Shown here: in pieces, positions 1 through 64,000 of the stretch | Numbering within the stretch: position 1 is the stretch's first letter | How the letters are laid out: the number at the start of each line of letters is the position of its first letter | Assembly (NCBI GenBank): GCA_034429995.1 | Contig: DAOUEZ010000007.1 | Location: 9,362-73,361, forward strand | Reading direction: 5' to 3' | Origin: Dehalococcoidia bacterium | GTDB lineage: Bacteria > Chloroflexota > Dehalococcoidia > SM23-28-2 | Length of the DNA stretch: 64,000 bases | The notes under the pieces: generated by a model | Told to the model about the DNA's origin: nothing | Databases searched by the model: none | Seen by the model: only the letters and a program-made list of their open reading frames with translations | Translations under genes and position numbers: made by a program

Positions 1-1083
1 AGAAGCATCGGTGCGTAGCTTCAGGCCGGTGCTGGTGCGGCGAATATTGGCCGGGTTGAAGTTGGCCGATTCCAGAAGGATGGCGGTAGTGTTCTCGGTC
101 ACCTCGCTGGCGGCCCCTCCCATGAGTCCCGCTACGGCCACCGCCTCCTTGGCGTCGGCGATGACCAGCATGTCGCGGTTCAGGGGCCTTTCGGTGCCGT
201 CCAGGGTAACCAGCACCTCGCCGGGGCGGGCTCGGCGTACGATAATCTTGCGACCGCTGATGAGGGAGAAATCGAAGGCGTGCAAGGGCTGTCCTACTTC
301 CAGCATCACGTAGTTGGTGACATCCACCACATTGCTGATCGGACGCACATCGGCCGCCAGCAGGCGTTCCTGCATCCAGGGGGGCGACGGGCCGATCTGC
401 ACGCCCTCGATGAGGGCGGCGCAGTAGCGTGGACAGAGATCGCGGTCAGCTATCTCCACGCTGAGGCGCTCCTTAATAGGGCGGCCCAGCTCTTGATAAT
501 CGACCGGCGGCTCGCGAACGCTGACGCCGCTGAGGGCGGCGACCTCGCGGGCGACGCCTAGCACAGACAGGCAGTCGGGCCGGTTGGGGGTGATATCCAG
601 GTCGAGGATGGTGTCGCCCAGATATTGGCCCAGGGGTACGCCCACCGGGGCATCCTCTGGCAGTACCAGGATCCCCTCGTGGTAGTCGGACAGGCCCAGC
701 TCCTTCTCCGAGCAGACCATCCCCGCCGATTCCACGCCGCGGATCCTGGCAGCCTTGAGGATGGTGGGTTCGCTGGTGTGGCCGTCAATGAGTTCTGCCC
801 CCACCCGAGCGAAGGCGACCTTCTGCCCCGCCGCCACGTTGGGCGCACCACACACCACCGTCATCTGCTCGCCACCCAGGTCCACCGTGGCCAGGCGAAG
901 GCGGTCGGCATTGGGGTGAGGCGCCACATCAACCACTTCAGCCACGCTGATCTTCTCCCAGTCACGGCCGGCAGTGAGGATGGTGTTCACCTCCGTGCCA
1001 GCCATGGTCAGACGGCGACCCAGTTCCCCAGGCGGAAGGTTTATGTCAACATACTCTTGTAGCCACTTGAGCGGTACTCTCAC
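1..1083 (-). CDS. pheT: Phenylalanine--tRNA ligase beta subunit (5' part; continues off the window start)
   Basis: Manual translation from GTG at 1083 gives MRVPLKWLQEYVDINLPPGELGRRLTMAGTEV... and an OB-fold motif LRGVESAGMVCSEKELGL. It lies directly downstream of pheS and is absent from the ORF track. Confidence 0.95.
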   Translation of the reverse strand, partial: MRVPLKWLQEYVDINLPPGELGRRLTMAGTEVNTILTAGRDWEKISVAEVVDVAPHPNADRLRLATVDLGGEQMTVVCGAPNVAAGQKVAFARVGAELIDGHTSEPTILKAARIRGVESAGMVCSEKELGLSDYHEGILVLPEDAPVGVPLGQYLGDTILDLDITPNRPDCLSVLGVAREVAALSGVSVREPPVDYQELGRPIKERLSVEIADRDLCPRYCAALIEGVQIGPSPPWMQERLLAADVRPISNVVDVTNYVMLEVGQPLHAFDFSLISGRKIIVRRARPGEVLVTLDGTERPLNRDMLVIADAKEAVAVAGLMGGAASEVTENTTAILLESANFNPANIRRTSTGLKLRTDAS

Positions 1084-1092
1084 GAAAGCACC

Positions 1093-2142
1093 TCAGAACT
1101 GCTCCAGGAAACGCAGGTCATTGGCGTAGAAGAGGCGGATGTCCTCGATGCCGTGGCGGAGCATGGCCACCCGCTCCACCCCTAAGCCGAAGGCGAAGCC
1201 GGTGTAGCGCTCGGCATCGTAGCCCACGTTTGCCAGCACCTCGGGGTGGACCATGCCTGCGCCCAGGATCTCGATCCAGCCGGAGTTGTTGCAGGCACGG
1301 CAGCCTTGGCCATCGCACAGCGGGCAGTCGATGGACATGTCGGCTCCCGGCTCCACGAAGGGGAAGTAGTCGCAGCGGAAGCGAACCCGCCGCTCGCGGC
1401 CGAACAGCCGTCGGGCGAACTCGTACAGGGTTCCCTTCAGGTCGGCCATGGAGATGTTCTCGTCCACGGCCAGGCCCTCAACCTGGGTGTGCATCCACTC
1501 GTGGGTGGGGTCGGTGGCCTCGTGGCGGTAGCACTTGCCCGGCGATACGATGCGCACCGGCGGTTGCATCTGCTCCATCACCCGGATCTGCATGGGCGAG
1601 GTGTGGGTTCGCAGGAGCATGGGGTATTCCTCGTTGCGGACGTAGTCCACCCAGAGGGTGTCCCACATATCGCGAGCGGGGTGATCCTTAGGGATGCGGA
1701 CAGCCTCGAAGTTGTAGTAGTCCCACTCCACCTCAGGTCCCTCGAACACCTGGAAGCCCATGGATACAAAGGCGTCGAGGATGTCCCGCAGGACCTGAGT
1801 GACAGGGTGAAGTCGCCCTATGGTCAGGGGACGCCCCGGTAGGGTAACGTCCAGATGGCCTCCCTCGACGACGGCCGTGACCGCTGCCTCGCGGAGCTGG
1901 GCCTGACGTTGGCTCAGCAGTTCCTCCAGCTCCGACCTGAGGCGATTGGCGGCAGCCCCCACCTGCCGGCGCTCCTCCAGGGGCAAGGAGGCCAGGCCGC
2001 GCAGAATGAGATTGAGGCGGCTGCGGCGACCCAGATAGGTTATTCGCCAGAACTCCAAAGTTTCTTCATCGGAGACAGCCGCCAGTTCCGTTTTGGCTTT
2101 GTCTTCGATTTCCTTCAGCTCTTGCAGTTGGGGAAGAGTCAT
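1093..2142 (-). CDS. pheS: Phenylalanine--tRNA ligase alpha subunit
   Basis: Motifs LRTHTSPMQIR, FRCDYFPFVEP and GFAFGLGVERVAML. Confidence 0.98.
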   Translation of the reverse strand: MTLPQLQELKEIEDKAKTELAAVSDEETLEFWRITYLGRRSRLNLILRGLASLPLEERRQVGAAANRLRSELEELLSQRQAQLREAAVTAVVEGGHLDVTLPGRPLTIGRLHPVTQVLRDILDAFVSMGFQVFEGPEVEWDYYNFEAVRIPKDHPARDMWDTLWVDYVRNEEYPMLLRTHTSPMQIRVMEQMQPPVRIVSPGKCYRHEATDPTHEWMHTQVEGLAVDENISMADLKGTLYEFARRLFGRERRVRFRCDYFPFVEPGADMSIDCPLCDGQGCRACNNSGWIEILGAGMVHPEVLANVGYDAERYTGFAFGLGVERVAMLRHGIEDIRLFYANDLRFLEQF

Positions 2143-2218
2143 GCCTACTTAACAACTCCGGGGCCAGCGCTGGTATTATATTATGAAGTGGTATCGTCAG
2201 GTCAACGGCTGGGCCATC

Positions 2219-2246
2219 TTGACAGAAATTACAACGGCGATATCAT
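2219..2246 (+). promoter_or_regulatory. Putative sigma70-type promoter for the Lrp/AsnC-domain gene
   Basis: TTGACA-N16-TATCAT, about 40 nt upstream of ATG 2289. Confidence 0.5.
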
Positions 2247-2288
2247 TTGACAGCATGGCGGGGCAGTTCGCCAGAAGGAGGCGGGACG

Positions 2289-2540
2289 ATGGCAACGCGA
2301 GCATACATCCTCATCGAGGCAGCGGTAGGCAAGGCCAAGCCGGTGGCCGAAGGCGTGGCAGGGATGAGTTTCCCCAACGCCAGGGTGGTCTCCGTTGATG
2401 CTGTCACCGGCCCCTACGACGCCATCGCCCTCCTGGAGGGTGATGACCTGGACCGCGTGGGTACGGCGATCACCGACGGCATCCAGCAGGTAGACGGCGT
2501 TCAGCGCACCACCACCTGTCTGGTCGTCAGGCTCGGCTAG
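2289..2540 (+). CDS. Stand-alone Lrp/AsnC ligand-binding-domain protein
   Basis: MATRAYILIEAAVGK...VTGPYDAIALLE...GVQRTTTC fits the AsnC/RAM domain pattern. No HTH is present. Confidence 0.85.
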   Translation: MATRAYILIEAAVGKAKPVAEGVAGMSFPNARVVSVDAVTGPYDAIALLEGDDLDRVGTAITDGIQQVDGVQRTTTCLVVRLG

Positions 2541-2722
2541 GGTCTAGCCCCATCCCCCCCGGCAATCCCTCCGCCTGTCGGTGGGGAGGTTGGTTTTTGC
2601 GAATCGGCCGATGCTACAATGGTGGCGCGGCTGGCTCGCTGCGTGTGTTCATTGTCCTTTTCCTTGACATTTGCTAGCGATTGCTAAGGTGGCAAGGCGG
2701 CCCCTGGGGTAGGTGAGCAGGT

Positions 2723-4003
2723 ATGATCAGCGTCGACGAAGCCCTTCAACGCATCCTCAGCTACGTCAGCGTGCTGGAACCCGAAGAGAAACCCATTCCC
2801 GAAGCTTTGAGCCAGGTGCTGGCCGAAGACGTGATCGCTCCCTTCAGCATCCCGCCCCTGGACAACAGCGCCATGGATGGCTACGCCCTGCAGGCAGCCA
2901 GCACCCCTGGCGCCTCTCCCTCGGCGCCGGTGGAGCTTCGGGTGGTGGGCGAACTCGCGGCTGGCTACGTCTTCGAGGGGGAGGTGACCCCCAATACGGC
3001 GGTTCGCATCATGACCGGCGCTCCTGTCCCCAAGGGTGCCGATGCGGTGGTTCCCTTCGAGGAGACCGAGGAAGCGGTCCACAAGGCCCCGATGACGGTG
3101 CGGCACATAGACGAGATGGTGCGCATCCTCAGAGAGGCCAGGCCCGGTAGTAACATTCGGCGGGCGGGTGAGGACATCCGCGAGGGCCAACGGGTGCTGA
3201 CCAAAGGCGTCGTCCTCAGGCCGGCGGAGATCGGGGTGCTGGCCTCCATCGGCCGGACCACGGTCAAGGTGATCCGGCGACCCGTGGTGGCGGTGCTGTC
3301 CACCGGCGACGAGCTGGTGGAGGTGGGCCAGCCTCTACCGCCCGGTCACATATACGATAGCAACGTCTACAGCCTGGCCGCTCTCATCGAGCGCTACGGG
3401 GGTATTCCCAAAGTGCTGGGCATCGCCCCCGACACACTGGAAGCCCTCGTCGACAAGATCCATCAGGGGCTAGATGCCGATATGCTTCTCACTTCGGCAG
3501 GCGTGTCGCGGGGCGACTACGATATGGTGAAGGACGTGCTGGCTCGCGAGGGGGAGATAGACTTCTGGACAGCGGCCATGAAGCCAGGCAAACCCCTGGC
3601 CTTCGGCTTCTTCCGCAGCGGTCAGAGGCGCATCCCTCACATCGGCCTTCCCGGCAACCCTGTGAGCTCGATGGTCTCCTTCGAGCTGTTCGCTCGCCCG
3701 GCCATCTTCAAGATGATGGGCAAGACCCACTGGCAGAAGCCAGCCATTCGCGCCATTGCCAAGGAGCGCATCGTCAATCGGGATGACCCCCGCCGCTACT
3801 TCGCCCGCTGCGTCGTCACCGAGGAGGGTGGCCGCTACTATGCCTCCCTCACCGGGCCTCAGGGCTCGGGCATCCTCAGCTCCATGGCCGCTGCCAATGC
3901 CCTCACTATCATCCCCGAGGATGTGGATGTGGTGGAGCCGGGGGAGGAGATCACGGTGATGATGCTCGATTGGAGCCAGGGCGAAGAGTGGGGCACGGCT
4001 TGA
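2723..4003 (+). CDS. moeA: Molybdopterin molybdotransferase MoeA
   Basis: Motifs PPLDNSAMDGYA, RIMTGAPVP, STGDEL, MKPGKP and GLPGNPVS. Confidence 0.96.
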   Translation: MISVDEALQRILSYVSVLEPEEKPIPEALSQVLAEDVIAPFSIPPLDNSAMDGYALQAASTPGASPSAPVELRVVGELAAGYVFEGEVTPNTAVRIMTGAPVPKGADAVVPFEETEEAVHKAPMTVRHIDEMVRILREARPGSNIRRAGEDIREGQRVLTKGVVLRPAEIGVLASIGRTTVKVIRRPVVAVLSTGDELVEVGQPLPPGHIYDSNVYSLAALIERYGGIPKVLGIAPDTLEALVDKIHQGLDADMLLTSAGVSRGDYDMVKDVLAREGEIDFWTAAMKPGKPLAFGFFRSGQRRIPHIGLPGNPVSSMVSFELFARPAIFKMMGKTHWQKPAIRAIAKERIVNRDDPRRYFARCVVTEEGGRYYASLTGPQGSGILSSMAAANALTIIPEDVDVVEPGEEITVMMLDWSQGEEWGTA

Positions 4004-4524
4004 CGACCAATTGACACAAAGGATTTTGTGTTAGGCTACCTTGCAAAGGGGCCCCACAGGGAGACCCTGCTCGTACTGCTCACCCCCTAGTGCGACGCCC
4101 TGGCTGGATAGAATTCGGCCCCACAATTCCCGGATCAAGAGTTCGTCACCGTCCGTCTCGGCTTGTCCTGATAGGGCCCTCTCGTGGCAGTTCCGTATCT
4201 AGTCAGAGGGGAAAACCTGTAACTGATTTCCCACCCAGGCGTCCTTGTATAGTGAAACCGAAGACAAACAGGGCTTCTCGGTGAGCGGGTGCAGCCACTT
4301 GGTCACGGGTGTACCGGGTCGCTCCCCCGGGGCATCCCGCCAAGGCCGAACGGCCCTCGGCGTTGGCGCGCCTCAGCGAACCCAGGCCACGCTCTATCTT
4401 GAAGGAGCGATGCTGGCAACAATGTTTGGCCTTAGATCAGGGCCGGGGCGAGCCGCCCGGACGAGTGTGGCGCTCGTTCTGGTTCCGAGAGCTGTCGCCA
4501 GCATAGCGGTTCTGGAGTAGATAA

Positions 4525-7500
4525 ATGCGACAAGACGTCGGGACGCTCCACCAGCTAGCTAAAATCACTATCGAGGGCGTCGCCGCCAAGGAGACCCTTG
4601 CCCTGGCGGCCAGCATCATTCGCCGAGCCACGGGGGCGGCCCAGGCCATGGTGGTCTATGCCGAGGACAAGGATTTGCTCGTTTGCAGTGATCCAGGCGA
4701 TGGTGCTGGCGCCGACTTCACCCAGATTGGTCTGTGGATAGTGCAGCGCCAGATCATAGAGCTGGGCGGGCCCGTGGTCTTCAACCTCATAGGTCAGCGG
4801 GTGGAGGATCTCACCAGCGCCTTCAGCGACGATGACCGCGAATTCCTAGCCTTGACCGTGCCGACCAGCCAGAGCCCGTCCGAGATGTGCATTCTCCGAG
4901 GGCCCTGGAACCACAAGCCGCGGGCTGGCATCTTACGCTTCATGGAATCGGCGATGCCTGCCCTCACTCTCATTCTGGAGCGGTTCCTCAACGCCGACCG
5001 CAGCCGTCGGCAGGGGGAGCAACTGCACACCCTGGCCAATGCAGCTCAGGTGCTTACCCGATCAGAGGATGTGGAAGCGGCCCTAACAGACCTGGCCACA
5101 GCTATCGCCGCGTCGACCGGATTCCAGTACATAGTGGACATCGATATGTACGATGCCACTACCGGCCGCTTCTCCCTGCGCACCCTGAGCGAACACCGCC
5201 ATACCAGCGGAACCCTGGCCCAGATCTGGAAGGCTAGCTTGAACCCGGACCGACCGGACCCCTGGAACACAGAAGTGATGAGCACTCTACAACCCGCATT
5301 CACACCCGACATGCAGAACGATCAACTGTATCCAGAACATGTGAGGACCTTCTTTACTCGCAGCCTCCTGAGGTCTTCAGCGAGGTTCCCCCTGCTGTTT
5401 CAGGACGAATTCGTGGGGACGATGAGCTTCGTCTCATTCGAGCCCCGCACCTTCCCTCCGGAGGAGGTCAGCTTTCTCCAGGGCCTTGTCAGCCAGGCGG
5501 CCACCGCCCTCAAGGCGCTGCGGATGCACCGGGAATTGCGGCGGTATACACACGAGCTCAAAAGGTCGGCCGATGAATACATCGCTACCACCAATCTGAC
5601 GGGGGACATGATTGGGAAGGTGGACGACCAGGGCAGGTGGACCTTCCTCAACAACGCCGCCTGCCAATTCTTTGGCAAGCCGAGAGAGGAACTCCTGGGT
5701 ACTGACTCCAGAGCTTCTGTGCATCCCGAGGACCTAGAGCCGACTGTCCAGGCGGTTCAAAAGTCGGCGGCGACAGGAGAGCCAATAGAGAGGTTTGTGA
5801 ACCGCCAGATCACGCCGATGGGGACAAGGGTGGTGGAATGGAACGCCTGCCCATTCTTCGATGAGGAGGGCCGGTACACTGGAATCCAGATGACGGGGCG
5901 TGACATCACTGAGCGCAAGCGGGCGGAGGAGGAACTGCGAGAGTCAGAGGAGAAATACCGAAGGGTAGTACAGGACTCCGCCGATGGGATAGTGATTTTT
6001 GAGGGAGTCGAAGTAAGGTTTGTGAACCAAGCACTACTGAGAATGTATGGCGTCGAGAGCGCCGAGGAGATAGTGGGCCGACCATTCGTCGATTTTGTAT
6101 CACCAAAGCACCGAGAGCTAATGGTAGGGAGAGCCCGTGCTAGGCAAAAGGGAGAAAATCCGCCTAGCCGGTATGAGTTCAAGGCACTGCGCAAGGACGG
6201 CACCGAGGTCGACGCTGAGATCTCTGTGAGCAGGATCACATACCAAGGAAGGCCAGCAGCCCAAGGAATAGTCAGAGACATCACCGAGCGCAAGCAGATG
6301 GAAGAGGCGCTGCGGGAGAGCGAGGAGCAATACCGCGCTATCTTCGAGCAAGCGGCAGACTCGGTTGTCCTCATTGACGCGGAGACCGGAGCGTTGGTGC
6401 AATCCAACGACAGGACGCACCAGACCCTCGGTTACACCCGCGAGGAATTCGAGACGCTCAACATAGCCGACTTTGAGATCACTGAATGTCCCGAGGAAGT
6501 AGCGAAGCACGTCGAGAGAATCGTCAAGGAGGGAGCCGATACCTTTGAAACGAAGCACAGGACAAAGGGCGGCGACATACGCAACATCGAGGTAAGGGCC
6601 AAGGCCATTTCCATCCGGGGGAGAGACTTCATCCAGGCCATATGGCGTGACATCAGTGACCGCAAGCGGGCGGAGGAGGCCCTACGAGAGAGTGAAGCAC
6701 GCTACCGTCTGCTTGCCGAGAACACAACAGACCTCATCTGGACCATGGATCTGGGCTTGAAATATACCTATATCAGTCCCTCCGTCACGCGTATGCGAGG
6801 CTACAGCGTTGAGGAAGTAGTTGGCAGCACGGTGGCAGAAACCATGACTCCTGCCTCCCTTGAGGCTGCCAGGAAGACCCTGGCGGAAGAGCTGGCCATG
6901 GAAAGGATGGAGCACAAGGACCTGCAGCGGTCGCGAAAGCTGGAGCTGGAGATGTATTGCAAGGACGGCTCCACCATCTGGACCGAGATGAATATGACTT
7001 TCCTGCGCGACCCGGACGGTCGCCCTGTTGGGATTCTGGGCACCACACGCGACATCAGCGAGCGCAAGCGGGCGGAGAGGGAGCGAGAGGGACTGTACGC
7101 CGAGCTGGAGTTGAGGGCCATCACCGACAGCCTCACCGGCCTCTATGACCACGCCCACTTCTACCAGCGCCTGGCCGAGGAGATAGAACGCTGCAAGCGG
7201 TACAAGCACAGCTTCGCCGTGGTGATGATGGATGTCGATGACTTCAAGCGCTTCAACGACTCCCGTGGCCACCAGGCGGGTGACAAAATGCTGCGCCTCG
7301 TTGGTTACTGCATCCGAGCGGGTCTGCGGCGCTCAGATATCGCCTTCCGCTACGGCGGCGATGAGTTTGCGGCGATACTACCGCACGCCGACTCATCAAA
7401 GGCACGGGCCGCGGTTGACCGCATAAATGAGCGCATCGCTAAGAGCCTCAAACACACGGACGATGGGGTTGCAACTCGCCTGAGTCTCAGCGCTGGCGTA

Positions 7501-8433
7501 GCCTGCTTCCCCGACGACGCAACAACTGCGGACGACCTGGTGCGAATAGCAGACGCTGCCCTATACAACGCCAAGTGGATAGCACGGGCTCGCGACATCA
7601 TGGGGCAGAGAGAAGATATCCAGTCATTGGTCTCTGCTTTGGTCAGTCGGCGAGCGGGGGTCGAGGCTCCAGCAGGCGGAATTATCTTCCGACCCGAGGC
7701 CTTGCATGAGCAGCAGGCGAGAATCGTCTCTAGTGTCGCCAGTTCCATCGCCGTGGCTCTCAAAGATGCCGGCGTGCCTGAGGCCCTTGAAGACCCGGAC
7801 CTGCAAGTTCTTGCCACTGTAGGCGCAGCAGCCGAGATCAAGGACCGGTACATTCGCGGACACCCGGAGCGCACGAGCGAGAGGGCTGTAGCCCTCGCCC
7901 AGGAGATGGGGCTCTCTCCCGAACGAGTGAGGGACATTCGGGTCGCCGGCCTTCTGCACGACATTGGCAAGGTCACCGTCAGCGAGGGCATTCTCAACAA
8001 GCCTGGCAAGCTGACCAAGAGGGAATTCGCCAGCATCAAAGACCACCCCATCGTGGGGGCTACCCTCATCTCCCAGGTCAGGGGCTTCGAACGATTGGTG
8101 CCGACCGTTCGCCATCACCACGAGCGCTTTGACGGCAAGGGCTACCCCGACGGCCTGGCTGGCGAAGAGATCCCCCTGGAGGCGCGTATCCTGAGCGTGG
8201 TAGATGTATTTGACGCCCTGACTCACCAGCGTTCCTACCGGAAAGCCCAGACCAAGGAGCACGCCATAGCTGAGCTAGAGCGCGGTGCTGGTACTCAGTT
8301 TGATCCCGCGGTGGTAGAAGCATTCCTCGCCTTGATGAAAAGACGAGGCGAGGAGCCCGCAGCCCCCGCACAAGCAGCGAGCGAGGACAGGCAGTTGGCG
8401 CCTGCGAGAGCACCCGCGCGGGGGAAACGATAA
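4525..8433 (+). CDS. GAF + 4xPAS + GGDEF + HD-GYP c-di-GMP signalling protein
   Basis: Four PAS/PAC units end in DI(T/S)(E/D)RK. RRSDIAFRYGGDEF gives an I-site plus an intact GGDEF. LLHDIGK and HHERFDGKGYP mark the HD-GYP domain. Confidence 0.93.
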   Translation: MRQDVGTLHQLAKITIEGVAAKETLALAASIIRRATGAAQAMVVYAEDKDLLVCSDPGDGAGADFTQIGLWIVQRQIIELGGPVVFNLIGQRVEDLTSAFSDDDREFLALTVPTSQSPSEMCILRGPWNHKPRAGILRFMESAMPALTLILERFLNADRSRRQGEQLHTLANAAQVLTRSEDVEAALTDLATAIAASTGFQYIVDIDMYDATTGRFSLRTLSEHRHTSGTLAQIWKASLNPDRPDPWNTEVMSTLQPAFTPDMQNDQLYPEHVRTFFTRSLLRSSARFPLLFQDEFVGTMSFVSFEPRTFPPEEVSFLQGLVSQAATALKALRMHRELRRYTHELKRSADEYIATTNLTGDMIGKVDDQGRWTFLNNAACQFFGKPREELLGTDSRASVHPEDLEPTVQAVQKSAATGEPIERFVNRQITPMGTRVVEWNACPFFDEEGRYTGIQMTGRDITERKRAEEELRESEEKYRRVVQDSADGIVIFEGVEVRFVNQALLRMYGVESAEEIVGRPFVDFVSPKHRELMVGRARARQKGENPPSRYEFKALRKDGTEVDAEISVSRITYQGRPAAQGIVRDITERKQMEEALRESEEQYRAIFEQAADSVVLIDAETGALVQSNDRTHQTLGYTREEFETLNIADFEITECPEEVAKHVERIVKEGADTFETKHRTKGGDIRNIEVRAKAISIRGRDFIQAIWRDISDRKRAEEALRESEARYRLLAENTTDLIWTMDLGLKYTYISPSVTRMRGYSVEEVVGSTVAETMTPASLEAARKTLAEELAMERMEHKDLQRSRKLELEMYCKDGSTIWTEMNMTFLRDPDGRPVGILGTTRDISERKRAEREREGLYAELELRAITDSLTGLYDHAHFYQRLAEEIERCKRYKHSFAVVMMDVDDFKRFNDSRGHQAGDKMLRLVGYCIRAGLRRSDIAFRYGGDEFAAILPHADSSKARAAVDRINERIAKSLKHTDDGVATRLSLSAGVACFPDDATTADDLVRIADAALYNAKWIARARDIMGQREDIQSLVSALVSRRAGVEAPAGGIIFRPEALHEQQARIVSSVASSIAVALKDAGVPEALEDPDLQVLATVGAAAEIKDRYIRGHPERTSERAVALAQEMGLSPERVRDIRVAGLLHDIGKVTVSEGILNKPGKLTKREFASIKDHPIVGATLISQVRGFERLVPTVRHHHERFDGKGYPDGLAGEEIPLEARILSVVDVFDALTHQRSYRKAQTKEHAIAELERGAGTQFDPAVVEAFLALMKRRGEEPAAPAQAASEDRQLAPARAPARGKR

Positions 8434-8478
8434 TTGCAGGCTGGCAAGAAGCGGAGATACCCCAAGCGCTTGCCCTCT

Positions 8479-8502
8479 CTGGAAACGCTCAAGCGTTTCC
8501 AG
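8479..8502. repeat. Perfect 11-bp inverted repeat (terminator- or operator-like)
   Basis: CTGGAAACGCT-CA-AGCGTTTCCAG between the GGDEF gene and sod. Confidence 0.6.
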
Positions 8503-8766
8503 GAGGCCCTCGAGCGACCCGTGGTGGCTTCTCAGGAGGCCCTCATACTTGGGCCACTGCATCAGCGTCATCGATAACGGCTGAATTATCCGCTCTGGGC
8601 ATGCGCGCCCTCTGTGAGGCCCCACGGAGTGTCTCCTTCGGAGTTGAGGCTGGAGTCGCCCACAGCGAAGCCGACGCTGTCCACCCGCGCCCCGCGCAGA
8701 AGTGCTAGAATGCCCTTACACCAAGCCAGACTGTGCTGCCATGAACGGGGGAAGGAGGTGTCGGCC

Positions 8767-9345
8767 ATGGCCTACGAGGCAAAGGACTACAGCCACCTGA
8801 TAGGGATGGAGGGGTTCAGCGACACATTGCTGAGGAATCACTTCACCCTCTACCAGGGCTACGTCACCAATACCAACAAGCTGCTCGACCTTCTTAGCCA
8901 GATGGCCGAGGAAGGCAAGTTCGCCACGCCTGAATACGCCGAACTGAAGCGAAGGATGGGCTTCGAGTTCGACGGCATGCGCCTGCACGAGTACTACTTC
9001 GAGAACCTGGGCGGCAAGGAAGACCTCGGCGACTCGGCCAAGTTGCGGGACAAGCTGACCGCCGACTTCGGCAGCTACGAAGCCTGGGAGGCCGACTTCA
9101 AGGGCACCGGCGCCATGCGGGGCATCGGCTGGGCCATACTCTACCAGGACAACGTGACAGGAAGGCTGCTCAACCAGTGGATCAACGAGCACGAGACCGG
9201 CCATCTGGCGGGCTGTCTCCCCATCCTGGTCATGGATGTCTTCGAGCACGCGTTTATGCTGGACTATGGGTTGAAGCGGGCTGACTACATCGAGGCGTTC
9301 TTCAGAAACGTGAACTGGGAGGCGGTCGAAAGGCGCCTGATCTAG
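8767..9345 (+). CDS. Fe/Mn superoxide dismutase family protein
   Basis: Metal ligands are present in NHFTLYQGY, RLHEYYF and DVFEHAF. ATG 8767 follows the RBS AAGGAGGT; the ORF-track start at 8614 is an upstream extension. Confidence 0.9.
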   Translation: MAYEAKDYSHLIGMEGFSDTLLRNHFTLYQGYVTNTNKLLDLLSQMAEEGKFATPEYAELKRRMGFEFDGMRLHEYYFENLGGKEDLGDSAKLRDKLTADFGSYEAWEADFKGTGAMRGIGWAILYQDNVTGRLLNQWINEHETGHLAGCLPILVMDVFEHAFMLDYGLKRADYIEAFFRNVNWEAVERRLI

Positions 9346-9373
9346 GAGGCCCTTGAAAAAGCGCGCTTGTTTG

Positions 9374-9442
9374 CCCTTCGACACGCTCAGGGCGAGCGGG
9401 CTTGCAGTTCCGCTCGTGGTGAGCCTATCGAACCACGAGCGG
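9374..9442. repeat. Palindromic interspersed (REP-like) repeat
   Basis: CCCTTCGACACGCTCAGGGCGAGCGG followed by the hairpin CCGCTCGTGGT-N11-ACCACGAGCGG. A related core recurs at 48554 and 52460-52584. Confidence 0.65.
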
Positions 9443-9491
9443 CCCCAAGGGGGTATTTCAACAGCCTTGTAGGCTAAGGAAGGGGGATCCT

Positions 9492-9698
9492 ATGGCAGAG
9501 ACCACGATCACTCCTCTGGATGACGGCCCTTACCTAGTGAAGGGCCCGGCAAAGATCATTGATGCCACCAGCAACGAGTTCCGCGTAGAAGGCAAGACCA
9601 TTGCCCTCTGCCGCTGCGGCAACTCCAACACCAAGCCCTTCTGCGACGGAACTCATGTCAACGTCGGATTCAAGTCCAAAGACAGGGCTGCTGGCTAG
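9492..9698 (+). CDS. CDGSH iron-sulfur domain protein
   Basis: LCRCGNSNTKPFCDGTH (C-x-C-x9-C-D-G-[ST]-H). Confidence 0.93.
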   Translation: MAETTITPLDDGPYLVKGPAKIIDATSNEFRVEGKTIALCRCGNSNTKPFCDGTHVNVGFKSKDRAAG

Positions 9699-9717
9699 AC
9701 TAGTCAGGCATAAGGAG

Positions 9718-9733
9718 TGGTATCTTGATACCA
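9718..9733. promoter_or_regulatory. 7-2-7 palindrome, candidate operator
   Basis: TGGTATC-TT-GATACCA, 30 nt upstream of the ferritin-like gene start. Confidence 0.35.
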
Positions 9734-9762
9734 TACGAAGAACGATCAGAGGAGGTGTAGAA

Positions 9763-10059
9763 ATGCCCGAGTTCCTCAATCCCTTCCCCGGCATGGTGCC
9801 CGCTCGCAAGCTCACCCTCGAAGAGCTGGTCCGTGCCATCCGCCTGGACCTCGCCGCCGAGCACGAGGCGGTTCACCTATACATGGCCCACGCCGAGGCC
9901 ACCGATCACCCTCTGGCCAAGAAGGTCCTCATTGACATCGCCAACGAAGAGCGGGTCCATGCCGGCGAATTCGCCCGCCTAATCAGCATCCTGACGGGGG
10001 ATGAGGACAAACTCCTGGCGGAGGGTGCCGAAGAGGTGGACGAGATGGCTGAGAAATAG
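9763..10059 (+). CDS. Small ferritin-like protein (encapsulated-ferritin/rubrerythrin-like half four-helix bundle)
   Basis: MPEFLNPF...AAEHEAVHLY...IANEERVHAGEF; 98 aa; RBS GGAGGT before ATG 9763. Confidence 0.85.
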   Translation: MPEFLNPFPGMVPARKLTLEELVRAIRLDLAAEHEAVHLYMAHAEATDHPLAKKVLIDIANEERVHAGEFARLISILTGDEDKLLAEGAEEVDEMAEK

Positions 10060-10102
10060 GCCGCGGGCATCCCTGATATCATCGCCCGCTATTTGTCAGC
10101 GG

Positions 10103-10714
10103 TCAGAAGGCCATCTCTGGCTTCCAAACCTCCCAAACCTTGCCAGCCATTCTGAGGGTGTCGCTCTCTGGCGGCAAAGTAGGCTTGCCTGGCTGCCACC
10201 CGGAAGGCATCAGTTCCCCGGTGGCTTGGTGGTGCTGGAAAGCCCTCAACTGGCGTATGACTTCCGCCACGTTGCGGCCCACTGGTGGCGTTAGGATTTC
10301 CATGGCCTGGATCACTCCATCCGGATCGATAAGGAAGCGACCACGGACATCCACCCCCTTCTGCTCATCATACACTCCGTACAGGGAGCCGATCTTGCCT
10401 CCAGGATCCGAGAGCATGGGATAGGGGACACCGCCCTCCACCATTTTGGACAGCTCCACCTCTTGCCAAACCTTGTGGGAGTAGTTGCTGTCCACGCTGA
10501 CGGCAAGCACGTCCACCCCCAACTCCTGAAACTCAGCATACTTGACGGCAACTGCCGACAACTCGGTCGGTCAGACGCAGGTGAAGTCGGCAGGATAGAA
10601 GCAGAGCATTACCCACTTGCCTCGATAATCGGAGATCCTAACCTCCTTGGCCAAGCCCTCATGATACGCTTTGGCAGTGAAATCTGGCGCTTCCTGTCCC
10701 ACTCGGGCAGTCAT
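10103..10714 (-). CDS. prxU: Selenocysteine-containing peroxiredoxin (PrxU/AhpC family), in-frame UGA at 10571-10573
   Basis: ORF-track pieces 10571..10762 and 10103..10561 are in one frame. Read-through gives [14 protein letters not shown], placing UGA exactly at the peroxidatic Cys of PxxxTxxC. RBS AGGAGGTG precedes ATG 10714; 203 aa. Confidence 0.9.
10542..10561 (-). promoter_or_regulatory. Putative bacterial SECIS hairpin
   Basis: On the minus strand, TTG-T-CGGC-AGTT-GCCG-T-CAA. The loop starts 18 nt after the UGA and has G at loop position 2. Confidence 0.6.
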
Positions 10715-10755
10715 CTCCGTCACCTCCTCTTCTGCTTGCGCGCTCTCAGGATAAC

Positions 10756-11346
10756 CTACCACACCACCTCGTACAGCCGCTGCCTGCCGGGTATGCCCTT
10801 CAGTTGCCTGCGACCGGCATCCCTGAACGCCACCTCGGCCACCGAGCCGGCGAGGTCGCGCACCACTCCCGATACCAGGATCTGGCCACCTCGCGCCTTG
10901 TGGGCGATGCGCGCGGCCACACTGACGGCCGTGCCGAAGTAATCATTCTCTTCCCGAATCGACTCGCCGCTATTGAGGCCCACCCTCACCTTCATGGGCC
11001 ACTCCGGGTGTTCCCGGTTATAATCAGCGAAGGCCTTTTGGATGTCCACAGCGAAGTGCAGCGCCCTGGTTGCGCTTGGGAAAGCGGCCATGAAGCTGTC
11101 ACCCATGAACTTGATCGCCTGGCCTCCGTGGCGATCGACCCGCTCCTTAAGAATGCGATTATGATCCTGCAAAAGCTTGTGCGCGCGCTGGTCCCCCAGT
11201 TGCTGGGCAAGGGTGGTCCAGCCTTCGATGTCCGTGAACAACAGGGTGACTGTACCTTCAACAGGGGTCGGGGACAGGGCCTTGCCGCACCAGATGCAGG
11301 AGGACGAACCAGGTGGATTGTCTGCATTGCAGTAGGGACATCGCAT
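10756..11346 (-). CDS. Zinc-ribbon + class III adenylate/guanylate cyclase
   Basis: N-terminal CPYC...CIWC; cyclase motifs [16 protein letters not shown] and [13 protein letters not shown]. Confidence 0.88.
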
Positions 11347-11389
11347 CGATGGAAGTTCCAGGAGATCAGACGTCCGGCAGCGTGACCAC

Positions 11390-11419
11390 ATGGTAGGTTG
11401 TCGAAAGAGAGGTTGTCAA
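11390..11419 (-). promoter_or_regulatory. Putative promoter of the cyclase-prxU transcript
   Basis: Minus-strand TTGACA-N18-TACCAT; overlaps an AGGTTGTC direct repeat at 11395 and 11410. Confidence 0.45.
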
Positions 11420-11528
11420 GCGAGAATAGATCCGGGCGGCCGACGGATGTTTCAACGCTGCAGGGTGTTGGCTACAGGAAGGAGGAACGGAAGTGACAGG
11501 AGCGGAAGAAGGAGCAGAGACAAAGGGA

Positions 11529-12149
11529 ATGCCGAGGATCGGCGAGCAGGCGCCGGACTTCGAGGCGCTGACAACACATGGCCCCCTCACCATGAGCGAC
11601 CTGAGAGGCCAGTGGGTGGTTCTCTTCTCCCATCCCGCTGACTTCACGCCCGTCTGCACCACCGAGTTCGTCGCCCTCGCTCGGCACGCCGAGGAATTCG
11701 CCCAGCGCAATGTGAAGCTGGTCGGCCTGAGCATCGATAGCATCCATTCCCACCTCGCCTGGTTAAGGAACATCGAGGAGAAGTTAGGAGTCAAGATCCC
11801 CTTCCCCATCATAGCGGACGTGGACATGAAAGTTGCCAGCAAATTCGGAATGGTCCACCCAGAGGCCAGCACCACGGCCGCTGTGCGGGCCCTCTTTGTC
11901 ATCGATCCGGACGGGTTCATCCAGGCCATCGTCTACTATCCCTTGCAGACCGGCAGAAGCATCGATGAACTCCTGCGCCTCCTGGATGCCCTGCAGACTA
12001 CCCATCAGCACCACGTGGCTACGCCGGCTGACTGGCGTCCCGGAGAGAAGGTGATAGTACCCCCGCCCCTGACCGAGGAGCAGGTTGAGGAACTCCTGCG
12101 GTCAGACTACGAGAAGACCGATTTCTACCTGATGAAGAGAGACCTATAG
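11529..12149 (+). CDS. Peroxiredoxin (Prx6/1-Cys type)
   Basis: FSHPADFTPVCTTE, VRALFVIDP, TPADWRPGEKVIVPP. An alternative GTG start exists at 11493. Confidence 0.92.
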   Translation: MPRIGEQAPDFEALTTHGPLTMSDLRGQWVVLFSHPADFTPVCTTEFVALARHAEEFAQRNVKLVGLSIDSIHSHLAWLRNIEEKLGVKIPFPIIADVDMKVASKFGMVHPEASTTAAVRALFVIDPDGFIQAIVYYPLQTGRSIDELLRLLDALQTTHQHHVATPADWRPGEKVIVPPPLTEEQVEELLRSDYEKTDFYLMKRDL

Positions 12150-12296
12150 GCAGACAAGGGCTGTCCTTCCTCCGAGCCGCCGGGTGCTGCCGCCCTAGCC
12201 TTCCTTCCTGGGCAGGCACGGTGGCCCCATAGCTCACACTACTCCAGGGTGCGCACGAGTCGCCTAGCCTGCCGCAAACGATGAGGAGACTTTTCT

Positions 12297-12602
12297 TTAG
12301 AACGTCACCCTGAACCGGGTATACTGCCCGCTGGCCTCGCCCCATTGCACGTCGACGCTGTGCACCCGCGCCCCGCGCGGCCCCCCTCCGAGGTGTTCCA
12401 GCAGCCGCTCTAGGCGTTCCCGCTGGCCCTCCGCCACCACCTCCACCGAGCGCATGTCGGGCAGGTTGCGCACGTAGCCCGTCAGACCCAGGGATATCGC
12501 CCGCCCATAGACGAAGTCGCGGAAGTTCACACCCTGGACGCGGCCCGTCACGATGGCATGCAGCGAGACGACGGCTGTGGGGGATTCAGGGGCTTCGCTC
12601 AT
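12297..12602 (-). CDS. acyP: Acylphosphatase
   Basis: GRVQGVNFR...[11 protein letters not shown]. Confidence 0.93.
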
Positions 12603-12606
12603 GGCC

Positions 12607-14319
12607 CTACGCTGACAGCAGCTCGTCTACCACCTCTTCAGCCAGCTCAGGCGGCACATCGTGGCGGATGACCGGCCGGCCGATGCCCTCCAGCAGCACC
12701 CAGCGGATGGCGCCACCCTTGACCTTCTTGTCCAGGGCCATGGCAGCCAGCACCTTCGCGGGGTCGAGCCCGCTCGCTCGCAGGGGGAGACCGAACCTGG
12801 CGATGAGGGCGTCCTGTCGCTCGCCTACCTCGGGCGGAAGCAGGCCGAGGCGGCGGGCGATGCGAGCGGCACCGGCCATGCCCACAGCCACCGCCTCGCC
12901 GTGAAGCATGCCGGCGTATTCAGCGGCCGCCTCCAGGCCGTGGCCGATGGTGTGGCCGTAGTTGAGGATGGTGCGCCGGCCTGTCTCCTCCCGTTCGTCC
13001 TCGCTGACCACCGCTGCCTTGAGGGCGATGCTGCGACTGATAACCTCGGTGGTCACCGCCGGCTCCAGGCCCACGATGGCGTCGGCGTTCTCCTCCAGCA
13101 GGCGCAGGAGCTCCTCGTCCATGATCAGGGCGTGCTTGATGACCTCCGCCCAGCCGGCGCTAAGCTCTCGCGGCGGCAGGCTCTGGAGGGTCGACACATC
13201 GGCCAGCACCAGGCGGGGCTGATAGAAGGCACCGATGAGGTTCTTGGCCTCCTTGTGGTTCACTGCTACCTTACCGCCGATGGCGGCGTCCACCATAGCC
13301 AGGAGGCTGGTGGGCACGTGCACCAGCGGCAGGCCGCGCACAAAGGTGGCGGCCACGAAGCCGGCCAGGTCGCAGACCATGCCACCACCCAGGGCAGCGA
13401 TGGCCTCGCCCCGCTCCGCTCGCTCGGCGACCAGCCAATCGTAGATGGCGGCGGCTGTCTCCAGGCTCTTGCTGGTCTCACCGACCGGAACCACGTGCGA
13501 GGCTACCCTGAATCCCGCCGTCCGCAGGGCCTCGCCGGCGGCGGCACCCCAGCGGGCATGCACCATGCTGTCGCTGATGAGATAGGCGCGGCCAGCGAGC
13601 TCAGCATCGGCCATGCGCCGGCCCAGGTCTGCAAGGGCCCCCCAGGAGACGAACACAGGATAGGTGGCGCTGCTGGTCCGCACCACACAGGCAGCTCCTG
13701 GCGGCTGACAGTAGGGAGCGTCCGCCTCGCGGGCCGAGGGAGCAGCCGCCAGGGCAGCCACTCTACCCTCGTCCATGAGGGCAGGCGAGGAGAGCTGTCG
13801 CCAGGCGTGGACGACCTCGGCGGCCACTTGCTCCATGGTGAAGCCGTCGGTGTGGACGGTGTGGTCGGCCAGGGCGTAGTAGGGCTGGCGAAAGCTCTTG
13901 AGCTCACGTATGCGCCGCAGGGGATCCGGGTCAGTCAGAAGGGGGCGGGCAACCGGGTTGCTATCTAGCTGCGGTCGTAGGCGCTCCAGGATGGTCTCCG
14001 GCCTGGCTTCCAGACAGACGATGAAGCCGCCCTGGGCCATGAGGCGGCGATTCTCAGCGTCTAGGATGGCACCTCCGCCAGCAGCGATGACCATCCTGGG
14101 GTGGGAGCAGAACTGGCGCAGGATGTCGTGCTCCAGCGTCCGAAAGTGGTTTTCGCCGTGGTCGCGAAAGATGGCCGGGATGGGCTTGCCGGCCGCCTCC
14201 ACGATAGCGTCGTCACTGTCGATGGCCTGCCAGCCCAGGCGCTCGGCCACCAGGCGGGCCACCTCGGTCTTGCCTGTGCCCGAAAAGCCGGTGAGGATGA
14301 TGCGCTGAGCTCGTGCCAT
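12607..14319 (-). CDS. aroKB: Shikimate kinase / 3-dehydroquinate synthase fusion
   Basis: N-terminal GFSGTGKT P-loop with GGGA and RPLL; C-terminal [26 protein letters not shown] and LNYGHTIGH. Confidence 0.94.
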
Positions 14320-14348
14320 TGCCTACAGCCGAAGAGCTCTGATAGCTC

Positions 14349-15512
14349 CTAGCTCCTCCGTGGGTCGATGGTCTTGAGATAACCCTGATAGTTGCGCTTG
14401 GTCTCGTCCATGTGATCGCCGCCAAATTTCTGAAGCATCGCCTCCGTCAGGACGATGACCACCATCGCCTCGCCGATGACGCCGGCAGCGGGCACCACAC
14501 AGACGTCGCTACGCTCGTAGTGCGCCTCGATGGCCTCGCCGGTGGCCAGGTCAGCCGAGGGCAGGGGCTTGGCCAGGGTGGAGGGCGGCTTGAGGACCGC
14601 CCGCAGGACGATCGGCTCGCCGTTGGTCATGCCTCCCTCCAGGCCGCCGGCCCGATTGGTGGCCCGCTGCCAGGGCTGGTCGCCCCACTGGTCGGCGGGC
14701 AGGATGACGTCGTGGGCCTGAGAGCCCGGCAGGCGAGCGAGGGCGAAGCCGCCGCCGATCCCCACTCCCTTGACGGCGTGGATGCTCATGACTGCCTGAG
14801 CCAGGCGTCCGTCCAGCTTGCGGTCCCAGTGGACGTGACTGCCCAGGCCGATGGGCGCCCCTGTGGCCCACACCTCGAAGATGCCGCCCAGGCTGTCGCC
14901 GGCCTCGCGGGCAACGTCGATGGCCCGAACCATGCGCTCCGAGACCTGGCGGTCGGCGCAGCGCACCGGCGATGCCTCTACCAGGACCCAGTCGGGCTCG
15001 CCCTGCCCCTCGACTCTCACCTCGCCGATGGCTAGCGTGTAGCTATGAACAGCGATGCCGAATTCCTCCAGAAAGCGGCGGGCGACAGCGCCTACGGCTA
15101 CCCGTGCCGCCGTCTCGCGGGCGCTGGCGCGCTCCAGGATGGAGCGCACGTCGTCCTGCCCGTACTTGATGGCGCCGGGCAGGTCAGCATGGCCCGGGCG
15201 GAGGCGGGTCAGCTTCTCGGTCGCCTCTGCCGCTGGATCCACCTGCATTACGTCCTGCCAATTCTGCCAATCGCGATTGCGGATCACGAGGCTCAGGGGG
15301 CTGCCCAGGGTCAGGCCATGGCGCACGCCGGAGAGGATCTCCGCCCGGTCCTCCTCGATCTGCTGGCGCTGACTGCGACCGTAGCCCCCCTGGCGGCGGC
15401 GCAGGTCGAGGGCAATGTAGTCCTCGCTGAGGGGCAAGCCCGCGGGCAGCCCCTCAATGATGACCGTCAGGGCTTTGCCATGTGATTCGCCGGCGGTGAG
15501 AAAGCGGAACAT
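14349..15512 (-). CDS. aroC: Chorismate synthase
   Basis: MFRFLTAGESHGK, RPGHADL, ERASARETAARV, ERSDVC. Confidence 0.97.
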   Translation of the reverse strand: MFRFLTAGESHGKALTVIIEGLPAGLPLSEDYIALDLRRRQGGYGRSQRQQIEEDRAEILSGVRHGLTLGSPLSLVIRNRDWQNWQDVMQVDPAAEATEKLTRLRPGHADLPGAIKYGQDDVRSILERASARETAARVAVGAVARRFLEEFGIAVHSYTLAIGEVRVEGQGEPDWVLVEASPVRCADRQVSERMVRAIDVAREAGDSLGGIFEVWATGAPIGLGSHVHWDRKLDGRLAQAVMSIHAVKGVGIGGGFALARLPGSQAHDVILPADQWGDQPWQRATNRAGGLEGGMTNGEPIVLRAVLKPPSTLAKPLPSADLATGEAIEAHYERSDVCVVPAAGVIGEAMVVIVLTEAMLQKFGGDHMDETKRNYQGYLKTIDPRRS

Positions 15513-15519
15513 GGCTTGC

Positions 15520-16392
15520 CTACCCGTCACTGCCCTTGGTCGCCGTCGGCGCGAGTGCTTCCCGTGCCGCTTTGAACATTACGTCGAGCGGCGCCTGCGC
15601 CCCCGTCCACAGCTCGAAGGAGGCTGCCCCCTGATACACAAGCATCGAGAGACCACCGAGGATACGAGCACCTCGTCTCTCAGCTTCCACCAGCAACCTC
15701 GTCTCCAGAGGGTTGTAGATTATGTCGAACACTAATACCCCCACAGGAATGAGTTCGGAGGCGATCGGTAAGTCGTGCTCCTCCTTGCTGTGCCGCATCC
15801 CTATCGGCGTACAGTTTACCAGAAGCTGACAGCCTGCGACGGCCGCGGCCAGGCTATCCCTGGTGGCGGACACATTGCGAAGCACGGTTTTGCCCTGGTG
15901 GCCGAGGTCCTCCACCAGCCGTTCCGCTCTCTCCGGTACGACGTCGCTGACGGCGACGGAGGCGGCTTTGCCCTGCACGAGGGCCATGGTGGCGGCCCGA
16001 CCTGCCCCGCCCGCCCCCAGGAGGACGACCTGCGCGCCGCTGGGGTCGAAGCCACCCTCCTCCCGCAGAGCGCGGGCGAAGCCGGTCATGTCGGTGTTGT
16101 AGCCGCAGAGGCGGCCATCGCGATTGACGATGGTGTTGACGGCGCCGATACGACCGGCCAGGGGGTCGATTTCGTCCAGCAGGGGGATGACGAGTTCTTT
16201 GTAGGGCACGGTGACATTGGCCCCCAGGCAGTCAGGGCGGCGCATTCCTGCCACGCGCTTGGCCAGGGCGTCGCGCTCTGTCTCCCAGAGCTCGTAGCGG
16301 GCGTCGAGGCCAACGTGATCCAGGGCCGCCTGCTGGAAGACGGGCGATATGGAGTGAGCTAGGGGCTTGCCGATCAGGCCGATGATTTTCAC
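15520..16392 (-). CDS. aroE: Shikimate dehydrogenase
   Basis: HSISP, GANVTVPYK, GAVNTI, NTD, GAGGAGRA. Confidence 0.96.
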   Translation of the reverse strand: MKIIGLIGKPLAHSISPVFQQAALDHVGLDARYELWETERDALAKRVAGMRRPDCLGANVTVPYKELVIPLLDEIDPLAGRIGAVNTIVNRDGRLCGYNTDMTGFARALREEGGFDPSGAQVVLLGAGGAGRAATMALVQGKAASVAVSDVVPERAERLVEDLGHQGKTVLRNVSATRDSLAAAVAGCQLLVNCTPIGMRHSKEEHDLPIASELIPVGVLVFDIIYNPLETRLLVEAERRGARILGGLSMLVYQGAASFELWTGAQAPLDVMFKAAREALAPTATKGSDG

Positions 16393-16400
16393 TGGCGCTA

Positions 16401-17459
16401 CTACCTACCGCCGTACTGCTCGATGTTGCGCAGGTGCTCTTCCAGCGTCTCGGCGAAGACGTGGCTGCCGTCGGCGCGGGCCACGAAGTAGAGATAGTCC
16501 GTCTGCTCAGGCCTGATCACCCCCCGGATGGAATCGAGGCCGGGGTTGCAGATGGGCCCCCGCGGCAGGCCGGTGTTGCGATAGGTGTTGTAGGGCGAAT
16601 CCACCTCGAGGTCGGCCTGGGTCAGCTTCTCCTTCCAGTAGCCGTAGTTGGCAACGCTTTGGGGGTCGTTGCCCAGGGCGTACTGCACCGTGGGGTCGGC
16701 CTCCAGAGGCATGCCCCGACGCAGGCGCTTGAGGAAGACGCCAGCGATGATCGGCCGCTCGTCGGGGACCTGCGCCTCCCGTTCGACGATGGAGGCCAGG
16801 GTGAGCACCGTGTGCACCGACAGGCCGGCGACGGCCGCTTCGTCACGCAGGTCGCTGTCGACGCGCTGGTCGAAGTTCTCCAGGATCTGCTGAACGACCT
16901 CCTCCGCTGTCATATTGCGACTGAAGAAGTAGGTATCAGGGAAGAGATAGCCCTCCAGGTTGGCCCAGTAGGGCTTGGTGTACAGGAAGCTGAACTCGTA
17001 CCACCTCTCGATGGCCTCGAGGAAGTCCTCGCCGGAGACCACCTTCTTGTCTTCCATGAGCTCGGCGATCTCCTCCGCCCGCAGCCCTTCGCGGATGGTG
17101 ACCACCAGGGGAGCGGTCTGCCCGCTGCGAATGCGCTCTATCACCTCGAGGGTGGGCATCCCCTTCTCGAACTCGTAGTCGCCAGCCATCAGCTTATCCT
17201 CATAGCCTTGCAGGGCCACCAGCACCCGGAAGAGGAGGCCGCTGGAAATGATGCCTTCGTCTTCCAGCTTGTCGGCCACCTCTTGAGCGCTCTGGCCTTC
17301 CTGGATGGTGATAACGAGGGGCTCGCCCGGCGTGGATGTCGGTGGAACCGTCGGCGGCTCTTCCTTCAGGACCGATCCCGGGGTCTCCGTGATCTGCCAG
17401 ATGCCGATGCCCACCATGACGATGGCGAGCAGGATTCCGGCCAGAGGGAGGAAACGCAT
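16401..17459 (-). CDS. mltG: Endolytic transglycosylase MltG
   Basis: N-terminal TM segment, LEGYLFPDTY, LASIVERE, LEADPTVQY, SPYNTY. Confidence 0.95.
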   Translation of the reverse strand: MRFLPLAGILLAIVMVGIGIWQITETPGSVLKEEPPTVPPTSTPGEPLVITIQEGQSAQEVADKLEDEGIISSGLLFRVLVALQGYEDKLMAGDYEFEKGMPTLEVIERIRSGQTAPLVVTIREGLRAEEIAELMEDKKVVSGEDFLEAIERWYEFSFLYTKPYWANLEGYLFPDTYFFSRNMTAEEVVQQILENFDQRVDSDLRDEAAVAGLSVHTVLTLASIVEREAQVPDERPIIAGVFLKRLRRGMPLEADPTVQYALGNDPQSVANYGYWKEKLTQADLEVDSPYNTYRNTGLPRGPICNPGLDSIRGVIRPEQTDYLYFVARADGSHVFAETLEEHLRNIEQYGGR

Positions 17460-17462
17460 TCT

Positions 17463-17897
17463 CTATGACTCAACAGGGGATGATGGGCTGGCCTGCGCGT
17501 CCAGGTAGCTCTGGAGAACGATGGCGGCGGCTGCGGCATCCCGCCTGGCCTTGGCCTTCGGCCCCCTGTGGCCGGCGCTGGCCAGGCGCCGCTGGGCCTC
17601 GACGGTAGACAGGCGCTCGTCCCAGTATTCGATCGGCAGCGATAAGCGAGCCGAAAGCTCCTGGCCGAAGGCCTTCACAGCCTGCGCCTGGGGGCCGAGG
17701 GAGCCGTTCAAAGAGATGGGCAGGCCGACCACGACGGCTTCCGCTCCTTGCTCCTGCACCAGACCAGCGATGGCATCGAGGTCGGCGGGCAACTCCCTAC
17801 GCTCTACCACCGCGACGGGCAGGGCGACTCGCACGCTCTCGTCGACCACGGCAACGCCGATGCGCCGCTCGCCTACATCCAGCCCTAGGATACGCAT
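17463..17897 (-). CDS. ruvX: RuvX/YqgF family pre-16S rRNA nuclease
   Basis: LGLDVGERRIGVAV, WDERLST, DAAAAAIVLQSYL. Confidence 0.95.
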   Translation of the reverse strand: MRILGLDVGERRIGVAVVDESVRVALPVAVVERRELPADLDAIAGLVQEQGAEAVVVGLPISLNGSLGPQAQAVKAFGQELSARLSLPIEYWDERLSTVEAQRRLASAGHRGPKAKARRDAAAAAIVLQSYLDAQASPSSPVES

Positions 17898-17916
17898 GAC
17901 AGCTAGCTCTTCTTCG

Positions 17917-20850
17917 CTACGCCGGAGGCGTATGCCTCTGGCATAAGGACTCTTTAACCAACGGCTCCACTAGAGCGAGGGCTTCGTCCACCTTGCCGGC
18001 ATCGGTGCCGCCGCCCTGGGCCATCTCGGAACGGCCACCGCCACCGCCGCCGGCAGCCGAGGCCACCCGCTTGAGGATGTGGCCGGCATGGAGGCCGCGC
18101 TTCACCAGGTCGGGGGTGACCATGGCCATGAAGGCCGGCCGACCGTTGAGCACTGTCCCCAGAACGACGACGGCGGAGCCCAGGCGATGGCGCAGCACGT
18201 CGCCCATGTGGCGCAGGGCGTCCTGGCTGGGGGCATCGACCCGCGCCGCCAGCACAGAGACGCCGTCCACCGTCTCCGCCTTGCCGACAAGGGCCTCAGC
18301 GGCAGGAGCAGCCAGCGCTCGCTCCAGCGCTTGCACTCGCTTGCGCTCGCTGTCCAGATCCGAAACGAGGGAGGCCGCCTTGGATTCCAGGTCGGCCGGG
18401 GCGGACCCCAGGCGGCGACTGGCGCTCTCCAGGGCGGCTAGTTGCTCCTGGACGTAGGCCTCAGCGCCGCGGCCAGTAATGGCCTCGATGCGGCGCATTC
18501 CCGCGCCGATGCTGCTCTCCCCTACGATGAGGAACAGCCCTATCTGGCCGGTGGCCGAGCAGTGGGTGCCACCACATAGCTCGCCGCTGAAGCGCTCGCC
18601 GTCCTCCTTCGTCTCCACCACCCGCACCTGGTCGCCGTACTTCTCGTCGAAGAAGGCAAGCACCCCCTCGTCCATAGCGGCGTCGAAGCTGGAGAGGCGG
18701 GTGGTCACCGGCAGGTCAGCCCGAATCTTCTCGTTCACTATTCGCTGGATCTCCGCCAGCTCCTCCGGTTTGAGGGCCTCGATGTGGGTGAAGTCGAAGC
18801 GCAGGCGGTCGGGGGCCACCAGCGAGCCCGCCTGGCGGACGCGGCTGCCCAGCACCCGCCGCAGGGCGGCGTGGAGGAGGTGGGTGGCGGTGTGATTGCG
18901 CATTATGTCGCGGCGGCGGGCCTCGTCCACCCGAGCGACCACGGCGTCGTTGACGGCGATGCGTCCCTCCACTACGCGGCCGCTGTGGACGATGAGCTTC
19001 TCGGCCGGCCGGTGAGTGTCGTCCACCTGGACGCGACCGTGAGGGCCGACTATCTCCCCCCTATCGCCCACCTGGCCGCCGGCCTCGCCGTAGAAGGGCG
19101 TCTCGCGCAGGATGACCTCCACCGCCTCTCCCTCCGAGGCGCTCTCGGCCTGGCCACCGTCTTTCAGCAGGCCGACGACGGTGGTCTTGGCGGTGAGCGT
19201 CTCGTAGCCCACGAATTCGGTTTGCAGGGCGGGGATCTTCCGCGCGTGGAGGGTGCCCGTCGGCCTGATGGCGCCCCCGACCTGAACCTGCCTGGCCGCG
19301 CGCGCCCGCTCCCGCTGCGCCTCCATCAGTTCTTCGAAGCCCTCCTCGTCGATGGTGAAGCCGCGCTCGCCGGCGATCTCGCGGGTCAACTCCATCGGGA
19401 AGCCGTAGGTGTCATGGAGAGTGAACGGTATTTCCCCAGGCAGGTGGAGGAACGGGAAGTCCTTGAAGCTGTTCTCAGCGACTGCCTGCTTGATCGGGTC
19501 GACGTTGGCCTGCTCCACGTAGGGATGCACCGGGAAGTTTGACAGGAAGTCGTCTACATTGTGTGCTAGTGCGTCGGGCTTAACGCTATTGAGCAGCTCC
19601 TGCACACCCTCGCGTATCTCGAAGGTTTGCCGCAAGATGAGTTCGCCGGTCTCCAGAGTGCCTCTGAACCCTTCCTCCTCCTGCCCAAGCAGCCGCAGCG
19701 CGAAGCCCCGTTGCTCGATTAGCTCGGGGTAAGCTTGGCCCATGGTGTCCACAACGGCCTCGGCCACGCGTGGTAAAAGGGTCTCACCCGCCCGGTAGCG
19801 CCGTAGCCGTCCAGAGCCCACGTCGCGCAGTACCGCTGCTCCTCGTGAGGGATCCCAAGCCACAGTGTGATCTGCTATACCCGTGTAGAGCAACTTCAGA
19901 GCGTAGTACTCAGCTCGCCTAATGATCCGCCGCACGGCGTAGCCCCGCTCCTCGTTGCTCGGCAGCACCGGCGTCTTGTCGTCGCCGATCAGGAACACCG
20001 CCGCCCGCGTGTGCTCCGCCACGATCCGCATCGCCCGGTCGGTCGCCTCGTCCTCGCCGTAGCGGCGGCCGCTCAGCTCCTCCACCCGCCGGATGATCGG
20101 AGCGAAGAGGTCGGTCTCGTAGACCGAGCCCTTGCCCTGAAGCACGACCGCCGTTCGCTCCAGGCCCATGCCGGTGTCGATGTTCTTAGCCGGCAGGAGG
20201 GTGCGCGAGCCGTCGGCGTCCTGGAAGTAGGTCGTGAACACCAGGTTCCATATCTCCAGGAAGCGCCCGCACTCCACCGCCGGGTGGCACTGGTCGCGCT
20301 GGCACTCGGGGCAACCGGGCGTGGGGCCAAGGTCGTAGTGGAGCTCGCTGCACGGCCCACAGGGGCCCACCGGGCCGCAGAACCAGTAGTTGTGCTCCTC
20401 GCCGTAGCGCATGATGCGCTCGGCGGGCACGCCCACCTTGCGCCACAGGTCGAAGGCCTCGTCGTCGTCGAGGTAGACGGCGGCCCACAGGCGCTCCTTG
20501 GGTATCGCGAACCAGTTCTTGTCGGTCACCAGCTCCCAGGCCCAGGGGATGGCCTTCTCCTTGAAGTAATCGCCGATGCTGAAGTTGCCCAGCATCTCGA
20601 AGAAGGTGAGGTGAGCGGTGTCGCCCACCGAATCGATGTCGCTGGTGCGAAAGCACTTCTGCACGGAGGCCAGGCGAGGCGCCGGCGGGGTGGCTCGACC
20701 CTCGAAGTAGGGCTTGAACTGGACCATGCCGGCGCCGGTGAACAGCAGGGTGGGGTCGCCCAGGGGCACCAGGGGCGCGCTGGGCATCACCTTGTGCTCG
20801 CGCTCCTCGAAGAAGCGCAGGAAAGTATCGCGGATCTGTTGGCTGTCCAT
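17917..20850 (-). CDS. alaS: Alanine--tRNA ligase (with two internal insertions)
   Basis: DPTLLFTGAGM, HLTFFEMLGNFS, IDTGMGLER, DTYGFP, HTATHLL, ELCGGTH, GGGGGR. Confidence 0.97.
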   Translation of the reverse strand: MDSQQIRDTFLRFFEEREHKVMPSAPLVPLGDPTLLFTGAGMVQFKPYFEGRATPPAPRLASVQKCFRTSDIDSVGDTAHLTFFEMLGNFSIGDYFKEKAIPWAWELVTDKNWFAIPKERLWAAVYLDDDEAFDLWRKVGVPAERIMRYGEEHNYWFCGPVGPCGPCSELHYDLGPTPGCPECQRDQCHPAVECGRFLEIWNLVFTTYFQDADGSRTLLPAKNIDTGMGLERTAVVLQGKGSVYETDLFAPIIRRVEELSGRRYGEDEATDRAMRIVAEHTRAAVFLIGDDKTPVLPSNEERGYAVRRIIRRAEYYALKLLYTGIADHTVAWDPSRGAAVLRDVGSGRLRRYRAGETLLPRVAEAVVDTMGQAYPELIEQRGFALRLLGQEEEGFRGTLETGELILRQTFEIREGVQELLNSVKPDALAHNVDDFLSNFPVHPYVEQANVDPIKQAVAENSFKDFPFLHLPGEIPFTLHDTYGFPMELTREIAGERGFTIDEEGFEELMEAQRERARAARQVQVGGAIRPTGTLHARKIPALQTEFVGYETLTAKTTVVGLLKDGGQAESASEGEAVEVILRETPFYGEAGGQVGDRGEIVGPHGRVQVDDTHRPAEKLIVHSGRVVEGRIAVNDAVVARVDEARRRDIMRNHTATHLLHAALRRVLGSRVRQAGSLVAPDRLRFDFTHIEALKPEELAEIQRIVNEKIRADLPVTTRLSSFDAAMDEGVLAFFDEKYGDQVRVVETKEDGERFSGELCGGTHCSATGQIGLFLIVGESSIGAGMRRIEAITGRGAEAYVQEQLAALESASRRLGSAPADLESKAASLVSDLDSERKRVQALERALAAPAAEALVGKAETVDGVSVLAARVDAPSQDALRHMGDVLRHRLGSAVVVLGTVLNGRPAFMAMVTPDLVKRGLHAGHILKRVASAAGGGGGGRSEMAQGGGTDAGKVDEALALVEPLVKESLCQRHTPPA

Positions 20851-20950
20851 ATTGAAAACACTCGCCTGCCGACGAGGCAGGCCTGCCTAGCGAGGCGTGA
20901 GTGGATTATAGCACGCCTGCCTGCCAGCGGGCAGGTGGGGAGCATGCGCC

Positions 20951-20979
20951 TTGACAGCCTGGGGCTTTATGGCTAGTAT
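20951..20979 (+). promoter_or_regulatory. Near-consensus sigma70 promoter, divergent from alaS
   Basis: TTGACA-N17-TAGTAT. Confidence 0.6.
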
Positions 20980-21247
20980 TGTAAGAGAGTGCGGCGCCGT
21001 TGCCGGCGGGATGAGAGAGCGGCAGCGGCGTAGCAGTAAAGAAGGTTGTAGTTCTTGGACGCTGAAGAAGAGGACCCGCCGTCAGGCGATAAACCTAGTC
21101 CCTGCGGCTTGTTCCTTGGTTCGCCCAAACCTCTCGACGCTCTCCCCTGCCAGACCCCGCGCGTCCCGCCTAGTCCACGCCTATCGTGCTATCTTCGCTC
21201 CGCCCTGCCTTTTTCGTGGTTAGTATAGGATTTACCCCTTCGAGCAG

Positions 21248-22129
21248 GTGATGGCAAGAACAAGGACGACGACAGCACATCCCTCCGGCGAGGCGATTCG
21301 GCTGGGGCTTCAGGTCAAGAGGTTGGCCACAGAGCTGGGCCTGGAGCTTACGCCCTCGTTGCGAGCCCAGCTCAAGCAGGCCATTGCCCAGGACGGCTAC
21401 GCAGCAGCCAGGGAACGAGTAATCGAGGCCCTATCGCAGCCGCGGGCGCAGACTCTGGTGCGGCAGCGTCTCTGCCAGAGGCTGATGCTGGCGGGAGTTA
21501 CCATCGTAGACCCGGCCACCACCTACATCGAGGACAGCGTTGCCGTGGACGCCCAGACCGTCATCCACCCCAATACCGTTATCTCCGGCCGCACACGCAT
21601 CGGCAGAGCCTGCAAGATCGGCCCCAACACCATCGTCAGCGACTCCACTATCGGCGACCGCTGTCGCGTTGTGGCCTCGCTGGTGGAGGGAGCAGTGCTG
21701 GAGGACGACGTGGGTGTAGGGCCCTTCAGCCACCTGCGGTCGGGCACCTATCTGGCCAGCGGTGCGTACGTAGGGAACTTCGCTGAGGTGAAGAAGTCCC
21801 GCCTGGGCCAGGGTGCCAAGATGGGCCACTTTGGCTACGTGGGCGATGCCCAGGTGAGCGACGAGGTGAACATCGGAGCGGGGACGGTCACCTGCAACTT
21901 CGACGGGGTGAGCAAGCACCGCACGATTATCGGTCAGGGAGCCTTCATCGGTAGCGATACGATGCTGGTGGCGCCGGTGCGGGTGGGCGAGGGCGCCTCT
22001 ACCGGCGCCGGTTCGGTGGTGAATCGAGACGTGCCGCCGGATACAGTGGTGGTGGGGATGCCGGCTCGCATTCGGCGGAAGCGGAGGTCTCGCCGAAAGG
22101 GAAGGGTGGCGAGAGAGCGTGGAGAATAG
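21248..22129 (+). CDS. GlmU-like glucosamine-1-phosphate N-acetyltransferase domain (left-handed beta-helix) lacking the uridyltransferase domain
   Basis: GVTIVDPATTYI, VGPFSHLR, GNFAEVKKS, GHFGYVGDA, NIGAGTVTCNFDG and FIGSDTMLVAPV match the C-terminal half of GlmU. The N-terminal ~75 aa are unrelated. Confidence 0.85.
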   Translation: MMARTRTTTAHPSGEAIRLGLQVKRLATELGLELTPSLRAQLKQAIAQDGYAAARERVIEALSQPRAQTLVRQRLCQRLMLAGVTIVDPATTYIEDSVAVDAQTVIHPNTVISGRTRIGRACKIGPNTIVSDSTIGDRCRVVASLVEGAVLEDDVGVGPFSHLRSGTYLASGAYVGNFAEVKKSRLGQGAKMGHFGYVGDAQVSDEVNIGAGTVTCNFDGVSKHRTIIGQGAFIGSDTMLVAPVRVGEGASTGAGSVVNRDVPPDTVVVGMPARIRRKRRSRRKGRVARERGE

Positions 22130-23411
22130 TAGCTGGCCCGGGGTGGTGCTCCTAGTGGGCGCTGTTGTTCTGCTGGCCCTGGTGACGGCGGCGGAGGCGG
22201 CACTCGTCTCCAGCAGTCGCGCTCGCCTGCGCCTGCTGGCTGGGAAAGGAGCGTCACGATCGCAGATCCTGACGGGCTACCTCCAAGAAAGGCACACCGT
22301 TTATTCATCCCTGACTCTCGCTCGCAACCTGGCCCTCGTTGGCAGCACCGCTATTGTCGTCTACATCGTTTTGAACGAGGTCGGCCTGAACTGGGCTGTC
22401 CTGGCTGTCACCTTCTTCGTTGCCCTCGCTGGCCTGGCAGTGATTCAGGCCGTACCGCGACTGGTGGTCTCCCGCAATCCTCAGAAGTGGGCGGCCTATT
22501 TGACTCCTTTTGTCGATTTAGTTAGGCTGCTTTTCCGCCTGCCCTCCGCTGCCCTAGACCTGCCGGCGCGTGCCCTCCTTCGCTGGCGAAGGCTAGGGGC
22601 ACAAGGCACAGATCCGCCGGACGAGACGGAGGAGCTATTGCGCCTGCTAGAGATGGAGGAGAGCGCAGGCCTGATCGACGAAGACGAGAGGAAGATGATC
22701 CGCAGGGTCATGGCTTTGGAGGAGACCACCGCCCGCGAGATCATGGTGCCCCGTATCGATATCGTGGCCGTGCCCGGTGACAGCAGCTTCGAGGATGTCG
22801 CTCGCGTGATCGTCGAGCGGGGTTACAGCCGTATCCCCGTCTTCGAGGACACCATCGACAACATCGTCGGCGTGGTCTACGCCCGCGCGGTGCTGGACTA
22901 TCTGGCTAACAGTGCCAAGCCGGCCGACATCAAGGCCATGGCCCGCCCTCCCTATTTCGTCCCCGAGAGCAAGAAGGTGGACGAGCTGCTGACCGAGATG
23001 CGGCGGAACAAGCTGTCCATAGCCATCGTGGTGGACGAATACGGCGGCACCGCCGGCCTGGTGACCATCGAGGACCTCGTCGAGGAGATCGTGGGTGAGA
23101 TTGCCGACGAGTTCGATGTGGAAGAGGAGCCTATCCATCGCGTCAGCGAGAGCGAGGCCATTCTGGACGCCCGGGTGAGCATCGATGCCCTCCAGGAGCT
23201 GTTCGGTGTGCAGGTGGAGGAGGGCGACTTCGACACCGTGGGCGGCTTCGTGTTCAACCATCTGGGCAAGATGCCCTCCGTCGGCGAGGAGATCACGGTG
23301 GACGGCCTGGTCGTGCGCGTCCTCTCCGTCAGCGGCCGCCGCATCAAGCGCCTGCGGGTGATCAAGGAGGAGCCTCCCCCTCCCGCGGACGGCGGCAAGG
23401 AAGAGAAATAG
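22119..23411 (+). CDS. Hemolysin-family CNNM + CBS + CorC transporter-associated protein
   Basis: N-terminal TM helices, AREIMVPRIDIV, YSRIPV, VVDEYGGTAGLVTIEDLVEEIVGEI. Confidence 0.92.
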   Translation: MENSSWPGVVLLVGAVVLLALVTAAEAALVSSSRARLRLLAGKGASRSQILTGYLQERHTVYSSLTLARNLALVGSTAIVVYIVLNEVGLNWAVLAVTFFVALAGLAVIQAVPRLVVSRNPQKWAAYLTPFVDLVRLLFRLPSAALDLPARALLRWRRLGAQGTDPPDETEELLRLLEMEESAGLIDEDERKMIRRVMALEETTAREIMVPRIDIVAVPGDSSFEDVARVIVERGYSRIPVFEDTIDNIVGVVYARAVLDYLANSAKPADIKAMARPPYFVPESKKVDELLTEMRRNKLSIAIVVDEYGGTAGLVTIEDLVEEIVGEIADEFDVEEEPIHRVSESEAILDARVSIDALQELFGVQVEEGDFDTVGGFVFNHLGKMPSVGEEITVDGLVVRVLSVSGRRIKRLRVIKEEPPPPADGGKEEK

Positions 23412-23578
23412 TCCCGCCTCGCTCCCTTCGGCTTGCAGCTCTCATCATAGCTCTGGCTACCCGCCCGGATGAAGCCCCGCCATGCAATTGCCGCAAAAGA
23501 AATGGTCGTGGGGGGGGTGACAGGGTGTCTTGGGGCGGGGAGTACAATGAGCGGGCAGGGTAGTGGAGGTGGCGAGCA

Positions 23579-24238
23579 ATGAGTAAGCGGCTTATTGTGG
23601 GAATCCTCGTGGCTGTTGTGGCCTGCGGCATTACCGTCGGCGCCGTGGTGGTCGCAAGCCAGGGAGATGAGCCCCCGGAGGGCGTTTCCGACATCATCCT
23701 GGAGCGGGAACAGGCCAGGCAGGAAGAGGAGGCCAAACCCAGGTTCGAGGGGATGGTGAACGGCATCCGCCTGTACCCGACGAATGCCGAGCCCGCCGTT
23801 TACCGCGAGTCGGCCTGCAACTACGTCAAGTCTGAAGAGCGCGAATACGTCACCATGAGCGAGGTCGCCGGGACGCCCATGGAGATCACCCCCACCTACC
23901 TCCCCACCGGCGCTGAGGAGACCTCCCCCATGTGGCCGCCTATGATCTGCAAGGGGATATTGGCTAGCGTCGAACGGCAGTGGGTCATCCGCGACGAAGG
24001 AGTGCATTTCTTCATCGCTCGCCGTCAGGGGGAGCATGCTGCCGACACCACCGCCTCAGCCGACAGGATATCGGCAGCAACGATCGCCGGCAAGCCGGCG
24101 GTACTTGTGGAGCCCATTACCCCCGATGGGTACGGTCACTCCATAGTTATCGTGGCCGAGGACTTCGGCATCACCCTGGTTGTCGCCGACGGTTTGCCGC
24201 TGCAGGAGACGGTGAAGATAGCGGAAGGGCTCTACTAG
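23579..24238 (+). CDS. Hypothetical secreted/membrane-anchored protein
   Basis: Hydrophobic N-terminal signal or anchor (KRLIVGILVAVVACGITVGAVVVA) and RBS GGAGGT; family not recognised. Confidence 0.7.
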   Translation: MSKRLIVGILVAVVACGITVGAVVVASQGDEPPEGVSDIILEREQARQEEEAKPRFEGMVNGIRLYPTNAEPAVYRESACNYVKSEEREYVTMSEVAGTPMEITPTYLPTGAEETSPMWPPMICKGILASVERQWVIRDEGVHFFIARRQGEHAADTTASADRISAATIAGKPAVLVEPITPDGYGHSIVIVAEDFGITLVVADGLPLQETVKIAEGLY

Positions 24239-24336
24239 ATGACCAGGCCGCTGGTCTCCGCGACGGCACCCTGAACATCCTCGACGTGCTCGTGTACAGC
24301 AACGACGATATGGGCAAGACCTGCACCAACCCCTAG
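24238..24336 (+). pseudogene. Orphan 3' gene remnant with dockerin/EF-hand-like motif
   Basis: The frame reads DDQAAGLRDGTLNILDVLVYSNDDMGKTCTNP-stop with no usable start. Confidence 0.45.
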
Positions 24337-24402
24337 GGACGGCCACGGCCTAGCGCCCTCTCCTTTGTTTTTCCCCAGGCCCATGCTACAATTGTGCCGC
24401 TT

Positions 24403-25521
24403 ATGGCCGACCAAGCGAACGATATTCAGTACTGGGTGGCTTTCAACCGCATACCCGGCATCGGGCGGGCGCGCTACTCCCTCCTGGAGAAGCACTTCGG
24501 CCGCCTGGAGAACGCCTGGACGGCCACCCCCGCCGAGCTGCGGGCAGCCGGCCTGGATGAGAAGACGGCGGCGACCATCGTCGCCCAGCGCCCCAAGATC
24601 TCCCCCGAGGCGGAGATGGAGCGCCTGGCCCGTTACGGCGTGCAGGCCATCATCTGGAACGACCCCGCCTATCCGCCGCGCCTCAAGGAGATCTACGACC
24701 TTCCCCCCGTCCTCTACCTACGCGGTGAACTGACCGAGGCCGACGAGTGGGCGCTGGCGGTGGTGGGCACCCGCCGCCCCACTCCCTACGGTCGCCAGGT
24801 GGCCGAACATCTGGCGGCTGACGTCGCCGCTCAGCGGGTAACGATCGTCAGCGGCCTGGCCAGGGGCATCGATTCCATAGCCCATCGAGCGGCCCTGGAT
24901 AGCGGCGGCAGGACGATCGCCGTGATGGCCTGCGGCCTGGACATTGTCTATCCGCCTGAGCACCTCAAGCTGGCCCAGGAGATCCGCGAGCGGGGCGCCC
25001 TGGTGAGCGACTACCCCCTGGGCACTCAGCCGCAGGGCCATTACTTCCCCCGTCGCAATCGCATCATGTCCGGCCTCAGCCTGGGTGTGCTGATGGTGGA
25101 GGGCGACCTGAAGAGCGGCGCCCTGATCACCGCCAGCCTGGCCCTCGAGCAGAATCGGGAGGTGTTCGCCGTGCCGGGCAGCGTCTTCTCCGCTCAGAGC
25201 CGTGGCACCCATCGCCTCATCCAGGAGGGGGCCAAGCTGGTGCAGAACGTTCAGGACATCCTGGAGGAGCTGAACCTGACGATGGTGCCCCAGCAGATGG
25301 AGATGAAGGAGTTGGTTCCCGCCAGCGATACGGAGGCACTCCTCCTGCGTCATATCTCTACGGAGCCTATCCATATCGATGAGGTGCGCCGTCGCAGCGG
25401 CCTGCCCATCGCAGCCGTGAGCAGCGCTCTGGCCATGCTGGAGCTGAAGGGCCTGGTGCGTCAGATGGGCCCCATGAGCTACGTGCGTACTCGCGAGGCT
25501 GGCGCGGTCTACGGAACATGA
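24403..25521 (+). CDS. dprA: DNA-processing protein DprA
   Basis: YPPRLKEIYDLPPVLY, AVVGTRRPT, SGLARGID, FPRRNRIMSGLS, EQNREVFAVPG. Confidence 0.96.
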   Translation: MADQANDIQYWVAFNRIPGIGRARYSLLEKHFGRLENAWTATPAELRAAGLDEKTAATIVAQRPKISPEAEMERLARYGVQAIIWNDPAYPPRLKEIYDLPPVLYLRGELTEADEWALAVVGTRRPTPYGRQVAEHLAADVAAQRVTIVSGLARGIDSIAHRAALDSGGRTIAVMACGLDIVYPPEHLKLAQEIRERGALVSDYPLGTQPQGHYFPRRNRIMSGLSLGVLMVEGDLKSGALITASLALEQNREVFAVPGSVFSAQSRGTHRLIQEGAKLVQNVQDILEELNLTMVPQQMEMKELVPASDTEALLLRHISTEPIHIDEVRRRSGLPIAAVSSALAMLELKGLVRQMGPMSYVRTREAGAVYGT

Positions 25522-27806
25522 CCCCAGTGGCGAAAAGAGGCAGCAAGAGCCTGGTGGTGGTGGAATCACCCGCCAAGGCTCGTACCGTGGCCAACATCCT
25601 CGGCCGTCAGTACGAGGTGAAGGCCTCCGTTGGCCACGTGCGCGACCTGCCCAAGTCGGCCCTGGGGGTGGATGTCAAGCACGGCTTCGACCCCTACTAT
25701 ATCGTCCCCAAGGAGAAACGGCGGGTCGTGGACGAGATAGCCGCCGCCAGCGAGAGAGCGCAGGCCGTCTTTCTAGCGACCGACCCCGACCGCGAGGGCG
25801 AAGCCATCGCCTGGCACCTGGTGCAGGCGGCCAGCCTGGACGAGGCCTCCCTGAAGCGAGTGGTCTTCCACGAGATCACCCCCCAGGCGGTGCGGGACGC
25901 CTTCCGTCGCCCCCGTGCCATCGATATGCAACTGGTGCAGGCCCAGCAGGCTCGCCGCATCCTCGACCGCCTGGTCGGCTACAACCTGAGCCCCCTTCTC
26001 TGGAAGAAGGTGGCGCGTGGCCTTTCGGCCGGGCGAGTGCAATCGGTGGCCCTGCGCCTGGTGGTGGAACGGGAGAGGGAGGTCCAGGGCTTCGTGCCCA
26101 AGGAATACTGGACCATCGAGGCTCAGCTATCGAAGGGGGATGACCCCCAGAGCTTTCGTGCCAAGCTGACGGCGCTGGCCGGCAAGCGGAAGAAGCTGGA
26201 GATCGGTAGCCAACAAGAGGCTGATCGCCTGGTGCGCCTTCTCCAATCGGCGGCTTACAGCGTGGCCGCCGTCCAGAAGAAGAAACAGGCGCGGCGACCT
26301 TCGCCGCCCTTCATCACCAGCACCCTCCAGCAGGAGGCCGGCCGTCGCTTGGGCTTCGGAGCCCAGAAGACGATGCGCATCGCCCAGCAGCTCTACGAGG
26401 GGCTGGCCATCGGCGAGGAAGGCGAGGTAGGGCTCATCACCTACATGCGCACCGATTCCACTCAGGTTGCCGATTCGGCCAGGGAGGAGACGCGGGCCTA
26501 TATTCGGGAGAAGCTCGGCCAGCCCTACCTGCATCCCTCGCCCCGCGTATACAAGAAGAGAGTGAAGAGGGCCCAGGAGGCCCATGAGGCCATCCGCCCT
26601 ACCTCCACTTACCGCGAGCCGGAGAAGGTTCGGCGCTACCTCAACCGCGACCAGGAGCGTCTGTATACCCTGATTTGGCAGCGTATGGTGGCCAGCCAGA
26701 TGGCCGACGCTCTCTATGACGTCACCACGGTAGACATCGAGGCCAGGCCTTCCCCCGCCCGCGATGTCTACCTCTTTCGGGCCGTCAATACCCAGCTTGC
26801 ATTCCCCGGCTACCGTCATCTCTACACCGAGGCAAGAGAAGAGGGCGAGGAGGAGGACCTGGGCAAGAACCCTCTGCCCGAGCTGGCGGCGGGCGATCTC
26901 CTTCGTCTCCTCGGGCTCTTCCCTGAGCAGCACTTCACCGAGCCGCCTTCTCGCTATACCGAGGGCACCCTGGTCAGGGCTCTGGAGGAGAAGGGCATCG
27001 GTCGGCCCAGCACCTACGCGCCGATCATCGCTACCGTTCAGGGGCGAGGCTACGTGGGAAAGGAGAACGGTCGCCTCAGGCCGCACGGGCTGGGGTTCGT
27101 GGTCAACGATCTGCTGACTACCTACTTCCCCGACATCGTGGACGTGAACTTCACCGCCGAGATGGAGGACGAACTGGACGAGATCGCCCGCGGCGAGAGG
27201 CCCTGGCAGCCGGTGGTGCAGGATTTCTACGCTCCCCTGATGAGAGCCCTGGAGGCCGCCAGCGAAGCGCCGGTGGCTCGTCAGGAGACGAGCGAGGTGT
27301 GCGACCAATGCGGCCGGCCGATGGTCATTCGCTGGAGTAAGCGGGGCCGCTTTCTGGCCTGCTCTGGCTATCCCCAGTGTCGAAACACTCGGCCGCTGGA
27401 AGGCGAGGGGGAGCCTCTGCCTGCCGTCGAGGAGACCTGTCCCCAGTGCGGCTCCCCCATGGTCGCCAAGCGGGGCCGCTATGGGCCCTTCCTGGCCTGC
27501 TCCCGCTATCCTCAGTGCCAGGGCACACGGCCCCTCCTGGTAAAGACGGGCGCTCGCTGCCCCCTGTGCGGCGGCGACGTTGTGGAGAAGCGCAGCCGCC
27601 GCGGCCGTGTCTTCTACGGCTGCGCCAACTACCCTTCGTGCCAGTTCACCACCTGGAGCCGCCCCTTGCCCACGCCCTGCCCTGAGTGCGGCGGCCTGCT
27701 ACTGGCCGCTGGCGAGGGCCGCGCCCGCTGTAGTCAGTGTCGCTGGCGGGGCCAACCGCCGCAGGAGGCGCCTGCGACAACGGACCTGCCGGTAGGCCGG
27801 CGATAG
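25518..27806 (+). CDS. topA: DNA topoisomerase I
   Basis: VVESPAKA, ATDPDREGEAI, SAGRVQS, ITYMRTDS, C-terminal C4 zinc ribbons. Confidence 0.98.
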   Translation: MTPVAKRGSKSLVVVESPAKARTVANILGRQYEVKASVGHVRDLPKSALGVDVKHGFDPYYIVPKEKRRVVDEIAAASERAQAVFLATDPDREGEAIAWHLVQAASLDEASLKRVVFHEITPQAVRDAFRRPRAIDMQLVQAQQARRILDRLVGYNLSPLLWKKVARGLSAGRVQSVALRLVVEREREVQGFVPKEYWTIEAQLSKGDDPQSFRAKLTALAGKRKKLEIGSQQEADRLVRLLQSAAYSVAAVQKKKQARRPSPPFITSTLQQEAGRRLGFGAQKTMRIAQQLYEGLAIGEEGEVGLITYMRTDSTQVADSAREETRAYIREKLGQPYLHPSPRVYKKRVKRAQEAHEAIRPTSTYREPEKVRRYLNRDQERLYTLIWQRMVASQMADALYDVTTVDIEARPSPARDVYLFRAVNTQLAFPGYRHLYTEAREEGEEEDLGKNPLPELAAGDLLRLLGLFPEQHFTEPPSRYTEGTLVRALEEKGIGRPSTYAPIIATVQGRGYVGKENGRLRPHGLGFVVNDLLTTYFPDIVDVNFTAEMEDELDEIARGERPWQPVVQDFYAPLMRALEAASEAPVARQETSEVCDQCGRPMVIRWSKRGRFLACSGYPQCRNTRPLEGEGEPLPAVEETCPQCGSPMVAKRGRYGPFLACSRYPQCQGTRPLLVKTGARCPLCGGDVVEKRSRRGRVFYGCANYPSCQFTTWSRPLPTPCPECGGLLLAAGEGRARCSQCRWRGQPPQEAPATTDLPVGRR

Positions 27807-27822
27807 TCTAGGCAAGAGCGAC

Positions 27823-28740
27823 ATGGAGAAGCTGCTTCAGGCCTACCTGCGCTTCCTTCAGGCTGAGTGCAACCTGTCGCCCTACACCCTGCGCAACTAC
27901 GAGAGCGACATCCGTTCCTTCTGCCGCTATGCCGAGGATGCCGGTCGGGACATCCGCGACGTCGACCGCTATCTTCTGCGCGGGTATTTGGCCGGGCTGA
28001 GGGAGCAGAAGATGGCTCCGGGCAGCATCGTCCGCAGGGTGAGCACCATCCGCTCCTTCTACCGCTTCCTGGCTCGCCAGGGTCACATCGAGCACGACCC
28101 GCTGGCGGGCGTCCACAGCCCCAAGAAGGGGCGTCGTCTGCCCGGCTTCCTCTCGCCCAAGCAGGTTCTGGCTATCCTGGGGGCAGTGGAGGGCGATAGC
28201 CCCAAGGCCCTGCGCGACCGGGCTATCCTCGAGCTGCTGTACGCCGCCGGCGTTCGCTTGAGCGAGCTGGTAGCCCTGGATACCAGCGACGTAGATATCG
28301 ACGAACAGGAAGTGCGAGTGGTGGGAAAGGGCAACAAGGAACGCATCGCCCTTATGGGGAGGGCAGCGGCCGATGCCTTGCAGCGCTATCTGCGCGAAGG
28401 GCGGCCAGCCCTCGTTCATCGCTCCTATGAAAGGGCCCTCTTCCTCAATAAGGAAGGTGGACGGCTCTCGGCGCGAGCGGTGCAGATCATGGTGCGCCGC
28501 TGCGCCCTCAAGGCCGGCCTCGACGAGCGGGTGTTCCCTCACCTGTTGCGTCACACCTTCGCCACCCATATGCTGGACGGCGGGGCCGACCTGCGGGTGG
28601 TGCAGGAGCTTCTGGGGCACGCCAGCGTAGGCAGCACCCAGATCTACACCCACGTCAGCGAGGCCGAGAAGCGGCGCGTGTATAATGCTGCCTTCTTCAA
28701 TGTGTGGCGGTCGCGACGAAGGCGGAGCGAGGACGAATGA
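27823..28740 (+). CDS. xerC: Tyrosine recombinase XerC/XerD family
   Basis: RDRAILELLYAAGVRLSE, HLLRHTFATH, LLGHASVGSTQIY; conserved dprA-topA-xer context. Confidence 0.88.
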   Translation: MEKLLQAYLRFLQAECNLSPYTLRNYESDIRSFCRYAEDAGRDIRDVDRYLLRGYLAGLREQKMAPGSIVRRVSTIRSFYRFLARQGHIEHDPLAGVHSPKKGRRLPGFLSPKQVLAILGAVEGDSPKALRDRAILELLYAAGVRLSELVALDTSDVDIDEQEVRVVGKGNKERIALMGRAAADALQRYLREGRPALVHRSYERALFLNKEGGRLSARAVQIMVRRCALKAGLDERVFPHLLRHTFATHMLDGGADLRVVQELLGHASVGSTQIYTHVSEAEKRRVYNAAFFNVWRSRRRRSEDE

Positions 28741-29183
28741 GGTTCCTTCTTATCAATGGGCCTAACCTGAACACCCTGGGCAAGCGCCGGCCAGACATCT
28801 ATGGCACCCTTACCCTGAAGGAGATCGAGGCGCGGCTCGCCGAGCGGGCAGCCCAGCGAGGGGTAGAGATCCGGTCCTTCCAGTCCAACCACGAGGGCTC
28901 CCTCATCGACTTCATCCAAGCGGAAGCCGAGGAGGCGCAAGGCATCATAATCAATCCCGGCGCCCTCACCCACTACGGTCTGTCGCTGCGGGATGCCCTG
29001 GAGGACTGCGGCCTGCCCTTCATCGAGGTGCATCTGTCCGACATTCAGGCCCGCGAGTCCTTCCGCCGCCACTCGGTTGTGGCCGACATCGCCGCCGGGC
29101 AGATCTCCGGCCAGGGGTGGGAGGGCTACTTGCGCGCCCTGGACGCCCTGGCGGCTCTGGTGAGAGAGGAGGGCCGTGAGTAA
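28737..29183 (+). CDS. aroQ: Type II 3-dehydroquinate dehydratase
   Basis: INGPNLNTLG, FQSNHEG, INPGALTH, EVHLSDI. Confidence 0.96.
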   Translation: MRFLLINGPNLNTLGKRRPDIYGTLTLKEIEARLAERAAQRGVEIRSFQSNHEGSLIDFIQAEAEEAQGIIINPGALTHYGLSLRDALEDCGLPFIEVHLSDIQARESFRRHSVVADIAAGQISGQGWEGYLRALDALAALVREEGRE

Positions 29184-30315
29184 CCGACTGGAGAGGCTTC
29201 GCCAGAAGATGGCGGAGGTGGAGCTGGACGGCCTTCTGGTCAGCAGCCCCGTCGAGGACACCTTCGGAAACATCGGTGCCAATCGCCGCTATCTCTCCGG
29301 CTTCACCGGCTCCATGGGCTATCTGCTGATCACCCAGGAGATGGCCCTCATCGCTGTGGACTTCCGCTACTACGAGCAGGCCCAGCGCGAGGCCACCGGT
29401 TTCACCCTCTTCCCGGCCAGCGGTCCCCTGCCCGACTGGTTCCCCTCGCTGGTGAGCAAGGCGGGGCTGGCGGGCAAGAGGCTGGGCTTCCAGGCGAGCG
29501 ATATCACCGTCGCCACCTACCAGACGATTACTAAAGCTGTCAAGGACATGCCCGCCTCCCAGCGACCGAGGTTGCTGGCAGCGCCGCCTCTGGTGGAGCA
29601 ACTTCGGGCGATAAAGGACGCCGACGAACTGGCCGCCATCCAGCGGGCCGTCGACCTGGGCGACGAGGCCTTCGTGGCCATCGCCCAGCGCATCGAGCCC
29701 GGCTGGACGGAGGCGCAGGCGGCCTGGGAGATCGAGAAATATATCCGCGAGCATGGCGGCGAAGGCGTTTCCTTCGAGGTCATTGTGGCCGCCGGTCCCT
29801 GGGCGGCGATGCCCCACGCTTACCCTCGTGACGAGAGGATACAGAAGGGGGAGCCCATCCTTATCGACATGGGAGTCCGCCTGGGCGGCTATTGCTCCGA
29901 CCTCAGCCGCACTCTCTTCTTCGGCCAGCCGGACGAGCAATTCGACAAGATTTACGATATAGTTCTGACGGCCCAATTGACGGCGGAGGCGCTCATCCGC
30001 AAGGACATGACCGGAGAGCAGGCCCACTTACTGGCCCACAACGTGATCGCTGAGACAGGCTACGGCGAGAACTTCGGCCACGGCCTTGGCCACGGCGTCG
30101 GCCTGCAGGTCCACGAGATGCCCCGCCTGATCCGTGCCTCGAAGGATGTGCTGGCCGACGGCATGGTGTTTACCATCGAGCCGGGCATCTACGTCAGCGG
30201 CTGGGGCGGCGTTCGCATTGAGGATATGGTCGTGCTGGAGAATGGCCGTCCACGGATGCTTACGAAGGCGCCGAAAGCGAGGGTTGTCGCTGCTGCGCAG
30301 AAGAGCGGCAGTTGA
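29176..30315 (+). CDS. Xaa-Pro aminopeptidase (M24B)
   Basis: PHAYP, IDMG...YCSDLSRT, HGLGHGVG...HE, TIEPGIY, GVRIED. Confidence 0.93.
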   Translation: MSNRLERLRQKMAEVELDGLLVSSPVEDTFGNIGANRRYLSGFTGSMGYLLITQEMALIAVDFRYYEQAQREATGFTLFPASGPLPDWFPSLVSKAGLAGKRLGFQASDITVATYQTITKAVKDMPASQRPRLLAAPPLVEQLRAIKDADELAAIQRAVDLGDEAFVAIAQRIEPGWTEAQAAWEIEKYIREHGGEGVSFEVIVAAGPWAAMPHAYPRDERIQKGEPILIDMGVRLGGYCSDLSRTLFFGQPDEQFDKIYDIVLTAQLTAEALIRKDMTGEQAHLLAHNVIAETGYGENFGHGLGHGVGLQVHEMPRLIRASKDVLADGMVFTIEPGIYVSGWGGVRIEDMVVLENGRPRMLTKAPKARVVAAAQKSGS

Positions 30316-30364
30316 GACCAATGTTTTACGTCGCTGGCGTGGCCCTTCGGGAGGAGGACTTGCT

Positions 30365-31315
30365 ATGGTGAGAAACTCCCTTGACGCCGATAACCGCGCC
30401 GCCAGCTCCGGCGAGCAGGCGGCAGTGCCTCGTGGTCCCAAGGCCTGGCTCCTGGCCCTGCGCCCCTGGTCCTTCCCGGCGTCCATCATCCCTATGCTGG
30501 TGGGGGGCGCCCTGGCCTACCGGGCCGACTTCTGGGACTGGCCGCTCTACTTGCTCACCCTGCTGGGCGGCCTTTTCTTCCACATCGGCGCTAACCTTAC
30601 CAACACCTACTTCGACTTCCAGCGGGGCGCCGATACCGTTGCCCACGCCGATGACCGGACGCTGGTGGACAGGATGCTGCGGCCCAGAGACGTCTTGTTG
30701 CTGATCGGGGTCTTCTTCCTGGCTGGCTCGGCGATCGGTGGCTACCTGGCCTCCCAGAGCGGCTGGGAGCTCCTGGCCCTGGGCACCGCTGGTCTATTCC
30801 TGGGCCTCTTCTACACGGCCGACCCCCTGGGCTACAAATACCGAGCTCTGGGCGATCTGGGTATATTCATCTCCTTCGGGCCCTTCCTGGTGCTGGGCTC
30901 CTACTTCGTGCAAACGGAGAAGCTGGACCTCTTGCCCCTGCTCTTCTCCCTGCCCCTGGGGCTGCTCATCGTTGCCATCGTCCACGCCAACAACTATCGC
31001 GATGCCCGAGCCGACCGCAAGGCCGGCGCCAGGACTCTGGCCCAGGCCCTAGGCGAGCGCGGCTCGAGGTACGCCTACTACCTCCTGGTGCTGACCCCTT
31101 ACGCCTTCGTGATAGCCTTCGGGGCGGCCGTTACTCCCTGGGTGTTGCTTGCCCTTCCCACAATCGTGTTGCCCCTGAGGATGATCCGCCAGTTGAACGC
31201 CGCCGGCGAGGAACTGCGACAAGCCCTGGCTTTCCTGCCCCAGCAGACGGCCAATCTCATCGTCGTCTTCGGGGGGTTGATGGCCCTTGGTATTCTGGGA
31301 AGCGAGCTCGTATAA
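30365..31315 (+). CDS. menA: MenA/UbiA family prenyltransferase
   Basis: WLLALRPWSF, NTYFDFQRGAD, NNYRDARADRKAG, multiple TM helices; ATG 30365 follows GGAGGA. Confidence 0.82.
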   Translation: MVRNSLDADNRAASSGEQAAVPRGPKAWLLALRPWSFPASIIPMLVGGALAYRADFWDWPLYLLTLLGGLFFHIGANLTNTYFDFQRGADTVAHADDRTLVDRMLRPRDVLLLIGVFFLAGSAIGGYLASQSGWELLALGTAGLFLGLFYTADPLGYKYRALGDLGIFISFGPFLVLGSYFVQTEKLDLLPLLFSLPLGLLIVAIVHANNYRDARADRKAGARTLAQALGERGSRYAYYLLVLTPYAFVIAFGAAVTPWVLLALPTIVLPLRMIRQLNAAGEELRQALAFLPQQTANLIVVFGGLMALGILGSELV

Positions 31316-31322
31316 CTCGGAT

Positions 31323-31468
31323 GGTGGGTAATTGGCTCGTGATCGGTGGGTTCTGGGCTTCAAGGTTCACACACGACCCCAGCCTGAAGGCTGGGGCATG
31401 GGGAGGCGAGTCCGATGCCCCCGCCTTGAGGCGGGGGTCCACAATCAACCCACCGACGGCCGACCACC
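31323..31468 (+). ncRNA. Rod-like structured RNA candidate (6S-like), containing two IS200/IS605-end-like hairpins
   Basis: Nested pairings 31323-27/31464-68, 31332-36/31459-63, 31343-52/31447-56 and 31375-99/31415-39 (22 of 25 pairs). Candidate promoter TTGGTA-N18-TATAAC (31287-31316) predicts a start near 31323. Confidence 0.45.
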
Positions 31469-31529
31469 TGCGGATGCTGGCGCCCGCCTACCTTCCGGTG
31501 AGCTCGAGTAGAACTGGGGTGAGGCAACG

Positions 31530-32096
31530 ATGATCGACGCCGGTGACCTGCGCAAAGGGATAACCATCGAAATAGACGGCGTGCTCTATCAGGTGCTGGA
31601 CTTTCAGCACATCAAGATGGGACGAGGCTCCGCCCAGGTGCGCATGAAGCTCAAAGACATCCGCGCCGGCCACATCATCGAACGATCGGTTCAGGCGGGC
31701 ACCAAGTTCTCGCGGGCGCGGGTGGAGCGCCAGCCAGCCCAGTACCTCTACGCCGACGGCGACCTGCACTACTTCATGAACACCGAGACCTATGACCAGA
31801 CCGTCCTCAATACAGAGCAGCTAGGCGACGCTCTTCAGTATCTTAGCGAGAACGCTGTCTGCCAGCTCCTCACCCACGGCGACCAGGCCATCGGTATCGA
31901 ACTGCCAGCCGCCGTCGAGCTGAAGGTAGCCCAGACGGATCCCTGGGTTCGCGGCGATACGGCCCAGGGCGGCACCAAGCCCGCCCGCCTGGAGACGGGC
32001 CTGACCGTGCAGGTGCCTCTGTTCATCAATACCGACGACGTGGTGAAGGTCGACACCCGCAGCGGTCAATACCTGGAGAGGGCCAGCGGTCGATGA
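31530..32096 (+). CDS. efp: Elongation factor P
   Basis: HIKMGRGSAQVR, RGDTAQGGTKPARLETG, KVDTRSGQY. Confidence 0.97.
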   Translation: MIDAGDLRKGITIEIDGVLYQVLDFQHIKMGRGSAQVRMKLKDIRAGHIIERSVQAGTKFSRARVERQPAQYLYADGDLHYFMNTETYDQTVLNTEQLGDALQYLSENAVCQLLTHGDQAIGIELPAAVELKVAQTDPWVRGDTAQGGTKPARLETGLTVQVPLFINTDDVVKVDTRSGQYLERASGR

Positions 32097-33286
32097 GGGA
32101 GATCTATTCCGTAGGTCAGGTCGCCACCTATGTCCGTGAGCTCCTGGAGACCGACACCCATCTGGCCGACCTCTGGGTGGAGGGAGAGGTCTCCAACCTC
32201 ACTCGCTCGGCGGCCGGCCACACCTACTTCACCCTCAAGGACGAGTCGGCCCAGGTTCGCTGCGTGATGTTCCGCCGCCAGTATGCCGGCACGCCCCTTG
32301 AGGATGGCACCCAGGTGACAGCCCACGGCCGCATCTCCTTCTTCGAGCGGCGGGGCGAGCTGCAACTGAACGTCGATTTCGTCCAGCCGGCCGGCGTGGG
32401 CATCTGGCAGGCCCAGCTCGAGCGCCTCAAGGCTCAGCTCGAGGAGGAGGGGCTGTTCGAGCCCTCGCGCAAGCGGCCGCTTCCCGCCTTCCCGCGGCGC
32501 ATCGGCGTGGTCACCTCCCCCGCTGGCGCCGTCTTCCACGACATCTGCAACATCGTCGGACGCCGCTGGCCGCTGACCGAGATCATCCTCGCTCCTACCC
32601 TTGTGCAGGGAGACGAGGCGGCGCCAGCCATCGTGGAGGCGCTGTCCAGTCTGAACCGTGAGTCAGATATCGACGTGATCATTGTCGCCCGCGGCGGCGG
32701 TTCGCTAGAGGAACTCTGGCCCTTCAATGAGGAGATGGTGGCCCGGGCCATCTATGCCAGCCGCATACCGATAGTATCGGCGGTGGGCCACGAGACCGAC
32801 TACACCATCGCCGATTACGTGGCCGACCTGCGGGCTCCCACCCCTTCAGCGGCAGCCGAGCTGGTGGTGCCCGACCGAAGAGAGGTCTCCCGCCAGATCA
32901 CGGGCTCTATGGTCACCCTCGCGGGGTGGATGACTGGCCATGTGGCTCGTCATCGAGCGGCAGTGGACCAGCTCCTGCTTCGCCTGCGCCGCAGCGCCCC
33001 CGACGTGGACAAGGAGAGGCAGCGACTGGCCGTCCTCCTGGGCAGCGCCCAGTCAGCGATGGCCCAGACTCTGAACGGCCATCGGGAGCGCCTAAAGGCC
33101 CATGCTCTGCAACTTCGCTCCCTGGAGCCCAGGGGCACGCTGGCCCGTGGCTATGCCCTCGTGCAGCGGCGGGCCGATGGCCAGGTGGTGCGCAGCGTCA
33201 GCCAGGTCAAGGGCCGCGACCGCCTGGACGTGCAGGTGACCGATGGCCACTTCCCAGCGGAGGTGTCGCGGCAGCATGGCTTCTGA
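32093..33286 (+). CDS. xseA: Exodeoxyribonuclease VII large subunit
   Basis: GHTYFTLKD, RIGVVTSP, ARGGGSLEEL, SAVGHETD, RAPTPSAAAE. Confidence 0.96.
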   Translation: MREIYSVGQVATYVRELLETDTHLADLWVEGEVSNLTRSAAGHTYFTLKDESAQVRCVMFRRQYAGTPLEDGTQVTAHGRISFFERRGELQLNVDFVQPAGVGIWQAQLERLKAQLEEEGLFEPSRKRPLPAFPRRIGVVTSPAGAVFHDICNIVGRRWPLTEIILAPTLVQGDEAAPAIVEALSSLNRESDIDVIIVARGGGSLEELWPFNEEMVARAIYASRIPIVSAVGHETDYTIADYVADLRAPTPSAAAELVVPDRREVSRQITGSMVTLAGWMTGHVARHRAAVDQLLLRLRRSAPDVDKERQRLAVLLGSAQSAMAQTLNGHRERLKAHALQLRSLEPRGTLARGYALVQRRADGQVVRSVSQVKGRDRLDVQVTDGHFPAEVSRQHGF

Positions 33287-33566
33287 GGCTGGCGAAAGCT
33301 TCGAGGAGGCCTTCCGCCGTCTGGAGGAGACGGTGGCCAGGCTGGAGGAGGGCGGTCTGCCTCTGGAGGAGGCCCTGGCCCTCTACGAGGAGGGGATGCG
33401 CCTGGCCCAGGGGTGTCAGGAACTCCTTGACCAAGCGGAGCTGCGTATCACTCGTCTGCAGGAAGTGTTCGCCGCCTACCGGAAAGAGGCCTCGAGGGGG
33501 CTGCACGAGGAAGAGCCCACCTACGCCCCCGAGGACGAGGAGGACGAGCCCCTTGCTGAAGGCTGA
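33276..33566 (+). CDS. xseB: Exodeoxyribonuclease VII small subunit
   Basis: SFEEAFRRLEETVARLEEGGLPLEEALALYEEG; ATG overlaps the end of xseA. Confidence 0.94.
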   Translation: MASEAGESFEEAFRRLEETVARLEEGGLPLEEALALYEEGMRLAQGCQELLDQAELRITRLQEVFAAYRKEASRGLHEEEPTYAPEDEEDEPLAEG

Positions 33567-34215
33567 CCTCCACACTCACACCTACTTCTCGCCCGACTCC
33601 CTCACGTCACCTGAGAAATACGTGCAGGCCTGTGTCAACCGGAGCGTCAACTGCGTGGCCGTCACCGATCACAACGCTATTGGTGGTGCCCTGGCCATCG
33701 AGAAGTTGGCCTCCTTCAAGGTGATCATCGGGGAGGAGGTCGGGAGCTCGGAGGGCGAGATCATTGGCCTCTTCCTCCAGGAAGAGGTGCCGGCCGGGCT
33801 CAGCCCCGAGGAGACGGTGCGGCGCATTAAGGAACAGGGCGGGCTGGTCTGTGTACCTCACCCGTTCGACCGACTTCGCGGCACCCGCCTGGCCGAGGCA
33901 GCGCTGATGCGCATCCTGCCCCAGGTGGAGATCATCGAGGCCCTGAACGCGCGCACCACCCGGCGGCGCGACAACGAGCACGCGGCTCGCTTCGCTGAGG
34001 AGCACGGCCTGGCGATGTCGGCGGGCAGTGATGCTCACACGGCGCGAGAGCTGGGGCGGGCCTCGGTGGAGATGCCCGACTTCGAGGGGCCGCGGGAGTT
34101 CCTCCAGGCCCTCAAGCAGGGACGCATCGTGGGCCGACTGTCCAGCCCGCTAGTGCACCTTTCGAGCCGCTGGGCCTGGCTGCGACGCCGCCTGGGCTGG
34201 CGGCCGGCAGGATAA
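33553..34215 (+). CDS. PHP-domain metal-dependent phosphoesterase
   Basis: ADLHTHT, AVTDHN, PHPF, AGSDAH. The likely start is TTG 33553; the ORF track extends this frame to 32926. Confidence 0.88.
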   Translation: MLKADLHTHTYFSPDSLTSPEKYVQACVNRSVNCVAVTDHNAIGGALAIEKLASFKVIIGEEVGSSEGEIIGLFLQEEVPAGLSPEETVRRIKEQGGLVCVPHPFDRLRGTRLAEAALMRILPQVEIIEALNARTTRRRDNEHAARFAEEHGLAMSAGSDAHTARELGRASVEMPDFEGPREFLQALKQGRIVGRLSSPLVHLSSRWAWLRRRLGWRPAG

Positions 34216-34225
34216 AAGGACGATC

Positions 34226-35044
34226 ATGCTGCGTATCGGCTGGTTCTCCACCGGGCGCGATGAGGCCGCCTGTCAGCTCCTGGAGACGGCCTGGCAGGCC
34301 ATCCAGGCCGGCGAACTGACGGCCCGCATCGCCTTCGTCTTCAGTAATCGAGAGCGGGGGGAGAATCCGGCCAGCGACCGCTTCTTCGATCTGGTGGAAG
34401 GCTACGGCATACCCCTGGTTTGCCTGTCATCGAGACGCTTTCGCCAGGATCGAGGCGAACCGCCCGCTCGTGCTGGCGAGCCGCTGCCCGCCTGGCGGGC
34501 GGATTACGACCGGACGGTAATACGTCTGCTGGAGGCACATCCCTTCGACCTGGGCGTCCTCGCTGGCTATATGCTTATCTTCACAGAGGAGGCCTGCCAG
34601 CGCTACAATCTCCTCAACCTCCACCCGGCGCCGCCCGGCGGGCCGACTGGCACCTGGCAGGAGGTCATCTGGCAGCTCATGGAGCAGGGGGCATCGACGG
34701 CAGGGGTGATGATGCACCTGGCAACGCCAAAACTCGACCAAGGCCCGCCCGTCACCTATTGCACCTATGGCGTCCGTGGGCCCGCCTTCGACGGGCTGTG
34801 GGCGGAGCTGGAGGGGAGGAGCGCGGGTGAGGTGCGAGCCAGCGAAGGCGAGGGCAATCGGCTGTTTCGGGAGATCCGCCGTCAGGGCGTAATGCGCGAG
34901 CTTCCCCTGGTGGTGGCCACCCTGCGGGCCTTCGCCGATGGGAAGGTGCGCATCGAGGGCGGGCGAGTGGTGGACACTGACGGCCGCCCTATCGCCGCAT
35001 ACGACCTGACGCAGGAGATCGACCGTTTGGTGGGTTCGGCATGA
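34226..35044 (+). CDS. purN: Formyltransferase, PurN-like
   Basis: FVFSNRERG, GVLAGYMLI, LNLHPA, GVMMHLATPKLDQGP resemble the GAR transformylase fold, though divergent. Confidence 0.7.
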   Translation: MLRIGWFSTGRDEAACQLLETAWQAIQAGELTARIAFVFSNRERGENPASDRFFDLVEGYGIPLVCLSSRRFRQDRGEPPARAGEPLPAWRADYDRTVIRLLEAHPFDLGVLAGYMLIFTEEACQRYNLLNLHPAPPGGPTGTWQEVIWQLMEQGASTAGVMMHLATPKLDQGPPVTYCTYGVRGPAFDGLWAELEGRSAGEVRASEGEGNRLFREIRRQGVMRELPLVVATLRAFADGKVRIEGGRVVDTDGRPIAAYDLTQEIDRLVGSA

Positions 35045-36039
35045 ACCAGGAATCGACTCGCTGCATTGCCTTCGACATGGAGGGGCCTCTTACCTCCCAG
35101 GACGCCGCCTTCGAGCTCATGGGCCTGGTCCCGGGAGGTCACGAGGTATTTCGGGCCATCAGCCGCTACGATGACATCCTGGCCCTGGCCGGTCGGCCCG
35201 ACTACGAGCCCGGCGACACGTTAGCGCTTATCGTCCCCTTCCTCCTCTACCACCGCCTGAGTGTCTTCCATATTGAGCGCCTGGCCGAATCGGCCCCTCT
35301 GGTGGAAGGGGCGGCAGAAACTATCGCCCAACTGGCGGACGAGGGGTATCAGGTCTTCTGCATCACCACCACCTATGAGCAGTACGCCCAGCGGCTGGCT
35401 CAGCGGCTGGGTCTGGCGGCGGAGCGACTGGCCTGCACCAGCTTCCCTCTGGAAGAGGTCGCCGCTCGTCTGACCCAGGACGATATCGGGGCGGTGGCCC
35501 GCGTCGAGCTGGCCCTGCGCCAGCGGGACGTGCAGGAGGACGATGGGCGCCTTCAGGCTCTTCTCGACGACTTCTACTGGGAGGAGCTGCCCGGCACGCC
35601 TCTGGGGGATGCAGTGGCATCGGTCAAGCCCGTCGGCGGGAAGCGGAAGGTGGAGGCCCTGGCTAGGTTCGCCGAGTCTGCCCAACTGGAGACCTCCCGC
35701 TGGGTGGTAGTGGGCGATAGCATCACTGACAATGCCATGCTCACCACCGTCCGCGATGCCGGCGGCCTGGCCGTCGTCTTCAACGGCAACCAGTACGCCC
35801 TGGAGTGTGGGACAGTGGGGGCGGCCTCCACGTCTCTCGCCGCTCTTCTGCCTCTGCTAAGGGTCTGGCAGAGCGGTGACCTGGAGGGAGCGCGCGATTT
35901 CGTGTCGCGGTTGGCCAAGGCCATCGAGGCGCCTGGTGCTCATTATCACTGGCTGGCCGGCGTCGACATCGCCAAAGCGCTGGCGGTGCACGCTCGCTTT
36001 CGCCGCCTAGTGCGCGAGGGAGCGGCGGAGCTGGGATAG
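35041..36039 (+). CDS. HAD-superfamily-like hypothetical protein
   Basis: Motif I variant FDMEGP, ITTT, K, and VGDSITD motif IV. Confidence 0.65.
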   Translation: MNQESTRCIAFDMEGPLTSQDAAFELMGLVPGGHEVFRAISRYDDILALAGRPDYEPGDTLALIVPFLLYHRLSVFHIERLAESAPLVEGAAETIAQLADEGYQVFCITTTYEQYAQRLAQRLGLAAERLACTSFPLEEVAARLTQDDIGAVARVELALRQRDVQEDDGRLQALLDDFYWEELPGTPLGDAVASVKPVGGKRKVEALARFAESAQLETSRWVVVGDSITDNAMLTTVRDAGGLAVVFNGNQYALECGTVGAASTSLAALLPLLRVWQSGDLEGARDFVSRLAKAIEAPGAHYHWLAGVDIAKALAVHARFRRLVREGAAELG

Positions 36040-36042
36040 GCC

Positions 36043-37038
36043 ATGCCCGCTTTCGACGTCATTGGCATTGGCGCCCTGAACATAGACCGCATTTACTCTG
36101 TGCCCCGGGTCGTCACCGACGGCGCCCAACTGATCGACGAGGTAGTGGTGGATGCCGGCGGCTGCTCCGCCAATACCGCTTATGCCCTGGCCAAGCTGGG
36201 CCTCCACTGCGGCTTTCTGGGCGCGGTGGGCGACGACGCCGATGGCGAGACCGTCGTCCGTTCCTTTGTCGAGGTGGGGGTGGACACCAGCTACATCGCG
36301 CGCAAGGCGGGGGTCGCCACCGGCTCGGTGCTCGCCTTCGCTGACGAAGAGGGCAATCGGGCCATGTACGCCGAACAGGGAGCGAACGCTCTCTTCGAGC
36401 CGGAGGACCTGGACGCGGCCTACCTGGCCAGCGCTCGTCTCATCCTTTTTTCCTCCTTCGGGGGCGCTATTCCTCTCGCTGTGCAGAGACGCGCTGTCGA
36501 GGCTCTGCCCCCGACCGCTGTGACGGCCCTGTTTATTGATGCCCTGCTGGCCCATGGTGGCCTGGATGCCCTGGCCGAGCTGGTCAGCCGTTGCACGATC
36601 ACCTTCGCCAACGCTGATGAGCTCAGAGAGCTGACGGGGCTGGAGCTTCCTGCCGCCGCTGAGGCCCTCCTCGACCTCGGCTGCCAGACGGTGGTGGTGA
36701 CCTTCGGGCGGGGAATGACGCGCCAGCCCTGGATGGAGACGGAGGCAGTCGCGGAGGAACGAAGGGAGCTGCCCATCGTCTGCTGGCTGCTGAGCAGGGA
36801 CAGCCGCTGGGCGCTGCCGGCGCTGCCCACCCACGAGGGCCCTATCGTCGATGCCACCGGTGCCGGCGACGCCTTCGCTGCCGGCTTCCTCTGGGGTTTC
36901 CTGGCAGAGGAGCCTCTGTCTCGCTGCGCCTCCCTGGGCCACGTGGCCGCCGGTTTTTGCCTCGCCAGCATGGGCTGTCGGGCTGGCCTGCCCACGCGAG
37001 AGGCATTGCTGACCCGCCACGCCCATCACTTCGGCTAA
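36043..37038 (+). CDS. PfkB/ribokinase family carbohydrate kinase
   Basis: GGCSANTAYALAKLG, ANADE, VDATGAGDAFAAGF. Confidence 0.93.
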   Translation: MPAFDVIGIGALNIDRIYSVPRVVTDGAQLIDEVVVDAGGCSANTAYALAKLGLHCGFLGAVGDDADGETVVRSFVEVGVDTSYIARKAGVATGSVLAFADEEGNRAMYAEQGANALFEPEDLDAAYLASARLILFSSFGGAIPLAVQRRAVEALPPTAVTALFIDALLAHGGLDALAELVSRCTITFANADELRELTGLELPAAAEALLDLGCQTVVVTFGRGMTRQPWMETEAVAEERRELPIVCWLLSRDSRWALPALPTHEGPIVDATGAGDAFAAGFLWGFLAEEPLSRCASLGHVAAGFCLASMGCRAGLPTREALLTRHAHHFG

Positions 37039-37050
37039 CAGGCGCCGCCG

Positions 37051-37080
37051 TTGTCGTTTGTCTCAAGGGGCTGCTATAAT
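37051..37080 (+). promoter_or_regulatory. Putative promoter with extended -10
   Basis: TTGTCG-N18-TATAAT with TGc-TATAAT. Confidence 0.5.
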
Positions 37081-37118
37081 AGGGCCAGCTTGGGGGTCCT
37101 GGGCTAAGGAGGCGAGCC

Positions 37119-37487
37119 ATGCGTTGTTCCAACTGCGGCGATCTCTGCTCCTTGGACGATAATTTCTGTCGAAAGTGTGGCGCCTCCTTGCGCAACGTCA
37201 GGGTGCCAGCCGCCCGCAATGGCTCCCAGCTTCCTGTCGCCTGGCGAAGCGCGATGCCGGCGGTGGCCCAGGGAGCGGCCGTCTTCGCTCTGGGCGCCGC
37301 CGTCCAGATGCTGCTGCGGATGCTGGGCAGACGGGCTGTTCAGCTGCCTGTGTCGTTGATAAGGCGGCAGCCCGCCAAGAAAAAGACAAGCCGCCTTCCG
37401 GCCAGAAAAGAGGAGGAGAACCAACCCGGAGGATCCTACGACGTTCAGGAGACGTTGTTCCTGAGAAGAATTATTCTGCGTCGCTAG
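37119..37487 (+). CDS. Zinc-ribbon domain protein with one hydrophobic segment
   Basis: CSNC...CRKC; RBS AAGGAGG. Confidence 0.75.
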   Translation: MRCSNCGDLCSLDDNFCRKCGASLRNVRVPAARNGSQLPVAWRSAMPAVAQGAAVFALGAAVQMLLRMLGRRAVQLPVSLIRRQPAKKKTSRLPARKEEENQPGGSYDVQETLFLRRIILRR

Positions 37488-37569
37488 GGAGGCGATTACC
37501 CCCGCGAAGGGATAGGTGTAAGAGGGCGTGGCTCAGTGGCTGCGTCTTCGTCTTAGAGGGAGTGGACTG

Positions 37570-38115
37570 GTGGCCAACGTGGTGCTGGTGGTGGATATGC
37601 TGCGTGGCTTCTGCGAGGAGGGCTATCCCCTCTACGTAGGAGAGACCATCCGCCAGATCATCCCCGACATCCGTCGCCTGCTGGAGAAGGAGAGGGCCAA
37701 GGGTTCGCACATCATCTTCCTCTGCGATAGCCACGCCCCCGACGACAAGGAGTTCCAGATGTTCCCGCCTCACTGCATTCGAGGCACAGAGGAGGCAGAG
37801 ATCATCCCCGAGCTGCGGCAGTTCGCCGACGAGGTCATCCCCAAGACTCGCTTCAGCGGTTTCTACGGCACCAACATAGAGGAGCGACTGCGCGAGCTGA
37901 ACCCCGACAAGATCATCGTCGTGGGCGACTGCACGGACATCTGCGTGATGCACACGGTGGCCGATGCTCGCAATCGGGACTACCTGGTAGAGGTACCCGC
38001 GGACTGCGTGGCCACCTTCGACCAGGAAGCTCATCGCTATGCCCTACGGCACATGGAGAAGATCCTGGGGGCCAAGGTAGTAGGCCCGCCCGCTGAAGGG
38101 AGGGAGAAACCATGA
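37570..38115 (+). CDS. pncA: Nicotinamidase/isochorismatase family cysteine hydrolase
   Basis: VVDMLRGF, DSH, PPHC, KTRFSGF, GDCTDICV; adjacent to pncB. Confidence 0.8.
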   Translation: MANVVLVVDMLRGFCEEGYPLYVGETIRQIIPDIRRLLEKERAKGSHIIFLCDSHAPDDKEFQMFPPHCIRGTEEAEIIPELRQFADEVIPKTRFSGFYGTNIEERLRELNPDKIIVVGDCTDICVMHTVADARNRDYLVEVPADCVATFDQEAHRYALRHMEKILGAKVVGPPAEGREKP

Positions 38116-39125
38116 CAGAGGAGCAGCCTGTGGGCCAGACCCCCTTTCCTCTATCCCCACAGGTGCTGGCCGGCGATACCTCCGATGTCTATTTCCTGCG
38201 CACTCACCGCATCATGGAGCTGGAGGAGGTCAACCCGCGGGTGACCATGGAGTTCTTCCCCAGCGGCGACGGTATCCTCTGCGGCATGAAGGAGGTGCTG
38301 GCCCTCCTTGGCCAGGCCCTCCCAGCCGATGGCGAGGTCTGGGCCCTGAAGGAGGGCAAGTCCTTTCGTCTCAAGGAGGTCGCCCTGCGAGTCACCGCCC
38401 CCTATCTCTCCTTCGGCGTCTACGAGACGGCCATCCTGGGCATCCTGGCCCACGAGAGTGGCTGGGCCACCGCCGCCCGCGAGTGCGTGGAGGCCGCCCA
38501 AGGCCTGCCCATAGTGAGCTTTGGCGCCCGCCACGTTCACCCGGCGGTGGTGGCGGCCATGGAGTACGCCGCCATGGTGGGCGGCTGCGTCTCCTGCTCG
38601 ACTCCCGCGGGCGCCCAACTGGCGGGTGTGAGCCCTTCGGGGACTATGCCTCACGCCATGATGCTCTGCTTCGGCGATACAGCGCGGGCGACGCTAGCCT
38701 TCGACAAGCACATGCCGCCCGAGGTCCCGCGCATCGTCCTGGTAGACACCTTCCATGACGAGCCGGAGGAGGCCCTGCAGGCCGCCCACGCCCTGGGCGA
38801 TCGCCTCTACGGCGTGCGCCTGGACACCCCCGGCGAGCGAGGGGGCGTTACTCCCGACCTGGTGATAGAAGCGCGGGCTCGGCTCGACCTGGCCGGATTT
38901 CAGCACGTCAAGCTAGTCGTCAGCGGCGGCGTGACCCCCGCCCGCATCCGGGCGTTCCTGGAGGCGGGTGCCCCGGTGGACAGCTTCGGCGTGGGCAGCT
39001 ACATCAGCGGCGCTCGCCCCATCGATTTCACTGCCGACATCAAGGAGGTGGAAGGCAAACCGGTGGCTAAGCGCGGCCGCATCCCCGGCATCATCGCCAA
39101 CCCCCGCCTTCATCGAGCCATCTAA
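38112..39125 (+). CDS. pncB: Nicotinate phosphoribosyltransferase
   Basis: SDVYF, FGARH, GTMPHA, LVDTF, GVRLDT, SGG, FGVGS. Confidence 0.88.
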   Translation: MTEEQPVGQTPFPLSPQVLAGDTSDVYFLRTHRIMELEEVNPRVTMEFFPSGDGILCGMKEVLALLGQALPADGEVWALKEGKSFRLKEVALRVTAPYLSFGVYETAILGILAHESGWATAARECVEAAQGLPIVSFGARHVHPAVVAAMEYAAMVGGCVSCSTPAGAQLAGVSPSGTMPHAMMLCFGDTARATLAFDKHMPPEVPRIVLVDTFHDEPEEALQAAHALGDRLYGVRLDTPGERGGVTPDLVIEARARLDLAGFQHVKLVVSGGVTPARIRAFLEAGAPVDSFGVGSYISGARPIDFTADIKEVEGKPVAKRGRIPGIIANPRLHRAI

Positions 39126-39146
39126 GAACCCCGTTCGCCCTCCTTA

Positions 39147-39174
39147 TTGACTCTTAGCCGTTCCCTCCTACAAT
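39147..39174 (+). promoter_or_regulatory. Putative sigma70 promoter
   Basis: TTGACT-N16-TACAAT upstream of ATG 39219. Confidence 0.5.
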
Positions 39175-39218
39175 AGGACTGCTGTGCCTGCCGCAGCAGG
39201 CCGAAAGGCAGCCCCAGT

Positions 39219-40886
39219 ATGGGACGATGGAAGGCCTGGGCGCTTGCCTGGCTCCTGGCAGCGACCCTAGCGGCGCTGCTCCTCCAGGCGCCCTCCGCTC
39301 GGGGTGACGAACTCCTCGTCAACGGGGGGTTCGAGGACGGCGTTGCTCCCTGGATGGCATGGGGTGGAGAGCTGAACGTCGCGGCTGGGCTGGGGCGGAA
39401 CGACTCGGTAGCCGGGGTCTTCAGCACGGACACTGCGGACTACCATTGGGTGGGCCAGTGCGTTCCTGCCTTGGGAGAAGTCGACTATCAGTTCAGCGGC
39501 TGGGTGGCATGGCCTGGACAGGCTCAAGCGCCGTCGGCCTATCTGCGCATATCGTGGTACAGTCAGGCGGATTGTTTTGGGGACGAAGTTGATCCCGCAG
39601 ATGACTCAGCTACTATCCCTCTAGTCGACCCTGGCTACTGGTACTACCTGACCCTGGAGACTGATACGACGGTCGCAACCGCTCGTTCGGCTCGCGTCAG
39701 TATTATTGTGCTCGAAGGCGGCGCCACCGTCTACCTGGACGACTTCAGCTTCACTGGCTCTCCTGCTCCCACTCCCACTCCCACTCCCACTCCCACTCCC
39801 ACTCCCACGCCCACGCCCACGCCCACGCCCTCGCCCTCACCCACCGCTAGCCCATCGCCCTCGCCTGAGCCAACCGCATCGCCCACAGCCAGTCCGTCGC
39901 CCACCGCTGTTCCCACCGCGACAAAAGTGCCGTCCACTGCCACGCCTCCACTCTCCACCCCAACCCCGCCCGCCGGGCTGGTAAACGGTGGCTTTGAGGA
40001 GACAGACGATGAGGGGAAACCCCTCGGCTGGCGGAAGTACGGCGGCGAACTGCGGCGCAGCGCCGCCGCCAGCCGGGACGGACGGTTCGCTGCTGCCTTC
40101 ACCAGCCGAACGGCCTCCACCAAGTGGGCCTTCCAGGCGGTGGCTGTGGAAGGGGGCGAGGCCTACGCTCTCAGTGGCTACGCTCTGAAGGACAACGCCA
40201 ACGTGCAGGCCGCCTATCTGCGCCTCTCCTGGTATACCAGCCTCGATGGGAGTGGCAGAGCCATCGACACCGTCGATTCTACGACCCGCCTGACCGATGA
40301 CTCCCCCGACTTTCGCTTCCTCAGCAGCGGTCCAGTGGTGGCCCCCGCTGAGGCTGCCAGCGCCAAGGTGCGCCTGATGCTCGACCCTCTATCGGAGGCG
40401 GAGGCGACGGTCTACTTCGATGCCATCTCCTTTGGCGAGACGACAATGCCCCCTCAGCCCGTGGAGACGCCTCAGCCGTCTCCCACCGTTGCCAGCAGAG
40501 AAAGCCCCACGGCCTCGGCGGTTGTGCCTGCAGCGTCGCCCGAGCAGCCTAAGCCATCACCGTCGCCGGATCCGCCGCGCCCGTCGCCCACGGTGCTGGG
40601 CGCCACGCAGGGCAGCCCAGAGGCCACGGCCTCCAGCCTAGATGCATCTTCCCACAGCGACGCGGGCCCCGAGGGGACATCCCCGCGGACGCCGGCCCTT
40701 CTATACAGGGAGAGGAGGGCTGCCCAGTCTACCCAGGGAGCGGCAGGTGTCGTCGCAGGAGCCGATGAGGGCGATGGCCTCTCGCCCATCGTGCTGGTCT
40801 TGGCCGTGGCGCCGCCAGCGGCTGCTGCCGCAGCAACGGCCTTCCTTCTCTGGCAGCGACGGAAGAAGAGGGCTCGCCCTCCCTAG
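39219..40886 (+). CDS. Surface protein with two CBM4/9-like jelly-roll domains, Pro/Thr/Ser linkers and a C-terminal TM anchor
   Basis: Signal peptide; two repeats starting LVNGGFE and ending vYlD(D/A)xSF; C-terminal hydrophobic helix followed by QRRKKR. Confidence 0.75.
39768..39827 (+). repeat. Hexanucleotide tandem repeat encoding (PT)10
   Basis: (CCCACT)x6 followed by (CCCACG)x4. Confidence 0.95.
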
Positions 40887-40909
40887 GGGGTTTGGGGTAA
40901 TCTATAGGC

Positions 40910-41659
40910 GTGACGGAGGCAGGTCAGCGACGGCCAGCGGCCCAACGCCGGAAGGCACTGACAGGCAGGGGGGCGCACAAGCTTCCCCGAACCATCGCCA
41001 TCGATGGCCCCAGCGCCTCGGGCAAGAGCAGCGTGGGGTATCTGGTGGCTGAAAGACTCGGGTATCTCTTCCTAGACACCGGCGCCACCTACCGTGCCCT
41101 GACCTGGCTGGCCATTCAGCGGGGAGTCCACTTGGAGGACGAGAAGGGCCTCGTCCGATTGGCTGCCCAGGTGGATATGAAGCTGGGCCCTCCGGCAGCC
41201 GGGTCCAGCGAGCGCTGCACCATCTGGGTCGATGGTGAGGACCTGACCGCTGTCCTGAGGCAGCCGGACGTGGAGGCAGCGGTGTCCCTGGTCTCCCGCG
41301 TGCCCCAGGTGCGGCGGGCCTTGGTGGCCGTCCAGCGGCGGCTGGCTAGTCGACGCAGGGTGGTGATGGCCGGTCGCGACATCGGCACGGTGGTTCTGCC
41401 CAGTGCTGACCTGAAGGTCTATCTGGATGCGTCCGTGGAGGAGCGAGTGCGGCGGCGGCAGGAGGAAATGGCCACCCTGGGGAGGCCTTTCACCGAGAGT
41501 GACGCTCGTCAACGGATCCTGCGCCGGGACGCCATCGATTCGGAGAGGGAGGATTCGCCCCTGAGAGCGGCTGAGGACGCCATCGTCATCAACACCGACG
41601 GACTGAACCAGGAGCAGGTGGTGGAAAAGATAGTGGCCCTGGCGGAGGGCAGGTCGTGA
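40910..41659 (+). CDS. cmk: Cytidylate kinase
   Basis: IAIDGPSASGKSS, LDTGATYR, GRDIGTVV. Confidence 0.95.
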   Translation: MTEAGQRRPAAQRRKALTGRGAHKLPRTIAIDGPSASGKSSVGYLVAERLGYLFLDTGATYRALTWLAIQRGVHLEDEKGLVRLAAQVDMKLGPPAAGSSERCTIWVDGEDLTAVLRQPDVEAAVSLVSRVPQVRRALVAVQRRLASRRRVVMAGRDIGTVVLPSADLKVYLDASVEERVRRRQEEMATLGRPFTESDARQRILRRDAIDSEREDSPLRAAEDAIVINTDGLNQEQVVEKIVALAEGRS

Positions 41660-42348
41660 GGACCGTAGCGATCGCTCTGTTCTACCGGTTCGCCAAATTG
41701 GTGATTGGCCTCATCCTGCTTGTCTGGACGCGCAAGCAGGTGGTGGGGCTGGAGAACGTCCCCAGGCGGGGCCCGGTCATCCTGGCCTCCAACCACGTGA
41801 GCTTGCTCGACCCAGCTCTTCTGCCGGTGTTGGTGCCGAGGCGCATCGTCTATATGGGTAAGATCGAGCTGTGGAGGACGCCGATCATCGGGCCTCTGTA
41901 CGGACTGGTTGGGTTCATTCCTGTGCGGCGATTCGAGGCCGATCTGGCAGCCCTGCGCAAGGCGGAGAAGGTTCTGCGCCAGAACCAGGTGCTGGGCATG
42001 TTCCCCGAGGGCACACGTAGCCGCAAGCCAGGCCTGAGCAAGGGACAGCCAGGCACAGCCATCATAGCCCTGCGCAGTGGTGCCCCGATCGTGCCCGTGG
42101 CGGTTACTGGCACCGAAGGGGTGGCCGTGCCTCGCTCTTTCTTCCGCTTGACACGGGTGCGCGTGGTCTTCGGCAAGCCCTTTGAGTTCCGTAAAGGCCG
42201 TCGCCTCAACGCCGAACTGGTCGAACAGTGTACCGAGCGGATCATGAAGGAGATCGCCGTGCTTCTCCCTGAGGAGTACCGGGGCGTCTACGCTGAGCTG
42301 GTAGCCAGCCAATCGAAAGAGCAAGCCGAGAGTATTGGTCTGACCTAG
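41656..42348 (+). CDS. plsC: 1-acyl-sn-glycerol-3-phosphate acyltransferase
   Basis: NHVSLLD (HxxxxD), FPEGTRS. Confidence 0.88.
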   Translation: MRTVAIALFYRFAKLVIGLILLVWTRKQVVGLENVPRRGPVILASNHVSLLDPALLPVLVPRRIVYMGKIELWRTPIIGPLYGLVGFIPVRRFEADLAALRKAEKVLRQNQVLGMFPEGTRSRKPGLSKGQPGTAIIALRSGAPIVPVAVTGTEGVAVPRSFFRLTRVRVVFGKPFEFRKGRRLNAELVEQCTERIMKEIAVLLPEEYRGVYAELVASQSKEQAESIGLT

Positions 42349-42357
42349 AGAGCGGGT

Positions 42358-43218
42358 GTGGCTGTGGAGATACTGCTGGCGAAGGAGATGGGCTTCTGCT
42401 GGGGCGTGCGGCGGGCCATCAACATAATGGAGAAGGCTGCCAGCGAGCGCGGGCAAGTCATCAGCCTGGGGCCCATCGTCCATAATCCCCAGGTGGTGGC
42501 TGCCCTGGCCGAGAAGGGCGTTCAGGTGACCAGCAGCATCGATGGTGTGAGCGGCACAGCGGTGGCTATCGCCGCCCACGGCGTGGGGCCGAAGGTGCTG
42601 GAGGAAGCAAAGGCCAAGGGTCTGGACATCATCGACACCACCTGCCCTATCGTCACCCGCTCCCAGCGGTGGGCCAAGAAGATGGCCGAGGACGGATTCA
42701 CCGTCATTGTTTACGGTGACGCCGATCACCGCGAGGTCAAGGGGGTTCTGAGCTGGGCTCAGGGGAAAGGCATCGCTCTGGCTGAGGAGGATGTTCATTC
42801 GCTGCCCCAGGAACTCCCATCGCGAGTGGCCATCATTCCCCAGACGACCCAGAATCCGGCCCACTTCGCCGCATTCATCGGCCGCCTCATCGGCGAGCGC
42901 TTGCCTCAGATCAGCGAACTGCAAGTAGTCAATACGTTGTGCAATGTCACTGCCAGCCAGCAGGCGGCGGCCCGAGAGCTGGCTCAGGAGGTCGAACTGA
43001 TGTTGGTGATCGGCGGCCACAACAGCGCCAACAGCCGCCACCTGGCGGAGGTCTGCCGCGAAGCAGGCGTGGAGACCCACCACATCGAGACGGCAGCCGA
43101 AGTGGAAGAGGAGTGGCTGACTGGGCGAGAGCGGGTGGGCATAACAGCGGGCGCCTCTACTCCCGACTGGACGGTAGAGGAGGTCGTCCGCTGCATGCGG
43201 GAGCTGGCCCCAAGGTGA
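42358..43218 (+). CDS. ispH: 4-hydroxy-3-methylbut-2-enyl diphosphate reductase
   Basis: GFCWGVRRA, HNP, DTTCP, TLCNVT, SANS, TAGASTP. Confidence 0.96.
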   Translation: MAVEILLAKEMGFCWGVRRAINIMEKAASERGQVISLGPIVHNPQVVAALAEKGVQVTSSIDGVSGTAVAIAAHGVGPKVLEEAKAKGLDIIDTTCPIVTRSQRWAKKMAEDGFTVIVYGDADHREVKGVLSWAQGKGIALAEEDVHSLPQELPSRVAIIPQTTQNPAHFAAFIGRLIGERLPQISELQVVNTLCNVTASQQAAARELAQEVELMLVIGGHNSANSRHLAEVCREAGVETHHIETAAEVEEEWLTGRERVGITAGASTPDWTVEEVVRCMRELAPR

Positions 43219-43270
43219 TAGCCTTGCCGCCGCCGTGCTGGCTCGTTGGTTTGATGGGATAGCGATTGCC

Positions 43271-44155
43271 ATGAAGATACAAAGTAAGAGCGGTGTGCCG
43301 GTATATACTGATTACGAGGAGAACACCGTCGTTGACCCTGACAACCGCGTTCTAGCCTGGAAGGCGAGTAAGGATAGATTCCCTCCGGGCCAATTCGGCC
43401 CAGAGATAGAGAAGGCCTTCCCGGAGGGGTTGCCACGTATTGGTAGCCGGCACAGTGAAGACGCCCTTTCGTGGAATCTCTTTCGCTCGCTGCAACTAGC
43501 CGGGAAGCTATCATTGGTGGGGGACTTCGCAGCTCCGGGGGAGGATTTTGAGGCGGTGTATTTCTGGGGCCGTGACGCCCACCAGGGAAGCGAGCAAATT
43601 GACCCTGAAATCCAGGAGCTCCTAAATGAGATGGAGCCATGGGGGAAGAACGGAACTCAGCAGCAAACCGAAACCGATGTCATGTTGGGAGGAAAACGGC
43701 ATATAATCATGATCGAGAGCAAGCTAGGCGAGGCCGGAAAAACAATCAAGGCCTGGTGCAGAAGCAGTCAAGGCATGCGTCCTGAGTACAGGGCCTTTCT
43801 GGAGAGAGTGGAGGAAGAGCGGAGCGAGCCCCTCTTCTCCCCTTCCTTTGACTACGAGAAGGACGGAAACCGTTTCTACCAGCTCTTCCGCAACTACCTC
43901 TTGGGGGCCGCCTTATCCTGGAAGTGGAAGGCCGACTTCTCGCTCTTGGCCATTGTGAACTCTCTGAACTCCAACCTGGGCGGCAGAAGTCACCAGGACG
44001 AATTCCAGTCCTTTGGGTCCCTCCTAGTACGCTCCTCAAACGCCCTCTTGACGACGTGGCAACAAATTTGGGAGCGTTTGCGTTCGGAATCAGGCTTGCA
44101 CAACTTGCAAATGTGGCTTTTGAACCATCCGCTTCTACAGTTGGAGGGGAGATAA
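43271..44155 (+). CDS. Putative PD-(D/E)xK restriction-endonuclease-like protein
   Basis: SEDALSWNLF, TETDVML...IESK, YQLFRN; visibly more AT-rich than its flanks. Confidence 0.6.
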   Translation: MKIQSKSGVPVYTDYEENTVVDPDNRVLAWKASKDRFPPGQFGPEIEKAFPEGLPRIGSRHSEDALSWNLFRSLQLAGKLSLVGDFAAPGEDFEAVYFWGRDAHQGSEQIDPEIQELLNEMEPWGKNGTQQQTETDVMLGGKRHIIMIESKLGEAGKTIKAWCRSSQGMRPEYRAFLERVEEERSEPLFSPSFDYEKDGNRFYQLFRNYLLGAALSWKWKADFSLLAIVNSLNSNLGGRSHQDEFQSFGSLLVRSSNALLTTWQQIWERLRSESGLHNLQMWLLNHPLLQLEGR

Positions 44156-44207
44156 TGCGCCGCGGCTTTGCTTGCGCTTCGCGCTACTGTTCTGGGACTA
44201 AGGCGTC

Positions 44208-46052
<1,845 letters not shown>

Positions 46053-46156
46053 GCACAGGAGCGCAACTGCCGCCAAATTTGGCCACTGGAAGCGTAACAG
46101 AGGGCTTCCCCGATCGTCTATCGTATACGCAGCTATAGAGCACGCTGAATTGTCTC

Positions 46157-46184
46157 TGGACAGGCTGAGGGGCCATGCTATAAT
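46157..46184 (+). promoter_or_regulatory. Putative ppsA promoter
   Basis: TGGACA-N16-TATAAT with extended -10 TGc. Confidence 0.5.
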
Positions 46185-46242
46185 GAGCGGTGGCCCCTGA
46201 ACCGGTGAGGACATAGCCCAAAGCGGCGAGGAGGCGAACCAA

Positions 46243-48528
46243 ATGAAGACTAGCGAGCGAGAGGTGTTATGGTTCACGGAGGTTGGCAAACAAGACATAC
46301 CTCTAGCGGGAGGAAAGGGAGCCAACCTCGGGGAGATGACCCAAGCCCAGATCCCGGTACCCCCGGGGTTTATTGTCACTGCCCACACCTATAGCGACTT
46401 CGTTGAGCAATCCGGTCTTCGCCCCACTGTCCAGAAGCTCCTTTCCCCTCTGGACTATAACGATAGTGCTCGGCTTCAGAAGGTCTCCGAGGAGATAAAA
46501 TCCCTTATACGCAGCGTCCCTGTGCCTGAGCAGATCGCGGCTGAGATCAAGAAGGCCTATCGCCAATTGGGCGGTGGCCCGGTAGCTGTACGCAGCTCGG
46601 CCACCGCCGAGGACCTCGCCGACGCCTCCTTCGCCGGCCAGCAGGCCACCTTCCTGAACGTAGTGGGTGAGGACGAAGTGGTGGACGCCGTACGCGCCTG
46701 TTGGGCCTCCCTCTTCGAGGCGCGGGCTATCTTCTACCGGGCCGACAAGGGGTTCGAGCACCTAGAGGTGGCCATCGCTGTTCCCGTGCAGCGTATGGTG
46801 CAATCCTCCCGCTCGGGTGTCATGTTCACCCTGGAGCCGGTCAGCGGCGATCGTTCCAAGATCGCCATCGAGGCCGTCTTCGGCCTGGGCGAGGCCATCG
46901 TCTCGGGCGAGATCACGCCCGACCTCTACGTGCTGGACAAGGCCAGCCTGCGCATCCTGGAGAAGCGGGTGGTGAACCAGGAGCGCCAGCTGGTCCGGAA
47001 TCCCAAGGCAGATGCCGAGGGCGAGATCAACATCTGGCTGGCCGTTCCGGGCGAGCTACGCCAACAGCGGAAGCTGAACGATGAGCAGATCGTCGCCCTG
47101 GCCGCCACTGGCAAGCGGGTGGAGGAGCACTATGGCTTCCCTCAGGACATCGAGTGGGCGGAGGAAAAGGGCGAGCTATTCATCCTCCAGACGCGGCCGG
47201 TGACCGCTCTGGCGGTCGCCGCGGTGGAAGCGGAGGAGACGGTGGAGACGGCGCCGCTGCTTGTCAGTGGCTCCCCAGCCAGCCCCGGCGCAGCGGCGGG
47301 GCCGGTGAAGATCGTCCTCAGCTCCTCTGAGATCGACCGGGTAGCGCAGGGCGACGTCCTGGTGGCAGAGATGACTACCCCTGACTTCGTGCCGGCTATG
47401 AAGCGCGCAGCGGCCATCGTCACCGACCGCGGCGGCCGCACCGCTCACGCCGCTATCGTCAGCCGCGAGCTGGGCATCCCCTGCGTGGTGGGAGCGGGGG
47501 AAGCGACCACTACATTGCGCAATGGTCAACTGGTGACCGTCGACGGTAGCCAGGGCAAGGTCTACGAGGGCCACGCGGAGACGCGGCTGGCCTGGGCTGC
47601 CCAGGAAAAGGCTCGCCAGGCGGCAATGGGGGCCATCGAGACCCGCACCAAAGTCTACGTCAACCTGGCGGAGCCGGAGCTAGCAGAGGTCGTGGCCGCC
47701 CGCAACGTTGATGGTGTAGGCCTCCTGCGGGCCGAGTTCATGATCGCTCAGATCGGTGAGCACCCTCAACTGGCCATCGATGAGGGGCGGAGCGAGGAGT
47801 ACATCGAGAAGCTGGCCGACAGCCTGCGCAAGTTTGCCAAGGCCTTCCATCCTCGGCCGGTGGTCTACCGCACCAACGACTTCAAGACCAACGAGTATCG
47901 CAATCTGCGCGGCGGCGAGAACTACGAGCAGTTCGAAGAGAACCCCATGATCGGCTATCGGGGCGCCTCTCGCTACATTCGCGACATCGACGTCTTCCGC
48001 CTGGAGCTGGAGGCCATTAAGCGAGTGCGGCAAGACTATGCCAACTTGTGGGTGATGATCCCCTTCGTCCGCACCCCCGAAGAGCTAGCCGGCGTGAGGG
48101 AGGTCATGGTACGCGAGGGACTGGCGCCCTCCCAGGACTTCAAGCTGTGGATGATGGCCGAGGTCCCCTCCAACGCCCTCATCCTGGACAAGTTCCTCGA
48201 TGTTGGCATCGACGGCATCTCCATCGGCTCCAACGACCTCACCCAGCTCGTCCTGGGGATCGACCGCGATAACGCCCGCCTCGCCGCCGAGTTCGATGAG
48301 CGCAACGAGGCGGTGCTGCTGGCCCTGGAGCATCTCATCAAGATGGCCAAGGCGCGGGGCGTCACTTCGTCCATCTGTGGTCAGGCTCCGTCCGACTACC
48401 CGGACCTGACCGAGAAGCTGGTGGAGTGGGGCATCACTTCCGTCTCCGTCACCCCGGACGTCATCGACAAGACCCGCAGGATTATCGCCGACGCGGAGGC
48501 GAGGCTGGCCGAGGTGGCCAGGGCCTAG
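46243..48528 (+). CDS. ppsA: Phosphoenolpyruvate synthase
   Basis: GGKGANLGEM, VRSSATAED, GGRTAHAAIVSRE, EENPMIGYRG, SIGSNDLTQ. Confidence 0.96.
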   Translation: MKTSEREVLWFTEVGKQDIPLAGGKGANLGEMTQAQIPVPPGFIVTAHTYSDFVEQSGLRPTVQKLLSPLDYNDSARLQKVSEEIKSLIRSVPVPEQIAAEIKKAYRQLGGGPVAVRSSATAEDLADASFAGQQATFLNVVGEDEVVDAVRACWASLFEARAIFYRADKGFEHLEVAIAVPVQRMVQSSRSGVMFTLEPVSGDRSKIAIEAVFGLGEAIVSGEITPDLYVLDKASLRILEKRVVNQERQLVRNPKADAEGEINIWLAVPGELRQQRKLNDEQIVALAATGKRVEEHYGFPQDIEWAEEKGELFILQTRPVTALAVAAVEAEETVETAPLLVSGSPASPGAAAGPVKIVLSSSEIDRVAQGDVLVAEMTTPDFVPAMKRAAAIVTDRGGRTAHAAIVSRELGIPCVVGAGEATTTLRNGQLVTVDGSQGKVYEGHAETRLAWAAQEKARQAAMGAIETRTKVYVNLAEPELAEVVAARNVDGVGLLRAEFMIAQIGEHPQLAIDEGRSEEYIEKLADSLRKFAKAFHPRPVVYRTNDFKTNEYRNLRGGENYEQFEENPMIGYRGASRYIRDIDVFRLELEAIKRVRQDYANLWVMIPFVRTPEELAGVREVMVREGLAPSQDFKLWMMAEVPSNALILDKFLDVGIDGISIGSNDLTQLVLGIDRDNARLAAEFDERNEAVLLALEHLIKMAKARGVTSSICGQAPSDYPDLTEKLVEWGITSVSVTPDVIDKTRRIIADAEARLAEVARA

Positions 48529-48973
48529 GTAGAGGGGAGAGGCCGAGAGGAGGCCCTTCGACTAGCTCAGGACAGACTACGCTGGGCGCTACGTTTGATT
48601 GTTGGGCGAAAGAGCGAATTTTGGGGGCTTCGCGGATAGACGCGGGGCCCTGTTCTTTGATTGTTTGGTGCGCGAGGTGGCGGGCGAGGAGGCGGACGGC
48701 GCGGTAGTTGAGGGGTGGTGGGGGTGGCAGGGGGCCGGGAGCGCCGGGGGTGTGGAGGGCGTTGAGGTGGCGGAGCCAGGCGGCGAGGGCGAGGCTGGCG
48801 GCGGTGGTCTGGTGACGACGGCGGGCGAGGCGCTGGAGGTAGCGGCGGAGGAGGGGGATTTGGGCGAGGGCAAGGGAGAGGGAGCGGACCTGCTGGGAGC
48901 GCAGGCCGTGCTTGAGGGCGTTGAGGTTGCCCCTGGGGGCGCCGGCGCCGGGTCGTTTGCCGCCCCTAGGCAT
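48482..48973 (-). CDS. Hypothetical protein with N-terminal GAPxGNxNAxKHG motif
   Basis: MPRGGKRPGAGAPRGNLNALKHG followed by a low-complexity C-terminus; the 3' end overlaps the ppsA stop, so the C-terminal part is uncertain. Confidence 0.5.
   Translation of the reverse strand: MPRGGKRPGAGAPRGNLNALKHGLRSQQVRSLSLALAQIPLLRRYLQRLARRRHQTTAASLALAAWLRHLNALHTPGAPGPLPPPPPLNYRAVRLLARHLAHQTIKEQGPASIREAPKIRSFAQQSNVAPSVVCPELVEGPPLGLSPLPRPWPPRPASPPRRR
48554..48575. repeat. Interspersed repeat half-copy
   Basis: CCCTTCGACTAGCTCAGGACAG shares its core with the copy at 9374. Confidence 0.55.
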
Positions 48974-49060
48974 GTGAGCCTCCTTCCGGTGGTGGTCTGC
49001 GGGTCTATGGTAGGACGGGCGGGCGAGAGGTGGAAGGGGGAGGTGGCAGTGGGGTGGGGG

Positions 49061-52000
49061 TTACTGATCGAGATCTTCGGGTTCTCCTTCGTCGTGTGGG
49101 GAGGTTGTGGGGGTGGTGGGTTGGTGGGGGCGGATGAAGGCGAAGTAGTCGCGAAGGGCGGCAAGGTCGGCGTCGGTTAGGCCGTAGAGCGAGGCGACGA
49201 GGCGGTCGAGCTCGTCTTCGAGGGCGGGCCGGTCGGGGCGGGAGGGGTCTTGGTGGAGGAGGCGGCTTATCTCCTCGAGGCGGTGGACTGCGGGATCGGC
49301 GGTGCCGTCCCGGAGGAGGGTGACGATGGCCTCTGGGACGGGGAGGAGGCCGAGGACCCAGGCGTCAAACTGAGCGTATGCGCCGCGAGCATGCCTGGTA
49401 GGCACTGAGAGGAAAGCCCTGGAGGCGGCGGCGTTTAGCCAGGCAGCAAGGACGTAGCCTGCAGTGGGGGTTGGCACAGGGATGCTGTAGACGTTATCAA
49501 GAGGCAAGAGCTCGACTTCACCTTGGAGCGCGGACTCGTGCGTGGCCGGGGGAAGGTAGGCGGCCTCGAGGATGGCGGATATTCTTTTCCAGGCAACCTT
49601 GTGGCCGAGCTTGTCTTTACTGACGCGAAAGATAGCCCAAGGAGGCATGTTGGACCGGTAGTCGTTCCGAGCCCGCAGGGCGGCGGCGTGGCGTTCAAAG
49701 TATTCCTTCGCCTTGGGTGGGAGGTCGGGGAGGACGCGGCCGGTTTGGTCATCGTGGGTCCAGAGGATGTAGTCTTGGACGCGGTAGCGCCAGGCCTGTA
49801 TGTCTGCTGCCTGGACGATAGGTCGCAGTAGGCGTCTTTCTACGCGGGCCATGTACTTCACCCGTTCCTGTTCCGGAGTGCGAGCTTCGTAGTACCCCTC
49901 GCTCCTTATCAGGACGTCAGCGGGAGATTCAGTAGCTTGGAGGCTTTTCACTACATACAGGGCGGTGAAGGATGTCTTGATGCCCATCTGGGGCTGGTGG
50001 CCGGGCGTCTCGCCTAAGAGGGGCCGCAGCCGAGGGGAGCCGTCGGGGGCGGGGGCGGCGGCGGTCTGCATGCGGTCGAAGGCGCGACGGACGGGAGGGG
50101 GGACAAGGGCCCAGGGGGATTCGGCGTCGTAGTCCAGGAGCGGTAGGTCGGACTTCAGGAGCGGTAGGTCGGTCTGGGGAAGGTTGAACGCGAGGCGGTC
50201 GCCCGTGGGGCCGATGACCACTGCGGATAGCTGGTGGCGCGGTTCAGGGGCGCTGTTCTCGAAGCTGAGGATCAACGGGTAGTTGGTGGCGTCCTCGAAG
50301 AGGGGCGTGGCGTGGAGGGAGTAGTCGGAGAGGTGGAGGATGCGGGTGTTCTGGACGAGAGCCTTGCGGAGGGCGTTGCCGTAGAGGGCGTGGATAACCT
50401 TGGAGGTGATAATGAAGCCGAGGCGGCCGCCGGGTCTGAGGAATTCGATGCCACGCTCGACGAAGGGCAAGGCGTAGTCGATCTGGCGGGCGAAGCCGCG
50501 GCCGGCGCCGGCTAGCTGGGCGCCGCGGCGCCAGCCGGCGTCCATGCAAAGGCTGTACTCAGCGAAGAGACGCTCACGGATGTGGGGGCTGATGTTGTGA
50601 ATGCGGACCCAGGGAGGGTTGCCAACGACGAAGTCACAGGTTTGGCGAAGCTCCTCGACGTTGAGGGTGTTGTGGAGGAGGGGAAGCCAGCGCATGTCGC
50701 GGTTACGGTTGTGCCTCTTGACGATCTGGGTGACGAAGCGGCGGATTGTGTCTTCGTAGGGTAGGTAGGTGTCCTGGGGAACGTCCTGCCAGAAGCGGGC
50801 CCACACGGCGTCGAGGTCGAGGGTCGGCTGGGGGAAGCGGGCGATGGCCTGCTTGACGCGGGCCATGAGGTCGTGCCAATCGAGGTCGCTATGATGGGGG
50901 AGGGCGAACTTTTCGTCGAGGCCGGGGAGGTGGACGGTCACAAGCCGTCGCATGCCGGGTAGGGTCTCGCGGGCGGCGCTGAGGCGAAGGAGGGAGTCGG
51001 CCCAGTAAATGGGAATGGGGATGGAGCGGGCGGTGGGCAGAAGGTCAGCGATAGCGAGGATGTAGTTGACGCGGGCCATGGCGACGGCAAAGGGATGGAT
51101 GTCGACGCCGATGATGTTGTGGGTGACGGCGCGGATGAGAGCCTGGTCGTCGGCGGTTTGGTTGGCGTGGATGAGGCGCTGGATGGCCCTGATGAGGAAG
51201 GTGCCGCTGCCGCAGGTGATGTCGGCGAGGCGCTTATCTAGCTGGCCGGTGTAGCCAACAGCATCAAGGGCCTCATCAACGAGATCCGGCGAGGTGTAGA
51301 ACTCGCCCAGGGCGCGGCGGGCGGCGGGATCGAGGAAGCGCTGGTAGACCAAACGCAGGAAGTCGTGGCCGACGGCGACGAGGTCGACGTCATCGAGGTT
51401 CTGGGCCATGGTGTGCAGGGAATTGTTGAGGGAGTTTTCGGTGGTGCGGTCGTAGGCGGCGGCGTCGGAAGGCCACAGGAACACGTCCTCTTCAAAGACT
51501 CCAGCGAGGCGGGGGATGTAGCGTTCCAATTGGCTGAGAGCAAGGACGGGGCTCTGCTGGCCGAAGAGTTCGGTGAGGGAGGCATAGTGGGTGAGCTGTT
51601 GCTGGACGGCAACGCGGGCGACGAGCAGCTTGAGGAGAGTAGCGAGGTACGTTTCTACGACGAATAGGTATTCTTCTACGTGAGCCTTGGAGCGTAGGGT
51701 GATGCCCATCTGGCTGGCTGCCCGCTTCAGCCCTTGTGTGGTTTCGGCGGTGAGGTTGGTGGTTACGCCGTAGAGGCCCTGCCAAACCTTGAAGACCTCT
51801 TCGATGAAGCCGACCTGAGTGCGGAACTGGCGGAACGACTGCCAGAGCACGTCGATCATTTCGTGGGCGGGGTCGGAGGTGGGGCCTAGGCGGGCCACAA
51901 AGTCGGCGGGCTCGATGACATCTCCGGCAAGGGAGATAAGCCAGGCCTGGAGCTTGGTGGCGAGGGTGGAGGGGCGGCCGGAAGCGATGGCTTGGCCTGC

Positions 52001-52366
52001 CTCGTCAAGGAGAGTCATATGGAGGCCGTCGTAGGCGACCCCGCGAGCTTGCCTGCCACCGTGGCGGGCGGAGAACTCCTGGATGTAGCCCTTGGCCTGG
52101 GAGACGGCGGCCTCGATTCCTGGCCCTGCTGGCTGGGGAAGCTTGGCCTCGAAGACGATGGCGCCGACGCGGGCGTCGGGGCGGCCGGTTACCAGCTTCT
52201 GGTCTAAGACGATTTGGACGCCCCTCTGAGCGATGCCCTTGTGATGAAGGAACTGATTGAGGGCCTCGACGAAGTGCTGACGGAGGGTGGACTCCTCGTG
52301 TATTTGGGGAGCCCTGCGCTCCAGGGCCGCGAGGCGTCTGGGGAGAGACGGTGCCTGCGGGACCAT
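49061..52366 (-). CDS. Type IIG-like restriction endonuclease / N6-adenine methyltransferase fusion
   Basis: N-terminal PDARVGAIVFEAK (PD-x7-ExK), GEFYTSP, motif I DITCGSGTFL, motif IV GNPPW, C-terminal TRD-like region; 1101 aa. The exact start is uncertain. Confidence 0.82.
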   Translation of the reverse strand: MVPQAPSLPRRLAALERRAPQIHEESTLRQHFVEALNQFLHHKGIAQRGVQIVLDQKLVTGRPDARVGAIVFEAKLPQPAGPGIEAAVSQAKGYIQEFSARHGGRQARGVAYDGLHMTLLDEAGQAIASGRPSTLATKLQAWLISLAGDVIEPADFVARLGPTSDPAHEMIDVLWQSFRQFRTQVGFIEEVFKVWQGLYGVTTNLTAETTQGLKRAASQMGITLRSKAHVEEYLFVVETYLATLLKLLVARVAVQQQLTHYASLTELFGQQSPVLALSQLERYIPRLAGVFEEDVFLWPSDAAAYDRTTENSLNNSLHTMAQNLDDVDLVAVGHDFLRLVYQRFLDPAARRALGEFYTSPDLVDEALDAVGYTGQLDKRLADITCGSGTFLIRAIQRLIHANQTADDQALIRAVTHNIIGVDIHPFAVAMARVNYILAIADLLPTARSIPIPIYWADSLLRLSAARETLPGMRRLVTVHLPGLDEKFALPHHSDLDWHDLMARVKQAIARFPQPTLDLDAVWARFWQDVPQDTYLPYEDTIRRFVTQIVKRHNRNRDMRWLPLLHNTLNVEELRQTCDFVVGNPPWVRIHNISPHIRERLFAEYSLCMDAGWRRGAQLAGAGRGFARQIDYALPFVERGIEFLRPGGRLGFIITSKVIHALYGNALRKALVQNTRILHLSDYSLHATPLFEDATNYPLILSFENSAPEPRHQLSAVVIGPTGDRLAFNLPQTDLPLLKSDLPLLDYDAESPWALVPPPVRRAFDRMQTAAAPAPDGSPRLRPLLGETPGHQPQMGIKTSFTALYVVKSLQATESPADVLIRSEGYYEARTPEQERVKYMARVERRLLRPIVQAADIQAWRYRVQDYILWTHDDQTGRVLPDLPPKAKEYFERHAAALRARNDYRSNMPPWAIFRVSKDKLGHKVAWKRISAILEAAYLPPATHESALQGEVELLPLDNVYSIPVPTPTAGYVLAAWLNAAASRAFLSVPTRHARGAYAQFDAWVLGLLPVPEAIVTLLRDGTADPAVHRLEEISRLLHQDPSRPDRPALEDELDRLVASLYGLTDADLAALRDYFAFIRPHQPTTPTTSPHDEGEPEDLDQ

Positions 52367-52459
52367 GGTATCGCCAGTTTAGCGGCAGGAGGGGGACGCG
52401 GTCAATGGGCGGCCTCGGCAGGGCTGTCCGCCTTGCGGACTCCGCCCCTGGCGGGGAAG

Positions 52460-52584
52460 CCCGTTCGACAGGCTCGCGGCAGGCTCTGCAGCTACTACTC
52501 AGGGCAGGCTCCCTGGTGCGTCATTCTGAGCTGGGCGAAGAATCTGCGCATCGGGCGTAGACCCATCGCTACGCTCAGGGTAAC
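52460..52584. repeat. Cluster of palindromic interspersed repeats
   Basis: CCCGTTCGACAGGCTCGCGGCAGGCTC, CTCAGGGCAGGCTC, and the imperfect inverted pair GTCATTCTGAGC..GCGAAGAATCT (52520-45) / AGACCCATCGCTACGCTCAGGGTAAC (52559-84). Confidence 0.6.
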
Positions 52585-52591
52585 AGGGCGA

Positions 52592-53086
52592 ATGTACAGG
52601 GTGACAGCGGCGGCCTGCGACGTCAAGGGCTTTGTGCAGGGTCTGAAGGGCAAGAGCGAGAAGGAGGCCGAGGATGCCTTGGCCGCCTTCGGGCGCAAGG
52701 TCATGGAGGTCACCATCGGCCTGGCCGACGGCAAGTACCTGGACCGCACCGGCGAGATGATCGAGAAAGTGGCCCAGCAGACGGGCATCTCCTTCCCCCA
52801 CCGCTTTCAGCGCTACGTCGAGCTGTCGATCATCGGGTCCCGTCCCCTCGACCGCTGGAACATCGCCAAGGCCACCACCAAGGAGCTACGGCTGCAGTTG
52901 TTCGCTTGCGCCGTTCAGCGGGAGCTGAAGGAGGCAGGCATCGAGTTCCAGGGGATGCCCTGCAAGGCTCTGTGCATGGCCAGCTTTCGGGCTGCGGCCG
53001 AGAAGACGGGCGATAACCTGCGTATGGAGCTGGAGAAGACCCTGCCTCAGGACAGCGTCTGCGAGTTCGCCTTCTTCTACACTTAG
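52592..53086 (+). CDS. Hypothetical protein, V4R/ligand-binding-like Cys pattern
   Basis: FAC...PCKALC...DSVCEF. Typical host codon usage begins at ~52592; the upstream ORF-track extension runs through the repeats. Confidence 0.55.
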   Translation: MYRVTAAACDVKGFVQGLKGKSEKEAEDALAAFGRKVMEVTIGLADGKYLDRTGEMIEKVAQQTGISFPHRFQRYVELSIIGSRPLDRWNIAKATTKELRLQLFACAVQRELKEAGIEFQGMPCKALCMASFRAAAEKTGDNLRMELEKTLPQDSVCEFAFFYT

Positions 53087-53150
53087 AAGGGTTCAGCACC
53101 AGCAGCGCGGTTCTCACCTTGACCTGAGCCGAGCGAGAGGTCATTTGTAG

Positions 53151-53408
53151 ATGAGGTTAGGCATGCACGAGCCCTTTCAGCCCAAGTGCAGCCACTGTGC
53201 GAAGTTCGTTTACTGCTTCGCCAAGGATAGCCCTCTGGCCGACTGGGGCTACTGCCGGGACCAGATGGCTGACGGCCCGCCTAGGGCGGAGCAACTGCAC
53301 GCCCTGGAGGAAGCGGCCCGCCAGGGCAAGTACGCCCTCCTCTTCTCGCCCAACGTGCCCTTCTACCAAGAGACCGACGACGGCTGCGCCCGCTACCTGC
53401 CGCGCTGA
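53151..53408 (+). CDS. Small Cys-rich hypothetical protein
   Basis: CSHC..YC..WGYC..DDGCARY. Confidence 0.6.
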   Translation: MRLGMHEPFQPKCSHCAKFVYCFAKDSPLADWGYCRDQMADGPPRAEQLHALEEAARQGKYALLFSPNVPFYQETDDGCARYLPR

Positions 53409-53480
53409 CTTGACAGGCCACCCCGGCAGGACTACGGTTGCGATGATTTCCTAGGCTAGCTACATCCGGGGAGGTGAACC

Positions 53481-55031
53481 ATGCGCAGCGTAAGAGCCAA
53501 AGCTGTTCTCTTACTCCTAGGAGGAGTGCTTTTCCTGGGCCTGGTGGCCCTGGCCTGGGCGATGAGTGCGGGCTCCTCCGAAGCCCAGCAGGGCGCTATG
53601 CACAACTGTCCCCAGGCGGGCAAGTGGGCAATATCAGTCTGGAGCGGCCAGGATGGGACCGACACAGGCGAGGCTCTGGCCACCTGCGGGACGGTACCGG
53701 TAACCGCTGCCTACTACATGGACCCCGAGAAGGGCTGGCTCGGCTACTTCGATGGGTTCACCGACATCAGCAACCTGCTGACGCTGAACGATAAGCAGGG
53801 AATCATCGCCCTGGGCTCTGCCCCAGCCACGCCGACGTCGCTGGCCATCCCTGGCGCTACCTACACAGGCACGACATCGCAGGACTTGCTCATCGAGTTC
53901 GAAGTGAGCGCCGACGGGTCGACCATAACGCGGCTCATATACAAGATCAGCGGCACTCTCCCAGGAGGGGGAACCTGCGACAGGTTCACCATCCCAACCG
54001 TGGACGCGCCCATCGAAGACAACAGCTTCTCCATTGCCCGCACCCTGTTCGACATGTCGGGGCACTTCGAAACCCAGTGGCAGGCGACAGGCGAGCTGAC
54101 TGTGCATGAACCCTACTCTGACGGCGTTCTGCCATGCAACGCAGGGCCTCTGACGTGGACGGCCACCGTCCCCTCGGCCACGCCGATGCCCACGCCGACG
54201 CCTCCATCAGGGCCAGGCCAACTGGCCAACTGCCCGCAGGCCGGCAAGTGGGCGATATCGGTGTGGGACGGCCCGAACGGCACCGAGACCGGCCAGGCCC
54301 TGGCCACCTGCGGGACGGTACCGGTAACCGCTGCCTACTACATGGACCCCGAGAAGGGCTGGCTCGGCTACTTCGCTGAGCACACCGACATCAGCAAGCT
54401 GCTGACGCTCGACTATCTGCAAGGGATCATCGTCCTCGGGGGTGCGGCTGCTCCGACGCCCACACCGACGGCCACGCCGGCGCCTGGGGTGCTTAGCGCT
54501 AAGGAGGGCTATCCTTTGGCCCTTCAAGTTGCCAGGGCGGGGCACCCGGATGCCTATCTCTACGAGGTTCAGAGCGGCTGCAATAGTGGCATATGGACCA
54601 GATGTTGGGAGTTTGAATATGACGATATGGCATCCGGGGATGGTCGAAGCACGTATTGGCGCTTCTCCTTCTACTTGCCGGGCGCCAACGAGGATGAGGC
54701 GGGTTTCATGGTGGACGTAGACCGAGGGCAGCCCAAAGAGGGCTACACTTTCGGATACCATGGTTCGGCTCCCACCCTACTGCCTTTGGAGGAGCTGATA
54801 GACAGCACGGAGGCCGTACAAATAGCAGATGCCCGCGGGGGGAGCGCTTACAAAGCGGCCAGTCCGGGCAACCAGCTATGCGGGGCCGAACTACGAAGAC
54901 GGGGAGGGAGGGGGTTCGAGTGGCAGATAGACTACTGTCCCCCGTTCGAGGAAGGAGGGATGGGGCTCGCGGTATATCTAGATGGCAGAACGGGCGAGCT
55001 GAACAAGACAGAGGAGCCCGAGTGGGGCTAG
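53481..55031 (+). CDS. Secreted multidomain protein with internally duplicated NCPQAGKWAISVW domain
   Basis: Signal peptide, RBS GGAGGT, two copies of a ~70-aa domain, PT linkers and a PepSY-like C-terminus (AVQIA...LDGRTGE). Confidence 0.8.
   Translation: MRSVRAKAVLLLLGGVLFLGLVALAWAMSAGSSEAQQGAMHNCPQAGKWAISVWSGQDGTDTGEALATCGTVPVTAAYYMDPEKGWLGYFDGFTDISNLLTLNDKQGIIALGSAPATPTSLAIPGATYTGTTSQDLLIEFEVSADGSTITRLIYKISGTLPGGGTCDRFTIPTVDAPIEDNSFSIARTLFDMSGHFETQWQATGELTVHEPYSDGVLPCNAGPLTWTATVPSATPMPTPTPPSGPGQLANCPQAGKWAISVWDGPNGTETGQALATCGTVPVTAAYYMDPEKGWLGYFAEHTDISKLLTLDYLQGIIVLGGAAAPTPTPTATPAPGVLSAKEGYPLALQVARAGHPDAYLYEVQSGCNSGIWTRCWEFEYDDMASGDGRSTYWRFSFYLPGANEDEAGFMVDVDRGQPKEGYTFGYHGSAPTLLPLEELIDSTEAVQIADARGGSAYKAASPGNQLCGAELRRRGGRGFEWQIDYCPPFEEGGMGLAVYLDGRTGELNKTEEPEWG
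53676..53751 (+). repeat. 76-bp exact direct repeat, copy 1
   Basis: Identical to 54300-54375 by manual comparison. Confidence 0.85.
54300..54375 (+). repeat. 76-bp exact direct repeat, copy 2
   Basis: Identical to 53676-53751. Confidence 0.85.
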
Positions 55032-55174
55032 TCCCCCTGGTTCCCCTCGCGTCTTCGCCATACGTGGTGGCGACCGTCCTGCGCGGGACGGTTAGCAGGC
55101 CATAGGCGCTGGCTGCGCGGCTAAAGTCGGCGGCTTCCTGTCGCTATAATGCCCTCGTGATGAACCACGCCGCC

Positions 55175-55191
55175 GAAGTCCGCCAGCGCCT
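55175..55191 (+). repeat. 17-bp direct repeat, left of the TA cassette
   Basis: GAAGTCCGCCAGCGCCT matches 55774-55790 at 16 of 17 positions. Confidence 0.75.
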
Positions 55192-55241
55192 TGTCGCTTT
55201 CCCGCCTTTGTGGTATTATGCTTTGGCGAGGGGTGATCAAC

Positions 55242-55481
55242 ATGGCACGAGAGCTAGCGCTGAATACCCGCATAACGGTTGACTTGGGCAATGCCGCCTT
55301 GTATCGCAGCGTCAAAGTCCTCTCCGCATATCAGGGCCGGGCGCTGCGGGACATTGTGGCCGAGGCGCTGAGGGAGTGGCTGGAGAAGCAGGAGGAGCTC
55401 GAGGACTTGCAGGAGTTCCTGGCGGCAGAAGGTGAGCCGGGGAGGCCTCTGCGGGAGATCATGGCTGAACCCGGCGAATGA
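55242..55481 (+). CDS. Ribbon-helix-helix antitoxin
   Basis: TRITVDL...LRDIVAEALREWLE followed by an acidic tail; stop overlaps the relE start (ATGA). Confidence 0.8.
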   Translation: MARELALNTRITVDLGNAALYRSVKVLSAYQGRALRDIVAEALREWLEKQEELEDLQEFLAAEGEPGRPLREIMAEPGE

Positions 55482-55747
55482 GCTCTCGCTAGGAGGTCGT
55501 CGTCCTCCGGCCGGCTGAGAAGGAGATCCGGCGACTCGCCCCAAAGATCCGTCGGCAGATACTTGAGAAGCTAGTCGGGCTGGAGACCAACCCTCGCCCG
55601 CAGGACGTGAGGCGTCTTCACGGGGTAGAGCGGGGCTACCGAGTGGATAGCGGTGAGTATCGAATCCTCTACGAGATCGACGACGCGGAAAGGCGGGCCG
55701 TTGTGCGCGTAGTCAAGCATCGCAAGGACGTCTACCGGAACCTTTGA
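55478..55747 (+). pseudogene. relE: RelE/ParE family toxin with premature TAG at codon 5
   Basis: Manual translation MSSR*EVVVLRPAEKEIRRL...NPRPQDVRRLHG...YRVDSGEYRILYEIDD...VKHRKDVYRNL; TAG at 55490-55492; missing from the ORF track. Confidence 0.82.
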
Positions 55748-55761
55748 GGTTGCATCTGGCT

Positions 55762-56814
55762 GTGCGTGAGTATGAGGTCCGCCAGCGCCTGGAGGAGCGC
55801 GAGTCGCTCCTCTCACCCTTCGCCGCCAGGAGCTGCGAATCGCGCGGGCGGGAGCGGCCGGAGGAGCCCTCGCCCCTGCGCACGGAGTTCCAGCGCGACC
55901 GCGACCGCATCATCCACTGCAAGGCCTTCCGCCGCCTGAAGCACAAGACGCAGGTGTTCATCGCCCCCGTGGGCGACCACTTCGTCACCCGCCTCACCCA
56001 CACCCTGGAGGTGGCCCAGATCGCCCGCACCATCGCCCGCGCCCTCAACCTGAACGAGGACCTGACGGAGGCCATCGCCCTGGGCCACGACCTGGGCCAT
56101 CCGCCCTTCGGCCACGCCGGCGAGGAGGCCCTGGCCGAGCTCCTGCCCGAGGGCTTCCGCCACGCCGAGCAGAGCCTGCGGGTTGTAGAGCGCCTGGAGA
56201 ACGGCGGCCATGGTCTCAACCTCACCTGGGAGGTGCGCGACGGCATCGTCAACAGCTCCAAGGGGCGGCAGGACATCCTGGCCGACACCCTCGGCATGCC
56301 GGCTACCCTGGAGGGACAGGTCGTGCGGCTGGCCGACGCCGTGGCCTACATCAATCACGACATCGCCGACGCCGTGCGGGCGGACATCCTGACCGAGGAG
56401 GAGCTGCCCGCCGCCGTGAGCGAAGCCCTGGGGCGCGGTCACTCCCAACGCATCAACACCCTGGTGTGCGACATCGTCGACCACTCGTGGGCGGCGACCG
56501 GCCTGGTAGCGAGCGAAGCCTCTCCCCGCATCGGCATGGGGCCATCCATCGAGAAAGCGGCCAACGCCCTGCGGGAGTTCCTCTTCCAGCGGGTCTACCT
56601 GTGGGAGGACAGGCAAGGAGAGGTAGAGCAGGCCAAACGAGTGGTGCGTTTCCTGTTCCAATATTATGTGGAGCGGCCGCAGCAGATCGATAGCGACTTC
56701 CTGATTTCGTCGGACCCACCCTGGCGCCAGGCAGCCGATTACGTCGCCGGCATGACCGACCTGTTCGCCCTGAATACGGCCGCCCGCCTGGGCTTCAGAG
56801 AGGAAAGGCTATGA
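55762..56814 (+). CDS. dgt: Deoxyguanosinetriphosphate triphosphohydrolase-like protein
   Basis: FQRDRDRIIH, FRRLKHKTQVF, TRLTHTLEV, GHDLGHPPFGHAGE, DYVAGMTD. Start uncertain (55744, 55750 or 55762). Confidence 0.93.
   Translation: MREYEVRQRLEERESLLSPFAARSCESRGRERPEEPSPLRTEFQRDRDRIIHCKAFRRLKHKTQVFIAPVGDHFVTRLTHTLEVAQIARTIARALNLNEDLTEAIALGHDLGHPPFGHAGEEALAELLPEGFRHAEQSLRVVERLENGGHGLNLTWEVRDGIVNSSKGRQDILADTLGMPATLEGQVVRLADAVAYINHDIADAVRADILTEEELPAAVSEALGRGHSQRINTLVCDIVDHSWAATGLVASEASPRIGMGPSIEKAANALREFLFQRVYLWEDRQGEVEQAKRVVRFLFQYYVERPQQIDSDFLISSDPPWRQAADYVAGMTDLFALNTAARLGFREERL
55774..55790 (+). repeat. 17-bp direct repeat, right of the TA cassette (inside the dgt 5' end)
   Basis: GAGGTCCGCCAGCGCCT. 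Confidence 0.75.
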
Positions 56815-56969
56815 AGGCCAGGACGCCTTTCGGGTGCAGAAGATCCGGCGTTTTGTGACGCAGAAGGCCCGTCGGAACGTAACTTTTGGCGCTCTCTTAT
56901 GTTCTATATTTCGGTGGGGCAACACACCGTGTATAATGAGGGCTGATCATTTGTTCGACTGGTTATGTC

Positions 56970-58865
56970 ATGAGCGTCGTCGATGAGGTGAAGCAGCGGC
57001 TGGACATAGTGGACGTCGTGGGCCAGTATGTCCAGCTCCAGAAGGCAGGCCGCAACTTCAAGGCCATCTGCCCCTTCCACAGCGAGCGCACGCCGTCTTT
57101 CTTCGTCTCGCCGGAAAGGCAGAGCTGGCACTGTTTCGGCGCCTGCGGCACCGGCGGCGACATCTTCTCCTTCGTGATGAAGAAGGAGAACCTGGAGTTC
57201 GTCGAGGCCCTGCGCCTATTGGCCGAGCGGGCGGGAGTGACGCTAGCGGAGCGGCGACCGGAGGAGGAAGCCAAAAGGGATAGGCTGCGGGAGGCCAATG
57301 AGGCCGCTGCCCGGTTCTACCATCGGGCGCTTCTGTCTAGCGAAGCGGGACAAACGGCAAGGCGGTACCTCGAGGAGCGCGACCTGGACCTGAAGACGAT
57401 CCAGGACTTTCAGCTTGGCTACAGCCTCAGCGGCTGGGATAGCCTCTGCCAGCATCTCAGGGAGCGTGGCTATGGCGATGAGGAGCTGGTGGCGGCTGGT
57501 CTGGCCGTCGAGGGGGAGCGGGGTCTGCGCGACCTCTTCCATCAGCGCCTCATGTTCCCGATCACCGATATGCGAGGGCGGGTGGTAGGCTTCGGTGGCC
57601 GCTCGCTGCCCATCGAGGGGCAGGAGGAAGCTCAGCCCAAGTATTTGAACACACCCCAGACAGCCATTTTCGACAAAGGCAGCCTCCTGTACGCCCTGGA
57701 CAAGGCGAGGGAGCACATCCGCCGCCAGGGTTTGGCAGTGATTGTGGAGGGATACACGGACGCCATCGCCGCCCATCAGCACGGCTTCCCTAATGTGGTG
57801 GCCTCCATGGGGACAGCCCTCAGCGAGCGCCAGGTACGCCTCCTGAAGCGTTTCAGCCGTGATGTCGTTCTGGCATTGGACGCTGATACCGCCGGTCAGG
57901 AGGCAACACTGCGGGCAGTGGAATACCAGGACATACTGGGACGGGACATCCGAGTGGTCATTCTCCCTCAGGGCCGCGATCCCGACCAGGTGATTCGAAG
58001 CGATCCAGAAGCCTGGCCAGCCCTGCTGGAGGACGCCCAGCCGCTGCTCGACTACAAGTTCGAGGCGGTGAGCTCCGCCCTCGACCTCTCCCAGCCGCGG
58101 CAACGCTCACAGGCGGTGGACGAGCTCCTGCCCCTGCTGGCAGCCATCGGCGATAAGATTGTGCAGGCCCATTACTTGCAGCGGCTGGCCCGCCTGGCTC
58201 AGGTCAGGGAATCGGCCCTGCATCAGATGCTCCTTCGCCAGGGGCGTAAGCAAGGGCGCAGCAGAGAGGCGGCTGCCGAGGGAGAGACCGTAGCAGAAGT
58301 CAGGCCTCTGCGGGACGTGCCGGAAGAACATTGCCTCGAACTCCTTCTGCGTTACCCGGAGCTGAGAAACGAGGGATTGGCTCTCTCACTCGACCTGTTC
58401 TGGCAGACGGAGAACCGCGAGCTGCTCCAGCTCTGGCAGCGAGCGGTCGACCTAGAGGAACTGGCGCAGCTGATCCCTTCGGAGCTGAAAGAGCACCTTC
58501 AGCGCTTGAGCGGGGCACCGCTGCCGCCCTTCCCACCCGAGCTAGCGCTTGAGCGTCTGCGGGGGTCTATCGGCAGTCTGAAGAAGCGGGAAGTCCGCCA
58601 GGCGAAGGAGCTTACAGGCGCCGCCCTGGCCGCTCGGGAAGAGGAGGGGGGCCCGACCGGCGCCGAAGAGCTGGCAGCGGCTGCTCAGGCCTCGCGCTCT
58701 GGCTCGCCGCCCGAGGAAATTGGGTCGCGAGAGGTATCGCAGACGACCGCCCTGCTCCTGAAGGATATGGAAATAGGCATAAGACTGCATCGAAGTAGTA
58801 AAATAGAGATGGGTGATGATCAGGACTTTGCGGACAACGGCCCCGAGGTGGAAGTGAATGACTGA
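56970..58865 (+). CDS. dnaG: DNA primase
   Basis: [11 protein letters not shown]...[31 protein letters not shown]. Confidence 0.97.
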
Positions 58866-60444
58866 TCCCTCGGAGAAGGGGAATCGATTTCAGGATTTCC
58901 TGTTTCGCCGCAAGCGAGCGCGGCGGGACGCCGCCGACGACCGTTTCGAGGAGCTAGACGAATCGGAAGTGGATGAGGAGTTTGTGGAGAAGAAGGTGGA
59001 TCGGCTGTTGAGTGAGGAAGAAGAGGACGTCGTCGAACAGAAGGAAGGGCCCCTACCTCGTCTGACCCGCCAGGTACCGCTCGCGCTGGGGGAGTGGGCA
59101 GAGACTAGGGCAGCCGGCAAGCTGAAGAGAAAGGAAGGGGTCGAGGTTGACCTAGAGCTGGGCGAGCAGGAAGGCATCGACGACCCCGTACGGATGTATC
59201 TCCGCGAGATCGGCAAGGTGCATCTCCTTACCGCCCAGGATGAGAAGCGGCTTGCCCGCCAAATGGAGGATGGCAAGCATATTCAGCGTCTCGAGAAGAA
59301 CTGGCAGGAGATCAACGGCCAGCCACCCACGGCGGCGGACGTGATGGTCGCTCTCCTAGAGGAGGTGCATCGTCTCTGCCCTGTCAAGGATGTGGTGGTT
59401 AAGCGTTTGGGTCTCAAGCGGCTCCCCCTGGCTCGTCTCATTGGCGAACCCGCTTTCCGCCAGACCGTGGACGGAGAGATCGACCAGGAGCTAGCTGCCC
59501 ACGTGCAGGAGAGCCTTTCCATTGAGCGGACGGAGGCGGAGCGCTCGCTGGTTCGCCTGTCCATCGTCACCCACATTCTCACGCCAGAGCTCGTGGCTCT
59601 GGCCATGGTGGCTAGCGGCAGCGAGAAGGTTCTTCTGCCGCCCAAGGGGGACCTGAATGAGAAGCTGTCTCACTACGAGGAGCGCTTTCGCAGCCACTTC
59701 TTGAAGATCAAGGACGATGGCTTCAGGGGTGAGAAGCGGCTGACCGAGGCCAACCTACGCCTAGTGGTCAGCGTAGCCAAGAAGTACATCGGACGGGGTA
59801 TGTCTCTGCTGGACCTCATCCAGGAGGGCAACATCGGCCTCATCCGGGCGGTGGAGAAGTTCGACTACCGCAAGGGATACAAATTCAGCACCTACGCTAC
59901 CTGGTGGATCCGTCAGGCCATCACCCGCGCTATCGCCGACCAGGCGCGCACCATCCGCATCCCTGTGCACATGGTGGAGACGATCAACAAGCTGGTGCGA
60001 GTGAGCCGCCGCCTGGTGCAGGAGTACGGTCGTGAACCCACCAGCAAGGAGGTCGGCTCCGATATGGAGATAACGCCCGAGAAGGTGCGGGAGGTCATTA
60101 AGGTCTCCCAGGAGCCGGTATCCCTGGAGACACCCATCGGTGAGGAGGAGGATAGTCACCTGGGCGATTTCATCGAGGACCACGGCACCCCCGCTCCCGC
60201 TGACGCTGCCTCGCATCAACTCCTCAAGGAGCAGGTGTCCGATGTGCTCTCGTCTCTTACCCCCCGCGAGAAGAAGGTGCTAATCCTGCGCTTCGGGCTG
60301 GAGGACGGGCGCAGCCGTACCCTGGAAGAGGTGGGGCGGGAGTTCAGCGTCACCCGTGAGCGCATCCGCCAGATCGAGGCCAAAGCCCTGCGCAAGCTGC
60401 GCCACCCCTCGCGCAGCAAGAAGCTTAAGGACTATCTGGAGTAG
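58858..60444 (+). CDS. rpoD: RNA polymerase primary sigma factor
   Basis: [63 protein letters not shown]. Confidence 0.97.
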
Positions 60445-60478
60445 AATCTGAGGATGAAATTAGGGAGGTAAATGCCAG

Positions 60479-60703
60479 ATGCCGCTCTACGAGTATTACT
60501 GCCCCGAGTGCCAAACGCGGTTCGAGCTCCTGCGCTCTATGAGCCGCTCCAACGACCCGGCTAGCTGTCCCAACGGTCACGAGGGAGCGCAGCGGGTGCT
60601 GTCCGTCTTCTCGTCCGTCAGCAAGGGAGCCGGTGGCGAGATGGCGTCTATAGGCAGCGACTTGGGTAACACCTGCGCTACCGGGACCTGTCCCCTGCCC
60701 TGA
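60479..60703 (+). CDS. FmdB-family zinc-ribbon protein
   Basis: MPLYEYYCPEC...FE...CPNGH. Confidence 0.85.
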   Translation: MPLYEYYCPECQTRFELLRSMSRSNDPASCPNGHEGAQRVLSVFSSVSKGAGGEMASIGSDLGNTCATGTCPLP

Positions 60704-60704
60704 G

Positions 60705-61427
60705 CTAAACCCTCGGTTGACTCACTGCCAAAGGCCCCACTCTCAGCCGCAGCCTCATTCCTAGGTAGATGGCCGACAGCGAGGCCATTAGCACCGCTTC
60801 CACAGCGGTCAGCCCTGCCACCAGCATGGTGGCATCGAACCAGAAGTCGCGGGGGAACATCTGGATGAGGTGATCGGTGTCCGGGTTGAGCTTCCACAGG
60901 TCGTTAGTGAAGGCTACCAGGTGGAAGCGCAGGAAGAGCTCGTCGAAGCCCACCAGCGCCAGGACGGCAAAAAGGGCCAGCAGGCCCAGGGTGAGCAGAG
61001 AGGCCTGAAGGAGAATTCGGGCCAGAAGGCGCAGGGGAGCCTCGGTTGCCCAGATGAACACGCCCACCACGAACGCCAGGGCGAAGGCCAGCGATGCCTC
61101 CTGCACCCGAAAAACGGTGCGAAACAGGTTCTTGACGTCGGTCAGGTGATTCGTCTCTCGCTCGCTGAACAGGGACACACGGCGATCGTCCTCCTGCACA
61201 AAGACCCGGATGGCCTCGTTGTCATCGTTGAAGTAGCACACTAGCTTATCAGCTGCCCGATCCAGTTGACTGCGCGAGATGCCAGTGGCAGCCTCGGCGT
61301 CGTACTTGTCGAAGCTGTAGTGATAGAGGCCCACCTCGTTAGCGGCCCAGCGCACGTTGGTGGTGACCAGCAAGACGGGGATGCTGATGAAGAAGAGGAG
61401 CGTCGCAATCCTGGGAACGAGGCCCAA
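60705..61427 (-). CDS. Integral membrane protein (TIGR01906/DUF1461-like)
   Basis: FSERETNHLTDVKNLF, FLRFHLVAFTNDLW, LIQMFPRDFW. Confidence 0.8.
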   Translation of the reverse strand: MGLVPRIATLLFFISIPVLLVTTNVRWAANEVGLYHYSFDKYDAEAATGISRSQLDRAADKLVCYFNDDNEAIRVFVQEDDRRVSLFSERETNHLTDVKNLFRTVFRVQEASLAFALAFVVGVFIWATEAPLRLLARILLQASLLTLGLLALFAVLALVGFDELFLRFHLVAFTNDLWKLNPDTDHLIQMFPRDFWFDATMLVAGLTAVEAVLMASLSAIYLGMRLRLRVGPLAVSQPRV

Positions 61428-61560
61428 CTTATGCCTCCTCTCCGCCGCGGCTGCCTCGTGCCGAGCTATCTAGAGCCATATTAGGAGTGGCCCTTCCTCT
61501 TGTCAACGAGAAGGGCCCATCCCTATAATCGAGCGACAGGCAGGGGAAAGGACAGGCGCT

Positions 61561-62361
61561 ATGGGCATATCGGAAGAGGAGCTGCGTACGGTCGAGGGCT
61601 TCAGGGCCATCATCGCTCGCCTGCGCGGGCCCGATGGCTGCCCCTGGGATCGGGTTCAGACCCACGCCTCCCTCAAGCCCTACCTGCTGGAGGAAGCCTA
61701 CGAAGCGCTGGCCGCTTTGGACGAGGGCGACCTCCAGAGGCTCTGCGACGAGTTGGGTGACGTCCTTCTGGAGGTGTTCCTCCACGTCCAGCTCGCCGAA
61801 GAGGCCCAGGAATTCACCCTGGCAGACGTCGTCTATGGCATCGCCAGCAAGATTGTGCGTCGCCATCCTCACGTCTTCGGCGAAGAGCAGGCCGATTCGC
61901 CCCAAGAGGTCATGGTCCGCTGGGAGGAGCTGAAGCGAAAGGAGAGGGGCCCACAGGACTCGGCCCTGGCGGGCGTCCCCCAGGCGATGCCCGCCCTTGC
62001 TCGCGCTCAGATATTTCTGGCTAGGGCGGCGATTGTGGGCTTCCAGTGGCCCCAAACCGAAGACGTGCTGGACAAGCTAGGAGAAGAGCTAAAGGAGCTG
62101 GCCCAGGCGGACGATCTGGATCAGAAGCGAGAGGAGTTGGGCGATGTCCTCTTCCTCCTGGTGAACCTGGCCCGCTACCTCGATCTGGACGCCGAGGAAG
62201 CTTTGCGACAGGCCAACCGCAAGTTCTACCAGCGCTTCACCACCATGGAGGCCCTGGCCCACGAGCAGGGCCGCAGCCTGGCCGATATGCCCCTCGCCGA
62301 GCAGAAGGCTCTCTGGGAGGCATCCAAGGCGCGCCTTCGGGCCGAAGGGAGCTCGCCCTGA
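61561..62361 (+). CDS. mazG: MazG family nucleoside triphosphate pyrophosphohydrolase
   Basis: GCPWDRVQT, EEAYE, ELGDVLL, RRHPHVF, second EELGD. Confidence 0.94.
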   Translation: MGISEEELRTVEGFRAIIARLRGPDGCPWDRVQTHASLKPYLLEEAYEALAALDEGDLQRLCDELGDVLLEVFLHVQLAEEAQEFTLADVVYGIASKIVRRHPHVFGEEQADSPQEVMVRWEELKRKERGPQDSALAGVPQAMPALARAQIFLARAAIVGFQWPQTEDVLDKLGEELKELAQADDLDQKREELGDVLFLLVNLARYLDLDAEEALRQANRKFYQRFTTMEALAHEQGRSLADMPLAEQKALWEASKARLRAEGSSP

Positions 62362-62372
62362 CGGGCCGCTGG

Positions 62373-63182
62373 CTAGCGTCTGCTCTTGGTCTTCTCCATC
62401 CACAAGAGGGCAAGCGCGCCAACTACTACTAGTGCCACTACGCCTACCACTCCGGTGTACCACCAGAAGGAGAAGTCCGCTTCGCTCTCGCCCGCTGTGC
62501 CTGGAGCGATGCCAGGGGCAGGCGTCGCCGCCGGCGTCAGGGGGACCGCCATCGAGCGCGTAGGTGTCGGGCTCGGCGGCGGCGTCTCCTCCTGAACGAG
62601 TGTCTCCAGCGGCGGTGGCTCCTCCGTTGGGGTTGGTGATGGAGGCGGTGCCTCTTGGGGTGGTTCTGGGGTTAGCGTGGCCTGCGGTGAGGGGGTCGCT
62701 GTTGGCGGCGGCTCGCCGACACTGACTCCCACAGAGTCCGTCAGGGCCGTGTCGATGCAAGTGTTGTCGTCATAGACCAGACAAACATGGATCCTGTGCT
62801 CGCCATCCGCAACGCCGACGAATGTCTCTGACAAGCGTCCCGAATGGATGATGTTGTCATCGCCCAGGGGAGTGGGCAGGTCGAAGGAGGGCTCGACATC
62901 CAGGAAGTAGACGATGTGCCCTTTGTTGGGCTCGCGCCCGGGCTCCAGGGGTAGACTGATGGTGAAGCCGCTGATCGCTACGCTCACGGTGATATCCGGA
63001 CCAGCGAAAACTTCGTCCTCTGCCGGCGCGGTGATGACGATAGATGGCCCCTCTTGAGCCAGGCCGCGGCCAGGCGCCAAGGCCAGCAGGAGGGCCGTCG
63101 CCAAGAGGGCCAGCCCTGACCGGCAAAGATATCGAGACAACAACTCGACCCCTCTATCTGCCCAACTGGATAGACGTTGCAT
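62373..63182 (-). CDS. Membrane-anchored surface protein (Ig-like domain, Pro-rich stalk, C-terminal TM)
   Basis: Signal-like LALLATALLLALAPG, GHIVYFLD...HRIHVCL, Pro-rich linker, hydrophobic tail plus basic residues. Start uncertain. Confidence 0.7.
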   Translation of the reverse strand: MQRLSSWADRGVELLSRYLCRSGLALLATALLLALAPGRGLAQEGPSIVITAPAEDEVFAGPDITVSVAISGFTISLPLEPGREPNKGHIVYFLDVEPSFDLPTPLGDDNIIHSGRLSETFVGVADGEHRIHVCLVYDDNTCIDTALTDSVGVSVGEPPPTATPSPQATLTPEPPQEAPPPSPTPTEEPPPLETLVQEETPPPSPTPTRSMAVPLTPAATPAPGIAPGTAGESEADFSFWWYTGVVGVVALVVVGALALLWMEKTKSRR

Positions 63183-63280
63183 CTGGGAGAATGTTTCATC
63201 GCCGCCTGAGGTTAACCGCCGGGCGAAGGCTGTCATTGACGGCCTTGAGGGCCGGGTGACATACTGGCTTTGGAGGGAGG

Positions 63281-63721
63281 TTGTCTTCCGCCTTGGCGAC
63301 TAAACGGGCGCCCTTTGAGCTCCTCGAGCACACGGCCGACGTGGGTGTGCTAGCCCACGGTAGCACCCTGGCCGAGGCTTTCGTGCACGCGGCGGAGGGC
63401 ATGTTTTCTGTCATGGTCAACCTCAGCGGAGTGCGGGAGGAGGAAGAGCGCTCGCTGGCAGTGGAGGCCCACGACTGGCCCAGCCTGCTGGTGGCCTGGC
63501 TGTCGGAGCTTATCTACTTTTCCGATGTCGACAGCCTCGTCTTTAAGCGATTCGAGATCAGGGAGATGTCGCCCTATTCCCTCCGGGCCAGTGCCTACGG
63601 CGAGAAGATAGACCGCCAGCGGCATGAGTTGGGCGCGGGCGTCAAGGCGATCACCCGCCACATGCTGGAGGTGGACGAGGACGAGGACGGTTATCGCGTC
63701 CAGGTACTGCTGGACATCTAG
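63281..63721 (+). CDS. Archease
   Basis: FELLEHTADVG...VKAITRH...VLLDI; adjacent to rtcB. Confidence 0.93.
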   Translation: MSSALATKRAPFELLEHTADVGVLAHGSTLAEAFVHAAEGMFSVMVNLSGVREEEERSLAVEAHDWPSLLVAWLSELIYFSDVDSLVFKRFEIREMSPYSLRASAYGEKIDRQRHELGAGVKAITRHMLEVDEDEDGYRVQVLLDI

Positions 63722-63733
63722 GGGTGGTGGAAG

Positions 63734-64000
63734 ATGGCCAAGAACTGGAAGCAGATCCTGCAGCGAGTAGATGCGCTGCGTTGGGACCTCTCCCGCGACT
63801 ATAAGTCTGGCATGCGCGTCCCCGGCCGTATCTACGCCAGCGAGCAGATGCTGGACGCTATGGCCGGAGACGAGGCCATCGAGCAGGTGGCCAACGTGGC
63901 CTTCCTGCCGGGCATTGTCGGCTATTCCCTGGCCATGCCGGACATCCACTGGGGCTACGGCTTCCCCATCGGCGGTGTGGCCGCCACCCGCCTGGACGAT
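63734..64000 (+). CDS. rtcB: RtcB RNA ligase (5' part; truncated by the window end)
   Basis: Manual translation ...MRVPGRIYA...[13 protein letters not shown]...[17 protein letters not shown]. Confidence 0.94.

Follow-up and report, generated by a model that had tools for sequence, protein, structure and literature searches.

Peroxiredoxins (Prx) are a verified family of selenoproteins with the motif TxxU (PMC13188914, PMC1088965; Sohling et al. 2001 is cited there). The closest described relative of the protein studied here is PrxU of Eubacterium acidaminophilum (Sohling et al. 2001, cited in PMC13188914), with which it has the curated family NF040737 in common. Both share selenocysteine (Sec) at the peroxidatic position of PxxxTxxU, the lack of a canonical C-terminal resolving Cys, a Cys at residue 38 (LCFYP) and a SECIS element just 3' of the UGA codon. 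Reviews give the Prx family motif only as TxxU, and CxU is listed for unrelated families (PMC13188914). In the Prx fold five positions are recognised for the resolving Cys: the N-terminus, the C-terminus and helices alpha2, alpha3 and alpha5 (PMC4749874). Here we describe a prxU gene found in a 64-kb window, by which we mean the whole stretch of DNA that was analysed. It differs from the other PrxU members that we fetched, e.g. the Clostridiaceae locus L065 and the long forms described below, in reading T-C-V-U instead of T-F-V-U, and it is without the N-terminal extension that the NF040737 model includes. The locus as a whole is, with considerable confidence, best explained as a Prx1/AhpC-class PrxU selenoprotein of a distinct clade carrying C38, C46 and U48, and we weigh the role of Cys46 separately.

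The prxU coding sequence occupies 10103..10714 on the minus strand and has 203 codons including Sec48, from an ATG at 10714..10712 to a TGA stop at 10105..10103. Its start agrees with homologues that begin MTARVGQ, and a Shine-Dalgarno sequence GAGGAGG read from the sequence lies 8 nt 5' of the ATG (10723..10729, minus); the frame extends no more than 16 codons upstream of the ATG and encodes no Cys there. Translation gave a sole in-frame TGA at 10573..10571 (minus), at residue 48, and the true stop being TGA as well, one mRNA uses UGA both for Sec and for termination. The original prediction had pointed to an in-frame TGA with an intact frame on both sides, a hairpin behind it and the sequence ELMPSGW, and all of these were found in place. 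The only Cys residues of the protein are C38, in the beta-strand LCFYP (codon 10601..10603, minus), and C46, two residues before Sec (codon TGC, 10577..10579, minus), which gives the C-x-U motif.

With U read as C the protein scored 336 bits against the NCBIfam equivalog NF040737 (peroxi_PrxU; cutoff 270), and the next best model, AhpC TIGR03137, gave 173 bits, under its cutoff of 272. The protein is thus the Sec-type peroxiredoxin of the PrxU family that it had been proposed to be. The match covers profile positions 35-233 only, the Cys-bearing N-terminal region (1-34) being missing; since many short family members share this feature, we take it as a difference of subtype and not as grounds for exclusion. 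Pfam domains were AhpC-TSA and a 1-cysPrx_C tail, and the nearest solved structures are typical 2-Cys Prx such as 4KB3 and human Prx2 1QMV (E ~1e-47). The active site PxxxTxx(C/U) and the conserved Arg are present as P41, T45, U48 and R124; P41, T45 and R124 are invariant in the alignment with homologues, and in these residues and in the fold the protein agrees with human Prx2 (1QMV), Leishmania peroxidoxin (4KB3) and Salmonella AhpC (4MA9). Unlike these typical 2-Cys Prx it has Sec at the peroxidatic position (CP), and its C-terminal tail differs and carries a 3-residue insertion. Translation and alignment further showed that the site of the canonical C-terminal resolving Cys (E-V-C-P-A-G-W, or IPCGW) reads ELMPSGW (residues 167-173; 10196..10216, minus) and is free of Cys, as originally noted, the Cys of IPCGW in 4KB3 aligning to Ser171. 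The description of the gene as a “hidden selenoprotein” holds as far as the selenoprotein gene is concerned and overstates its novelty, because Sec-containing Prx have been known since 2001 and have a curated NCBI model; among bacterial selenoprotein genes prxU is of an ordinary type that was already known.

Relatives were collected by a scan of one genome per species, of which the best 80 loci (L001-L080) were kept; these are mostly metagenome-assembled genomes (MAGs) of Dehalococcoidia and Anaerolineae and include some Desulfobacterota and other groups. TGA stands at the Sec codon in every one of the 80. Metagenomes, scanned with a Cys-type relative as seed, added 19 sequences with TGC or TGT and 13 further sequences with TGA, so that U and C are interchanged at the peroxidatic position. 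Overall the column holds TGA in 94 sequences and TGC/TGT in 19 remoter relatives, in line with the exchange of UGA and Cys that the original prediction had looked for among aligned homologues. The gene could be no selenoprotein at all if the TGA were a sequencing or assembly error or the mark of a pseudogene, or if UGA meant Trp or Gly in a recoded genome. The finding of TGA at one codon in 94 independent assemblies excludes chance or sequencing error, and the relatives have Cys, not Trp, at the site. Among 24 genomes of the clade described below, per-codon differences were 0.34 synonymous versus 0.27 non-synonymous upstream of the UGA and 0.43 versus 0.16 downstream; differences are thus mostly synonymous on both sides and both halves must be translated. 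On either side of the UGA the intact frame shows purifying selection, contrary to what a pseudogene would give. Conserved genes of the window, among them glmS, dnaG, moeA and prxU itself, are terminated by TGA and the genetic code is therefore standard, and no other convincing TGA-interrupted gene was seen within the 64-kb window.

Two observations speak for the non-selenoprotein reading. The first is that the window holds no Sec machinery: ARAGORN found no tRNA-Sec in the 64-kb window or in 60 loci, and tblastn with E. coli SelA, SelB and SelD against the window and loci (1.17 Mb) returned nothing below E = 1. At the level of the lineage only, support for Sec use comes from Dehalococcoidia MAGs with 46 and 49 selenoproteins on record (PMC13326102). 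The second is that some database entries give W for the codon. In the protein database the family appears in several guises, as full-length Cys forms, as full-length entries with “W” and as many C-terminal fragments of 152 aa and N-terminal fragments of 47 aa, the fragments being labelled AhpC by JGI. About 67 of the best 120 entries are full-length and show “W” in place of Sec (FVW, YVW or CVW with PTE, ATE or GTE next), and nearly all of these lie on short contigs of about 1-2 kb. Apparently the gene caller read the TGA as Trp (code 4/25), an error that affects selenoproteins systematically in metagenome protein sets, and the “W” entries are best read in this way. Taken together with the conservation of the SECIS hairpin shown below, these data make the non-selenoprotein reading exceedingly improbable. 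In the window itself mechanical ORF calling splits prxU into a 63-aa piece ending FTCV and a 152-aa piece, and the forecast that standard gene callers would divide the gene is borne out by the 47-aa and 152-aa fragments that fill the database. ARAGORN also called an 88-nt “tRNA-His (gtg)” at 56034-56121 (minus), inside an HD-domain ORF at 55762-56814 (plus). Rfam at gathering score placed no tRNA in the window and the true tRNA-His of related loci is 77 nt long; the call is probably a false positive.

Downstream of the UGA the SECIS-like hairpin UUGUCGGC-AGUU-GCCGUCAA spans 10542..10561 (minus), with its loop at 10553..10550. The loop begins at the 18th nt after the UGA, leaving 17 nt between them, and the hairpin has the small apical G-containing loop shortly 3' of the UGA by which bacterial SECIS elements are recognised. 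The bSECISearch model allows a spacing of 16-37 nt. We aligned the 94 Sec-type sequences from 6 nt before to 45 nt after the UGA. In the helix (columns 19-26/31-38) 84% of cells are paired, and five of the eight pairs show compensatory changes, with columns 24/33 going from G-C to A-U, U-A and C-G. The observed covariation was reached by none of 500 shuffles, and sliding the hairpin to other registers made it pair worse in every case. The AGTT-loop hairpin predicted 18 nt 3' of the UGA is therefore present and supported by these measures. Most sequences have AGUU as the tetraloop, and 12 of the 94 have GGUC. GGUC is the loop of the E. coli fdhF SECIS, in which it starts at a similar distance from the UGA.

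As the hairpin overlies codons for S/T/A-A-V-A-V, part of its conservation is due to amino-acid constraint alone, but the synonymous choices do not follow from it. The Val codon of the loop is GTT or GTC in 91 of 94 Sec forms versus 3 of 19 Cys forms (Fisher 8e-14, kinship ignored), the other 16 Cys forms having GTG. The hairpin with its G-U-containing tetraloop is thus conserved at synonymous sites. Two Cys forms, L098 and L100, nest among the Sec forms and keep the Sec/SECIS-type codons GCN-GTT-GCC; their sequences suggest recent conversion from Sec to Cys with the SECIS left behind as a fossil. Single-sequence folding of the SECIS region was not significant (z -0.68 and -0.96). The 41-nt minimum free energy fold of the window sequence favours another helix, CCGAC/GUCGG, which is specific to the window and lies directly after the UGA; it was rejected with zero covariation and a value matched by every shuffle. 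An Rfam search of the whole window at gathering thresholds gave no match, and a permissive scan of 10480-10620 gave chance miRNA and snoRNA matches only and no SECIS family.

The T-C-V-U motif is confined to 24 of the 80 genome loci (L001-L022, L026, L029), and the others are mostly T-F-V-U, which agrees with the claim that it is unusual within the family. The T-C-V-U loci have FYPADF and the 3-residue insertion near the C-terminus in common, and EL(M/L/T)PSGW was present in all 23 that cover this motif (it was not recovered in L026). In a neighbour-joining tree they form, with the window, one near-monophyletic clade into which only L067 (T-L-V-U) intrudes. The 24 full-length members share 66-97% protein identity and 65-94% nucleotide identity, and Cys38, Cys46 and Sec48 are invariant among them, so that the extra Cys is indeed conserved on alignment of homologues. 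Both Cys codons vary synonymously (TGC 19, TGT 5), which shows that selection acts on the amino acid. The closest relative among the species representatives, L001 (CAZEJO01), is labelled Dehalococcoidia; its PrxU is 96% and its neighbouring Prx6 93% identical to those of the window, in a syntenic arrangement. A GlmS identical to that of the window is present in the NCBI MAG GCA_964608485.1 and in sediment-type JGI metagenomes (3300031356, 3300031278 and 3300032029).

A protein search took the first 76 residues as query, with Cys at position 48 in order to catch T-C-V-C words. It gave 105 N-terminal fragments of the family that stop at the UGA, with the ending FTCV in 92 (each a metagenomic cluster), FTFV in 11 and FTYV in 2, and no T-C-V-C protein. 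The T-C-V-U variant is thus widespread in metagenomes and, as far as the index can tell, always paired with Sec. The C-x-U clade is an undescribed variant of the known PrxU family.

The second cysteine of PrxU takes different places across the family. Long forms, represented by 40 loci, carry an N-terminal extension of about 40 residues with an invariant Cys in (G/S)C(V/G)xP(A/T)xGP, together with C38 and U48; the NF040737 profile includes this extension, and another motif for its Cys is GC(A/G)(R/K)PTGxxVG (L031-L080, P0003-P0118). The extension Cys is probably an N-terminal (“Nt”-type) resolving residue that partners Sec. Where the extension ends (KEEV/QKEG), a Shine-Dalgarno-like GAGG is encoded directly in front of an internal Met, and long and short PrxU isoforms might both be made from the long-form genes. 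Short forms have C38 and U48 only, some with an extra Cys at 1-2, 72 or ~171, and the window's clade has C38, C46 and U48 (window numbering) and no extension. In a more distant sister group (L081-L113) residue 38 is Tyr and Cys are found at 159 and 192 (GKVCEIW), with either U or C at position 48. The alpha2 resolving Cys of Prx lies at CP+5. None of the positions recognised in atypical 2-Cys Prx (Nt, alpha2, alpha3, alpha5; PMC4749874) is occupied by Cys in the window's protein.

We compared the fate of the extension Cys with the presence of Cys46. T-F-V-U long forms keep the extension Cys in all 40 loci and in 5 of 5 fragments. T-C-V-U forms that retain the extension (MAEAKDS-x-VEPAKGPI) keep it in 2 of 8 and have it replaced in the other six (by R, R, P, P, A and A), losses that are not phylogenetically independent events. 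Most T-C-V-U genes, that of the window included, have lost the extension altogether, and all that remains of it in the window is the tail AQAEEEV, which now serves as untranslated leader and ribosome-binding site. Loss of the N-terminal Cys where C46 is present is what would be expected if Cys46 had taken over its job.

These observations lead us to a possible catalytic cycle. By analogy with established Sec decoding in bacteria, SelB with Sec-tRNA(Sec) would recognise the mRNA hairpin and insert Sec at the UGA. The selenolate would then reduce H2O2 or organic peroxides and be converted to a selenenic acid, which Cys46 (CP-2) could attack, closing an 11-membered ring through a local Se-S bond, and thioredoxin would reduce the Cys46-Sec48 bond, possibly via Cys38. 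Attack of Cys46 on the selenenic acid followed by reduction of the Cys-x-Sec selenenylsulfide by thioredoxin would be the likeliest recycling route, which we propose tentatively from the pattern of conservation. The original prediction, too, had proposed that Cys46 could be the resolving residue by way of a local selenenyl-sulfide, and the comparative data are in accord with it. With the same reserve, and at somewhat less than even confidence, we suggest that Cys46 may be a true resolving residue at a sixth location in Prx, and that it may have freed a widespread clade, mainly of Dehalococcoidia and Anaerolineae MAGs, from the need for the ancestral N-terminal resolving Cys. Such a role would seem to be selenium-only because no T-C-V-C form was found.

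The protein could instead work as a 1-Cys-type selenoperoxiredoxin in which thioredoxin or a small thiol acts directly on the selenenic acid to reduce it, with Cys46 serving for packing, for tuning of Sec reactivity or for protection against over-oxidation. Short T-F-V-U relatives that lack both the extension and Cys46 and have only C38 and U48 do exist (L023-25, L028, which is also listed as T-Y-V-U, L047, L056 and L065), and a resolving Cys may therefore be dispensable in the family; Tyr at -2 (T-Y-V-U in L028, L030 and P0012) further shows that outside the clade the site tolerates side chains other than a thiol. Against this stand the strict invariance of Cys46 across the clade, kept despite the divergence of its proteins and the synonymous variation of its codon, the lack of a Cys-for-Sec version of the T-C-V form in our search and the decay of the N-terminal Cys specifically where C46 is present. 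We consider the 1-Cys-type mechanism rather unlikely. Cys38 might also be the partner of Sec48, or act in a relay in which the Se-S bond first made with C46 gives way to a C38-C46 disulfide. Of the 80 genome loci, all of them TGA-bearing, 79 have Cys38 (the exception is L067); it is also invariant in the clade, and Tyr replaces it exactly in those forms that carry C159 and C192. However, C38 aligns to the Phe of the beta-strand “LFFYP” in solved Prx structures, a position that is probably buried, and its coexistence with the N-terminal Cys in the long forms means that it does not look like a substitute for that Cys. A partnership or relay through Cys38 is thus improbable, and attack by Cys46 is the route that we favour.

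The prxU gene lies in an oxidative-stress cluster (window 8614-12149), and the genome around it is probably Dehalococcoidia-like. Its neighbours are an Fe/Mn superoxide dismutase (SOD; about 8764-9345, plus), a CDGSH iron-sulfur protein (9492-9698, plus), an ORF without Pfam match (9601-10059, plus) that is conserved in L001 and L002 and has a putative half-ferritin-like E..H pattern, a zinc-ribbon adenylate/guanylate cyclase that shares the strand of prxU and lies 41 nt upstream of it (10756-11391, minus) and a Prx6-type 1-Cys peroxiredoxin (11493-12149, plus). This neighbourhood is common only to the closest relative L001. SOD is also found near prxU in L023-25, L027, L035, L080 and L098, and no conserved partner gene adjoining prxU, such as thioredoxin, was found in the loci compared. 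Directly upstream of the cluster a 1302-aa signalling protein (4525-8433, plus) combines GAF, four PAS, GGDEF and an HD-GYP-type HD domain. Elsewhere in the window glmS is flanked by an 1101-aa fused restriction-modification gene of the Eco57I / N6-methyltransferase type (49061-52366, minus) and a gene of the REase-ARP family (43235-44155, plus). Sibling contigs differ at 48.5-49.2 kb, with a 163-aa minus-strand ORF in L120 versus a 193-aa plus-strand ORF in L121.

The selenoprotein gene itself is routine and shows once more how annotation pipelines truncate such genes, with both fragments deposited as “AhpC” and some short contigs mistranslated with Trp. Of wider interest is that the second Cys is unusually mobile within this one family, occurring in the N-terminal extension or at 2, 46, 72, 159/192 or 171, which makes PrxU a compact system for studying the evolution of resolving residues. 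In this it resembles the atypical 2-Cys Prx, where a resolving thiol has arisen repeatedly at different places, and the Cys of the long-form PrxU resembles their “Nt” type. The thiol of the window's protein differs from these in lying at CP-2, in the loop before alpha2 and outside the five positions of PMC4749874, and its resolving role is putative. Whether a thiol only two residues away from the peroxidatic chalcogen can act as the resolving group is a question for which the C-x-U clade is a natural test case. A small strained ring that a disulfide would not allow may be acceptable in Se-S chemistry, which may explain why C-x-U occurs only with Sec. Mammalian thioredoxin reductase carries adjacent Cys and Sec in GCUG, in a fold unrelated to that of PrxU. 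CxU is also found in rhodanese-like form 3, UshA-like proteins, ferredoxin-thioredoxin reductase and Trx-like Sec.1 (PMC13188914), which again differ from the window's protein in having unrelated folds. What these selenoproteins share with the window's PrxU is a Cys at most two residues from Sec, an arrangement in which a small-ring selenenylsulfide would be possible.

Follow-up and report, generated by a model that had tools for sequence, protein, structure and literature searches.

Toxin–antitoxin (TA) pairs are among the most mobile genes of prokaryotes, and the movement of solitary chromosomal pairs that are accompanied by no mobility gene is poorly documented. Replacement of a gene end by inserted DNA is known from phage 21 and e14 in icd of E. 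coli: these elements are integrase-driven, are 20–40 kb long, have a fixed att core, and carry a replacement gene end. In Neisseria, the hotspot cassettes called minimal mobile elements (MMEs) are swapped by homologous recombination between conserved flanking genes. For restriction-modification (R-M) units, a route termed 'insertion with long target duplication' has been described (Nobusato et al. 2000, as presented in Furuta, Abe and Kobayashi 2010 Nucleic Acids Res 38:2428, PMC2853133); these units are flanked by variable direct repeats of tens to hundreds of bp, and the criterion for a long target duplication is a variable length of >30 bp.

The locus examined here lies in the window (the whole analysed stretch of 64,000 nt, from the genome of an uncultured Chloroflexota bacterium, referred to as G000), where a TA pair stands at the head of dgt. 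We regard it as likely that this pair is a self-contained type II TA cassette, which was inserted into the 5′ end of dgt without a recombinase and is exchanged by host recombination. Its features are as follows.

55145–55150, + strand: native −10 box of dgt (TATAAT, read from the letters), now stranded 5′ of the cassette
55157–55191, + strand: stub, i.e. the displaced native dgt start, (M)MNHAAEVRQRL (orthology to the empty-allele starts)
55175–55191, + strand: R-left, the left copy of the direct repeat, GAAGTCCGCCAGCGCCT (repeat search)
55191–55219, + strand: predicted cassette promoter, TTGTCG, 17-nt spacer, TATTAT (consensus and conservation only)
55242–55481, + strand: antitoxin gene, 79 aa, ribbon-helix-helix/ParD-like (open reading frame; weak matches of homologues)
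55478–55747, + strand: ParE/RelE toxin gene (PF05016, 36.6 bits)
55748–55761, + strand: spacer of 14 nt forming the right-hand tail of the cassette, GGTTGCATCTGGCT (alignment)
55762–56814, + strand: dgt, dGTP triphosphohydrolase, working copy (NF002327; HD and HD_assoc domains)
55774–55790, + strand: R-right, the right copy of the direct repeat, GAGGTCCGCCAGCGCCT (repeat search)
56970–60444, + strand: dnaG and rpoD, the dgt-dnaG-rpoD context (Pfam primase and sigma-70 domains)

The locus resembles these R-M units in the following points. One is that an addiction-type gene unit appears to have been inserted without transposase or integrase; another is that the flanking repeats are variable here too; the last is that the two repeats correspond, in alignment, to one single copy in the insert-free genomes. 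Unlike the R-M units described there, however, the cargo is a TA pair, the insertion lies in the 5′ coding end of a gene in an essential operon, and one cassette recurs at one site across dozens of lineages, among which there is evidence of its exchange between species. The route would thus also apply to TA cassettes, and the 5′ end of a housekeeping gene could serve as its target. As with phage 21 and e14, the insert brings the terminal codons of its target, and the displaced original end stays as a nearby pseudo-copy; the target gene remains functional because the inserted DNA supplies a copy of these codons. The element here, however, is 0.6 kb long, has no recombinase, is flanked by a duplication of variable length, and replaces a 5′ end. 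As with the MMEs, one site holds ParDE type A, ParDE type B, HicBA (a different TA cassette) or nothing, and the contents appear to be swapped between related species; whereas MMEs involve no duplication of the flanking genes, here a repeat that comes from the target gene delimits the exchanged block. The cassette shares with chromosomal ParDE/RelBE modules an operon of two genes led by the antitoxin, an ATGA overlap, its own predicted promoter, a ParE/RelE-fold toxin, and a patchy distribution among close relatives. It differs from these modules in that its antitoxin is below the threshold of every curated family, and in that it lies within the coding start of a gene and not in an intergenic region; moreover, its layout points to an insertion mode, with which descriptions of chromosomal TA loci usually do not come. 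A literature search for TA cassettes that lie between duplicated ends of a gene gave only work on ICEs, IMEs and transposons.

The cassette is about 0.6 kb long, and only two genes exist between the repeats. The toxin matches the ParE_toxin profile over positions 3–88 of 89 (gathering score 23), while it reaches only 15 bits against NCBIfam RelE_StbE, whose cut-off is 27.9. The antitoxin of the window gave no Pfam match at E ≤ 0.01; ParD or Antitox_RHH matches were found for 4/4 of the aligned antitoxin homologues, all of them sub-threshold (best E = 0.0017), and a RelB-like profile scored 16.5 bits against a cut-off of 50. The two genes are co-oriented, and the TGA stop of the antitoxin overlaps the ATG of the toxin. 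In a search of 41 related genomes, the antitoxin was single-copy per genome and occurred only at dgt. The predicted promoter carries a TG ahead of the −10 box, and its −35 box abuts the junction; it is the sole sigma-70-like site in 55000–55900 (0.0 expected from shuffles) and is kept in all cassette-bearing loci. Across the six aligned class-1, type-A species, the 14-nt spacer varies only at two positions close to its 3′ end; it is homologous in G008, G011 and L077. A GAGG that overlaps the stop codon of the toxin gene may act as the ribosome-binding site of dgt.

The first-pass annotation had pointed to the TATAAT box followed by a GTG/ATG opening of M-N-H-A-A-E-V-R-Q-R-L, to a dgt opening of V-R-E-Y-E-V-R-Q-R-L with an in-frame 16/17 repeat, and to a dgt-dnaG-rpoD region, and all of these were found where it had placed them, the primase and sigma-70 domains being located 3′ of dgt. 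The stub reads GTG ATG AAC CAC GCC GCC GAA GTC CGC CAG CGC CT, with the GTG at 55157 and the ATG at 55160, and read-through from it gives a meaningless 41-aa open reading frame that ends at 55282. R-left and R-right match at 16/17 positions with a 14-nt exact core, are in the same frame, and are spaced by 599 nt. The dgt gene itself scores 492 bits against NF002327 (cut-off 393), with matches also to PF01966 and PF13286.

It was also proposed there that the cassette had entered at the dgt start, a reading that would fall if relatives without the TA pair lacked the upstream start. Five same-genus genomes lacking the cassette support the proposal: they have this start directly joined to dgt, in the contiguous arrangement TAcAAT-N6-GTGATG-xHxxDVRQRLEERE. 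Their dgt products begin with MSHEADVRQRL (G001), MGHQHDVGARL (G002), MGHEVDVRQRL (G004), MAHASDVRQRL (G006) and MRHDVDVRQRL (G007), each directly behind TAcAAT-N6-GTGATG, which is the layout of the window stub. When 55130–55191 is joined to 55791–55900, the product is collinear with the five empty alleles without a gap and encodes MNHAAEVRQRLEERESLLSPF. A TA[CGT][AG]AT motif 6 nt before GTGATG occurs in 5/5 empty alleles and in all class-1, -2 and -3 stubs; this spacing between the −10 box and the start, seen as consensus and conservation only, suggests a leaderless transcript from the native dgt start. The old dgt promoter, its start codon and its first 11 codons are stranded upstream as the stub, codons 2–6 of which are host-specific, while the cassette is not. 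The empty alleles may be either ancestral or secondary losses, and in either case the stub would be orthologous to the native start.

The present dgt starts at the GTG at 55762, and its first codons are GTG CGT GAG TAT GAG GTC (VREYEV). Because the insertion lies in the 5′ coding end of dgt, the right-hand repeat supplies this working start codon. Judging from the alignments, VREYEV is the diverged right-hand copy of the native MHELDV start; its homology with MHELDV and VHESEV was traced via the duplications in L077 (92 nt) and L085 (44 nt).

The insertion is not private to G000: the same one was found in G008, G011, G012 and about 20 metagenomic lineages, and dgt is next in every one of the about 20 metagenomic cassette loci that extends downstream. 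The loci share the cassette and the right junction and differ in the length of the duplication, which is 92 nt in L077 (82/92 identical), 44 nt in L085 and L086 (39–40/44), and 14–17 nt in G000, G008, L070–72 and L074; G011 has the same cassette with a long, decayed stub. The 44-nt and 92-nt duplications start at the dgt start codon, and all class-1, -2 and -3 stubs terminate in AGCG[GC]CT followed by TG. A clean 17-nt target-site duplication was rejected on account of the 44-nt and 92-nt versions of the same duplication in relatives. The 17-nt repeat is thus, as read from these alignments, the best-preserved core of an older and longer duplication, originally of at least 92 nt. The junction series is equally compatible with a single long duplication that eroded and with several insertions that arose independently at AGCG[GC]CT microhomologies. 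In L093, which belongs to another family, the cassette abuts the dgt ATG with no detectable stub, and therefore the duplication is not seen at every insertion. Of the 30 metagenomic loci, none belongs to the species of G000, the closest reaching 92% identity, and L088 (99% to G008) is the only one matching a reference genome. Since independent assemblies show the same junction again, a chimeric assembly is unlikely.

Similar structures were found at another gene. In another Dehalococcoidia MAG, a related ParDE cassette lies between the copies of a 47-nt duplication (41/47) that derives from the 3′ end of trpG/pabA, and a nested RHH-MazF cassette at this locus is bracketed by a 52-nt duplication. 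Comparison of the dgt repeat with the trpG repeat revealed no convincing shared motif. The left copy in the window, 17 nt, is under the 30-bp criterion (PMC2853133), while the relatives have 44 and 92 nt and the trpG cassettes 47 and 52 nt.

As regards mobility genes, the initial statement that no transposase or integrase is present held, the insert consisting of the two TA genes only; for the three open reading frames directly upstream of the locus, there was no Pfam match. No recombinase was found in or beside the cassette in about 35 loci, and a repeat search detected no terminal inverted repeats at the cassette ends. An insertion sequence, MITE or transposon was rejected, given this lack of terminal inverted repeats and the duplication length varying over 17–92 nt. 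With respect to an integron gene cassette, the repeats are target-gene sequence and not cassette-borne sites, and no integrase is nearby.

The distribution of the cassette was compared with the phylogeny of its hosts. On the RpoB tree, filled and empty alleles are interleaved, with G008 (filled) sister to G006 (empty) at an SH-aLRT of 90, and the dgt tree shows the same interleaving. Among seven class-1/type-A species loci, the cassette is 96–98% identical, as against 87–93% for the adjoining dgt, and at third codon positions the difference widens to 91–100% versus 72–84%. In a sliding window, identity is 93–100% from about 55209 to 55780, 76–79% in the stub, and 82–86% just past R-right, while the region upstream is unalignable; the near-invariant inter-species block stops just past R-right. 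Since this block ends at the repeats and dgt is more diverged, the cassette appears to move between species. The alleles of the toxin/antitoxin interface cross genus lines: type A is found in G000 and G011, and type B in G008 and G012. Comparison of G000 with G008 gave no sign that the flanking dgt was carried along with the cassette, as the G008 dgt resembles that of G006 throughout. The sequence evidence is that the cassette crosses species boundaries and its flanks do not. As an alternative to new integrations at the repeat, the cassette may have diverged so little because resident cassettes were replaced through crossovers inside the cassette ends.

How far other explanations account for these results can be judged from the same data. 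A reading by coincidence, in which the TA pair occupies ordinary intergenic sequence and both the 16/17 match and the upstream 'start' arose by chance, draws some support from the repeat statistics: in triplet shuffles of the window, 17-mer pairs with ≤1 mismatch and 300–1500 nt apart are expected about 0.8 times per 64 kb, and the chance of such a pair at a specific 1.2-kb spot is roughly 0.01–0.02. The repeat statistics alone are suggestive, being indicative and not decisive, and it is the alleles of relatives that settle the case. The base-by-base orthology between the stub and the promoter-start region of the five empty alleles, together with the 44-nt and 92-nt versions of the same duplication, has already refuted the reading by chance, to which we assign a negligible probability. 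Site-specific integration, in which the repeat would be the att core of a small integrative or mobilisable element or its remnant, served by a tyrosine or serine recombinase encoded elsewhere, is unlikely in our judgement. The target is always the dgt start, even in the second family (L093), the insert is flanked by direct repeats, and two different TA cassettes, ParDE and HicBA, use one site; integrase-driven prophages also include elements that bring a replacement copy of the end of their target gene. However, about 35 loci are without a recombinase in or beside the cassette, the duplicated length of 17, 44, 92 or about 120 nt reveals no fixed core, and the related trpG cassette is flanked by an unrelated repeat of trpG sequence. 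Besides, the unit is about 0.6 kb everywhere (spacings 599 and 601 nt), and it is therefore not a ragged remnant of a larger island.

Another possibility is that one ancient insertion in the ancestor of the family was inherited vertically, the empty alleles being precise secondary deletions and the cassette being conserved by selection and not by transfer. Filled alleles occur in each of the family's three genera and in each of the two sub-clades of the genus, which agrees with such descent, as do the stub classes, which are largely clade-specific, and the inter-genus figures for types A and B, which are about host-like (63–73% and 76–86%, versus 78–87% for dgt). Nevertheless, we find it quite unlikely. 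For the same species pairs, the third-position identity of the cassette far exceeds that of dgt, and the argument from selection fails because selection at the protein level cannot explain identity at third codon positions. G000 and G008, moreover, belong to one genus, and their cassettes are 84% and 48–53% identical, versus 90–92% for dgt. At least four or five independent precise losses via 14–17-nt repeats would also be needed.

Under the preferred reading, a recombinase-free insertion followed by exchange, the cassette would have been inserted with a long target duplication, and host recombination would then have exchanged it. The upstream copy would later have been shortened by small deletions at AGCG[GC]CT microrepeats, which would leave the 17-nt repeat. 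Recombination in or next to the repeats would swap the cassette, types A and B included, among the species here. The insert probably takes over the transcription of dgt, which would now start at the cassette promoter, with read-through from the stranded promoter as a second source. Excision via the repeats, which the first-pass annotation had anticipated, is plausible from the sequence; precise loss of the cassette in G000 should be rare because only 14–17 nt of identity are left.

A more tentative idea, which we hold to be possible but doubtful, is that the 5′ end of dgt, with its leaderless start, serves this Chloroflexota family as a dedicated docking site: the recombinase-free ParDE A/B and HicBA cassettes would carry a portable copy of the first about 11–40 codons of the gene as their sole 'integration machinery', would enter and leave as circles by host recombination, and would spread between species. 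Wear of the upstream copy would then gradually lock the cassette in place. If this is true and similar layouts exist at other gene ends, there would be a general, unnamed class of self-targeting addiction cassettes. The locus provides an unusually complete natural series, with empty sites, a fresh-looking 92-nt duplication, worn 44-nt and 17-nt duplications, alternative cassettes, and toxin decay. It also carries a warning for annotation: where a conserved gene has an odd N-terminus or a short pseudo-start lies upstream of it, this can be the scar of such an insertion.

The toxin gene of the window has an in-frame TAG amber codon at codon 5 (55490–55492), its translation being MSSR*EVVVLRP..., and the next in-frame start, the GTG at 55607, leaves only 46 aa. 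Six relatives read TAC here, in a stretch of 30 nt that is otherwise identical, and the change from TAC to TAG is private to G000. The toxin copy of the window is a pseudogene because of this difference from the six related cassettes; from the sequence, we infer that the amber has inactivated the toxin, that the antitoxin is intact, and that the cassette is decaying in G000. Mine and colleagues reportedly described in 2009 a comparable decay of the chromosomal ccdO157 of E. coli, in which the toxin is lost first and the antitoxin is kept; likewise, the toxin of G000 carries a nonsense codon beside an intact antitoxin. In other lineages (L089), the toxin gene is deleted.

The locus lies in a 1.96-Mb, 45-contig MAG (G000), and its features are listed below; "stub" denotes the dgt promoter and start displaced upstream of the cassette, and "cassette" the ~0.6-kb toxin-antitoxin (TA) gene pair.

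Features of the dgt-start locus
55145-50: -10 box TATAAT, read from the sequence
55157 and 55160: stub start GTG ATG, 6 bases past TATAAT, encoding MNHAAEVRQRL
55175-91: left copy of the direct repeat (R-left)
55191-55219: cassette promoter, sigma-70-like, TTGTCG-17-TATTAT, with TG before the -10
55242 to 55481: antitoxin gene (probably ParD-like), 79 aa, its stop overlapping the toxin ATG
55478-55747: ParE/RelE-family toxin gene (PF05016, 36.6 bits)
between the toxin gene and the dgt start: spacer, 14 nt
55762: dgt start GTG, reading VREYEVRQRLEERE
55774-90: right copy of the direct repeat (R-right), 16/17 match to R-left with a 14-nt exact core, spacing 599 nt

The first-pass annotation had reported the TATAAT box, the GTG/ATG opening of MNHAAEVRQRL and the repeat, and all were found in the sequence as claimed. 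By itself, the 17-nt repeat is suggestive at most, because triplet shuffles of the window yield such a pair ~0.8 times per 64 kb. The cassette promoter is the sole sigma-70-like site in 55000-55900 (0.0 expected in shuffles). The dgt gene scored 492 bits against NF002327 (cut-off 393), contains the HD and HD_assoc domains, and is followed by dnaG and rpoD. At 55104-55113, 68 nt upstream of R-left, 10 nt match the repeat core perfectly in inverted orientation (AGGCGCTGGC vs GCCAGCGCCT); the match is probably due to chance, because the upstream regions are unconserved among the relatives.

We searched for dgt in 40 related genomes and then read the DNA upstream of each. The cassette is absent in five genomes of the same genus (G001, G002, G004, G006 and G007). 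In all of these empty alleles dgt begins M-x-H-x-x-D-V-[RG]-[QA]-R-L-E-E-R-E, directly following TA[CG][AG]AT-N6-GTGATG, the arrangement also seen in the stub of the window (the box of G001 is degenerate, TAGGAC). When the window flanks were joined (55130-55191 + 55791-55900), they aligned without gaps to all five empty alleles, with the product MNHAAEVRQRLEERESLLSPF. From this layout and alignment, the stub is, at the level of sequence, the original dgt promoter and start, and the cassette lies within the first dgt codons, as had been proposed. The empty alleles may be either ancestral sites or revertants.

A homologous cassette occupies the same dgt site in G008 (same genus) and in G011 and G012 (two other genera of the family); among the 41 genomes searched, the antitoxin is single-copy and confined to this site. 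Scanning metagenome contigs with the antitoxin alignment provided 30 loci, and dgt lies behind the cassette in every one that extends downstream. The left junctions fall into three classes, and the stub of G011 is long and decayed.

Left junctions of the cassette
Class 1: stub to codon 11; 14-17 nt duplication; G000, G008, L070-75, L078, L088, L094, L095
Class 2: stub to codon 17; 44 nt, 39-40/44 identical; L084-87, L096-98
Class 3: stub to about codon 35; 92 nt, 82/92 identical; L076, L077

The right-hand copy begins at the dgt start codon in every class, 14-18 nt past the toxin stop. Its start reads ATG CAT GAG CTC GAT GTC (MHELDV) in L077, VHESEV in L085 and VREYEV in G000, and on this comparison the current dgt start in the window is, as far as sequence tells, the right-hand copy of the native start in diverged form. 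Stubs of classes 1, 2 and 3 invariably end in AGCG[GC]CT followed by TG. One long left copy trimmed stepwise via small microrepeat deletions would explain this pattern; independent joins at microhomologies would explain it just as well. Under either history, what the 17-nt repeat preserves is part of a duplication that once spanned at least 92 nt. Thus the duplication of the gene start described in the first-pass annotation stands, while the 17 nt given for it are not its full extent. A transposase-type target-site duplication was rejected for the 17-nt repeat, since relatives keep graded, longer duplications.

Filled and empty alleles are interleaved in the host phylogeny: in the RpoB tree, the filled G008 is sister to the empty G006 (SH-aLRT 90) and G000 falls among the empty G001 and G002, and the dgt DNA tree including the metagenomic loci gives the same picture. 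Divergence was compared among seven class-1 loci (G000 and L070-L075) carrying type A, one of two cassette alleles differing at the toxin/antitoxin interface. Identity is 96-98% across their antitoxin and toxin genes vs 87-93% across the adjoining dgt; at third codon positions the values are 91-100% and 72-84%, respectively.

Mean pairwise identity in a sliding window, six of the seven class-1, type-A loci
Upstream DNA: unalignable
Stub: 76-79%
Cassette, about 55209 to 55780: 93-100%
Just past R-right: 82-86%

Because identity drops outside the cassette and stub codons 2-6 are host-specific (NHAAE, GHEAD, SHVVD, NHAAD, AHASD and others), the two repeat copies bound the recently shared block. 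The opposite relation was found between G000 and G008, which belong to one genus: dgt is 90-92% identical and the N-terminal part of the antitoxin 84%, vs only 48-53% for the stretch running from the antitoxin C-terminus into the toxin N-terminus. Over this stretch G000 clusters with G011 as type A, and G008 with G012 as type B; the L078 cassette is a mosaic of both types. Interleaved trees, divergence lower than in the flanks and, in places, higher than between hosts show, in the alleles compared, a cassette history decoupled from that of the hosts, and indicate that the cassette has been laterally exchanged or replaced repeatedly at this one site. This may have happened through Campbell-type invasion of naive sites via the repeat, or through crossovers in the cassette ends that overwrote resident cassettes.

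The comparative series of dgt-site alleles is unusually complete; the mechanism is one that we infer, namely a recombinase-free insertion that duplicates its target. In line with the earlier claim of insertion without transposase or integrase, neither a mobility gene nor terminal inverted repeats were found for the cassette by ORF, Pfam and repeat searches. Recombination between both copies in a donor would yield a circle consisting of the cassette and one copy of the dgt start, which would cross in at the dgt start of a recipient in the Campbell manner. This model would account for the right copy starting at the start codon, the host-specific stubs and the shared block ending at the repeat. 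Circle formation would be within the reach of RecA for the 92-nt repeat and should be rare for the 14-17 nt left in G000. The main rival is a recombinase acting in trans, against which stand the variable repeat length and the repeat sequences themselves, which are derived from the target and not shared between targets.

A second target is found in L043 (another Dehalococcoidia MAG, 690-2130), where a 56%-identical antitoxin is paired with a ParE toxin. The pair occupies the 3′ end of a trpG/pabA-type gene (class-I glutamine amidotransferase), flanked by two 47-nt copies of the gene end (41/47) at a spacing of 601 nt. A nested RHH-MazF cassette directly follows, and the 52-nt duplication around it (90%) takes in the 3′ end of the ParE gene. 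The next ORF begins with a third, partial copy of the repeat. At dgt, G010 (L033 1-340, G010:C142, minus strand) has a 40-codon stub that keeps a -10 box and contains a frameshift and a stop, then the promoter TGTGCTAGTAT and a HicB-like gene running off the contig; this insert, whose duplication is longer (~120 nt), is a TA cassette of another type using the dgt site. Four cassette variants belong to the G011-like clade: a HicB-like/HicA pair (HicA: PF07927, 57 bits) replaces the parD 3′ end and parE in L081 (800-1260) and L083 (280-830), an in-frame fusion in L080 (1800-2310) joins a HicB-like N-terminus to ParE residue 6 onward, and the toxin gene is deleted in L089 (1800-2000) and L090, so that the antitoxin adjoins dgt. 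L093 (2300-3120) has a dgt that groups with another family. Its type-B-like cassette is preceded by a terminator hairpin and runs up to dgt, the toxin TGA standing one base ahead of the dgt ATG; stub and -10 box are both absent, and the insertion is either independent at the same target or fully eroded.

The window's cassette itself appears to be decaying. Its toxin frame reads MSSR*EVVV, codon 5 being TAG (55490-55492), and the next in-frame start downstream leaves only 46 aa. The change from TAC is a private C-to-G, the surrounding 30 nt being otherwise identical to six relatives, and TAG serves as the ordinary stop of the neighbouring gene ending at 55031. The antitoxin of G000 is intact, in keeping with the way chromosomal TA loci usually decay, the toxin being lost first. 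The amber codon would abolish the addiction barrier against cassette loss. No separate dgt promoter lies behind the cassette, and dgt is presumably transcribed from the cassette promoter and by read-through from the stranded -10 box.

Other arrangements of dgt and its neighbours were also noted. In G003 (L008, G003:C64), unrelated sequence replaces the first ~30 dgt codons near a contig end, reflecting either rearrangement or misassembly at the same hotspot. In G006, whose dgt site is empty, another dgt 5′ stub, this one decayed (L031 2616-2720; G006:C1:2152115-2152219), lies ~500 kb from dgt, flanked by two secreted-protein genes. It has ~40 codons with one TAG, precedes a promoter-like remnant resembling the HicB-cassette promoter of G010, and may be left over from an earlier insertion split off by rearrangement. 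In the window, the gene upstream of the stub (53481-55031) also codes for a secreted protein; it is internally duplicated at 624-nt spacing, and the duplication includes a long identical stretch. This gene family, also found in the upstream regions of L070-L097, differs widely among relatives in copy number and arrangement: L097 has an additional dgt stub (1098-1184) with one such gene on either side, and the antitoxin and dgt of L087 are separated by genes of this family.
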